From contig OZ024741.1 in assembly GCA_964016885.1 (NCBI GenBank), positions 103,478,001 through 103,542,000 of the forward strand: a DNA stretch of 64,000 nt. The letters run 5' to 3'. A model generated the notes under the pieces. It did no database searches, was not told the DNA's origin, and saw nothing but the letters and a program-made list of their open reading frames with translations. Positions 1-64,000 of this stretch are shown one piece after another. The position numbers and the translations under genes were made by a program. Within the stretch, counting starts at the first letter, position 1, and every line of letters starts with the position of its first letter. Origin of the DNA: Eledone cirrhosa (Eukaryota).

Positions 1-312
1 AGCAGTTCTAAATCTAAGTACGTTTGTTTCTTTCCTGTTTCAAATACTAGATGCGCTTACCTGTTTAATGATGGTTAAAAGACTTTAAAATCTCCTCAAA
101 TGTTTAAAATAGTCATTCTAAATGGTTCTCAGACACAAACATTGAGTCATTGGACCTACGACAATGATTTGTGAAATTCTAAAATTTCCTTAAATTAAAT
201 CTGGCTTCAATGGAAGAAGCACCGCATAGGACTGCATTGTATACTCAACACGTATGTACATAAAAACATACGTACATATAAACATATATCCAGACAAACA
301 TGCACACGCACA

Positions 313-351
<39 letters not shown>

Positions 352-1741
352 GGGATATGCATATATATATATATGTGTGTGTGTGTGTATGTGTGTGTAT
401 GTATATATGTGTATGTATGCATGTATGTATGCTTATTTTGTATGTATACATATTTGTATGTGTATGTATGTGTGTGCGTGTATGTATATATATATGTATG
501 TGTGTGTGCGTGTGTGTGTGTATGTGTGATTGTGTGTGTACATATATGTATACATATTCGTTAATCACATGGTATCATCTGTTTAGAGCTTTTGATTTTG
601 AGTGAGTGAACGAAACGGTTGCCAGGGGCAACGGTGGTTAATTTTGGGGTCTTTTAAGTATTTTTCGCTCGATTTATTTCCGGGTTGGAGGCAAGATGGG
701 ATATTTTACAGCTCGATTACCTTCGTCTCGCTTTGGTAGTGAAGGGGGTAGTGATGTTTGGCAGGGTGATGATGGTTGTTGTGGTTGTGGTGGTTGGTGT
801 TGGTGGTAGTGGTAGAGGTGGGGGGGGGCTATGTTGGCGGCGGTATGTTGGTGGTGGTGGTGGCGGTGGTGGTGATGTAGGTATGTTGGTGGTGGTGTGT
901 GTTGATGGGGTTCGTGACGTGGTGGTTAGTGGGGAGTCGTGGTGGTGGTGGTGGTAGAGTTAGTAGGTGTTGATGTTCTTTTATTGTTGTTATTGTTGGC
1001 ACTTATTTATCTGATCGTGTTTGTAGATGATGTTGCATTTAATGCTGTTTTGGTAGCATTTTAGTCATGGTGGCGGGGCTTAACACATAACATCTACCAC
1101 ATGAAACTGCATTCGCAAGACATTCTTGAAAAGTACAAAACACCACTATGGCTGAATTACATTAAAAATTATAGTCTTAACTCTAATACAGCACATTTTC
1201 ACAATGTCCACTACTAGAGATACAATAAACAATTGAATTAACAAACTACACGAAACAACATTAGCAATACAGTATTATGACAACATCGCATTAAATATTA
1301 AAGTCTTTACTTTAGTTTACTGAAACTTTTCACTATTAAACATGCTATAAGCATTTGAATTAACAAGTCTGAATTTAGATATGTTCCGCTAAAACATTTC
1401 CAATGGTTATTTATTGATTTTCCTCTTGTCGTTGTTAGGTTGCTGTTGCTGATTTTAGCCCCTGGTCATCTCGGTTCGAATGGTCATATTTCATACATGT
1501 AGTCAACCAAACGACTAATATGCGTCGCTTTCCAAGGAACAAACAGCACACCCCGACATGCAATAAATTAATAGTACGTGGTGCAGTGTGACAGTGCAGA
1601 CATGTTACATCTCCCTGAATTGTCAAGTCTATTTCTGTGCACCTACAGAATTTGGTTGCGCATCACATCATCGCAGTTAAAGAATTGTATGGGAGGTACA
1701 GTGTGAAATTAAAACGAATTACACTCTATTCCAATTAATTA

Positions 1742-1930
1742 ATTGTTTCTACTTTTGGCACAAGGCCAGCAATTATCTCAGTGCATTACTGGTACTTTAT
1801 TTTATTGACCCCGTAAGGTGAAAGGCAAAGTTAACCTCGGCGGGATTTGAACTCAGATCATAAAGGGAGGTAACTCTTTGCTGCAAAGCATGGCGTCCGA
1901 CCCTCTACCGATACTGCCAATCCACCGCCA
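1742..1930 (-). mobile_element. tRNA-derived SINE, family A
   Basis: Head ggcggtggattggcag...ctgagttcaaatcccgcc (A/B-box-like), core aactttgcctttca(t)ccttacggggtc(g)ataaaataaagtaccagt, tail ttgctggccttgtgcc...agaaac. Confidence 0.88.
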
Positions 1931-3460
1931 ATCCACTGCCAATTAATTAATGGAGAATTTTGGGGAATTTACTAACGTTATTAATTATTTGATTTACTGG
2001 GATAGTCACATAATATGTGATTCTTATTACTTTCTCCTGTCTTCCTATCAATCTTTCGAGCCAACTCACTTCTAGACGCTGATTTGGGGTAATGTTTTAC
2101 CCAACGTCGCTTCGACGGCATTTTGCTGTTTTAACAGCTTTCTTACCCTGAGTTTTCCCATTTTTTTAGCAATCGACAAAAGTCCCAGACTTCATTTGCT
2201 TACCGTGTGGGGTGGAGCTCGCCAAATAGAACCAAGGAAACAATGTTTCCATTGGTATTTCCATTGCTGATACTACCTACCGATTGCAACTCCTGTTAGA
2301 AAAAGCAACGTGAAATAAAGCGTCATGCTGAAGGACAAAACGTATCACCCGGTCCGGGAAACGAACTCGCAACTTCAAGACTGCTAATCCAATTCTCTAA
2401 CTACAACGCCATGCACCTTCTCTTATATAATTACGTTGGAAGATTTTAATTTAAATAAGAACCCTATCAAGTGGATGGCTTTGTTTCATAGAACCAGGGG
2501 TAGTTTTGACTTGGTTGGTAACAAAGGGTTACGAATATCAACGACATCGATCTTTGCAGCGGGCCCGTGAGGATCTTGGGTACTGCTCCTTCTTCCAGGC
2601 GTCTGAGGGCCAGTGGAGACCAAGTGCAATATCTTCCTCCAGACTTAAAAGAAAAATCTCAATACATATAAACATTCATGTACACATTCATACATACACA
2701 TATACACGCATGCACATAGATACTTATGTACATATATACGCTAATACATACACATACATACATATATACACACACACATACATACACACACACACATTCG
2801 TACACATACATACATACACACATACATATGCACACATTCATTCATACACGCACATCCATACATATATACACACGCATACGCATACATACATTCATTCATA
2901 CATGGATACATACACACACGTAAACATACATACGTACATACCTATATATATATATGTGTGTGTGTGTGCGCGCGTGTGTGCATGTGTGTCTGTACCTGCG
3001 TGTGTTCCTTTATAAACACATACATACATGCATACATACATACATACATACATACACACACAGATACACTCATACATACACACATGCACTCATACATACA
3101 TACATACAAACATACAAACATACATACATACATACATACATACATACATACATACATACATACACACATACACACATACACACACACATGCGCTCATGCA
3201 CACATACATACATACATACATACATACATACATACATACATACATACATACATACAGGTTATATATGCCATTGTATGTTGGAGGCGTGACCCTCAATTCA
3301 TTAAATAGATCGTTTACCATTGAATTTCACGTCTTCAACGGTCCACCACGGTCGACTGACCAGGCTACACTGGCTAGCCCACCTACTAGCATACACACAC
3401 ACACACGTATACATATACACATATATACACATATATATATACATAGATATACACATATAT

Positions 3461-3491
<31 letters not shown>

Positions 3492-3832
3492 GATATATAT
3501 TCTCCAAAATATATTTATACACACTTCAAAAGCAATCTAATAAAAGTGTGTATACATTTTTGGGTGACACCCTGTATATACACATATATACACATATATA
3601 CTCGCGTACATATACATATGTAGACACACAGATATACACACACGTCGACACATTAATATAAATACATACCTATATAAATACATACATTCACACATTTAGA
3701 CACACACATTAACAATCGTGCAAACATAAATACACACAAACATAAGTATACATATATACAGATTAATAATTGTGTAAACACATAAACACACACGTACGCG
3801 CGCGCACGCACACGCACGCACGCACGCACGCA

Positions 3833-3916
<84 letters not shown>

Positions 3917-4508
3917 CAGACGCGCACAGATTAATAATGAATACACATGAATACACACTGACGTAAATGCATACACAGACGCGCAAACATACACTCACAC
4001 ACACCCACACACAAGATGAAAATTCACACGCTCACTTCTTTGTGCACTCACTGACACACATACAGACACACGCCTAAACATTCACAATACAAAAATTGAA
4101 ATTAAACGGATTTCCGTTGGTTTCGACGATGAGTGTTCCACACCTATACACAAATGAGAAAGTATTTAACGCTTCGGCACACTACTATAATGATGTTCTT
4201 TCTAGAAGTGGCTTATAGAAATTATATTGTACATGGATACCTAAACCTGAACCGAGAAACATTACAGTTCATAAGAACAAGTCTCTCCGATTTTATTCTC
4301 TTTTGATAACGGGATAGGGACTCCGAAATATAATGAAATATAATGAAATATAAAGTAAAAAATAATTGTTGTTTTAATTTCGTCTATTTACTTTACTCTA
4401 GCTCCACCATTGCATTTCCTATTCACATTGTATAGGCTTTCCCGAAGAATCTTAACATCACACGCACACGCTCTCATGTATGTATATATATAGATACATA
4501 CATATGTA

Positions 4509-7664
<3,156 letters not shown>

Positions 7665-7674
7665 TATATGTATG

Positions 7675-7764
<90 letters not shown>

Positions 7765-7823
7765 TATAGGTATATATATATATACATACATATATATATA
7801 TGTGTGTGTGTGTGCCTCTGTGT

Positions 7824-7864
<41 letters not shown>

Positions 7865-8157
7865 TGAGTGTGTGTGCGTGTGTGTATGTGTGTGTATGTG
7901 TGTGTAGGTGAGATACCACTTGTATGTTACACTCGAATTCATATAACGCATTGTATTGTATTATATTGTATTTTATTGCATTGTGTAGTTTACATTTTAC
8001 TGTATCGTACTTTCGTGAACTGCAATGAACTGTACCGAACCATACTAAACTATACTGAACTTTGTTGGCCTCTTATATTTTACTACTCTTTTGTGACAAT
8101 TACAGAAATCATTATCATAATTTATTATTATTATTTGTTGTTGTTGTTGCTGTTATA

Positions 8158-8590
8158 GGGTGGTGGATTGGTAGTATCGGTAAAGGCGGCATATAGCTAT
8201 GTCCCTTTATGTTCTGAGTTCAAATCCCGCCGAGGTTAACTTTGCCTTTCATCCTTAGGTCGATAAAATAAAGTACCAGTAATGCACTGGGTTCGATTTA
8301 ATCAACTTCCCTTCTCCCCAAATTGCTGGCCTTATGCCTATATAAGAAACCATTATTATTATTATTTGTTATTGTTGTTGTTATAGAGCGGTGGATTGGT
8401 AGTATCGGTAAAGGTGGCATATAGTTACGTCCCTTTACGTTCTGAGTTCAAATTCTGCCGCGGTTATATTTGCCTTTCAACCTTACGGGGGTTGATAAAA
8501 TAAAGTACCAGTAATGCACTGGGGTCAATTTAATCGACTTTCCCCTCCCTTTCAAATTGCTGGCCTTGTACCTATAGTAGAAACAATTAT
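8158..8590 (+). mobile_element. Two tandem SINE family A copies
   Basis: Copies at about 8158-8350 and 8388-8588 with the same head, core and tail. Confidence 0.88.
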
Positions 8591-8671
8591 TTTCTTACAA
8601 ATGTTCCCATGTATTTGTTTCCTGTTTCATCAGATTCACACATGTCATGTTTTAGCTATTACAACACCATT

Positions 8672-9025
8672 CCATCATCATCATCATCAGGTCGAGCTTG
8701 CTCGGCTTTCTACGACACGTTTCCTCCATCCATCTCTGTCTCTCATAGCGTTTGCCAGTTCTTCCGCAGTGCATCCAGTATCGTACTCAAGTTGCTTGTC
8801 GTATGTCTTCTTGGGACGACCAGCGTTTCTTGCTCCATGAGATGGACTCCATAACAACACATCACCTGCTATTTCTTCCTTGCTGCGCCAACAGTGGCCA
8901 GAAAATCTGAGTCTCTGTCCACGTATTGACCTGCTGATAGGTGGTATATTGCCATAGAGATCCTTATTTGTTGGGTGTTCCCTCCAAGACACGTTTAAAG
9001 CAGCGCGGAGCATACGTGTGTATGT
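8672..9025 (-). mobile_element. 5'-truncated RTE-clade LINE 3' end
   Basis: MLRAALNVSWREHPTNKDLYG...RLRFSGHCWR...GRPKKTY...AMRDRDGWRKRV, followed by a (GAT)n tail. Confidence 0.88.
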
Positions 9026-9157
9026 CTAGCTTTTTCTCCAGTTTCGACGTTTAGCTTTTTCTCCAGTTTCAACTAAATTAATTCTTACTAAAGAAGACTT
9101 AATATATTACAGTTGTGCCTAAATCAGAAACAATTATTATTATTTTATAATAGTTTA

Positions 9158-9780
9158 GGGCGGTGGATTGGCAGAATCGGTAGAGATTTGCAGCATAGAG
9201 CTATGGCCCTTTACGTTCTGACTTCAAATCCCGCTGAGGTTAACTTTGCCTTTCATCCTTAACGGGTCGATAAAATAAAACACCAGTAACACTGCAGTCG
9301 ATTTAATCGACTTTCCTCTCTCTTTCAAATTGCTGGCCTTGTGCCTATACTAGAAACAATTATTTAATAATAGTTTATTATTTTTATTTATTTCTGATTT
9401 TTTTATATGGCTGAAATTAATTTAAAAACAAGAAAAATACAAAATAACCAAATCACAAATATATTGTTCATGTGTTCGTTGTTTTCCCGCTTAGCATGTT
9501 CATGTTCGTTTTTCTTTTTCTATTCCTGTTATATTTGCAGTCGTCTATTTAGTTTTATATATTTCTATTTGGGCGGTGTATTGACAGTATCGGTAGAGTG
9601 TCGGACGCCATGTATAGAGTTACGGCCCTCTGTGATCTGAGTTCAAATCCCGCCGAGGTTAACTTTGCCTTTCATCCTTACGGGGTCGATAAAATAAAGT
9701 ACCCGTCACGCACTGGGGTCGATTTAATCGACTTTCCCCTCCCCCAAAAGATTGCTGGCCTTGTGCCTATATAAGAAACC
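9158..9780 (+). mobile_element. Two SINE family A copies (about 9158-9360 and 9570-9780)
   Basis: Same consensus as above. Confidence 0.88.
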
Positions 9781-10090
9781 ATATATTTCTTCTATTTTTT
9801 AAACTTCTTTTCGTTTGTTTGAAAAAATAAAACATTAATGCAACTGATTCTTCATTTTTATTTCACAGATACAAAGAGAGGAGTGGACGAAGTTGTGAGA
9901 CGTAATGACGTTCATTCCCCACCCGCCAACGATTATAAGTGAAAAAGGAAAAAGGAAAGGAGCTGATTGTTTGATCGGACCAAAGGAAACTATATTGTCT
10001 TTTCATTTTCTGTATTATCTACCAGTCTCAACACCTGACAGACGTCTCACTGTTAATATATATATACCTCTGTTTGTTGTCTCCTTGAAC

Positions 10091-10177
<87 letters not shown>

Positions 10178-10179
<2 letters not shown>

Positions 10180-11330
10180 GCAAAAGGTATACTCAAAAGG
10201 TTTTGAGATTTTGCTACCCATCATACAAGTCTTGTCCCAATGCAGTCGAGACGTGAAGACAATTTGGAGGCTCGATATGCAAAAAAGGTCTGTGTCAAGC
10301 TCGGCAAAAACGCTACAGAAACCAATGAAATGATCAAAACTGCTTACGGACTTACTTTCATGTGCCGGGTGACTGTTTTCCTCTGGTACAAGAGGATCCA
10401 GGGGGACAGGGAACAGGTGAGAGACGATGAGAGATGTGACAGGGAGAGGAATATCAGGAAACCAAGTTGGTCAACAAAATTCGCAAATTTCTGGACGAGC
10501 ACGCTAATGCAACTCTTTTGACAATTGCTAAACAATTTGTAGTGGCTGAGATCACTGTGCACAGAGTCATTCATGACACTCTGAACATGCGCAAAGTTTG
10601 TTTCCAATGTGCTCAATGAAGACCAAAGACAGAAGCACATTGATGACAGCAGGAAGGTGGTCAAGTGGATCGCTTCGAATCTAAGTGTCCTTATGTCTCT
10701 GGTAACCTGTAACAAGAGCTGGGTCTACTGTTATGATCCAGAGACCAAGAGACAGAGTGCCCAGTGGAAACATTCTGACTCCCCAAGACCCAAGAAAGCC
10801 AGGTCCACTGGGAAGCTCATGATGATCCCATTCCTCGACAGTAAGGGCATCAAATATATTTATTGGGTCCCCCACGGTCAAACAGTCAGCAAAGAGTACT
10901 ATGTAGAGGTTTTGAGGCAGTTCAGAAAGGGATGTCGTCGCGTGAGACCAGAGCTTTCAAGTCTGGTCAGTGGCAGCTGCACCAGGACAATGCCCCCTAC
11001 CATAAATCCACTTTGGTGACCAACTACTTGGCCGATATGTGGATCAAGACTGTTCCTCATCCCCACTACAGTTCAGACTTAGCCCCCTGCGACTTCTCCA
11101 AAGCTGAAGGAGAAGCTCAGGGCTAACCGTTTTGAGGATGTGGAGGAGATGAAGGAGGCTGTGACAAGTGCCCGGATACGTTCACTTTGGAGGACTACAT
11201 GTGGGCCTTCCAGAAGTGGCTGGAGCTCTACAACAAGTGCATTGAAGTTAGAGGGTCCTACTTTAAAGGATATTAGAGATTTGTGTTGAGCTGAGTTAAA
11301 TAAATGTCTGTGGAGCTTGTGAAAAGACAA
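10178..11330 (+). pseudogene. Decayed mariner (DD34D-type) transposon
   Basis: Frameshifted fragments: CVKLGKNATET (HTH), WVYCYDPETKRQSAQWK, LHQDNAPYH, PHPHYSSDLAPCDF (YSPDLAP motif). Confidence 0.93.
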
Positions 11331-11526
11331 GGTTATATGTGCAATAGGTATCGCTAGATAGGAAGGAAATATAGAAACTTTCCTCCAAAAGGGAGGGAGA
11401 AATAAAAAGAATTAAAACAACACGATAGTAGTTATCGCGCAAGGGAACGATAGTTAAATGAAATCAATTACCAGTTTTGATAAATATTAGCAAATATGCA
11501 CATGGAAATAAACGGACATAAATAAT

Positions 11527-11742
11527 GATTTCTACTATGAACACAAGGCCAGCAATTTGGGGGGGAGGGTACAGTAGATTAAATCAATCCTAGTGCATTA
11601 CTGGTGCTTTATTTATCGACCCCGTAAGGATGAAAGGCAAAGCTAACCACGGCGGGATTCGAACTCAGAACGTAAATGACCGTAACTCTATGCTGCAACG
11701 CATATTGTCCGACGCTCTATTAATACTGCAAATCCACCGCCC
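11527..11742 (-). mobile_element. SINE family A
   Basis: Same consensus as above. Confidence 0.88.
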
Positions 11743-11878
11743 TCAAAAACGGGCATAAATGATAAACGAATGAAAGGATCTATTCTCCTCTTCAACACAC
11801 AGCCACACCAGGAAGTACAATTTCGTACATTGGAGTAGGATTATGGTATTATTGCCAGGTTGTACACAAAAACACACC

Positions 11879-11967
<89 letters not shown>

Positions 11968-12489
11968 ATGTGTGCGTGAATGTGCGTGTGTATCAGAAAA
12001 GGAACAAATCGTCAGGCTCGAGCAAGGAAACTCTGTTTTCATTGGTTTTTCCAATGTTGATATTATTTGACTGTTGCAACTCCTGACAGAAACATTACGA
12101 TTTTCATGGTGACAGAAGGCGGAACTTGACCTCATTACGCACAAAGCCGGTACAGATACCGCAAAGCCTCCCATTTGACTCTTTTAACAGTTCTTCCAAT
12201 CCACTGCTATCGTGAATTGGTATTAGTACTTTATTTGTTGACCCAGAAAAGATAAAGACCCAAAGTGCCAACGAATAGATTTGATCTTAGAGCGTAGAAA
12301 GCCGGAACAAATACTGAGGTATTTAATCTTCCAATTAATTTAACAACACTGCCAACGCACCGTTAATCAATTGAAATAAATTTTTTTTAAATTAAAGAGG
12401 TGCTTATAACCATACTTGACTGTTCAATAATTACCACACATTTGTTTTTATTATGCTTTATTTGTTTATTAACTATATTTTACATTTTG

Positions 12490-12722
12490 GCGGCAGACGT
12501 TGATCTGCAAATGTTCTGACTGGGCACAATGCCAGCCGCATCATTTCGCAGGTCTGGGATGGGAGGACCTTGAAAGTATGCATGGACAATCTCTTTCGAA
12601 CATTGGACCGATTAGGATCTGGTTCATCATAAGGCGGGCCGTACTACTAACACATTCAAAGCAATTTTGAAATTAGGCGGGCCATTCAGCGAGCCAAACG
12701 GGCCGCAGTTTTCCCATGACTG
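12490..12722. mobile_element. hAT MITE right-end fragment
   Basis: Ends ...gggccgcagttttcccatgactg, matching the TIR of 38797-39105. Left boundary uncertain. Confidence 0.55.
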
Positions 12723-12881
12723 CGTTAAAGGTTCATTCTTACCCCTCTGTGACTAACTTATGATGAAAAAGGAATATATTTTATACATGCATGCAGACGG
12801 ACAAATACACACACACATATATATATACATATATGTTTATTTTAATTATACCGTATGTCTTTAGAAATACGAAATTCCAAT

Positions 12882-12941
<60 letters not shown>

Positions 12942-13221
12942 TGATGTGCACACATACATATATATGTGTGTGTGTGTGTGTACGTATGCGTATATATACA
13001 TACACACACATATATTGACTAGTAACACTGTCGCAATCACCGAAGTCTGCGAAATATTTGTGTTCAATTCTGCAACATTTATGCAAAAGAAATTGTCAAT
13101 TCTCTGCAATTGTGGTACCCCAGCATGGCCACAATCAATGTGCTGGAACAGATGAAAGAGAAAAAAGAGTAATTGAATAATGTTTCTTTTTCTTTTACCA
13201 GACACGATACATTGATAATAA

Positions 13222-13830
13222 CTGTTTCTACTTTAGGCACAAGGCCGGCAATTTGAAGGTGAGGGGAAATTCGATTAAATCGACCCCAGTGTATTACTGG
13301 TGCTTCATTTTATCAACTCTGTAAGGATGAAAGGCAGAGCTAATCACGGCGGGATTTGAACCCGCGACATAAATGGCCATAACTCTATGCCGCGAAACAT
13401 AGTGTCAGACGTTCTACCGATACTGCCAATACATTGATAATAATTGTTTCTACTTTTTGGCACAAGACCAGCAATAAACCAGTGCATTACTGGTACTTTA
13501 TTTTATCGACCCCGTAAGGATGAAAAACAAAGTTAACCTCGGTGGGATTCGAACTCAGAATGGCAAGGGCCGTAACTCTATGCGTCAAAGCATGGCGTCC
13601 GACCCTTTACCGATACTGCCAATCCACCAATGAATTCTAATTAAAGCACAATGCCATAAATTTGTGGAGAATGAAAAATCCATTATAACGACCCTGGTAT
13701 TTTACTGCTACTTTATTTTATCGGCCCCGAAAGGCTGAAAGGCAAACCTGACTGCGACAGCATTTGAACTCAGAACTCAAAAGAAGTAACTAAATACCGC
13801 TAAGCATCTTATCTGACGCATTACTAACCC
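13222..13830 (-). mobile_element. Cluster of three SINE family A or related copies
   Basis: Copies at about 13222-13430, 13444-13628 and an older one at 13640-13830. Confidence 0.85.
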
Positions 13831-13949
13831 AACACTCTCTAAATAGTTTAATAATAATACAAAAAAATAAAACATTAAATAAAAGTTTATTTCAATTTTT
13901 TTAAAACCATTTTTTCTATAAATTATTAAGATTTTTTGAATTCGTAATT

Positions 13950-14056
13950 TTCTTCTTCTCCTTCTCCTTCTTCTTCTTCTTCTTCTTCTTCTTCTTCTTC
14001 TTCTTCTTCTTCTTCTTCTTCTTCTTCTTCTGCTTCTTCTTTTTCTTCTTCTTTCT
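13950..14056. repeat. (TTC)n microsatellite
   Basis: Directly visible. Confidence 0.95.
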
Positions 14057-14403
14057 TATTTTGCATTAAAAAAACCGAAAAAAAAAATAATCGCATAATA
14101 TCGCATACATATTATAGTCCCAGACATAAATTTGCTTATTTCTAGACAGAATTTGCATATTTTCAAACAGAATTTACATATTCCTTCCGTGAAATGTTAT
14201 GCTTTAGTCATTTTGTTATTCTTTTTGCAACTCATTGTATTGGTAAATTCTTTATAATTAGTACCTGCAACGTCTCATTATTAAATTTCTTCTTCATATG
14301 ATAAAATAAACGTTTTGACAAACGTTTATTATCAAAAATGTCAAAATTGTTTGAACATGTATTCAAATGTTGTAGTTGCTATTGTTGATGTTGGTATTGG
14401 GAT

Positions 14404-14452
<49 letters not shown>

Positions 14453-14641
14453 GACAGAGAGAGAGTTTGTGAGTATGTATGTGTCTATGTAAGTGAGTGT
14501 GCGTCTATGTAAGTGAGTGTATGTGTTTAATGCGTCGAAATACCAACGATAATCAGCAGACTACTGATGAGGACATTTTATCTCTTGGTCTATTTTTATT
14601 CATATGTTCATGTTCGCAACAACGCAATACGCCATTCTTCA

Positions 14642-14644
<3 letters not shown>

Positions 14645-14708
<64 letters not shown>

Positions 14709-14787
14709 TTATACATATACAGTTTTAGATGTATGTGTAAGTATATATGAATATATATATGCGCATACATACATATATATATGTATG

Positions 14788-14821
<34 letters not shown>

Positions 14822-14840
14822 CACACTCTATGTCTGTGTG

Positions 14841-14872
<32 letters not shown>

Positions 14873-14904
14873 TACATATACACACGCACACCCACACACT
14901 CTCT

Positions 14905-14963
<59 letters not shown>

Positions 14964-15024
14964 CTGTGTTTGTATGTATATATATATGTGTGTGTGTGTG
15001 TATTTGTATGTATATATATATATG

Positions 15025-15071
<47 letters not shown>

Positions 15072-15127
15072 TACATACATACATATATATATGTGTGTGT
15101 GAGAGTGCGTGGGTGTGCGTGTGTATA

Positions 15128-15208
<81 letters not shown>

Positions 15209-15488
15209 AATCACACGCAAATACATATTTATTGCTTGCTGATCGCATAGTGTGGTAGTTGTTATCGGACTGTGAGAGGAGTGGTGAGGGTTATGGTGGT
15301 GGTGACAGGGGTGGTGGTAGTGTACTGGATGATGGGTGCCGCTCTTTGGGGCTATTGGAGACACACACATACGCACACATATATATGTATACATCTATAT
15401 CAATGTAGAATTGTACACACATGCACGCGCACACACTCATATATTTACGTGTGTGCGTGTATGTATGTATGTGTGGTGTGTGCGTGTG

Positions 15489-15520
<32 letters not shown>

Positions 15521-15521
15521 C

Positions 15522-15574
<53 letters not shown>

Positions 15575-15575
15575 T

Positions 15576-15660
<85 letters not shown>

Positions 15661-15661
15661 T

Positions 15662-15748
<87 letters not shown>
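14645..15748. repeat. Compound (TA)n/(TG)n/(CA)n microsatellite block, representative of dozens in the window
   Basis: Directly visible. Similar blocks at about 300-550, 2660-4010, 7665-7905, 23340-23730, 37030-37285, 47255-47810 and 59320-59570. Confidence 0.95.
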
Positions 15749-15750
<2 letters not shown>

Positions 15751-15992
15751 CGTTTCTGAATTTCTGAATTTGTTTAGCAAGATTCTTTATCTGAAAACGT
15801 GTGTTGAAACCGATATTGTTATACTTTGGAAGGGTCATGTTGCCAATAAGAAACACACGCACCACAACCAGATTGTTTATATATTGTCAAAGTTCTTTCG
15901 TCACACATTCTGTGACCTCTTCAGTGACTGGGGATTCTTTTCTTTGTTTTTTTGTGCCACTACTTTGTTCTGCCCTACGCCATCTTGTTTTT
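15751..15992 (-). mobile_element. Solo pLTR fragment of the Penelope-like family
   Basis: Matches 32114-32425 with an internal deletion. Abuts a long (TA)n tract. Confidence 0.85.
15886..15928 (-). ncRNA. Hammerhead motif in a solo pLTR copy
   Basis: Same sequence as 32323-32365. Confidence 0.72.
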
Positions 15993-16034
15993 ACAAAAAA
16001 CAAGATGGCGTTTATCGTTTTCGGTGCACCCAGC

Positions 16035-16380
16035 CGATTAACCCACTCGATATGCAAATTGGGCTACTAAACCGTTAATATGCATATGGAAAGTATATAC
16101 TTTCGGACGTTCAACTATCTGGCAGAAGGTATACGTTGCTGACGATAGCTAACAAGCTTGAAACTAGTACAGCGTTCCTTTGTCAGTGTTGAACAAACGA
16201 GCAACGGTGGTTGCTAGACACTACGGCTTAATACGGGATGTTTGTTTACAAACACACCGAGCATTATAATAAATGTTTGGTGAATCCATACGTACATATA
16301 TATGTGTGCATGTATGTATATATATATATACATACTACTGTACGTCTGTATACATATATGTATGTACGTATACATACTTA
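16035..16380 (+). mobile_element. Non-coding hammerhead-bearing repeat (pLTR/retrozyme-like), copy 1
   Basis: About 340 nt homologous in inverted orientation to 18895-19215. Carries the 16133 hammerhead and ends in TA-rich microsatellite. Confidence 0.7.
16133..16175 (+). ncRNA. Minimal type I hammerhead motif with palindromic stem III
   Basis: ACGUUG-CUGACGA-UAGCU(AACA)AGCUU-GAAA-CUAG-UA-CAGCGU. Contains the ACUAGU palindrome. Confidence 0.78.
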
Positions 16381-16438
<58 letters not shown>

Positions 16439-17188
16439 AAAATATTTAACCCCGACGGCACAGCTCAAGTCGTTTCGACGGCTATTTCTGTCGAAACGGC
16501 TTGAGCTCTGCCGTCGGGTTTAAACCTTTTCCTATTACCCACTCTTCTACCCTAAGTATTGAGTACTCTGGTGCGTTATGGTCCATCGTTAGGTAGACGC
16601 CTGCCATCATCCACTTTTCTAAAAAAAACAAATCATACACAAAACGCCAGCACAAACAGTTTTGCAAGAGATGTCAACATGAATGGACCTGTTTTTTTTA
16701 TCTAAAGACATTTTTTCCAATTCCAACCCGGCCGTCTCCTCAATCTATTTTATTTCTCATTCTTTCTTCTGGTGAAGGACTAGCGTCCTAAACGTTAAGA
16801 CCCTCTTCCTGCTATATCAAGCGTTAACCTAATATATCCCTTCCATATACTGTACCGATTGTGTTGTTATTTCTGTTTACCTTTTACATACATATATATA
16901 TATAGGGATTCGCGTCTACAACACGCACCTGAGCCACCCATCTGGGAAACGGTCGTAACTCAACCTAATCAATTGAAACCTTAATTGAAACCTCGTTTTG
17001 TTCTTTATACACACACGCACGCGCGTACGCACACACACACACACATACACATACACACACATATATATATATATGCATATTTATGGGGGTGTATTTAGTT
17101 TTATATATATATATATATATATTGAACTTCAACTTGGATATCTTTTCGCATCATTGAATTATTTTCTGTGCTTTAATTTCTCATTCTT

Positions 17189-17253
17189 TTTTCTGATGAA
17201 GGACTAGCATCCGAAACGTTGAGACCCTCTTCCTGCTATTTCAAGCGTTAAAC
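17189..17253 (+). ncRNA. Hammerhead motif (CUGAUGA-AGGA...UCC-GAAACGUU)
   Basis: Core CUGAUGA at 17193 and GAAA at 17213, stem II GGA/UCC, ACGU palindrome. Stem I is weak (U-rich). A degenerate copy lies at 16769-16800. Confidence 0.65.
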
Positions 17254-17292
17254 TAATACAAACTAATATATTCTTTCCATATACTGTGCTGT

Positions 17293-17345
<53 letters not shown>

Positions 17346-18298
17346 CAACCAAACAGTGAGTGTGTTCCGTTATTAATTCTGGCGATATTATTACACAAAT
17401 ATGACCCTCCCCAAGTATAACAATATATATATATATATATATATACATTGCGAGGATGATTAATCAAAACCTTCAGAGAAAACTCAAAAGGACAGCGTTT
17501 TATTTATATTTATATTTAAAAACATTTCACACTGTCTATTATTACATTTAATTTTGTGAAACACGGGAAAGAACATGGGGCTTCTGTGGTGAGAGGGAGA
17601 AAAGGCTGATAATGTGTGAGGCAAAACTACATAAGGGTGAAGCAGGTTTTGTATATATATATATATATATATATATAGTGCGTGTGTGTGTGTGTGTGTG
17701 TGCGTGCGTATGTGTGTAATTGTATATAAATACACACACAAACATATATGTATATATATATATATATGCATATATACAAATATATATAGGCAGTTCAAGA
17801 GTAAACCAATCTTAAATAGAGAGATAGAGATAGGAGAGGAGAGTTTGGTGAAGGTATTAGAAGCCAAAAGCCTAAAGGCTCAGTGTGCAATATGCAGTGG
17901 GAAGCAGGTAGAACTGGGTTCATGCGGAGGTTAGGTGCACAGAGCTGGAAATATTCCTTATTTAAGCAAATCAAGACCACAAAACCCACATAGAAGACGT
18001 TAGTTCAAGAGTGCCAACATTAGTTGCAGTTTAATGTAAGGAATAATTATTCCTTACATTAAGTTTTGTGATCTTGATTTGCTTAAATAAAAATAATGAA
18101 TACAAATATATATATATGTATGCATATATATCCATCTATACATATAAAGAATATGCTCCGAAATCATTAGACGTGTCCGTCGAACTTGCGGGTCCAGAAT
18201 CAGACAGATGCACACAATAATCACGTCTCGAGCTGTCCGCCGACGAAACAATTGTAACACACAATAAATTGAGTTCAGATACATCTATACATATATGC

Positions 18299-18354
<56 letters not shown>

Positions 18355-18847
18355 TAGAGTACATATATATGTGTTTGCTAATTTTTATTGACTGCAATAT
18401 ATGTTTACAAGGCCCTATTTCCTGGGTGTGGTCACGTTTGGAACCCGTTTGAAACTGACAAACGAAATTATATATCCTCTCAGTGGAAGAATCCTTAGTA
18501 CTTGGGGTGGGTTAGAGGGTAGGTTACCATTACCTGCTTTCTTTATTTATTACATCTTTATATCGTTATATATTTATATGTATATTTATTTATCTATTTT
18601 AAATGTTTGCTGTTTCCGTCTTTCTTCTATATATTTTCCATTATATATCCCACTATAACATAAATCTTCCTGCAATTATATCTATTTTGCGTAATTTCTG
18701 AAATATTTGTCGCTGTATTTTCTTTCTTTAGTTCTTTTCTTCTCCTTCCTCCCTCTCTCTATATATATTTCTCTCTGTCTGTCTGTGTGTCTCTCTCTAT
18801 CTCTCTCTCTCTATATATATATATATATTTCTCTCTGTCTGTCTGTG

Positions 18848-18888
<41 letters not shown>

Positions 18889-18894
18889 GTAAGT

Positions 18895-19215
18895 ATGTAT
18901 GTATGTATACGTACATACATATATGTATACAGACGTACAGTAGTATGTATATATATACATACATGCACACATATATATATCCACGTATCGGTTTACCGAA
19001 CATTTATTATAATGCTCGGTACGCCGTACAGTGTTTAGGCAACCACGTCACCTTTTTGTTCAACACTGACACATGAACGATGTACTAGTTTCAAGCTTAT
19101 TAGCTATCGTCAGCATCGTATACCTTCCTGCCAGATGGTTGAACGTCTGAAAATATATACTTTCCTTATGCATATTAACGGCTGAGAAGCCTAATTTGCA
19201 TATCGAGTGAGTTCA
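18895..19215 (-). mobile_element. Non-coding hammerhead-bearing repeat, copy 2
   Basis: Reverse-complement homology to 16035-16380 (e.g. actcgatatgcaaatt, ccgttaatatgcat, gtcagtgttgaacaaa, ccgagcattataataaatgtt). Confidence 0.7.
19077..19119 (-). ncRNA. Second copy of the ACUAGU hammerhead motif
   Basis: ACGAUG-CUGACGA-UAGCU(AAUA)AGCUU-GAAA-CUAG-UA-CAUCGU, with a perfect 6-bp stem I. Confidence 0.8.
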
Positions 19216-19352
19216 GTCTATCGAGTAAGTAAGTGCCGTACTAAGAGTGAGAAATGAAATTTCGTTTCATTCTATTCCATTTATATATATATATATATAT
19301 ATATATAATTATATATATATACCTATATATATATATTTATATATATATATAT

Positions 19353-19573
19353 CGTTTCTGAATTTGTTTAGCAAGATTCTTTATCTGAAAACGTGTGTTG
19401 AAACCGATATTGTTATACTTTGGGAGGGTCATGTTGCCAATAAGAAACACACGCACCAGTAGCTTTCACTTCAATTTATTATAAATTTAATTTATAAATT
19501 TAATTTATAATAAATTGAAGTGAAAGCAACTGGTGCGAGTGTTTCTTATTAGCAACATGACCCTCCCAAAGTA

Positions 19574-19578
<5 letters not shown>
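19353..19578. mobile_element. pLTR terminal fragment with fold-back inverted copy
   Basis: Matches 32114-32255. Arms at about 19412-19485 and 19503-19577 are reverse complements. Flanked by (TA)n on both sides. Confidence 0.85.
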
Positions 19579-19609
<31 letters not shown>

Positions 19610-19686
19610 AAGGGTAAAGGAAAGGAGAGTGCTCTATGTATGCTACAGAGCTATTTAATTGTGTAATAAACAACATAAGACAATTA

Positions 19687-19759
19687 TTCCCTTTACCAAA
19701 GGTTTCACGAAGACAGACGAGATCAACAGATACGTCTGAAATCGCTCATCAGAATGAAA
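19687..19759 (-). ncRNA. Hammerhead motif with extended stem II
   Basis: UUUCAUU-CUGAUGA-GCGA...CAGACG/CGUCUG...UCGU-GAAA-CC(UUU)GG-UA-AAGGGAA. One stem I mismatch, which is absent in the adjacent inverted arm (AAUGGAA). Confidence 0.65.
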
Positions 19760-20055
19760 ATTTAATTCAGACGTCTCTGTTGAGCTCATCTGTCTTCGTG
19801 AAACCTTTGGTAAATGGAATAATTGCCTTATGTTGTTTATTACATAATAAATATATATATATATATATATATATACATATTCATATATTTATATGAATAT
19901 ATACATGTGTGTGTACCTTGTGTGAGTGTGTGCGTGTTTGTGTGCGTTTGTTTACCCAAAAAGTAAACAGAAACAACAAGCCAAATAGAATATAATGAAG
20001 AAATATATTAACGTTGGATGTAGTAGGAAATGATGTGTGCGTGTACACACACACA

Positions 20056-20173
<118 letters not shown>

Positions 20174-20320
20174 CGTGTATAAACGTCCGATTAACCGAGA
20201 CTATCATCGCAATACCATGTGGTGTTCAGTTAATGAGAATCAAACAAGGGAGATAACATGTATAGCCTTAGCTGATCCAAGTATTGAGGAAGAAATTACG
20301 CTAATACAACCTAAGACAAC

Positions 20321-20353
<33 letters not shown>

Positions 20354-20430
20354 GTTTTCTGTTATCTAGGGATCATCAAAAACTTATATATATATATATA
20401 CATTTATACGTATACATTTTTCGGCCACCC

Positions 20431-20474
<44 letters not shown>

Positions 20475-20478
<4 letters not shown>

Positions 20479-20558
20479 GTGTCCCAAAAAATGTATACAC
20501 ACTTCAACAGCATTCTAATCAAAGTGTGTATACATCTTTTTGTGGGGGGGGGACGCCC

Positions 20559-20560
<2 letters not shown>
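20475..20560. mobile_element. Tiny Tc1/mariner-type MITE; further copies at about 3500-3575 and 27565-27661
   Basis: Inverted ends CAG(A/G)GTGTCCCAAAAATGTATACAC ... GTGTATACA(T)n..GGACGCCCTG, embedded in TA/CA microsatellite. Confidence 0.7.
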
Positions 20561-20609
<49 letters not shown>

Positions 20610-20935
20610 ACATAAATACACAAAGCTTTTGTAAATATATATACTCAACAATTCAATTCTAACAGATATGTATTGAACATCCAATGTATACATATACATA
20701 TGTCGGGGAGGGGGGCTGGTGTGTGAAGGAGGGCATGAGTATAAGTCTCCGGATATGCGTTAGCGGCAGTATGTATATGTATAAGTGTGTGCACGTGTGT
20801 ATTCATATGTTTAAATGTAAACGTGCTTTTCTCTCTGTGTGTGCGCATGCGTGTGTGTATGTGTGTGTGTATGTATGTGTATGTGTTTTTGTATGTGCAT
20901 GTATGTGTGTGTCTCTGTGTGTGTATGTGTCTGCA

Positions 20936-20941
20936 TTTATT
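20936..20941 (-). promoter_or_regulatory. Candidate polyadenylation signal AATAAA for the Wnt2-like gene
   Basis: TTTATT on + strand about 280 nt downstream of the stop codon. The hexamer is common in AT-rich DNA, so support is weak. Confidence 0.3.
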
Positions 20942-21216
20942 TTACATGATATATCTCCGTCATAACGTTCAATCTGTCGCAATGCAAAATCGTGATTGTG
21001 GAACGCATGTGCCGCGGCAGTCTTCGTACAGAGTCCTGTCTTCTCTCAAAGAAATAATAATAATAATGATAATAATAATAAAAATGATAATAAAAATAAT
21101 AATTATAATAATTATTATTATTACTATTATTATTATTATTATTATCATTATTATTATTATAATAATTATGATTATTATAAAAACACTAAAGGCGACAAAA
21201 ATATTATAACCCCTAA

Positions 21217-21437
21217 TCATTTTCTTTCTGTTAGGCTTGGCCCTTTGCACGTGTGCAAGTCCACGAATTCTGTGCATTCTTTGCATTTCACTTGGCAACA
21301 CCAGAGAAACTTGCACTGGCACTTTCTGATCATTTTCACTGTCTCTGTATCGTAACCTCGCCCACAGCACATGATGTCGCAACCGTCTGGACCCATTGAA
21401 GTTTTGTTACACTGGCGACCCGCTGTACCCAGGGAGC
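21217..21437 (-). CDS. Wnt2: Wnt2-like last coding exon
   Basis: (G)[30 protein letters not shown]...[16 protein letters not shown]...[15 protein letters not shown], the Cys-rich Wnt C-terminus. Acceptor gttgtag|GC, phase 1. Confidence 0.95.
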
Positions 21438-21649
21438 CTACAACGACAAAAACAAAAAGCATAAGCATAGCAAAAGAGGAGTTATTGTAAGAACGAGTAA
21501 TGAACAGGGATCCGTTGGGAGGGAGAGAAAAGAAACGTTTTTTTACAACCAACGACTATCTGCCAAACCTCAAAATCAAAAACAACACCAAGGCTGAAAC
21601 AATAACAACAGCAGCAGCAACAGCAGCAACAACAGCAATGGTAATAATG

Positions 21650-22025
21650 ATTTCTAATTTTGACACGAGGCCAGTAATTTGGGCAGAAAGGGAAAGTCAA
21701 TTATATCGACCTCAGTGCTTGACTGTTGCTTTATTCTGTCGACCTCGGTAGGATGAAAAGCAAACTTTACATTGGCGGAATTTCAACTCAGAACGTCAAC
21801 AGCCAAGACTAATACTACAAGGCATTTTGTCCAAAGCTCTAACGCCTTACACATTAACAACATCAACATCAACAGCAACAACATCAACAGCAATAATAAT
21901 CGACTCTATAAGGATGAAAGTCAAAGTTAACTTCGGCAGGATTTCAAATCAGAACGTAAATGGACGTAACTCTATGTCGTTTAGCATGTTGTCCGACGTT
22001 TACCGATTCTGCCAATCCACCACCC
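21650..22025 (-). mobile_element. Two diverged SINE copies in the last Wnt intron
   Basis: ggatgaaa..caaa..ggcgg..ttt.aactcagaacg cores. Confidence 0.75.
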
Positions 22026-22199
22026 AGCAGCAATAATAACACAAATGGTAACAACGATAACATCAATATCAAGATCATTAACGTATCAATAAGTTTAATC
22101 TCTATGTCAGTGGTTGCCAACCTTTTCATTATGAAGCACCCTGTTAATAATTTTTAGAAAGCATAAATTAGAGAAAACCAGACTGAAAGGGAAATGATT

Positions 22200-22412
22200 T
22201 GGATCGCAAGAGAAAATTATGAGAAAAGCAACGGTGGATCTCCATAGTATTCCAGAGAAGGCGTTCCAGAGGTGTTTCCAGCAGTGGCAGCACCGCTGGG
22301 AGAAGTGTGTGAACTTCCAAGTGGAGTATTCTGAAGGTGATTAACAAAAATGTGATAATTACAAAATTGTTTTTTTATACTCAAAGATCATATAATTTTA
22401 GAACGCACCTCG

Positions 22413-22413
<1 letters not shown>
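22200..22413 (+). mobile_element. mariner 3' fragment with terminal inverted repeat
   Basis: Encodes IPEKAFQRCFQQWQHRWEKCVNFQVEYSEGD*, then ...ttagaacgcacctcg-TA, typical of a mariner C-terminus and TIR. Confidence 0.75.
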
Positions 22414-22485
<72 letters not shown>

Positions 22486-22585
22486 TCATTTTGTTACGGG
22501 TAAATAGTGAATCATCTTACTCTGGAGTTTCACCTGTTTATCACAGGGTCATCGGATGATGATATAATATTTAATATAAAAATAG

Positions 22586-22651
<66 letters not shown>

Positions 22652-22663
22652 ATATAGAAATGG

Positions 22664-22751
<88 letters not shown>

Positions 22752-23377
22752 GCATAGGATGTTGTCCAAGCGATACAGTTTAGCACAAGTGTCGTTGCAA
22801 CACGTAATATAAAGTGTCTTGACCAAGGACACAACGCGCAGCTCGGTGCTAGAATGGAACTCATGCCCTTATGATGCTAATCACTAACCCACATACACTG
22901 GCAGGCTTACAGAATCCCAACGGAAACCATTAATATCTCATGTTATCATCCGACAGAAATAGTTATGTCCGAGAGTGAGACCATGTCCTAATCTGTGCAG
23001 AAGAGTGAACTCCGTCAAAGAGAACCGAGAACAAAGTAGTGAGGTTCAACCGGAAACAGGATTAGGTCTCCACCAAAGAAGGCTCTAGTGGATATCGAAC
23101 TCAGAACTCAAACAGCCGAAACAAATAGTGCAAAGCATCTAATCCGACGATCTACCAATTTCTCCAATATGCCGTGTTAGAATGATTTCGGCGGGACTTG
23201 ATATTTTGTCCTACGCACTAGCGACGCTGCCTTTTGGCTGCCTCGAATACTCAACGTCAAAACCAACATGAGAATGATGTATATGTAAGCAAGGATATCG
23301 GAGACTGCATATGTTAACATTTGTACTTAGAGAAACACATATATACACACGTACATCAATAGAATATACACACACAC

Positions 23378-23426
<49 letters not shown>

Positions 23427-23524
23427 TGTGAGTGTAAGTATATATATATATACTTACACTCACACGCATATATATGTATATATATATAGATATATATGTA
23501 TATATATGTATATATATGTATATA

Positions 23525-23580
<56 letters not shown>

Positions 23581-23601
23581 TATTTACACACCCACACGCA
23601 C

Positions 23602-23661
<60 letters not shown>

Positions 23662-23677
23662 GCGTGTGGGTGTGTAA

Positions 23678-23728
<51 letters not shown>

Positions 23729-25177
23729 TATCTATGAACACAGAAACCAGAAACACACACAGACACACTCACACGCACAAACAAACACACACTACACAAC
23801 ACCACACATACGCGCATAAGCCACACATGCAAAGTTGAAACACAACACCAAAGACCAGCGTCCAAAATTAATTATAGTGTGTAAATCACAAGATCCCTAG
23901 AACCTAACCCCTACAAACAGATCATTGGCCCCCTTAAAGAAAAGGGGTTACCTTTTTAGTGGGACTGAACCCTCAAAGGAAGGCGTGCTTGTGCATACAT
24001 TGAGGAGTTAAGTTGTGAAATACATAATCCCTCCACACCCCACCTTTGTCTCTATAGGGTCAGCGTCAGTAATCACTCTCTATTAACGCGGCTATTGTAA
24101 CCCCTTTCATCTGTATTTTCTAGCCTGCCATGTGTGTATGTATACATAAGTAAGTATGTATGTATGTAAGCATGTATGTAAGTAAGCATGTATGTATGTA
24201 AGTATGTAAGTATGTAAGTATGTAAGTATGTGTGTATATAGATATGTATGTATGTATGCATGTATGTATGTATGTATGTATGTATGTATGTATGTATGTA
24301 TGTATGCACATACATACGTCCGTACAGATGTCTGTCTGCCTGCCTGCCTGTATGTATGTATGTTTGTATGTATGTATACATGTATATTTATACATACATA
24401 TACATATATAGTAAGAGGTGGATGTTTGTTAGTTCGTATAATAAGCCATTAAATAGAATATTGGTAGTCAGGACTAGATAATCCTTCATCAGCACACCCG
24501 CAGCAAAGCCCTAACGTAAACCAAAGGATCACAGCCGTTTATAAGTCATTTCCAAACATTTGATTATTTGGGAGAAAGTGGATGGTTGTTCGAAGGATTT
24601 ATTTTTCTCTCATAAATTAGAAGTCGGCGAGGTGTTTTGTGGTATCTGTTCCAGCTGTTAGCCTCCTGAGTTCAAATCTCGCCCCTTGTCACCGGAAAAA
24701 CAATGACTTTTCTGCTAGGAGTTTTGAACGGCAGATAGTATCAGCAATGGAAAGACCAATGGTAGGATAGTTTTCCGGTGTCTGATTCGTCGAACGCCTC
24801 CTTTCCTTTTTGAAGTAACATTGAAATGTTTAGGAGTGTTTACTGGTAGGATATATGATGCAGAATGGCCGAATAGTTCAGAAATTAGGTTCACAATCAT
24901 GAGGTTCCGTGTTCGCTCTCCCTGCTTTGGCCAGAGTGGAAGACGGTCAGATGTACTGTACCTGAAATTCAAAGGACCTACCAGGGTCACGATAAATATT
25001 CCTGAGAAATATGTTAAAAGTACACGGGTTTGTGAAATAGTCAGACAAGTACACGTTGATTTCATGAGTAGGCCGTTTTGTTTGTACGACGGAAGGATCG
25101 ATTAGATAAATCCTGGTACATATTTTATCGAACCTCGGAAAAATCTAAGACAAAATGGAACTCAGAACAGAGATATA

Positions 25178-25214
<37 letters not shown>

Positions 25215-25217
<3 letters not shown>

Positions 25218-26135
25218 CTAATTTAGGCACTAAGTTAGAAATTTTGGAGGGAGAAGTAATTCGATAAATTCAACCTCAGTAAACGAGAGGCTAATTTGTC
25301 ATTGGATTTTATAACATAAAGAGTAAAAAGTGGAAAGCATTTGCTCGACGCTCTGAAGACTTTGTCAATTCACCACCGTAATATAATTATAATTATAATG
25401 ATAATTGTTTCTACTTTTGGTACAAGGCCAGCAATTACTCAGTGTATTACTGGTACTTTATTTTATCGACCCCATAAGGATGAAAGGCAAAGTTAACCTC
25501 GGCGGGATTTAAACTCAGAATGGTAAGCATGGCGTCTGACTCTCTACCGATACTGCCAATTTCAAATGTTTTCAAATTGAGGTACATATCAGCAATTATA
25601 GTGGGAAGTGCTTCTTTAATTTATTGACCCCAGGATAATGAAAGGTAAAGTTGACTTCGGACAAATTTGAAGTCAGAACGTAAAGGAACGTCATGAAATA
25701 ATTGTTTCTGATTTAGCAGAAGGTCAACAATTCTTGAGGGAGGAGAAAGTCGATTAAATCGACCCCAGTGCATTACTGGTACTTTATTTTATCGACCCCG
25801 TAAGGATAAAAGGCAAAGCTAACTCATGACGTAAAAGAACGTCAAGAAATAATGATTTCTTTATTAGCCACACAGAAATAATTGTTTCTACTTTTGGCAC
25901 AAGGCCAGCAATTAGCCCAGGGCATTACTGGTACTTTATTTTATCGATTCCGTAAGGATGAAAGGCAAAGTTAACCTCGGCGGGATTTGAACTCAGAACG
26001 TGAAGGTCCATAACTCTATGCTGTAAAGAATGGCGTCTGAAGCTCTACAGATACTGCCAATTCACCGCCAGTTAGCCACACAGAAATAATGCAAGATATT
26101 TTGTCTGACACTCTAGTGCTTCTACCTATTCACCA
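25215..26135 (-). mobile_element. Nested or tandem cluster of at least five SINE copies and fragments
   Basis: Repeated ttgtttctacttttgg(c/t)acaaggccagcaatt...cattactggtactttattttatcga motifs. Confidence 0.85.
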
Positions 26136-27211
26136 CCAACAGACCACATCACCACCACTACCATCACCAATAACAATAACAATAACACAACAACAATAAT
26201 ACCGCAATACCTGACAATTAAATGTATAGAAATGTGTGTTTATGTATGGAATTGGGTAGACGTAAACTGACTGGAATTATGTCGGATGGAGTGTATCTAA
26301 TTCAAAGAGCCAGCCTTATTGCACACAATCACACAGAATCTCCCTGAAAATTAAGTTATGGGTATGCTCCAACACTTAAATGCTAATGCTACTTTCATGA
26401 GCAGGCTGTTCCGTTGGTCAAACAACTGGAACATACATCGTCGACACCGAAGGAGGTCCATTTCATTTCATTTCGTTTGTATGTATATGGAAAAGTTCAT
26501 GTTGCATGAAGCATTACCAAAACGCCTGTTCACCATACCAAGACAACAACAGCCTCACCATCTCCACATTCATATTACCCCTCGTGTTCAGGGTCCACTT
26601 CAAATAACTTCACTATTATTAGAGTTCTTAACCATATGTGACAACACCTAACCTTTCTGTTTTCAACATTGTGATCACACCATTTGTCTATAAATTGACT
26701 ATACTTTTATAATTACTCACTTACGCTTGTACACACCCGCAAAATAACAACCGTAAGTACACATACACACATACGGGTATATATATCCGTATGTGTGTAT
26801 GTGCACTTACGTTTATATATATATATACGTTATATACATATATATACGTTTATATATATATATATATATATATATAAACGTATATATATATATAAACGTA
26901 TATATATATATATAAACGGATATATATATATATATATATATATAATTGGAAAATTTAGTAAAATCGAATCTCTGGCGGTTTGCAAATTCGGCCTACTTAT
27001 ATGAAATGATGAGTTTAGCAAAGCACTCGATAAGGTAGGTCCTTAGAGTAATAACATACGTTTAAATAGCTTGACAAATCGAACATTGTGGTAGGCAAAA
27101 TCTAACAATAATATACCAAAGTAACGATAGAACTAACAGGCTGAAAAAAATACACCTGGACAAATCAAACGATTATACGTTTAAAGTGTTTCTTTGAATC
27201 CGAAATCAAAT

Positions 27212-27254
<43 letters not shown>

Positions 27255-27257
27255 TAG

Positions 27258-27343
27258 AATGGAAATCTGAGGAGCCGATCTTTCCATTGGAAGTCCTTTG
27301 GATTTCCAATCTTTTGTGAGGCGAAACCGTCGGTAAAAGCATT
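27258..27343 (+). ncRNA. Hammerhead-like motif with long stem II insertion and decayed stem I
   Basis: CUGAGGA-GCC...(AUUGGAAGUCC UUU GGAUUUCCAAU)...GGC-GAAA-CC(GUC)GG-UA. Stem I is mismatched next to the core. Confidence 0.55.
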
Positions 27344-27525
27344 TTGGATAGGTAAATATTTAAATCGTATTTTAATTTATTTAAAAGATTGTTTAATGTT
27401 TACTTGTTCCGTTCATCTCAATTTTATAGTTCTGGTATCGTAAATTAATACCATTGAACAACAACTGTATAATAGACACCCTATATATTTCCGTGGGTAC
27501 TTAGTACCTGTGGGGATATTAATCT

Positions 27526-27566
<41 letters not shown>

Positions 27567-27661
27567 GGGTGTCCCAAAAATGTATACACACCTTGAGTAC
27601 CTGTACAGGCAATTTTTTATAAGAATGCTGTTCAAGTGTGTATACTTTTCTTGAGACGCCG

Positions 27662-27699
<38 letters not shown>

Positions 27700-27870
27700 A
27701 GAAAGTGAGGTTTTTTTTACAAAATGAAAAATAACCGAGGTGTCCTACACGAGTGAAAGTATAAAGAAAAAGAGATGAAATCGAAAATGTAACTCGAGTC
27801 TTATTTTTTAAAAATATATATATATATTTTTTTTTTAAATAAGACTCCAGTTGCATTTTCGATTTCATCT

Positions 27871-27978
<108 letters not shown>

Positions 27979-28756
27979 ACAGCAGATATATGGGTCTTCT
28001 GCAGAAATGTATACTCTTAACATAATTCTCAGGAAAGTCCATTGAATTACTGGTACAGTCCATCCGACAGAATTCCCAAGTTTCTACCTACCCAAATTCA
28101 CTCACAAGATAAGTGATACTTGCCCAAGAAGTCAAGACGCAGCGAGACTGAACCTGTAACATCGTGATTGCGAAGCTAAGTTTTTTACCACAGAGCTCTG
28201 CTTCGTGTATATAAGCAACAACTACTACCATAAGAACGAGGTCGATGACAACAACAACGGCAAATCATCAACATCAACTACAACAATGATGACGACAACA
28301 ACAACAACTACTACTACTACTACTACTACCACTACCACTACCACTATGACGACTACTACTACTACTAGTACTACTACTTCGACCCTACATAAATGAAGTT
28401 CATACAAAGATCAGGCACATGAAACAACCCATTGTTTCATTTCCTTTTTCTTTTCTTCTTTTCCTTTCTGTTTCTCTCCATCACCCCCACTACTCCCACC
28501 ACCACTACCCACCCCAGATTCTTCGGTTCCAAAGCAAATCTAATTATATTTTCTCATTAAAAGTTAATTGTTATTGTCTACTGCTGCTGCTGGTGGTGTT
28601 GTTTACATTTAATCTAATAATTAAAATACACCATTTGCTGCGCGAAAGGATGAAAGGAAAAGTTGATTGACCTCAGCAGGGTTTGAAATCAAAGTACAGG
28701 GTATCGGGAGAAATACAGCAAAACATTCTAGCCGAGACTCTAATGACAATAATAAT

Positions 28757-28960
28757 GGTTTCTAGTATAGGCACAATTTGGGGGGACGGGAAAGTCGATT
28801 AAATCGACTCCAGTACGTTACTGGTGCTTTATTTTATCGACCCCGTAAGGTTGAAAGGCAAAGTTAACCTTGGCGGGATTTGAATTCAGACCGTAAAGGC
28901 GCGTAACTCTATGCTGCAAAGCATGGCTTCCGACCCTCTACCGATACTGTCAATCCATTG
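28757..28960 (-). mobile_element. SINE family A
   Basis: Same consensus as above. Confidence 0.85.
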
Positions 28961-29149
28961 TCAATGCTCTTTTTTCGTATTTTTATTAATATGATACTTC
29001 TTGTTGTTGCTGCTCTTGTTGTTGTTGTTGTTTTTGTTGTTTAACCCCAAATCAATCCTGATGGGATGGACCTATGATCCGAAACATTCTAGTCGTGACA
29101 AAGTGATAACTTGTATTTCGTACGGATCTAGGACTGAATTAGCTAGCTG

Positions 29150-29345
29150 GGGACGCAGATATGGCTTAGTCGTTACGAAGTTCGGTTTGTCATCAATCAT
29201 GAGGTCTCGGATTCGGCCTCATTGCGTGGCGTCTTGGGCGAGTATCCTTTTCTATAGATCCATGCCGTGTCGATCTTAAGACTTTCTGAGGGAAATTGGT
29301 TGTACAGAAACTGTTTGGAAGCCCATCGGAGAGTGCATCACCCGT
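29150..29345 (+). mobile_element. Old tRNA-derived SINE, second family; related decayed copies at about 2200-2420, 24860-25100, 27980-28200 and 34825-34975
   Basis: tRNA-like head (ggcttagtcgtta...catgaggtctcggattcgg...cttgggcgagt), heavily diverged. Confidence 0.5.
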
Positions 29346-29567
29346 AAAATAATAATAATTGTTTCATTTATTGGCCACACGGGCCAAGAAGAAGAAGAAT
29401 TTCTTTTATAATCCGCAAGGATATAGAATGAAGGAGACATTACAGACATAAACCCAGTTAACGGTTTTCATTCCTTCTTGTTTCAGGGCATGTGCCTTCG
29501 CTTTGAGAAGGTAGCCTTCGTGTTTCGCGCTAAAGAAATGGTCGCAGGCCATTCTCGCTGCTAGCTA

Positions 29568-29636
29568 GTCTGTTGCTACCTCGTCTGTTGCTACCTCGTC
29601 TGTTACTACCTCGTCTGTTGCTACCTCGTCTGTTGC
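29568..29636. repeat. 15-bp tandem repeat (GTCTGTTGCTACCTC) x4.5
   Basis: Directly visible. Lies within an unidentified higher-complexity segment (about 29400-30330). Confidence 0.85.
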
Positions 29637-30602
29637 GATGCATTTCCTAACTGCTTCTTCTAATTTGATTACTAATTCTCCCTCTAGTCTATTTTTCTCT
29701 GTTGCAAAGCTTTATCGACTTTACCCTGATCGTTATCTTCAGAGCTCATTACCACTGGTTGGTGATGATTGCCGACGTCGTCTGTCTATTAACTAATTCA
29801 CTAATATTGTTTCTGTAGCCATTGCATGCCAGTGAAAATGGTAGATTATGCAAATCACAAATGTGTTGTCTGTGTAGTCGACCAATTAAAATTGTGGACA
29901 CTCTGCGCACTCTTTATCCATCAAGTTAACGAAAACTCTTAGAACGATCTGGATGTCCCGCTGTAGCTACACATTCGGGAACTCCAATTGTTCATTGTTT
30001 GAGTGATGAAAGCGTCTGAGTGAACTTACCAGGCTCCTACGCCCACTTCTTCTATGGATCAACTCCACATAATTGTAACCTGCGTCTAAAATGCAATTTC
30101 AGTCCCCCACTAGTACTAGAGAGAGAGATATCACCTTGGTGATAGTGTGAAGTGCCATCTGCCACCGGTTCAGGGATTCCAAAGCGTGTCTGGTGGAAAA
30201 GATTGTCACAGAACGTTTCATTCCTTTTTTCTGTCTATTGTGTGTGGCCCACGTATGACATTGATTAATACCCTACGATGTAAAGAAATGAGGAGTGGTG
30301 GAGTGGGATGAGGCCCTCGGCATTATTAACTTTCTCCCCAGACTGGGTTAAGGGGGCATCCGGAGTATAAAAACACAAGAATACTTATACCGAAAGATGA
30401 AAAAATAAGAAAAATTATATATATATTTAATGTGCAAAAATACATCAATACACTAATGACTACTAAGACTATGGCCATCACAACCATCTCTATCATCGTT
30501 ATTTTAATCATCATCACCACCACAATCATTAAAAACAATGACAACAACATTATCGTCCTAAACAACAACATTAACACCAAATACAAAAATCTGATTTCTT
30601 AC

Positions 30603-30867
30603 CGATTTCCAGATCTCTGACACAATAGTCGGGAGATGACTCAAAATAGACGAGGTCAGATCTTGTGGGTCGCTTGTGGTCTTTGTTGGCCACGATAAGT
30701 CCTGTGCCCTCCTGGTTCATCATCACCTGTACGGCACCATTGTATTTGTTCTTGAGGTAGTCACCGACTCGACGGAACTCCATCATCGCAGACCAGCAGG
30801 TGCGGATGGAACACGAACCCGAAACTCCATGGCACTTGCATTCCAGCTTCATGAAGCGTTTTACTGC
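30603..30867 (-). CDS. Wnt2: Wnt2-like internal coding exon (265 nt)
   Basis: [25 protein letters not shown]...[18 protein letters not shown](G), including the [10 protein letters not shown] lipidation motif. Acceptor ttcccttctggag|GCA, donor G|gtaaga. Phases 0 and 1 match both flanking exons. Confidence 0.95.
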
Positions 30868-30970
30868 CTCCAGAAGGGAAAGATAAACATGCTATCAGTG
30901 AAGGGCAACGATATGAGGGGAAATGTTAAGCTAACATCTTAGTACCTTACATAGTATAAACATACATGTG

Positions 30971-31050
<80 letters not shown>

Positions 31051-31065
31051 TATATATATATATCA

Positions 31066-31153
<88 letters not shown>

Positions 31154-31534
31154 AGGATAACAAGGTATCGTTATAGGTAATCCAATGAGAGGTTGTGAAT
31201 ACTTCTTATTATGGATAGTTTTAGCGAAAGGCGTTGTTTGACTCAACAAGAGGTTTACGTAGATGACGCTATGTAAGTTAAACTTAGAGTAGTAAAATTG
31301 AAAAAGTGGAGAATAACATGGTCAACAGTACAAAAAAGGGAATTTATTTATAGTCTAACAATTGTTTCACTGATAGAGTTGTCTAAAAATTACTAAACAC
31401 TCTATCAGTGAAACAATTGTTAGACTATAAATAAATTCCCTTTTTTGTACTGTTGACCATGTTATTCTTCACTTTTTCAATTATATATACCACTTGTAGA
31501 GACCTATAAATACCATATTTATTTTTTGATACCC

Positions 31535-31585
31535 AGATTCCTGATGATTTCTAAAGAATGAAACAGTTCTAGTCCTGTAGAATCT
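31535..31585 (+). ncRNA. Complete type I hammerhead ribozyme motif
   Basis: AGAUUC-CUGAUGA-UUUCUAAAGAAU-GAAA-CAG(UUCUAGUC)CUG-UA-GAAUCU. Perfect 6-bp stem I, short stem II, 4-bp stem III, GUA cleavage triplet (cut after 31579). Confidence 0.82.
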
Positions 31586-31667
31586 CATCTATATTAAAAC
31601 TTTTATACTCTGCAATGTATTGAGTACCTTACTTACTGTGGTTACCTCCATTTCAACCCGGAATAAC

Positions 31668-31712
<45 letters not shown>

Positions 31713-32064
31713 AAAAAGAAATTGAAAGTGCAACTAGAGTCTTTTAAGAATATTCATTTATTTACTTTACTGGTTTCACAGTTCTTATGATTTTCAAATG
31801 TAAAATTGAGATGGAGGGTTTGTGTTTCTGTTGTGATTTGTCTCCCATCAACTTCTTTTCCTTATACTTACACCCATCTGAGACATCTTTTTTTTAAAAC
31901 TCATTTTCTTATATTCATATATATATATACAGAATTAGCCGTCGAAACGGCTTGAGCTCAGCTGTCGGGGTCTTACTCGTTCCTATTACCCACTCTACTA
32001 CCTCAAGTATTGAGTACTTTGGTGCGTTATGGTCCACCTGGTTCCTTACCACATTTCCTTCGTT

Positions 32065-32113
<49 letters not shown>

Positions 32114-32118
<5 letters not shown>

Positions 32119-33480
32119 TCTGAATTTGTTTAGCAAGATTCTTTATCTGAAAACGTGTGTTGAAACCGATATTGTTATACTTTGGGAGGGTCATGTTGCC
32201 AATAAGAAACACACGCACCAGTTCCTTTCACTTCAATTTATTATAATAAATTTATAAATTTAGGAATTTATAAATTTCCGGTTGGTTGGTTGGTTCCACA
32301 ACCAGATGGTTGTTTATATATTGTCAAAGTTCTTTCGTCACACATTCTGTGACCTCTTCAGTGACTGGGATTATTTTCTTTGTTTTTGTGCCACTCCTTT
32401 GTTCTGTCCTACGCCATCTTGTTTCTGTGTGTGTGTTGTGTGCTCAGTCTGCGCATGCGCCACATCCGGGTGTCTGTGTGTGTTTATATTCGTTTATTTA
32501 TTTGTTTATTTACATGTTACTGGTTGGTTGTTTGTTCTATGTGCGTGTGTGTTTTCATTTTGTCCTTAATTGTAAGTTGTGATGCTGCTGTTCCACTCAT
32601 GTTTTCTATTTAATTTTGGTTGTAATTCATTTATGTTTATTGCCTCTGTGATTTGTCTAAACATTGCGTCTTTTCTGTGTGTAGATTCTATTTTTATTTC
32701 TATGTTCTCTAATTTACCCTTATGTTCTATTTTAGCATGTTGGTAGAGTACAGATGATTCTTTACTATATTGAAGGTCTCGCCAGTGTTCATTTATCCGT
32801 TCCCCTATACTACGAGCTGTCTCACCTATGTACACTATATTTTTATCTCTACATTGTTCTTCAGTACATCTTATGCTATATACTACATTTCTAGTTTTAC
32901 AGTTAATATGGGGGCTTAATTTACAGATTATACATTTCTTATCTATACAGGGAGGTCTTTGAAAAGGGTATGTATTGCTAATAAGTGTTTTTATGGAGGT
33001 ACCTGGTCTTTCTACTATCTTAATATTGAGTTTATGTTTATCTAGGGCCCTTCGAAATTTGTAAGCTAATTCACCTCTAGGGGTTGTATCGATGAACATT
33101 ACACTCTCGTATTTATTGCTATCATACCATGAGTTTATTCTATTAGCCTTATTCCTAGTTCTTTCTATTCTATTCCAAAATTTGCTCCTATACAAGGGGC
33201 AGGTCCCATTTGTGTCATTATTTACCATTTTTTCCCATTTGGTTCTGGCTCCTCTATACACTCTGATTTTATCTCTCTCATTGTAACCAGAGAACGCATA
33301 CGGTGGATGAAGTGTTGTATGTGTCTCTCTAGTTCTTCGGGGTTGCACATGCGGGACACGTTTCTCATCACCCGTACCAAATCCGCAATCAGTATGTTGA
33401 TTTTGGTATGGTCCGAAACAGCTGAGTTTCGGTGGATCAGATATTTGGAAGTCATGGGTTTGGCATAATGGGAATGGAAG
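32114..33480 (-). mobile_element. Inverted copy of the same Penelope-like 3' segment (frameshifted)
   Basis: Reverse complement of 33518-34803 with only about a dozen differences by eye. A 1-nt deletion splits the ORF into 33222-33455 and 32566-33348. It is about 27 nt longer at the 5' end and abuts (TA)n at 32114. Confidence 0.92.
32323..32365 (-). ncRNA. Hammerhead motif in the inverted pLTR (sense to Wnt pre-mRNA)
   Basis: Exact reverse complement of 34610-34652. Confidence 0.75.
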
Positions 33481-33517
33481 ATTTGTTTTTTTGTTTTTTG
33501 TTTTTTGTTATTAATAT

Positions 33518-34803
33518 ATGACTTCCAAATATCTGATCCACCGAAACTCAGCTGTTTCGGACCATACCAAAATCAACATACTGATTGCGGATTTGGTACG
33601 GGTGATGAGAAACGTGTCCCGCATGTGCAACCCCGAAGAACTAGAGAGACACATACAACACTTCATCCACCGTATGCAGTTCTCTGGTTACAATCAGAGA
33701 GATAAAATCAGAGTGTATAGAGGAGCCAGAACCAAATGGGAAGCAATGGTAAATAATGACACAAATGGGACCTGCCCCTTGTATAGGAGCAACTTTTGGA
33801 ATAGAATAGAAAGAACTAGGAATAAGGCTAATAGAATAAACTCATGGTATGATAGCAATAAATGCCAGAGTGTAATGTTCATCGATACAACCCCTAGAGG
33901 TGAATTAGCTTACAAATTTCGAAGGGCCCTAGATAAACATAAACTCAATATTAAGATAGTAGAAAGACCAGGTACCTCCATAAAAACACTTATTAGCAAC
34001 ACATACCCTTTTCAAAGACCTCCCTGTATAGATAAGAAATGTATAATCTGTAAATTAAGCCCCCATATTAACTGTAAAACTAGAAATGTAGTATATAGCA
34101 TAAGATGTACTGAAGAACAATGTAGAGATAAAAATATAGTGTACATAGGTGAGACAGCTCGTAGTATAGGGGAACGGATAAATGAACACTGGCGAGACCT
34201 TCAAGATAGTAAAGAATCATCTGTACTCTACCAACATGCTAAAATAGAACATAAGGGTAAATTAGAGAACATAGAAATAAAAATAGAATCTACACACAGA
34301 AAAGACGCAATGTTTAGACAAATCACAGAGGCAATAAACATAAATGAATTACAACCAAAATTAAATAGAAAACATGAGTGGAACAGCAACATCACAACTT
34401 ACAATTAAGGACAAAATGAAAACACACACGCACATAGAACAAACAACCAACCAGTAACATGTAAATAAACAAATAAATAAACGAATATAAACACACACAG
34501 ACACCCGGATGTGGCGCATGCGCAGACTGAGCACACAACACACACACAGAAACAAGATGGCGTAGGACAGAACAAAGGAGAGGCACAAAAACAAAGAAAA
34601 TAATCCCCAGTCACTGAAGAGGTCACAGAATGTGTGACGAAAGAACTTTGACAATATATAAACAACCATCTGGTTGTGGAACCAACAAACCAACCGGAAA
34701 TTTATAAATTCCTAAATTTATAAATTTATTATAATAAATTGAAGTGAAAGGAACTGGTGCGTGTGTTTCTTATTGGCAACATGACCCTCCCAAAGTATAA
34801 CAA
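33518..34803 (+). mobile_element. 5'-truncated Penelope-like retroelement: RT thumb, C-terminal GIY-YIG endonuclease and pLTR
   Basis: ORF 33518-34408 has a Cys-rich linker (RPPCIDKKCIICK...INCKTRNVVYSIRC) and GIY-YIG motifs (VVY...YIGETARSIGERINEH...EAININELQPKLNR). It is followed by ~400 nt of non-coding pLTR ending in (TA)n. Confidence 0.92.
34610..34652 (+). ncRNA. Minimal type I hammerhead ribozyme motif in PLE pLTR
   Basis: GUCA-CUGAAGA-G-GUCAC(AGAAUGU)GUGAC-GAAA-GAAC-UU-UGAC. Stem I GUCA/UGAC, 5-bp stem II, very short stem III. Confidence 0.75.
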
Positions 34804-35089
34804 TATATATATATATATATATATATGCCATTGCCGGTGGCAACTCCTAGCAAAAAGAGCAACGTGAAATCAAGTATTTTTCTCAAGAACATGAAGCCAC
34901 ACTTAGTACGTGAATCGAATCTACAACCTTATTATCGTGACACCAACATCAGAACCATTAAGCCACGTGCCTTGGCACAAATAGTGTGCATTGATACAGA
35001 TAATACTGGAATAAAATCTATCCTACGTTCTAAGGATTGCCAATTCGCCGCCATATAGTTAAATATATAATTAAATATTTAGTTAAGTA

Positions 35090-35482
35090 TTTGTTTTGCA
35101 AGATTCTTGGTGTGAAATCGTGTGTTGAAACAGACATTGTTATATTGGGGGGGGGGTCATGTTGCCAATTTTGCCAATAAAAACACATGCACTATTTGAC
35201 TTTCACTTCAGCTTTAATATTATTAATTATTGGTTATTTTGTTAAAGCTCTTTCGTCACATATTCTGTGATCTCAATAACTATTTGTTCTTCTTCTCCCT
35301 GTCTCCGCTTCTTTCTGATCTTATTCTGTTTACTCCGTCTTGTCTTTCGTGGAAAACATACCACAGAAAGACATGATGAAAGAACCAACAACCAATGATT
35401 AATAATAATAAGCTGAAGTGAAAGTTAAATAGTACGTGTGTCTTTATTGGGAAAATTGGCAGCATAACCAAATATAACAATA
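35090..35482. mobile_element. Diverged pLTR relative with inverted partial copy
   Basis: gcaagattctt...gtgtgttgaaac...ttgttata...gggtcatgttgccaa resembles the pLTR. 35385-35482 is the reverse complement of about 35137-35238. Confidence 0.7.
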
Positions 35483-35621
35483 AGTATATCGTTAAATATA
35501 TTGTTAAATATATAGTTAAGTATACAGTTCCATATATGTAGTTAAATGTATAGTTAAGTGTTCAGTAACATATATATAGTTAAAAAGAAGAAAATCAATG
35601 TAGAAAGAGGTCATATCTTAC

Positions 35622-35899
35622 CCTCCTCCCAGCTCTGTTGTTGTGTAGATTCATCAACGCTCTGGCATCACGAACTTTTTTTTCTCGCGCATCGATAAAC
35701 ATGCGAGAAAAGTCACTTCCGTAGCGCACGTTGTCGCTACATCCACCCCATTCAAAATGTCCTTTTTTATCACGTCCTTTGCCCATTTTATTTGGATCAC
35801 AGGAACAGTCCCGTAACGTGCCTTTACTACAGGCCCGTGTGATTGCGTGTACTACAGCAGAAGATGATATAGCGTATACAAACGCGGCCTCGCGGCTTC
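35622..35899 (-). CDS. Wnt2: Wnt ligand, Wnt2 subfamily, internal coding exon (278 nt)
   Basis: Translates as (G)[35 protein letters not shown]...[13 protein letters not shown]...[16 protein letters not shown], a classic Wnt segment. Acceptor ttttag|GA, donor AGG|gtaaga, phase 1 in and phase 0 out. Subfamily assigned from remembered similarity to Wnt2/Wnt2b, not from a search. Confidence 0.95.
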
Positions 35900-36542
35900 C
35901 TAAAATATATAGACAAATATACACATTGTAGCAAGATAAATATTGTTTTGTGTACGTTTCACGTCAGATGGGGTTTCATAATATTATCAATTAGAAATCA
36001 TTCAACCGTAGGTAAATTTCTTGTCGAAGCAAGATCTATGATCGCCTGTCAGAAGAAAAGCATTCAAACGTGGAGGAAAAGATTCCTTAAATCAAAAACG
36101 GCAAAAAAAAATGTACCATCTTATGTCCTTTGCAAAACATCAGAAATTATGTTTCTTGGTCCCAGCGAACAGCACAGTTTAATATACAATTTAATTAAAT
36201 ATCACCGCAAGCCCTAAAATTATGCAAAATGGCTGAAACATTCTCTATTTCTGCCATATGTAATAGGTAAAGATAAAGCCTTTAGTTACGTATTGGAGTC
36301 TGAGAGTTGTAGATAGCTTCAGAAATGATTCCAAGAACAACCGAAACTCAAATTTAATCTGCTCATTTTTTTTTGCATTCCACGAAGAAACACAAATAAG
36401 ACGTGTTTACAAATATACATATATAAATATGAATGTTTACATACACATTTCTCACAGTTCCGCTTAACTCATGCACTGTGAAGATATGTGTGTGTGTGTG
36501 TGTGTGGAGAGAGAGCGAAAGAGAGAGAGATTAAAAATATAT

Positions 36543-36594
<52 letters not shown>

Positions 36595-37141
36595 GTAGCT
36601 AGGCAGAAGAATAGACAGATTGTGATAAATGGTAGTGGAATTCCCCGTTCAATGTAAATTATCTATTTATCTAGCTGTCTATCAAAGTATTTATGTTATT
36701 TATCTAGGTACCTACCAATTTGTATATGTGTATATATAAATATACATATATATGTGTGTGTGCATGTATGATTGTGTGTGTGTATGATTAATGTATCTAT
36801 GTAACTATATATATATATATATATATATATGCATGTACGTACGTCTGTATGTATGTATTAATGTATGTGTATAGTTATCTATGACAGTATTTATGTTATT
36901 TGTCTATGTATCTACCTATTTATATCTGTATCAATGTATCTATTAAGTCATTCATTCATTCTTGTTCGGAAAGATATACGGAATTCCATCATTAAACAAC
37001 TGAAGTAGCTTCTCCCACTCATTTTCTCTTTACACATACACACACACACACATATATATATATAGGTGCGTGTGTATGTGTATGCATAGATACGTATATA
37101 TATATGTGTGTGTTTGTGTGTATATATATATATACATACAT

Positions 37142-37268
<127 letters not shown>

Positions 37269-37769
37269 TATATACATATATATCCTCCAAAACCACCCAA
37301 GGAAATAGTGAAACGGTATTCTTCTTTCTTTCTTTTTTCTTCATTTTATTTTATCTGAAGGCGAAATCGGAGACAAAGGCCATCTTATGAAGAGAAGACA
37401 GACACTAAACTGTTGTAGAACGTTTGACAGTCAAATATTTACCAAAGTTTGGTTGGAATCAAGTGTTTACTAGTTGACAAATGTCTTGACTCCGCTCTAC
37501 TCCAATTGATTACTGTATGTCAACGGCTAACTGAAACACTCCCAAGAAAAATTATACAAACATAACAAACGAAAACAAAAAGAATGTAAAGTTATCCACC
37601 CCTCCTCCGACAAGAAAAATGCTCTAATACTCCTTCGATAGATTTAGTTTTCTGCTGGGTTTATATATATATATATATATTTTTTTTTTTTCCTTTTATT
37701 TTTTCGATTTGTTTGTGTTTTACGTTCTTCTCTTTTTTCTTATTGTTGTTCTTCTCCTCACACGCATAA

Positions 37770-37847
<78 letters not shown>

Positions 37848-38209
37848 TGTGTGTGTGTGTGTGTGTGAATGTGTGTGCGTGCGCGAAAGAGAGAGGGTGT
37901 GTCTATGTGTGTGTATGTCTGTGTGTATGTGTATGCGTGCGCGAAAGAGAGAGTCTGTGTGTATATGTGTGCGTGCGCGAAACAGAGTGTGTGTGTGTGT
38001 GTTTTATATATGTGCGTGTTTGTGATAATGTATGTTTTGTTCGGGTTTGTTTTGTTTTTGTCTAGTTGTTATTTCTTTCAATCGTTTTGTTTCTTTTATT
38101 TTTCTTTAATTTTTCTTTTACTTTTCGGTTGCGATCGGAATTTCCCAGATTCAGGGAAATCTTCCGATATTTTCCGTCACATGTTCAATTCTCGGGTTAA
38201 GTAATTTAA

Positions 38210-38431
38210 TCCTTTAGCATTTAAACTGGCCATATCCGGCCAGAATTCTCTCAGCTCTTTCTCTTCAAACTGGCTGTAACCGGCCACTCATACTGATGTT
38301 AAGGTATTGTTCTCAAAATTAGTAATATCAAAATCTCATAGATTCAATATTATGCGAGATAATTATGTAAGGTAAAGCCTTTACCGTAAAAATACAATAG
38401 TATATATAGAGTAATGTAAATGCTAAAAGGG
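38210..38431. mobile_element. piggyBac-like MITE
   Basis: TTAA on both sides (38206-38209, 38432-38435). TIRs (t)CCTTTAGCATTTA / TAAATGCTAAAAGGG. Confidence 0.8.
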
Positions 38432-38628
38432 TTAAACTTCACTCAAAAGTTTCATTCATTTGGTAATTTCAGTTGAGATTGAACTTCTCCTCCGGAACTA
38501 TTATTTTGTCCTACGCTCTACCGGCTGTACCAATTCACAGCCTGGACCATAAAAACTAACACGACACTGATGTAAAAGACTGCTAAGTACAAATGCTAAC
38601 ATTTGTACTTAGAGAAACACAATATGCC

Positions 38629-38746
<118 letters not shown>

Positions 38747-38796
38747 CGCGCGCGCGTGTGTGTGCTTCTTTGTTTTGTACCTCCATCAGTTTAGAC

Positions 38797-39105
38797 CAGT
38801 CATGGGCAACCTGCGGCCCGCGGGCCGCCTGCAACCCGCGAAGCATTCTGAATGGTTAACCTAAGTCACCTAAGTGAAATCTTTCTGATTTTTTTACCCC
38901 AACTTTTCAGTTGTAATTTATCTTTCTATCATTTTTACGATCGAGGAAAACAACGCGTACGAATTGTGAAGAACCAAATCAAAGCAACCTGAATTACCGC
39001 CCTTCTTATAATGTGGGGCATGAATGTAAATTAGCGCTTGCGGCTCGCCTGATGATGAGCCATATCTCATGCGGCCCGCTTCTCAAAAGAAGTTGCCCAT
39101 GCCTG
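38797..39105. mobile_element. hAT (Charlie-like) MITE, 309 bp
   Basis: TIRs CAGTCATGGGCAAC / GTTGCCCATGCCTG (1 mismatch). Perfect 8-bp TSD GTTTAGAC at 38789-38796 and 39106-39113. Subterminal GCGGCCCG motifs. Confidence 0.93.
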
Positions 39106-40741
39106 GTTTAGACGCCGTGTTTCAGCCTACTCGCGTAATTAACGTGCAAGTGGTTAAGTATTCTTGAGATGAGAGTACTTTTACCATAATTCTCTGGAAG
39201 ATTCAACTGAGCGTGACAACGTGTGTGACAAGGCTGACCTTTCGAATTACAGTTTAGTCAGTAGAGGGGACAGGAACAACATGAGTGAGCCGAATACTGT
39301 AATCACTAAACCACACGTCTTCATACACGCACATATACACATATAGATATACATACGCTTAGAGATACACACAGAAAGATAGATTCCTATATATGTATGC
39401 TTGTGTATGAATGTGTATATAGATATACACTCTCATACACACACACACACATACATACATACATACATACATACATACATACATACATACATACAAACAT
39501 GGTGGCTGCCAACTCGTTTTCGAGTACGGCCACTACTTTATATCCATGTAGGAGAACCCCTACCGATGCGCTGAACGAGTGTGACTTTTTAGTCCAGCCA
39601 GCGACTTGAAAACTCTGGTACAAACACTACACTTGTGACAATTATTGACACATAGTGCTGGGCCCATGGTACCATGTGACGACAAGTGCAGAGAGATCTC
39701 CAGATATAAAGCAATGCCTGTGCCGTGAAGCTTTTATAGTGAGCAAAGGCACTGCACAAAGCCAGTCCCACTCTCTTAACCAAGATGATATTTACCAAAA
39801 AGAAGAACAAGTCAACATCATTGGATACCATCAGGGTTGCAGGTGTTATATCAGAGTTTTCCTTCTCCTAGAATTCTGCCTTGACAAAGGCTAAGGGGTC
39901 ATCTCTCCCGGTGATTTTGGATGGCCATTGACTCTCAAGAGCTCCTTTGCCCTTTAACAGGTTTTGTTTTTAGTCCTGCAGGATGTCCAAAGTCACCCTC
40001 CTCACCAAGGAACCTACATACATACACACAGACATACACGCACACACGCATTCCACCTTTTTGCCACTAAAAAAAAATGAATGAAATGGTGGCTGTTTCA
40101 ACTGAGAATTTAAGATAATCGTTTCTACTTTTGGCACAAGGTCAGCATTAACCCAGTACATTACTGGTACTTTATTTTATCGGCCCCGTAAGGATGAAGG
40201 CAAAGTTAACCTCGGTAGAATATATAGAGAAGGATGATAGAGGTAGAAGCTTTTATTACACTGGAAATTATTTTAGCATTATGAAAGGTTGTAATAAATA
40301 TAAAGAAGAAAATAGCTCAATGTTCATCTTCTTCGCCTACTTATTTAGGGAAGATGGAAGCATTTCTTTCTGACTTGATAGGGAAGGAACAAATTTGGAC
40401 AATTTAGTTGTAGAGATTAGTTTAGCTCTTTGCACTCTAAAATGGTCAGAAAACTTCGATATGCAATAAACATAACATGTACATAAATTGTAACGCATAT
40501 CCAAATAGATGTGTATTTTGGTAGTTTGGGGAGAAAATATAATTATTGGAGGTGGGCATCCCCCTCCCCTCCGCCCCATCCAATTCCACCGCCACTGTGT
40601 ATATATAATTTTTTAAATTATGCTCTGTGCCCTTTCCTAAGCGGTTAATATATCAAGCTTCTTCGCATCTGATAAGGAACTGGTATTATACCCAATTTAT
40701 TCATCTCATATATATATATATATATATATGAGAATATATAT

Positions 40742-40945
40742 ATGTGAGAAAAACCACAGACCCTCCATCTCAACTCTACTTTTGAAAAGCAGAAGAACTG
40801 CGAAACCGGTAAAGGAACCAAATAAATATATATATTTTTTTTTAAATAAGACTCCAGTTGCATTTTCGATTTCATCTTTTTTTCTTTATACTTTCACTCG
40901 TGTAGGACACCTCGGTTATTTTTCATTTTGTAAAAAAAACCTCAC

Positions 40946-40952
<7 letters not shown>
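40742..40952 (+). mobile_element. Short (TA)n-flanked repeat with degenerate hammerhead core; related pieces at 27698-27873 and 31705-31830
   Basis: UUGAAAA-GCAG(AAGAA)CUGC-GAAA-CCGG-UA-AAG. The 3' part is shared in inverted orientation with 27698-27810. Confidence 0.55.
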
Positions 40953-40999
<47 letters not shown>

Positions 41000-41919
41000 T
41001 CATTTATTATGGCTATTGGTGGGCCTTGTTACTCTAAAGTTTCACCTGCACACTCACAAGACCACCAGTCTTGTCTAGTGAGTACACAGATGAGAATCCA
41101 GAATAACAAAGCTAAGCCATAATAAATGAATATTTAAACTCTATTTCGGTATTGAGTTTTCATTCTTACGTCTGTTAATAATTCACGTACTCTCAGGTCT
41201 TGAATAATCGTCCCCATCCGCGCTTATTAATTTGTCAGATTCCCCCCACCCCCACCCGCTTATTAAATTTTGCTATTCTATAGCCGGCGAAAATTTATTG
41301 TAAGTGGGTCATATTGCCACAGTAGCTGGTGAATCTAATAATTTTACTTTACATTAAAAAATCATTATATATGACAACATTACAAGAAATCCCATTTTTA
41401 CGAACGTACACTGTACAATTACTGACTTCTCAAGCCCCCCCCCCCCTCCCCATTATTGCTCCTTCCTATTATTTGGGACTCGAGAGTACCATCAAACTCT
41501 CCACCTCTCTATGTCTATCACACAAAACTCTTCAAATCCCCCTATCTATATCAATTAAAACCAAACTCTCCTCTCTCTGTATCAATTACCACCAAACTAT
41601 CTCCCTCTCTATATCTACCATACAACACTCTCCCTCATTCCCTCTCACTCGATCCATCACTACCAAACTCTCTCCCTCTATATATCTATCAATGCCTATC
41701 TCTATCAATCCTCTCACTCTATTCATTACCACCAAACTCTCCCCGTCTCTACATCAACCATACAACATACTCTCCCAAACCCCCTCTCTATATCAATTAA
41801 CACCAAACTCTACCCCTCTTTATATCTACTACACAGAACTCTCTTCCAATCTCCAAGCTACGCATTCTGTCGAGTAACGTTACTACAAAGACCCTTCGGA
41901 GAAACCCCATTTTGACTGC

Positions 41920-42220
41920 TTATATTCGCGATCGTATTCTTTCGGTCATTACCCAGGATTCATGGCTATGGGTAAGGGTTGGCACGAATACCGAATTGAA
42001 GATAGTGAGTTTGGCTTTTACGTCTATCTCCCTTCTTCTGATTACTGAATTCTGAAGCTGGCGCATTACTGCACCAGCTTTTGCAATTCTTGCACTTAAT
42101 TCAGCCTCCTGCCTTCCATCACTCGTGAACACGGCCCCGAAATACATGAACCGCTCTACTTGCTTCAGTGGAATTTCATTTACAAGTAAAATGCAATGTG
42201 CAGGCTTCCTTGAGAGGACG
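41920..42220 (-). mobile_element. RTE-like LINE reverse-transcriptase C-terminal fragment
   Basis: YFGAVFTSDG...ELSARIAKAG...KAKLTIFNSVFVPTLTHSHESW. Confidence 0.8.
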
Positions 42221-42261
42221 AATGCTGAAATATATCAGCGAATGAGAAAATGACCGTAGAC

Positions 42262-42555
42262 TGAGATATGCCAACCCACACAGACAGGGAGATCAAGGGA
42301 AAATAGACCGGATATAGTTGTCAAGTACAACCAAGTCAGGAAGTGATTCCAGGTTGAAATATCAATTCCAACAACAGATGGATAATGAAACACTAAAGGA
42401 AAATTAAGAAATTATCCAAATATAAAGGAATTGAAAATACGAGATGAACAAAACTAGATTGTGTCGATTGAAACAAGAAACCATCTCTATAATAAAAGGT
42501 TGTCTTTAGAAATTATTGAAAACACATGCAAATAAATGCATGGCCAAGACTTTAT
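42262..42555 (+). mobile_element. Degenerate R4/Dong-like endonuclease fragment
   Basis: DMPTHTDREIK...RPDIVV-like translation with frameshifts. Confidence 0.55.
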
Positions 42556-42734
42556 ACACACACACATATATATATATATATGTGTGTGTGTGTGTATGTG
42601 TATGTGTGTGCGTGCGCGCGTTTTTGTACGAGTGTGAGTGTGCATGTGTATGTGTGTGTTGTCCGTTTGTGTTTAAATTAACTAAGAATAATACCGACTA
42701 ATGAAAGATGAGGAACTCTTTGAAGAATAAAACA

Positions 42735-42874
42735 ACTACTACTATAACTTCCACGACTACTACTACTACTACTACTACAATACTACTACTACTACTATTA
42801 CAATACTACTACTACTACTACTACTACTACAATACTACTACTACTACTACTACTGCTACTACTACTACTACTAC
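42735..42874. repeat. (TAC)n microsatellite
   Basis: Directly visible. Confidence 0.95.
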
Positions 42875-42990
42875 AGGTTAGTAAGAACACCAATAGAAAA
42901 AAACAACAGCTTCGATTTTCAGTAACATCACAGAAGTCTAGTCAGACCTTTTTAACAAAAGCGCCACACGTATATACATACATACATAGA

Positions 42991-43028
<38 letters not shown>

Positions 43029-43057
43029 AGCAATTACCGTATATATTCATATATACC

Positions 43058-43139
<82 letters not shown>

Positions 43140-43574
43140 ATCGGCAGTGCTTAACATGGCCTCAGCCTGTTGGCTGGACAGGTAAAAGAGTAAAAGAGAG
43201 AAACATAACAGTGAAAAGACCGAATATCACTATAAACACACACATACGCTAATACGCATACACATTAATACAGACATATAAACACACAAATATACAAACA
43301 CCCATACACACATATGTATAAAAGTTGGCTTACAAAGGACCGAACGTTTAGAAACTATCTACATAAACAAACATAAACCAACATTATAAAATAATAGTTA
43401 TTTTTCTTTTTAGTGATGAACACTTAGGAAGTCTTCACTATTCACAAACAATATATCAGATATACATAACACATTTCACCAACATAGACGGACATGTTCG
43501 TATGTATGTGTGTATATATATATATATGTTTGTTTCAGTGTATGACTGCGTATATATATATATATATATATATG

Positions 43575-43606
<32 letters not shown>

Positions 43607-44070
43607 CATTAAATCGAAAATACCTCCTTAGACATTATTCACACGATCAAAACACGCACTCCCCACCCCCAACTATTCGGAAAATTAATAAAATATATAA
43701 ATAAAATATAAAATAAATGATATCAACCCCCCCCCCCCCCCCAATAAAACTAAAAAAAAAGAAAGAACAAGGGCAGACAATCAAGAGAAGGAAATGGTAA
43801 GAAGAGAAAGTGAAGAGAAAATTTAAGCAAGGTTCCTTTGATGTTTAGAACAAAAATATATTTAGAGACAGGTGGAAGAAAGCATGTTGACTTCATATGG
43901 TGTGGTTTCTTTTATGTGGGATACGGTGGGGGTGGGTTGAGGAGGAAAACAAAGGAAGGTAAGGAGGAGGGGTGGTGAAAGGAAGAAGAAAGTGGTTGTG
44001 TTGTTGTTCTTAGAGTGTGTATATATTTATGTATGTATGGTACTAGAGAATATGTATGTGTGCATGTATG

Positions 44071-44135
<65 letters not shown>

Positions 44136-44421
44136 ATGTCTGTATATATCTGTGTATGTCGGTGTGTGTATTCATGTGTGCATGTATGTATGTATATGTG
44201 TGTGTGAGGAAAAGATTTACATGTAGCTATGTACAAAATATACAACCATATTCCATTTTATAAAGGTTTACTCATTTTTGTATGAAGCCCTTTTAGTTGC
44301 TAATGTTCCTAATTCCATCAACATTTCTTGAATTTCACCCTCTCATCAGAATATGATGTGCTGTTGGTTTTTTGTATTGTCTTTTTTATAGCAAGCGAAT
44401 GGGATTATGTAAATGACTCTG

Positions 44422-44638
44422 AGGGCGATGGATTGGCAGAATCAGTAGAGCGTCGGACACCATGCTTTGCAGCATAGAGTTATGGCCCTTTATGATCTGA
44501 GTTCAAATCCCGCCGAGGTAAACTTTGCCTTTCATCCTTACGGGGTCGATAAAATAAAGTACCAGTCACGCACTGGAGTCGATTTAATCGACTTTCCCCT
44601 CTCTCCAAATTGCTGGCCTTGTGCATATATAAGAAACC
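44422..44638 (+). mobile_element. SINE family A with flanking direct repeat
   Basis: Full copy flanked by the duplicated sequence attatgtaaatgactct (about 44404-44420 and 44639-44655), a probable TSD. Confidence 0.9.
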
Positions 44639-45140
44639 ATTATGTAAATGACTCTACCAAACTCCGACTATTAGATTTGTACATCATCTGTCGCATATTT
44701 ATTTTGTTTATAACGTATGTTATTAATGTATATATTTTAGCATTGTATTGTAATATGAGTAAGACTTCCATAATTAATCTTTTATTTCTGTGGGGAATTC
44801 TATATATTATGGATGCATTGTTTACTAATTTGTTGTTTGTGATATGTGGTGTAGCGTGTTGCTTATGGCCAATGTAACAATTGGTACCAAGAAGTTTACA
44901 ACTTTCACATTTACAATGTAACTTTTACATCACATTGTTCATTTATAGTTTGTCCTCGGGTTTATAAGCTTGCAGGTTTATTGTTAATAAGGAGGGCGCA
45001 GTGTTTTTGTAGTATATCATGTTAGCTCATGGTTTGGTGTAATGCACTTTGTATTTGGCGAGATAAGGCGGTTTTTAATGAAATTTAATAAAAAGGTTGT
45101 ACTTGTCTTGCAGGTAACTTGATCAGAGACGTTGAAACTG

Positions 45141-45177
<37 letters not shown>

Positions 45178-46144
45178 GAAAATAGAGAAATTAATGTAAG
45201 CAAAATGCCAACAATAATTCAGACATATGAGTGACTATACCATCTATATATATATATAATTTTGTCTGTGAATAAATTCTCTCTCTAAAGCAATGTTTGG
45301 GCAGTTGTGTCTTAATGTCATATTACAATTATGCAGAGAGTTTGTTCATAATGTATAGGTAGGGCTTCCATGATTTTTTTTTTATATATCTGAAAAAGGT
45401 TCTGGGAAAATACAATTTGGGGAAGCACTGCTTTATACGTTCACTTGATCTGTTAAAAATAGCAGCTAGATCTCTCTGAATAAATCTTTACCTTCCTTTT
45501 AAAAGGGGGAAAGAAGGTATTAATTAGATAATGGAAGCACTGGATACTCTATACCTTAATAATAAAGAAAATAGATAGGTTAGTCACAGCTTGAACTTCT
45601 TTGATCGCATGTCTACACTGTCATTAAGGCCTGACCTGGGCTAAATAACGACAACAAAAACGACGGTGACAACAAAAACAAAACAAGAACAATAACAACA
45701 GTAACAACAAAAATAGTAACTGCAACAACGACAAGTTTAACATAACAAAAACATTTTCAATGCAAGATACGACTAAAAAAATTATAAATAACGATATCAA
45801 TAAAAAAAAAAAAGAAACAACGACGGTAACAACAACAACAACAAGTTTAACATAACAAAAACAACATTTATACAATGCAAGCAATCACAAAATATAAATA
45901 GCTATATCAATAACAGCAGCAACAATAACAAGAGAAATAATAATAACAGTCACAAGTTTAACAAAACAAAAACATTACAATGCAAGCAATCATCAAATAT
46001 AAATAACTATATCAGTAACAACAACAACAATAACAATCACATCAACAACAATAATAAGAGTAGCCACGCCACTATTTTGAAGAAAACATGTCAACAGCAA
46101 CAATAACAATCACATTAACAACGGCATTAACAATAACAACAATG

Positions 46145-46620
46145 ACATACCACCACCACCAACATTAACACCACCAGCGTCACTACCAACACCACCAACA
46201 CCTCCACCAGCACCACCATTCCCATCAACATCACCATCATCACCATCACCGCCTCCACCATTACCATCAACATCACCAACATTACCATCAACAACACCAC
46301 CACCACCACCACCTCCATCACCATCATCACCACCATCACTGCCATCACCATCGCCAACATTACCATCAACACCACCGCCACCACCACCATCGCCACCATC
46401 ACCACCACCACTACCATCACCACCATCAACACCACCACCCCATCACCATCACCACCACCTCAATCACCTCCACCACCTCCACCATCATCATCACCACCAC
46501 TACCACCACAACCATCATCATACCCCCCGACCCCACCACTACCTCCACTATCCCCATCACTCCCTCCACTCCCACGGCCAGTGCTACCAACACCACGACC
46601 TCCACCATCAACAACAGCAA
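46145..46620. repeat. Degenerate (CAC/CAT/CAA)n trinucleotide tract
   Basis: Directly visible. Confidence 0.9.
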
Positions 46621-46662
46621 CAAGTTTGTTTTTTTTAAATCCAGACGAGAGAAAAAACAATG

Positions 46663-47015
46663 CCTCTCTCTCACCCTCTCTCTCAACCTCTCCCTCACCC
46701 TCTCTCTCACCCTCTCCCTCTCCCTCACCCTCTCCCTCACCCTCTCTCTCACCCTCTCTCTCACCCTCTCTCTCACCCTCTCCCTCACCCTCTCTCTCAC
46801 CCTCTCTCTCAACCTCTCCCTCACCCTCTCCCTCCCCCTCTCTCTCACCCACTCTCTCCCCCACTCTCTCACCCTCTCTCTCACCCTCTCCCTCACCCTC
46901 TCTCTCACCCTCTCCCTCACCCTCTCTCTCAACCTCTCTCTCACCCTCTCCCTCTCTCTCACCCTCTCTCTCACCCACTCTCTCACCCTCACCCTCTCCC
47001 TCACCCTCTCCTTCA
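46663..47015. repeat. Polypyrimidine 12-bp tandem repeat (CCCTCTC(T/C)CTCA)n
   Basis: Directly visible. Confidence 0.9.
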
Positions 47016-47486
47016 CCCCACCCCCCCACACACACACACACCCTCACCACCACCCCCAAAAAGAAAAACAAAAATTAGCAATACCAACAACTATACCAAC
47101 GCAGTAATCACTTCTAACAAGTTCCCGATAATACCAATGGCAGCAACTCCAACAACAACAACTACAACAAACAACAACAACTACAACTACAACTACAACA
47201 ATAATGACAACAATTGTAGTAGCTTTGATTTATTTCAACTGACTGTCGTATATCTGTGTATATATATATATATATTTATATGTGTGTGTGTGTGTGTACG
47301 TATTTGTCGTATATATATATATTTATGTGTGTGTGTGTGTGTACGTATTTGTCGTATATATATATATTTATGTGTGTGTGTGTGTACGTATTTGTCGTAT
47401 ATATATATGTGTGTGTGTGTATGTACGTATGTGTCGTATATATATATATACGCCTATATGTCTCTCGCTCTCTCTCTCTCTCTCTA

Positions 47487-47588
<102 letters not shown>

Positions 47589-47650
47589 TGTGTGTGTGTG
47601 TGTATATACATACACACATATATATATATACCTACAGGGACACACACATG

Positions 47651-47681
<31 letters not shown>

Positions 47682-47688
47682 TTATGTA

Positions 47689-47810
<122 letters not shown>

Positions 47811-48102
47811 TCCTTACTTTATATTTTATTCACTCATTTTCTTTATTTCTCTATTCATTTATTTATTCATCGTCAAAACGAAACATGGAAGTCTTTAATC
47901 AATCTCGGGTAGTTTATATAGCGAGGTAGATAGCGGGTGGTAGATAGGTATGGCGGGTGGTATGTTGGTAGATAGGTATAATGGGTGAGTGGGTGGTATA
48001 GTGGGGGTAAATAGGTAGGTAGGGTGGTAAGTATAGCGGGTGTGTGTAGAGCGGTAGGGAGTGTGTGAGAGAGTGAGAGAAAGAGATCAAGTGGGAGAGA
48101 GA

Positions 48103-48174
<72 letters not shown>

Positions 48175-48934
48175 GAGAGAAATAGCGAGAGAGTGGGGGA
48201 GTAAGTAATGTTAAAGGGTGCTTGGATTAAGCTTGTCGGAAGTTGGGGGGGGGGGGGGGTAGAGAGAGAGAATTGGACAGAGAAAGAGGGAAAAAGAGGG
48301 AGAGAGAGAAGGAGACAAAGAGAGAGAGAGAGAGAGAGAGAGAGATGGGGGGAGGAGACAGAGAGAAAAAGAGAGAGAGAAAAAGAGAGCGAGAGAAAGA
48401 GTGAGAGAGAGAGAGAGAAGGAGACAAAGAGAGAGAAACAGAGAGAGAGAGGAAGAGAGAAAAAGAGTTGGTGGGTAAATCTGGGGTGTGGGTTGAAACA
48501 AGGGAGGACAGTGGAGGGCAGATGGGGAAGGCAGAGGGTGCTGGAGAGGGTGGCGAGAAACTATTAGTGAGGTAAGGAACTATCAAAACATTGGTGAACA
48601 TGTCACATTGTAACTATAGATCTGGGGTGGTGTGGGTAGAATAGAGGTGAGGATAGAAGGGAGTGGTGGGGTAGTGGAGTCGTGGAGTGGGGCTGGAAGA
48701 GTAAGTAAGGTTTAGAGGGAGGGAGAGAGGTAGTAAAGTAGTGGAGTAAAGGGGGTATTGAGTTGGAGGGTGGTAGCAGTGGTGGTAGTGATGGTGGCGG
48801 TGGCAATGGTGGTGGTGGTAGTGGCAGTAGTGATGGTGGAGGGGAGGGGGGGGGGGGGTAATTGTGGTGGGTGGGGGTACGACGAGAAGGGTGAAAGTTG
48901 TGAATGAGGTGAAGGAGGAAAGAGGTGGGGTCGA

Positions 48935-51900
48935 GGTGGTTGCGGTGGTGGCGTCGTTGAGTAAGGTGGTAGCGGTGGTGTCGTTGAGTAAGGTGGGTAG
49001 CGGTGGTGGTGTCGTTGAGTAAGGTGGGTAGCGGTGGTGGTGTCATTGAGTAAGGTGGTAGCGGTGGTGGTGTCGTTGAGTAAGGTGGGTAGCGGTGGTG
49101 GTGTCATTGAGTAAGGTGGTAGCGGTGGTGGTGTCGTTGAGTAAGGTGGTAGCGGTGGTGGTGTCGTTGAGCGAGGTGGGTAGCGGTGGTGGTGTCGTTG
49201 AGTAAGGTGGGTAGCGGTGGTGGTGTCATTGAGTAAGGTGGTAGCGGTGGTGGTGTGGTTCAGTAAGGTGGGTAGCGGTGGTGGTGTCGTTGAGTAAGGT
49301 GGGTAGCGGTGGTGGTGTCGTTGAGTAAGGTGGGTAGCGGTGGTGGTGTCATTGAGTAAGGTGGTAGCGGTGGTGGTGTCATTGAGTAAGGTGGTAGCGG
49401 TGGTGGTGTTGTTGAGTGAGGTGGGTAGCGGTGGTGGTGTCGTTGAGTAAGGTGGGTAGCGGTGGTGGTGTCGTTGAGTAAGGTGGGTAGCGGTGGTGGT
49501 GTCATTGAGTAAGGTGGTAGCGGGTGGTGGTGTCGTTGAGTAAGGTGGTAGCGGTGGTGGTGTCGTTGAGTAAGGTGGGTAGCGGTGGTGGTGTCGTTGA
49601 GTAAGGTGGGTAGCGGTGGTGGTGTCATTGAGTAAGGTGGTAGCGGTGGTGGTGTCGTTGAGTAAGGTGGTAGCGGTGGTGGTGTCGTTGAGTAAGGTGG
49701 GTAGCGGTGGTGGTGTCATTGAGTAAGGTGGTAGCGGTGGTGGTGTCATTGAGTAAGGTGGTAGCGGTGGTGGTGTTGTTGAGTGAGGTGGGTAGCGGTG
49801 GTGGTGTCGTTGAGTAAGGTGGGTAGCGGTGGTGGTGTCATTGAGTAAGGTGGGTAGCGGCGGTGGTGTCATTGAGTAAGGTGGTAGCGGGTGGTGGTGT
49901 GGTTCAGTAAGGTGGGTAGCGGTGGTGTCGTTGAGTAAGGTGGGTAGCGGTGGTGGTGTCGTTGAGTAAGGGTGGGTAGCGGTGGTGGTGTCGTTTGAGT
50001 AAGGTGGGTACCGTGGTGGTGTCATTGAGTAAGGTGGGTAGCGGTGGTGGTGTCATTGAGTAAGGTGGGTAGCGGTGGTGGTGTCATTGAGTAAGGTGGT
50101 AGCGGTGGTGGTGTCGTTGAGTAAGGTGGTTGCGGTGGTGGTGTCGTTGAGTAAGGTGGTAGCGGTGGTGGTGTTGTTGAGTGAGGTGGGTAGCGGTGGT
50201 GGTGTCGTTGAGTAAGGTGGTAGCGGTGGTGGTGTCGTTGAGTAAGGTGGGTAGCGGTGGTGGTGTCGTTGAGTAAGGTGGGTAGCGGTGGTGGTGTCAT
50301 TGAGTAAGGTGGGTAGCGGTGGTGGTGTCGTTGAGTAAGGTGGTAGCGGTTGGTGGTGTCGTTGAGTAAGGTGGTAGCGGTGGTGGTGTCATTGAGTAAG
50401 GTGGTAGCGGTGGTGGTGTCGTGAGTGAGGTGGGTAGCGGCGGTGGTGTCATTGAGTAAGGTGGTAGCGGTGGTGGTGTCGTTGAGTGAGGTGGGTAGCG
50501 GCGGTGGTGTCATTGAGTAAGTGGTAGCGGTGGTGGTGTCATTGAGTAAGGTGGTAGCGGTGGTGGTGTGGTTCAGTAAGGTGGGTAGCGGTGGTGTCGT
50601 TGAGTAAGGTGGGTAGCGGTGGTGGTGTCGTTGAGTAAGGTGGTAGAGGTGGTGGTGTCGTTGAGTGAGGTGGGTAGCGGCGGTGGTGTCATTGAGTAAG
50701 GTGGTAGCGGTGGTGGTGTCGTTGAGTGAGGTGGGTAGCGGTGGTGGTGTCGTTGAGTAAGGTGGTAGCGGTGGTGGTGTCGTTGAGTAAGGTGGGTAGC
50801 GGTGGTGGTGTCATTGAGTAAGGTGGTAGCGGTGGTGGTGTCATTGAGTAAGGTGGTAGCGGTGGTGGTGTGGTTCAGTAAGGTGGGTAGCGGTGGTGTC
50901 GTTGAGTAAGGTGGGTAGCGGTGGTGGTGTCGTTGAGTAAGGTGGGTAGCGGTGGTGGTGTCGTTGAGTAAGGTGGGTACCGTGGTGGTGTCATTGAGTA
51001 AGGTGGGTAGCGGTGGTGGTGTCATTGAGTAAGGTGGTAGCGGTGGTGGTGTCGTTGAGTAAGGTGGGTAGCGGTGGTGGTGTCATTGAGTAAGGTGGGT
51101 AGCGGTGGTGGTGTCATTGAGTAAGGTGGTAGCGGTGGTGGTGTCGTTGAGTAAGGTGGTAGCGGTGGTGTCGTTGAGTGAGGTGGGTAGCGGTGGTGGT
51201 GTCGTTGAGTAAGGTGGGTAGCGGTGGTGGTGTCGTTGAGCGAGGTGGGTAGCGGTGGTGGTGTCGTTGAGTAAGGTGGGTAGCGGTGGTGGTGTCATTG
51301 AGTAAGGTGGGTACCGTGGTGGTGTCATTGAGTAAGGTGGTAGCGGTGGTGGTGTCGTTGAGTAAGGTGGTAGCGGTGGTGGTGTCATTGAGTAAGGTGG
51401 TAGCGGTGGTGGTGTCGTTGAGTAAGGTGGTAGCGGTGGTGGTGTCATTGAGTAAGGTGGTAGCGGTGGTGGTGTCATTGAGTAAGGTGGTAGCGGTGGT
51501 GGTGTGGTTCAGTAAGGTGGGTAGCGGTGGTGTCGTTGAGTAAGGTGGGTAGCGGTGGTGGTGTCGTTGAGTAAGGTGGGTAGCGGTGGTGGTGTCGTTG
51601 AGCGAGGTGGGTAGCGGTGGTGGTGTCGTTGAGTAAGGTGGTAGCGGTGGTGGTGTCATTGAGTAAGGTGGTAGCGGTGGTGGTGTGGTTCAGTAAGGTG
51701 GGTAGCGGTGGTGTCGTTGAGTAAGGTGGGTAGCGGTGGTGGTGTCGTTGAGTAAGGTGGGTAGCGGTGGTGGTGTCGTTGAGCGAGGTGGGTAGCGGTG
51801 GTGGTGTCGTTGAGTAAGGTGGGTAGCGGTGGTGGTGTCATTGAGTAAGGCGGTAGCGGTAGTGGTGTCATTGAGTAAGGTGGTAGCGGTGGTGGTGTCG

Positions 51901-54900
51901 TTGAGTGAGGTGGGTAGCGGTGGTGGTGTCGTTGAGTAAGGTGGGTAGCGGTGGTGGTGTCATTGAGTAAGGTGGTAGCGGTGGTGGTGTCATTGAGTAA
52001 GGTGGTAGCGGTGGTGGTGTGGTTCAGTAAGGTGGGTAGCGGTGGTGTCGTTGAGTAAGGTGGGTAGCGGTGGTGGTGTCGTTGAGTAAGGTGGGTAGCG
52101 GTGGTGGTGTCGTTGAGTAAGGTGGTAGCGGTGGTGGTGTCATTGAGTAAGGTGGGTAGCGGTGGTGGTGTTGTTGAGTAAGGTGGTAGCGGTGGTGGTG
52201 TCGTTGAGTAAGGTGGGTAGCGGTGGTGGTGTCATTGAGTAAGGTGGTAGCGATGGTGGTGTCGTTGAGTAAGGTGGGTAGCGGTGGTGGTGTCATTGAG
52301 TAAGGTGGTAGCGGTGGTAGTGTTGTTGAGTAAGGTGGTAGCGGTGGTGGTGTCGTTGAGTAAGGCGGTAGCGGTGGTGGTGTCATTGAGTAAGGTGGTA
52401 GCGATGGTGGTGTCGTTGAGTAAGGTGGGTAGCGGTGGTGGTGTCATTGAGTAAGGTGGTAGCGGTGGTAGTGTTGTTGAGTAAGGTGGTAGCGGTGGTG
52501 GTGTCGTTGAGTAAGGCGGTAGCGGTGGTGGTGTCATTGAGTAAGGTGGTAGCGGTGGTGGTGTCATTGAGTAAGGCGGTAGCGGTGGTGGTGTCATTGA
52601 GTAAGGTGGTAGCGGTGGTGGTGTCATTGAGTAAGGCGGTAGCGGTGGTGGTGTCATTGAGTAAGGTGGTAGCGGTGGTGGTGTCATTGAGTAAGGTGGT
52701 AGCGGTGGTGGTGTCGTTGAGTAAGGTGGGTAGCGGTGGTGGTGTCGTTGAGTAAGGTGGGTAGCGGTGGTGGTGTCATTGAGTAAGGTGGTAGCGGTGG
52801 TGGTGTCGTTGAGTAAGGTGGTTGCGGTGGTGGTGTCGTTGAGTAAGGTGGTAGCGGTGGTGGTGTCATTGAGTAAGGTGGTAGCGGTGGTGGTGTCATT
52901 GAGTAAGGTGGTAGCGGTGGTGGTGTCGTTGAGTAAGGTGGTAGCGGTGGTGGTGTCGTTGAGTAAGGTGGTTGCGGTGGTGGTGTCGTTGAGTAAGGTG
53001 GTAGCGGTGGTGGTGTCATTGAGTAAGGTGGTAGCGGTGGTGGTGTCATTGAGTAAGGTGGTAGCGGTGGTGGTGTCGTTGAGTAAGGTGGTAGCGGTGG
53101 TGGTGTCGTTGAGTAAGGTGGGTAGCGGTGGTGGTGTCATTGAGTAAGGTGGTAGCGGTGGTGGTGTCGTTGAGTAAGGTGGTAGCGGTGGTGGTGTCAT
53201 TGAGTAAGGCGGTAGCGGTGGTGGTGTCATTGAGTAAGGTGGGTAGCGGTGGTGGTGTCATTGAGTAAGGTGGTAGCGGTGGTGGTGTCGTTGAGTAAGG
53301 TGGTAGCGGTGGTGGTGTCATTGAGTAAGGCGGTAGCGGTGGTGGTGTCATTGAGTAAGGTGGTAGCGGTGGTGGTGTCGTTGAGTAAGGTGGTAGCGGT
53401 GGTGGTGTCATTGAGTAAGGCGGTAGCGGTGGTGGTGTCATTGAGTAAGGTGGTAGCGGTGGTGGTGTCGTTGAGTAAGGTGGTAGCGGCGGTGGTGTCG
53501 TTGAGTAAGGTGGTAGCGGTGGTGGTGTCATTGTGTAAGGTGGTAGCGGTGGTGGTGTCATTGAGTGAGGTGGGTAGCGGTGGTGGTGTCGTTGAGTAAG
53601 GTGGTAGCGGTGGTGTCGTTGAGTAAGGTGGGTAGCGGTGGTGGTGTCATTGAGTAAGGTGGTAGCGGTGGTGGTGTCATTGAGTAAGGCGGTAGCGGTG
53701 GTGGTGTCATTGAGTAAGGTGGTAGCGGTGGTGGTGTCGTTGAGTAAGGTGGTAGCGGCGGTGGTGTCGTTGAGTAAGGTGGTAGCGGTGGTGGTGTCGT
53801 TGAGTAAGGTGGTAGCGGCGGTGGTGTCGTTGAGTAAGGTGGTAGCGGTGGTGGTGTCATTGTGTAAGGTGGTAGCGGTGGTGGTGTCATTGAGTGAGGT
53901 GGGTAGCGGTGGTGGTGTCGTTGAGTAAGGTGGTAGCGGTGGTGTCGTTGAGTAAGGTGGGTAGCGGTGGTGGTGTCATTGAGTAAGGTGGTAGCGGTGG
54001 TGGTGTCATTGAGTAAGGCGGTAGCGGTGGTGGTGTCATTGAGTAAGGCGGTAGCGGTGGTGGTGTCATTGAGTAAGGTGGTAGCGGTGGTGGTGTCGTT
54101 GAGTAAGGTGGGTAGCGGTGGTGGTGTCATTGAGTAAGGTGGTAGCGGTGGTGGTGTCATTGAGTAAGGCGGTAGCGGTGGTGGTGTCGTTGAGTAAGGT
54201 GGGTAGCGGTGGTGGTGTCGTTGAGTAAGGTGGTAGCGGTGGTGGTGTCGTTGAGTAAGGTGGTAGCGGTGGTGGTGTCGTTGAGTAAGGTGGTAGCGGT
54301 GGTGGTGTCGTTGAGTAAGGTGGGTAGCGGTGGTGGTGTCGTTGAGTAAGGTGGGTAGCGGTGGTGGTTGTCGTTGAGTAAGGTGGTAGCGGTGGTGGTG
54401 TCGTTGAGTAAGGTGGGTAGCGGTGGTGGTGTCGTTGAGTAAGGTGGTAGCGGTGGTGTCGTTGAGTAAGGTGGGTAGCGGTGGTGGTGTCGTTGAGTAA
54501 GGTGGTAGCGGTGGTGGTGTCATTGAGTAAGGTGGTAGCGGTGGTGGTGTCGTTGAGTAAGGTGGGTAGCGGTGGTGGTGTCGTTGAGTAAGGTGGTAGC
54601 GGTGGTGGTGTCGTTGAGTAAGGTGGTAGCGGTGGTGGTGTCGTTGAGTAAGGTGGTAGCGGTGGTGGTGTCGTTGAGTAAGGTGGTAGCGGTGGTGGTG
54701 TCATTGAGTAAGGTGGTAGCGGTGGTGGTGTCGTTGAGTAAGGTGGGTAGCGGTGGTGGTGTCGTTGAGTAAGGTGGTAGCGGTGGTGTCGTTGAGTAAG
54801 GTGGGTAGCGGTGGTGGCAGTGTTGAGTAAGGTGGGTAGCGGTGGTGGTGTCATTGAGTAAGGTGGTAGCGGTGGTGGCAGTGTTGAGTAAGGTGGGTAG

Positions 54901-57882
54901 CGGTGGTGGTGTCATTGAGTAAGGTGGTAGCGGTGGTGGTGTCGTTGAATAAGGTGGTTGCGGTGGTGGTGTCGTTGAGTAAGGTGGTAGCGGTGGTGGT
55001 GTCGTTGAGTAAGGTGGTAGCGGTGGTGGTGTCGTTGAGTAAGGTGGTAGCGGTGGTGGTGTCATTGAGTAAGGTGGTAGCGGTGGTGGTGTCGTTGAGT
55101 AAGGTGGTAGCGGTGGTGGTGTCGTTGAGTAAGGTGGGTAGAGGTGGTGGTGTCGTTGAGTGAGGTGGGTAGCGGTGGTGGTGTTGTTGAGTAAGGTGTA
55201 GCGGTGGTGGTGTCGTTGAGTGAGGTGGGTAGCGGTGGTGGTGTTGTTGAGTGAGGTGGTAGCGGTGGTGGTGTCGTTGAGTGAGGTGGGTAGCGGTGGT
55301 GGTGTTGTTGAGTGAGGTGGGTAGCGGTGGTGGTGTTGTTGAGTAAGGTGGGTAGCGCTGGTGGTGTCGTTGAATAAGGTGGTTGCGGTGGTGGTGTCGT
55401 TGAGTAAGGTGGTAGCGGTGGTGGTGTCGTTGAGTGAGGTGGGTAGCGGTGGTGGTGTCGTTGAATAAGGTGGTTGCGGTGGTGGTGTCGTTGAGTAAGG
55501 TGGTAGCGGTGGTGGTGTCATTGAGTAAGGTGGTAGCGGTGGTGGTGTCGTTGAGTGAGGTGGGTAGCGGTGGTGGTGTCGTTGAATAAGGTGGTTGCGG
55601 TGGTGGTGTCGTTGAGTAAGGTGGTAGCGGTGGTGGTGTCGTTGAGTAAGGTGGTAGCGGTGGTGGTGTCATTGAGTAAGGTGGTAGCGGTGGTGGTGTC
55701 GTTGAGTAAGGTGGTTGCGGTGGTGGTGTCGTTGAGTAAGGTGGGTAGCGGTGGTGGTGTCGTTGAGTAAGGTGGGTAGCGGTGGTGGTGTCATTGAGTA
55801 AGGTGGTAGCGGTGGTGGTGTCATTGAGTAAGGTGGGTAGCGGTGGTGGTGTCGTTGAGTAAGGTGGGTAGCGGTGGTGGTGTCATTGAGTAAGGTGGTA
55901 GCGGTGGTGGTGTCATTGAGTAAGGTGGGTAGCGGTGGTGGTGTCATTGAGTAAGGTGGTAGCGGTGGTGGTGTCATTGAGTAAGGCGGTAGCGGTGGTG
56001 GTGTCATTGAGTAAGGTGGTAGCGGTGGTGGTGTCATTGAGTAAGGTGGTAGCGGTAGTGGTGTCGTTGAGTAAGGCGGTAGCGGTGGTGGTGTCATTGA
56101 GTAAGGCGGTAGCGGTGGTGGTGTCATTGAGTAAGGTGGTAGCGGTGGTGGTGTCGTTGAGTAAGGTGGTAGCGGTGGTGGTGTCGTTGAGTAAGGTGGT
56201 AGCGGTGGTGGTGTCGTTGAGTAAGGTGGTAGCGGTGGTGGTGTCGTTGAGTAAGGCGGTAGCGGTGGTGGTGTCATTGAGTAAGGCGGTAGCGGTGGTG
56301 GTGTCGTTGAGTAAGGTGGTAGCGGTGGTGGTGTCGTTGAGTAAGGTGGTAGCGGTGGTGGGTGTCGTTGAGTAAGGTGGTAGCGGTGGTGGTGTCGTTG
56401 AGTAAGGCGGTAGCGGTGGTGGTGTCATTGAGTAAGGCGGTAGCGGTGGTGGTGTCATTGAGTAAGGTGGTAGCGGTGGTGGTGTCATTGAGTAAGGTGG
56501 TAGCGGTGGTGGTGTCGTTGAGTAAGGTGGTAGCGGTGGTGGTGTCATTGAGTAAGGTGGTAGCGGTGGTGGTGTCATTGAGTAAGGTGGTAGCGGTGGT
56601 GGTGTCATTGAGTAAGGTGGTAGCGGTGGTGGTGTCATTGAGTAAGGTGGTAGCGGTGGTGGTGTCGTTGAGTAAGGCGGTAGCGGTGGTGGTGTCATTG
56701 AGTAAGGTGGTAGCGGTGGTGGTGTCGTTGAGTAAGGTGGTAGCGGTGGTGGTGTCGTTGAGTGAGGTGGGTAGCGGCGGTGGTGTCGTTGAGTAAGGTG
56801 GTAGCGGTGGTGGTGTCGTTGAGTAAGGTGGTAGCGGTGGTGGTGTCGTTGAGTAAGGTGGTAGCGGTGGTGGTGTCGTTGAGTGAGGTGGGTAGCGGCG
56901 GTGGTGTCGTTGAGTAAGGTGGTAGCGGTGGTGGTGTCGTTGAGTAAGGTGGGTAGCGGTGGTGGTGTCGTTGAGTAAGGTGGTAGCGGTGGTGGCAGTG
57001 TTGAGTAAGGTGGGTAGCGGTGGTGGTGTCGTTGAGTAAGGTGGTAGCGGTGGTGGCAGTGTTGAGTAAGGTGGGTAAGGGGGGTGGTGTCGTTGAGTAA
57101 GGTGGTAGTGGTGGTGGCAGTGTTGAGTAAGGTGGTAGCGGTGGTGGCAGTGTTGAGTAAGGTGGGTAAGGGGGGTGGTGTCGTTGAGTAAGGTGGTAGT
57201 GGTGGTGGCAGTGTTGAGTAAGGTGGTAGCGGTGGTGGCAGTGTTGAGTAAGGTGGTAGCGGTGGTGGCAGTGTTGAGTAAGGCGGTAGCGGTGGTGGCA
57301 GTGTTGAGTAAGGTGGGTAGCGGTGGTGGCAGTGTTGAGTAAGGCTGGTAGCGGTGGTGGCAGTGTTGAGTAAGGTGGGTAGCGGTGGTGGCAGTGTTGA
57401 GTAAGGTGGGTAGCGGTGGTGGCAGTGTTGAGTAAGGCGGTAGCGGTGGTGGCAGTGTTGAGTAAGGTGGGTAGCGGTGGTGGCAGTGTTGAGTAAGGCG
57501 GTAGCGGTTGGTGGCAGTGTTGAGTAAGGTGGGTAGCGGTGGTGGCAGTGTTGAGTAAGGCGGTAGCGGTGGTGGCAGTGTTGAGTAAGGTGGGTAGCGG
57601 TGGTGGCAGTGTTGAGTAAGGCGGTAGCGGTGGTGGCAGTGTTGAGTAAGGTGGGTAGCGGTGGTGGCAGTGTTGAGTAAGGTGGGTAGCGGTGGTGGCA
57701 GTGTTGAGTAAGGCGGTAGCGGTGGTGGCAGTGTTGAGTAAGGTGGGTAGCGGTGGTGGCAGTGTTGAGTAAGGCGGTAGCGGTGGTGGCAGTGTTGAGT
57801 AAGGTGGGTAGCGGTGGTGGCAGTGTTGAGTAAGGTGGGTAGCGGTGGTGGCAGTGTTGAGTAAGGCGGTAGCGGTGGTGGT
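48935..57882. repeat. ~9-kb satellite, 30/31-bp unit GTG(G)GTAGCGGTGGTGGTGTC(G/A)TTGAGTAAG
   Basis: Directly visible array of roughly 295 units. The variant ...GGTGGCAGTGTTGAGTAAG dominates after about 57000. Confidence 0.98.
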
Positions 57883-58382
57883 GGATTGACTGTTATCAAT
57901 GTTTAATAACTCAACCTACCTGTGTGTGACAGACATAGTCTGGGAAATGTGAGGAGGTGAAGGGGGGGGGGGGAATTCGGAGTAGTGGTAGTAGTAGTGA
58001 GGAGTAGAACAGGAGAAGAGATGGGAAAATGGAGAAATATGAACGACAATGGTAAAGGGTAGTGAGACAGAAGGAGATAGTGAGGAAGAGAGAAAGGGAG
58101 AGAGAGGAGATGAGGAGAACGTGAGGAAGTTAAGAGAGAGAGGGAGAGAGACAGATAGAAATGGGTAAAGATTTATAGTTAGAAAAAGAAAGAGAGCTAA
58201 ATCAATTATGAAAGGGGCTTCAACATGCTGCCCTTTCCTGTACATCTATGGCTACATTGTGCAATGTTACGTGTCTTCTTCAAGAGGTCATTCTTGAAGG
58301 AGATTTTTTGACTGCTACATCTAGCGAACCGGGTGGACACCGTAAAATAATTTGTGACAGACAGGGCAGATGACAGAGAGGT

Positions 58383-58504
<122 letters not shown>

Positions 58505-59382
58505 TGTGTGTATGGACCTTAAATTATCGAAACCACGAGGATGTCCAACAGTTCCAAACACAGTCTGTAACTAGCTGTTGAAATGGCAAGATCTCAGCAC
58601 TCGGGTCCTGACTCTTTATAATATATATATGTGTGTGTGTGTGTGTGTAAAGGATCATGTGGTCATGCGCGGAGATGCTATAAAATTGGGTGAAGACCCT
58701 TAAAAGACGGAAAAAAACTGTTGCCATCGGCCGCTTTGAGGAAACGAAACCTATATCGTTCTGATACATGATATATGTGGCTGTGTGTGTGTGTGTGGAG
58801 GAGGAGGAGGTCTAGCAAAATGAGCTCACAAAAGTAAATATAACACAGACAGTAGGAAAACAATGCTCGCACCAACAGTAGGTTACGTAACAACATGGAT
58901 TCGATGTATGCAGTGGGACCAGGGCTCACAGCTGCTTCAGCAGTTTATATGATTCTAGCTACTAGCGAATAAACAAAACGAGAAAAAATATACAAAATAA
59001 ATCTTTCGACAAATGAGACAATACAATGTGAAGAAAAACAAGACACCTCCAGAAATTATCTATAAAAAAACAGAAGGCCGCTGTAAAGAAAAGCAAAGCA
59101 ATGTGGACAAAACAAATAGATTCTTTCGAATGTAAATAAAACGGCAGGTTTGTGTGAGTGGGAAAACGCCGAGAGAAGTAAAATATATAGGGCCTTTTCG
59201 ACCAGATAATAAAAATAAAATGAGGAGGGAATTAGAGGTTTTCACAATATTAAAAATTAATGTTAAAGTCTGAAGAAGAATATCAATTCAGAAGATATGT
59301 GTATGTGTACACGTGGATGCAAATGTATGTATAAATGTACATGTATGTATATATATATATACGTATGAATATATATATGTAT

Positions 59383-59432
<50 letters not shown>

Positions 59433-59440
59433 AAGTATGC

Positions 59441-59573
<133 letters not shown>

Positions 59574-59689
59574 CTTCTGGTTTTATAATTTCACAAATTT
59601 TTTTCCCAATAGAGAGAGAGTCGGTTTCTAACATATACACAAGACTCTCTTATTGGAATTTACACAACATCAACTAGGTAGATGTGTAT

Positions 59690-60330
59690 GTATGGATGTT
59701 ATTGTATGTGTGGATGTGGATGTTTTGAGTTGTATGTATGCATGTGTATATGCAGTTATTAGATGCAACATTTTTGGAATGTTTTACATATTTATACTGT
59801 TCCATATTTTTACTGGATTGTACTTGTAATTTCCTAACTAGTTGTGTTCTTTCTGTTCCTGTGAAGCATAGCTTTTCAAGATTTGTATTGGGGCAGTTAC
59901 TAACATATCCCAGTGCTCCAATAATCACAGGCATAAATCTGAAGGTGTAATCAGGGTGGAGTATCTGCAGATTTCTCATCAGTCCTGCATAAATATTCTC
60001 CTTTTCGCTAATCTTTGATATTATATTATGTTGGTATCTGCTGGGCAGCTAATTTCCGCTACTGTGCATGCTTTCTTCTCCCTGTTCCATATCATAATAT
60101 CTGGTCTGTTATGGCTGCATTTTATTGGGGTTTTTACTGGAACATTCCATCAGTACGCTTTCATATTATGTACATGGATGTCTTCCACATTGCTGTAGCT
60201 TTTAATGTGTTTATTATCGGGCTATCTTTTCTACGGATTGCATTGTATAGTGTTTTGGCCACTACATCATGCCTCATAGGTAGATAATACCGCGATGACA
60301 TCTTTGAACAGCTGCTGATGACATGGGTGA
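59690..60330 (-). mobile_element. R4/Dong-like non-LTR element 3' fragment (restriction-like endonuclease region)
   Basis: YLPMRHDVVAKTLYNAI, a PDI-type motif and ENIYAGLMRNLQILHPDYTFRFMPVIIGALG, interrupted by frameshifts. Ends in (CA/TA)-rich sequence. Confidence 0.7.
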
Positions 60331-61389
60331 TATGTATGCATGTTTGTATGCATGTGTGTCAGGTCGCTCTCGAGTGCTACTGGTAACATGTAACCCAGTA
60401 CAACCTGCCGCTTGGTCGGGTCCTCGGCGACTAAACCGGCAATCCCACCAAGCTTCCTTGGTGAGGAGGGTGATATTTGGACACCCTGCGGGATGAAATA
60501 CAAGACCCGGTGAAGGGCGGAGGAACTCAGCAGAGTCAACGGCCATCGAAATGGTACTTTTTTTCACCTGGGAGTGAAAGGCCCCAGTTGTTGTCACAGA
60601 GGGAAACTCTAAAAAAAAAACCTGCGGCTTCGGAAGCATCCGATGATGTTGATCAGTTCTCCTTTTCGGGTAGTGTTTTCGATGCTCAGAGAGTGGGATG
60701 GGTCGAGTGCAAGGCCTTTCCCCACTTAAAAAAGTTGCTTGTTCAGGTTACGTTACAAGTTCGTGTGGCTGGCAGTAGCCAAAAAGTGCACCAGTTTCTG
60801 TAATCTGACAAGCGATTGCAATACTCTTAGCAGAGTTTGCAGCCATCATGTATATGTGCACGATAAAGTTATATCTGTATTCATACGGAAGTGGGGTAAC
60901 GAAGGCTGCATCAACGTGTATATAAATATACATATTTTTAATATGTAGTCATGTAAATATGTCAGAAAATACGAATTTCCCTGTAAATTGAAAAAATGAT
61001 AAATACCTTTCATCATTTATTTTTTTTCAATTTATAAGGAAATTCGTATTTTCTGACATGTTTACATGCCTACATATTAAAAATGTGTATATTTATATTA
61101 TACACGTTGGTGCAATCTCGGTTAACTACCCTACAGTCTTGGGTCATGCAATGACCGAGAGCGAGCATTTGACAACTGGAATGTCATCAAGAGCTCAAAT
61201 CCCTCTACTAGTCGCACACTGCAATCAGTGTAAAATCGTTCTATTCGCTGTAACCGAGATATATATATATAGAGTGAGAGAGAGAGAGAGGCGGGGGAGG
61301 GGGGGGGGGGGGGGGGAGACGTTGAAGCTACATCACAATGTTTGTCCAATTAATAAAACACTGCACGAAACGCTAGTCTTTATCAAATG

Positions 61390-61425
<36 letters not shown>

Positions 61426-61437
61426 TATATATATATA

Positions 61438-61489
<52 letters not shown>

Positions 61490-61677
61490 CAAATTGGATA
61501 AGTACCCAGCAATTGTCGTCCAATGTTTTGTTTGTCAAGGTTGTTTCTTTAAGAAATAACAAGAGAGAAAAGGTAAATAGGAAGGAAGGAAGGAAGGAAG
61601 GAAGGAAGGAAGGAAGGAAGGAAGGAAGGGAGAAGATGATGATGATAATAATAATAATAGTAATGTAATAATAATAA

Positions 61678-61913
61678 TTGTTTCTACTTTTGGCACAAGG
61701 CCAGCAATTACCCAGTGTATTTAATAATTGTTTCTACTTTAGGCACAAGGCCAGCAATTACCCAGTGCATTACTGGTACTTTATTTTATCGACCCCGTAA
61801 GGATGAAAGGCAAAGTCAACCTCGGCGGGATTTGAACTCAGATCGTAAAGGGACGTAACTATGCTGGAAAGCATGGCGTCCGACCCTCTACCGATACTGC
61901 CAATCCACCGCCC
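61678..61913 (-). mobile_element. SINE family A with duplicated tail
   Basis: Same consensus as above. The 3' tail segment is present twice. Confidence 0.88.
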
Positions 61914-64000
61914 TGTGAATTTAATAATGAGGAGTAAATTGGAATAAATAAAGGAATGCCAGTGATCCAGATCACATTTCAGCAGACATTGGATGTTTTG
62001 TATCGCTTATCAGCCATGACACTTTCTTGGTGATGGTGGTGGTGGTGGTGGTGGTGGTAGTGGTCGTGGTGGTCGTCGTCGTGATAATGATGGTGGCGGA
62101 GATGGTGGTGGTGGTGACACCAGTACATTACCTTGTAAAGTGTAACGAGTTTGGGGTTGATGTTCGGACACCGGCGCAACCCAGAAGGGGAAGCCTCTAT
62201 ATAGTAACTCCCCCACCACTTCTTTTCGTGTTCTTGTTACTGTCTTAATGAGGGAAGGGGGAAGAGCTGCGCTTGTGATCTCTTTCAGGAAGGTATTTTC
62301 AAACTGAAAACTTTGTCCGAGTGCTTACAGCAAAGTGGACACCCCACTCAAAGCACCCGAGGGTCGGGTAGAAGAAACGGAACTACTCCAATACAACCAA
62401 GAGTGGGAACCTCTACGGGAGTACCCGGGCTAGGACGGAGGAAAATGCAGTGCCATTCATTGTCCACGTTCGAAGATTCTCGAGACTGGTGAGAAGAGAG
62501 GCAGGGGTAGAAGAAATAAGTGTGTTTGGCATAGTCAAGGTGAATGGAACATGTAGTGCCGGAATATAGTAACTGGGTGGGCTTGAGTTAGAGAACATTT
62601 GAACACTTCCCCCCTCCCCCACCGACCATCAACCCCCGCTTGCAAGAATCTTAATGGAAAATTAAATATACATGAATGTCAGCCTACACATAAGATAATT
62701 TGGAGATTCCAACATCTGTCCATGTCGACCTCTAAAAAGAAAATGTAATGCGTATAATGAAAATTGTGATTTTCTAAATTTTGATAAAAATGTTGTTTCT
62801 TGGCTATATTCCAATACTTGTTTTTAAACATATTTTTAACGAAACGAGGTGCGGGTTGAACTATAAGGTCCTGGAATGTAGCCTTCTACCTTATCCTATT
62901 TGTATATCCGGTACTGTCGCTCGGCTATTTTCTTTTTCTTTTTCTTTTTTTTAGTGACTGCGGAGTTAAGGCATTACCTATGACCCTTTTCAACTTTCCG
63001 ATCCACCACCACCCCACCCACCCCTTGAATGATGGGTAAAGAAGGGAGGGAGGGAGATAAGAAGGTATCTTCAAAACGGAGAACTGGTCCGAATGGTTGC
63101 AACCGTGTGAACACTCCACTAAAGGCGTCCAAGGTGCCAAGTGGTGGTTTTCCAGCAGGCCACAGATTAAGTCTAACACCTAAGTAGAATTTGAACTCAG
63201 AACGTAAAGAGCCAGAACAAATACCGTAAAGCATCTGGTCCAACGCTCTAATAATCTTATTCCATTGCCAAGGATTCGAACTTTATTTAATCGACCCCCG
63301 CCTCCGAAAGGATAAAAATCAAAGTTGACATCGGCGGGATTTGAACCCACAACGTAGAGAACCAGACCAAATACAGCAACGCGCTCATAACGTTTATCTC
63401 CCATTGTGTATGTGTGTGCTTGTGCATATGTGTGTGTGAATTGGTGTGCGTATGTGTGGGTGTGCGTGTGTGCGTGTGGGTGTGTGTGTATGCGTGTGTG
63501 TGTGCGCGCGCACATGTGTCAGGTATTTATTTCACTGACTAAAGAGCGATTCGTTTTCACTGCAGCAAAAGTTCTAGAATCAAACTTTATATATATATTT
63601 TTTTTTTTCGTCTATAGTAAGATTTTTTTTGTTTTGTTTTGTTTTTGTTTTTTTAGTTGTGGGGGAGGGTTTATTCATTTACGTTGCGCTTTAAACACTG
63701 GTATAATTTAAGGAAGGTCTTCTTAATTATTTTACATTACATTATATCTTCCATGAATCTTACAAAATATTACGTAGATACGTTCTCCAGAACCACCTCC
63801 CTACTTACCGCGAACGGCACGGAGTTGGACACCCACAAGAATAATTCCTCTGCATTTCAGAAGTTCTACTTCGTTATCCAATCTGGATAACGCATTCGTA
63901 ATTTGTATGTCCGGACCATGAGACAACACCCTCCCAAAATTTTACAAAGGATAAGAGTAAATTTAAATTGTGCTTTTATTGAGAATCATTAACACGAAGA

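What the first reader, a model, noticed from the sequence alone, without database searches (positions are those of the whole stretch)
31535..31585. Complete hammerhead in a Wnt intron (antisense), with no coding element attached
Seen: perfect 6-bp stem I (AGAUUC/GAAUCU), intact CUGAUGA and GAAA, a true stem III (ACAG/CUGU, 8-nt loop) and a GUA site. Unlike the minimal motifs it could fold as a monomer. It sits in a ~190-nt module ending in (TA)n at about 31670. Inference: a retrozyme-like or solo pLTR element, and the best candidate here for an active ribozyme.
Basis: partly seen in the sequence, partly recalled or inferred. Interest (0 to 1): 0.75.

Follow-up and report, generated by a model that had tools for sequence, protein, structure and literature searches.

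The report
Hammerhead end of a Penelope retrotransposon
This hammerhead motif is the clipped-off end of a very common jumping gene, one of more than 26,000 such motifs in the genome; it likely cuts itself only weakly and in pairs, and it likely sits at the very start of that jumping gene's RNA.

Summary
The motif is real, but it is neither an orphan nor a retrozyme. Window 31488-31669 is the 5'-truncated end (pLTR plus tail) of a Hydra-clade Penelope-like retrotransposon, inserted into (TA)n inside a Wnt intron, antisense. The same 182 nt flank a 713-aa RT + GIY-YIG ORF elsewhere at 96-99% identity; the predicted fold matches telomerase RT best. The core pattern occurs 26,444 times. Helix I covaries between subfamilies. 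'Monomer' is doubtful: helix III is an interrupted palindrome (CUAG kept in 23,994 of 26,444) and folds far better as a dimer. None of 100 copies starts at the cleavage site; 42 start near the first base of helix I, 30 nt behind a conserved TATA box, so transcription likely starts at the ribozyme and uncut RNA is what gets copied. The scan noted this start-site reading before on other DNA of this genome (e1-10349368). Cleavage is untested. Known kind of element; interest 0.3.

The parts
31488..31669 (+). 5'-truncated terminal fragment (pLTR end plus tail) of a Hydra-clade Penelope-like retrotransposon
   Evidence: 52 matches at 90-100% identity; 21 of the other 29 loci continue 5' of 31488 with shared sequence; matches both ends of full-length elements at 96-99%
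31505..31512 (+). TATA box (TATAAATA), predicted core promoter, 30 nt before helix I
   Evidence: Sequence; at -29 to -33 in divergent subfamilies whose spacer differs; 4,766 copies keep TATA plus ribozyme start. Function inferred
31533..31539 (+). Initiator-like CCAGATT; predicted RNA start at 31535-31536, the first base of helix I
   Evidence: 25 of 100 copies begin 43-46 nt upstream of the cleavage site. Initiator consensus recalled, not from a call; inferred
31535..31585 (+). Type I hammerhead motif
   Evidence: the window's 51-mer is the commonest variant, 34 of 197 contexts in loci that were partly chosen by likeness to it
31548..31559 (+). Helix II: U·U at 10.1/11.1, three pairs, variable tetraloop
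   Evidence: U at 10.1 in 26,444 matches against 551 non-U matches to a related pattern; majority base at loop positions only 42-80% of 197 contexts
31563..31578 (+). Helix III with 8-nt loop: interrupted palindrome ACAG-nn-CUAG-nn-CUGU, predicted dimer interface
   Evidence: CUAG kept in 23,994 of 26,444; self-duplex -12.8 against hairpin -1.4 kcal/mol
31602..31669 (+). 68-nt tail between the family's two preferred 3' ends (31601 and 31669); in full elements it is 5' UTR
31670..31710 (.). (TA)n target microsatellite
   Evidence: same 3' flank in most copies
30868..35621 (-). Host Wnt intron (4,754 nt) that holds the insertion, antisense
   Evidence: Pfam wnt hits for flanking exons; GT and AG placed to keep the frame

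Best explanation
Window 31488-31669 is the clipped end of a Hydra-clade Penelope-like retrotransposon whose terminal repeat carries a type I hammerhead motif that likely starts at the first base of the element's RNA and likely cuts only weakly, as a dimer. Shown: the same 182 nt sit before and after an intact RT + GIY-YIG ORF elsewhere in the genome; copies end at two fixed 3' sites and sit in (TA)n. Inferred: RNA polymerase II starts about 30 nt behind the TATA box, at 31535-31536; the element's protein nicks (TA)n DNA and starts reverse transcription inside the RNA at 31601 or 31669. Starting in the 5' repeat, it runs off the RNA's first base and leaves the many short and head-to-head copies. 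Starting in the 3' repeat, it can run past the TATA box; it stopped after 182 nt here, which made this copy. The template is uncut RNA. The ribozyme likely works at another step, with the 5' and 3' copies of one transcript (or two transcripts) pairing through the palindromic helix III, perhaps helped by the element's protein. This intronic copy is most likely a neutral passenger; it keeps a predicted promoter but lacks a nearby partner.
For: Parent element: the EN-side protein of L038 has 130 scored matches at 94-100% identity; the module is found in 15 of 16 regions fetched around them (picked for long ORFs), on both sides of a 758-759-codon frame in L064 and L071-L075. Protein: model pLDDT 93, best six Foldseek hits are telomerase RTs; YRDD invariant in 117 of 117 aligned sequences and GIY-YIG residues Y, G, R, H, E, N in 116 of 117; Hydra signatures RW[KR] 110, DKT 107, CxCx5C 111 of 117, C-terminal CxxC and CxH as defined in PMC8557442 section 11. 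Ribozyme under selection: helix I has 2 of 6 pairs with two-sided changes, 12 cells, 0 of 500 shuffles as high (18 hand-picked sequences); loop II varies, loop III does not. U·U stands in 14 of 26 Hydra rows of File S2 of PMC8557442 (counted by eye) and in axolotl HHR_Amex2, which cleaves 22% in 1 h alone and far better as a dimer (PMC7229834 section 15). Dimer: hammerhead dimer -18.4 against -8.4 kcal/mol for two monomers; the cofold minimum has the dimer's helices I and III. RNA start: 42 of 100 copies begin 37-48 nt upstream of the cut, 0 at it; 5,498 head-to-head junctions lie within 20 nt of the core. Two internal RT starts, uncut template and protein-assisted cleavage were shown for a Poseidon element (PMC11167929).
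Against: No cleavage or RNA data. ViennaRNA does not model the core's non-canonical pairs, so low monomer probabilities may understate folding, and even the cofold minimum lacks helix II. The palindrome's self-duplex is not extreme among loop permutations (12.5% of 840 are as good). Helices II and III show no two-sided change, and loop III conservation is partly shared descent of young copies. The 100 copies are the first on one contig, of one subfamily, and both arms of inverted pairs are counted. D. virilis Penelope has a TATA-less internal promoter (PMC2377424, passages), so the TATA reading has no direct precedent that I saw. Pfam and PDB sequence searches do not recognise the ORF. Clade placement rests on motifs, not on a tree.
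Confidence: 0.8

Rival explanations
1. The element is as described, but the hammerhead folds and cleaves efficiently as a monomer.
For: Helix III has 4 pairs and an 8-nt loop, against 1-3 nt loops in all 26 Hydra rows of File S2, so a hairpin is sterically possible. Fungal and protist PLE hammerheads with large helix III cleave as monomers (PMC4209133 part 2). U·U is tolerated in HHR_Amex2.
Against: Hairpin only -1.4 kcal/mol, pair probabilities 0.01-0.05 for helices II and III; hypervariable loop II argues against a stabilising tertiary contact; the loop keeps a palindrome; no copy of 100 begins at the cut.
Confidence: 0.2
2. The breakpoint cluster at helix I is not an RNA start. It marks a splice acceptor (CAG at 31534-31536 after a pyrimidine run) or a place where the RT stalls and switches template.
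For: The D. virilis Penelope intron ends at the 5' end of helix I (PMC4209133 part 2). The window shows a U-rich run before CCCAG. Short self-complementary stretches surround the junctions.
Against: Letters between the two arms differ from copy to copy, with no shared upstream exon. Some subfamilies have GG instead of AG there yet keep the TATA box at -30 (L129, L136; rows).
Confidence: 0.25
3. It is a monomer of a non-autonomous non-LTR retrozyme that spreads through small circular RNAs.
For: Retrozymes derive from PLE pLTRs (bioRxiv 10.64898/2026.07.22.740005, abstract and Results part 1). One 250-nt head-to-tail derivative of this family exists (L024).
Against: This copy is collinear with the autonomous element's 3' end and has no tandem partner; tandems are rare in unselected loci (1 of 30 and 1 of 30); an intact ORF family exists.
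Confidence: 0.05
4. The motif is no longer catalytic; it is kept as a protein-binding or RT-priming structure of the element.
For: Cleavage was not needed for insertion in vitro for PAc; no copy of 100 starts at the cut; G10.1-C11.1 is absent.
Against: All core nucleotides are held across subfamilies while position 7, loop II and helix I pairs vary, the pattern expected of a catalytic core.
Confidence: 0.15

Closest known systems
Hydra clade of C-terminal EN+ Penelope-like elements (Craig et al. 2021, PMC8557442; passages, section 11, supplement parts 2-3 and found places read)
   Same: RWK-type, DKT, CxCx5C, CxxC and CxH motifs, no conserved CCHH; (TA)n target; hammerhead with U·U at the base of helix II (14 of 26 rows) and ACAG/CUGU helix III (4 rows exactly); by eye the ORF follows the printed Hydra alignment.
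   Different: A different family from Hydra-1_Obim, whose hammerhead differs. Unit 4.5-5.5 kb with a long microsatellite-rich 3' UTR against 'generally <3 kb'; loop III of 8 nt against 1-3; more than 26,000 motifs.
Metazoan PLE minimal hammerheads (Cervera and de la Pena 2014, PMC4209133; parts 1-2 of 4 read)
   Same: Type I motif in both pLTRs, most copies solitary or in close inverted pairs, palindromic helix III, predicted dimer, low activity.
   Different: Full 4-bp helix III with a long loop; short helix II; no extra base between 9 and 10.1; no G10.1-C11.1.
PAc Poseidon element of Anolis (Frangieh et al. 2024, PMC11167929; passages and section 3 part 2 read; author name recalled)
   Same: Two internal RT start sites defining a tail, AT-rich target, uncut RNA as template, no RNA ends at the cut.
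   Different: Other clade; here both starts lie in the 5' UTR, 68 nt apart, and the ribozyme lies wholly before the ATG.
Axolotl HHR_Amex2 retrozyme (Cervera and de la Pena 2020, PMC7229834; passages and section 15 read)
   Same: U·U at the base of helix II; better as a dimer.
   Different: Amex2 sits in 350-bp non-coding tandem repeats that give circular RNA; this copy is a solitary end of a coding element.

Membership tests
Type I hammerhead ribozyme | Core CUGANGA, GAAA, UH | tested here: met
   95-100% majority at core positions except position 7 (89%) in 197 contexts (the regex favoured conserved cores)
Type I hammerhead ribozyme | Three helices, helix I open | tested here: met
   96.6% of 234 cells paired; two-sided changes in helix I only
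Type I hammerhead ribozyme (canonical form) | G10.1-C11.1 pair | tested here: not met
   U·U in this copy and the family; a known tolerated variant
Type I hammerhead ribozyme (canonical form) | Conserved loop I - loop II tertiary contact | tested here: inconclusive
   Loop II is hypervariable; the helix I extension seen in one fold is not kept in other subfamilies
Type I hammerhead ribozyme | Mg2+-dependent self-cleavage after H17 | not testable with these tools
   Needs in vitro assay
Penelope-like element, EN+ | Single ORF with telomerase-like RT | tested here: met
   (in other copies; absent from this truncated copy)
Penelope-like element, EN+ | C-terminal GIY-YIG endonuclease | tested here: met
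   Y587, Y602, G604, R613, H617, E672, N685 conserved in 116 of 117 (residue roles recalled); one of 120 listed homologues carries PF01541; Pfam did not hit the ORF itself
Penelope-like element, EN+ | pLTRs with hammerhead, tail at one end, inverted 5' copies | tested here: met
Hydra clade | RWK, DKT, CxCx5C, CxxC/CxH present; CCHH absent | tested here: met
   against the definition; this family reads RWR, as do 30 of 117
Hydra clade | Insertion into (TA)n | tested here: met
Hydra clade | Groups with Hydra references in an RT tree | not tested
   Reference proteins were seen only as cut text in a supplement
Non-LTR retrozyme | Short head-to-tail tandem repeats | tested here: not met
   Single copy in the window; 1 of 30 and 1 of 30 loci with a neighbour within 1.2 kb
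Non-LTR retrozyme | Non-coding, non-autonomous family | tested here: not met
Non-LTR retrozyme | Small circular RNA | not testable with these tools
   No RNA holder listed

The most novel reading that the evidence does not exclude
In this family the hammerhead is a cap-removing switch: a TATA promoter places it at bases 1-51 of the mRNA, and when the 5' and 3' copies pair through the long palindromic helix III they cut off the cap and the tail, which decides whether the RNA is translated, circularised or destroyed, while only uncut RNA is reverse transcribed. That would give the long-open question of what Penelope hammerheads do a concrete, testable answer, and 4,766 promoter-bearing fragments like this one could seed short antisense RNAs inside host genes.
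Probability: 0.25. Interest if true: 0.6.

Novelty: new member of a known kind. Interest (0 to 1): 0.3.

Why it matters
As a locus it is ordinary: one of tens of thousands of Penelope fragments. The family is useful. The role of Penelope hammerheads is stated to be unclear (PMC8557442), and here a young family with intact ORFs and more than 26,000 motifs leaves a genomic footprint of its RNA: a fixed 5' end at the ribozyme's first base, two fixed 3' starts, and no ends at the cut. That extends the in vitro result for one Poseidon element to a Hydra element in vivo, and the 8-nt palindromic loop gives a clean monomer-versus-dimer test. My searches turned up no paper on this family or on a TATA start at helix I; Lunse et al. 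on PLE hammerhead dimers could not be read, and Repbase/Dfam were not searched.

Tried and rejected
Rfam: no hammerhead hit; its miRNA hits come from the neighbouring hairpin repeat and (TA)n. Pfam, PDB sequence and PDB profile searches did not recognise the ORF. ESM Atlas was unavailable; a Pfam scan of the 117-sequence alignment was over the size limit and not repeated. RNA evidence: no RNA holder listed; three runs of unknown kind, contigs only, were laid; they hold the module and the same upstream continuation, and cannot show expression, strand or ends. One search used a wrong ambiguity letter, so its total (13,627 of 13,833) only bounds copies with A five bases before the cut; one search replaced it. 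Idea that U·U is decay of this copy: rejected. Idea that the 87-nt-arm hairpin at 31293-31485 is this element's inverted 5' copy: rejected, it is a separate repeat. Idea that the GIY-YIG ORF at 33515-34408 is the parent: rejected (E 0.05 at best). First guess of Neptune clade (note): replaced by Hydra. Search of earlier findings by sequence gave nothing. Lunse et al. not held. bioRxiv supplements are closed; those of the 2026 retrozyme preprint could bear on the retrozyme comparison. Supplements of PMC4209133, PMC7229834 and PMC11167929 were not opened.

Full report
Observation. The motif is at the stated place on the + strand: helix I 31535-31540/31580-31585, CUGAUGA 31541-31547, GAAA 31560-31563, helix III 31563-31566/31575-31578 with an 8-nt loop, GUA 31577-31579. 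A descriptor for this fold gives 1 hit in the window and 0 in 300 shuffles. Rfam does not report it. Wnt exons lie on the minus strand, and the motif is in the 4,754-nt intron 35621-30868, antisense. The Wnt subtype and the host species were not tested; earlier scan notes call the genome octopus-type.

What it belongs to. The 181-nt query gave 52 matches at 90-100% identity from 40 of 389 candidates scored. Of the other 29 loci fetched, 21 share sequence 5' of 31488, so this copy is cut short at its 5' end. Of 12 longer stretches, 4 showed a same-strand endonuclease-side frame upstream. A search with that frame scored 130 matches at 94-100% identity. In 16 regions picked for long frames, the module was present in 15, and in L064 and L071-L075 it lies both directly before a 758-759-codon frame and 2.2-3.2 kb after it, at 96-99% identity. 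The first ATG is 181 nt after the start of helix I in 6 of 6 full frames and opens a 713-714-aa protein. Pfam and PDB sequence searches miss it. It has 1,407 homologues among 7,993 candidates scored. Its model (pLDDT 93) matches telomerase RTs in the top six ranks. Across 117 aligned sequences YRDD is invariant, the GIY-YIG residues are kept in 116, RW[KR], DKT and CxCx5C occur in 110, 107 and 111, and the CCHH cysteines are not conserved. These are the marks of the Hydra clade in Craig et al. 2021. No tree was built. The core pattern occurs 26,444 times in the genome, control 0.

Is the ribozyme fold under selection? In 18 sequences that I picked for diversity, 96.6% of 234 cells pair; two helix I pairs change on both sides (12 cells, 0 of 500 shuffles as high; counted as pairs, 356 of 500 shuffles reach it), and helices II and III show no two-sided change. 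In 197 contexts loop II varies freely while loop III is nearly fixed (the regex left loop II free and penalised loop III, but the genome pattern left both free and 23,994 of 26,444 keep CUAG at the centre of an 8-nt loop). U at 10.1 is the family state: a related pattern finds only 551 non-U cases. U·U is also written in 14 of 26 Hydra rows of File S2 of Craig et al., and 4 rows have the same ACAG/CUGU helix III, with loops of 1-3 nt in all rows (counted by eye). An axolotl hammerhead with U·U cleaves 22% in an hour alone and much better as a dimer.

Monomer or dimer. The helix III hairpin is -1.4 kcal/mol; its self-duplex is -12.8. In the monomer ensemble helices II and III have probabilities of 0.01-0.05, and helix I falls to 0.06 or less once the RNA extends to 31601 or 31669 from 31535. 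The dimeric hammerhead scores -18.4 against -8.4 for two monomeric ones, and the cofold minimum (-21.2) has the dimer's helices I and III but not helix II. Against this: 12.5% of 840 loop permutations pair as well, and the model ignores the core's non-canonical pairs. The dimer is the better-supported reading, not a shown one.

Footprint of the RNA. I took the first 100 of 13,833 copies chosen only by the 21 nt 3' of the cut. None begins at the cut; 2 begin 2 nt before it, 5 at 3-19 nt, 10 at 20-36, 42 at 37-48 (25 at 43-46, the first bases of helix I), 5 at 49-99, 14 at 100-299 and 22 reach 300 or more. Both arms of inverted pairs are counted, and all come from one contig and one subfamily. 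Genome-wide, 5,498 head-to-head junctions lie within 20 nt of the core. TATAAATA lies at 31505-31512, 30 nt before helix I, and at -29 to -33 in subfamilies with different spacers; 4,766 copies keep it. The simplest reading is a TATA promoter in the pLTR with the RNA starting at helix I, and an RT that starts internally at two sites and copies uncut RNA, as shown in vitro for the Anolis PAc element. A splice acceptor or an RT stall at the same place remains possible; D. virilis Penelope has its intron end there and a TATA-less promoter. I wrote this reading down; an earlier scan note reached the same one for the fold-back copies of what appears to be this family (e1-10349368). That is an AI note and adds no independent support.

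This copy. It runs 47 nt 5' of the predicted start, so it came from the 3' repeat of a longer template. It landed between a separate hairpin repeat ending at 31487 and a (TA)n run. It has no partner in the window. Being antisense, it cannot cut the Wnt pre-mRNA in cis. Whether its promoter fires is unknown; no RNA holder was listed.

Verdict. Observation confirmed; interpretation partly supported. It is a new family of a known kind: a Hydra-clade Penelope pLTR hammerhead. Not a retrozyme, and probably not a good monomer. Interest 0.3; the cap-removing-switch reading has probability 0.25 and would merit 0.6.

Noticed in passing
window 31270-31487: Separate MITE-like repeat with 87-nt inverted arms (31293-31379 / 31399-31485); 92 matches from 40 of 1,903 candidates scored. 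It causes weak Rfam miRNA hits.
   Followed up: partly
window 32169-34806: A different Penelope-like element: GIY-YIG frame 33515-34408 (+), inverted copy 32566-33507 (-), 929-nt arms at 99%, and a minimal hammerhead-like core at 34614. Not alignable to the Hydra ORF.
   Followed up: partly
window 16133-16176 (+) and 19076-19119 (-): Minimal hammerheads of another family, also with U·U at the base of helix II and an ACUAGU palindrome in place of helix III; the same motif occurs twice 421 nt apart in L073 at 8117 and 8538.
   Followed up: no
L024:1501-1844: 250-nt head-to-tail unit made of TATA box, hammerhead, 5' UTR and the first codons of the ORF: a retrozyme-like deletion derivative of this family.
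   Followed up: no
L031-L042, L063-L078: The element's 2.2-3.2 kb 3' UTR is largely (TA)n/(TG)n microsatellite shared between copies, so the family may spread microsatellites that are also its own target.
   Followed up: no
L160/L161, L176/L177, L178/L179: In these inverted pairs one arm ends at 31601 and the other at 31669, as expected if two separately primed cDNAs were joined.
   Followed up: partly
window 10585-11019: Frame that looks by eye like a mariner-type transposase fragment (label recalled, not tested).
   Followed up: no
window 48600-57900: About 9 kb of G-rich tandem repeat with strong GC skew.
   Followed up: no
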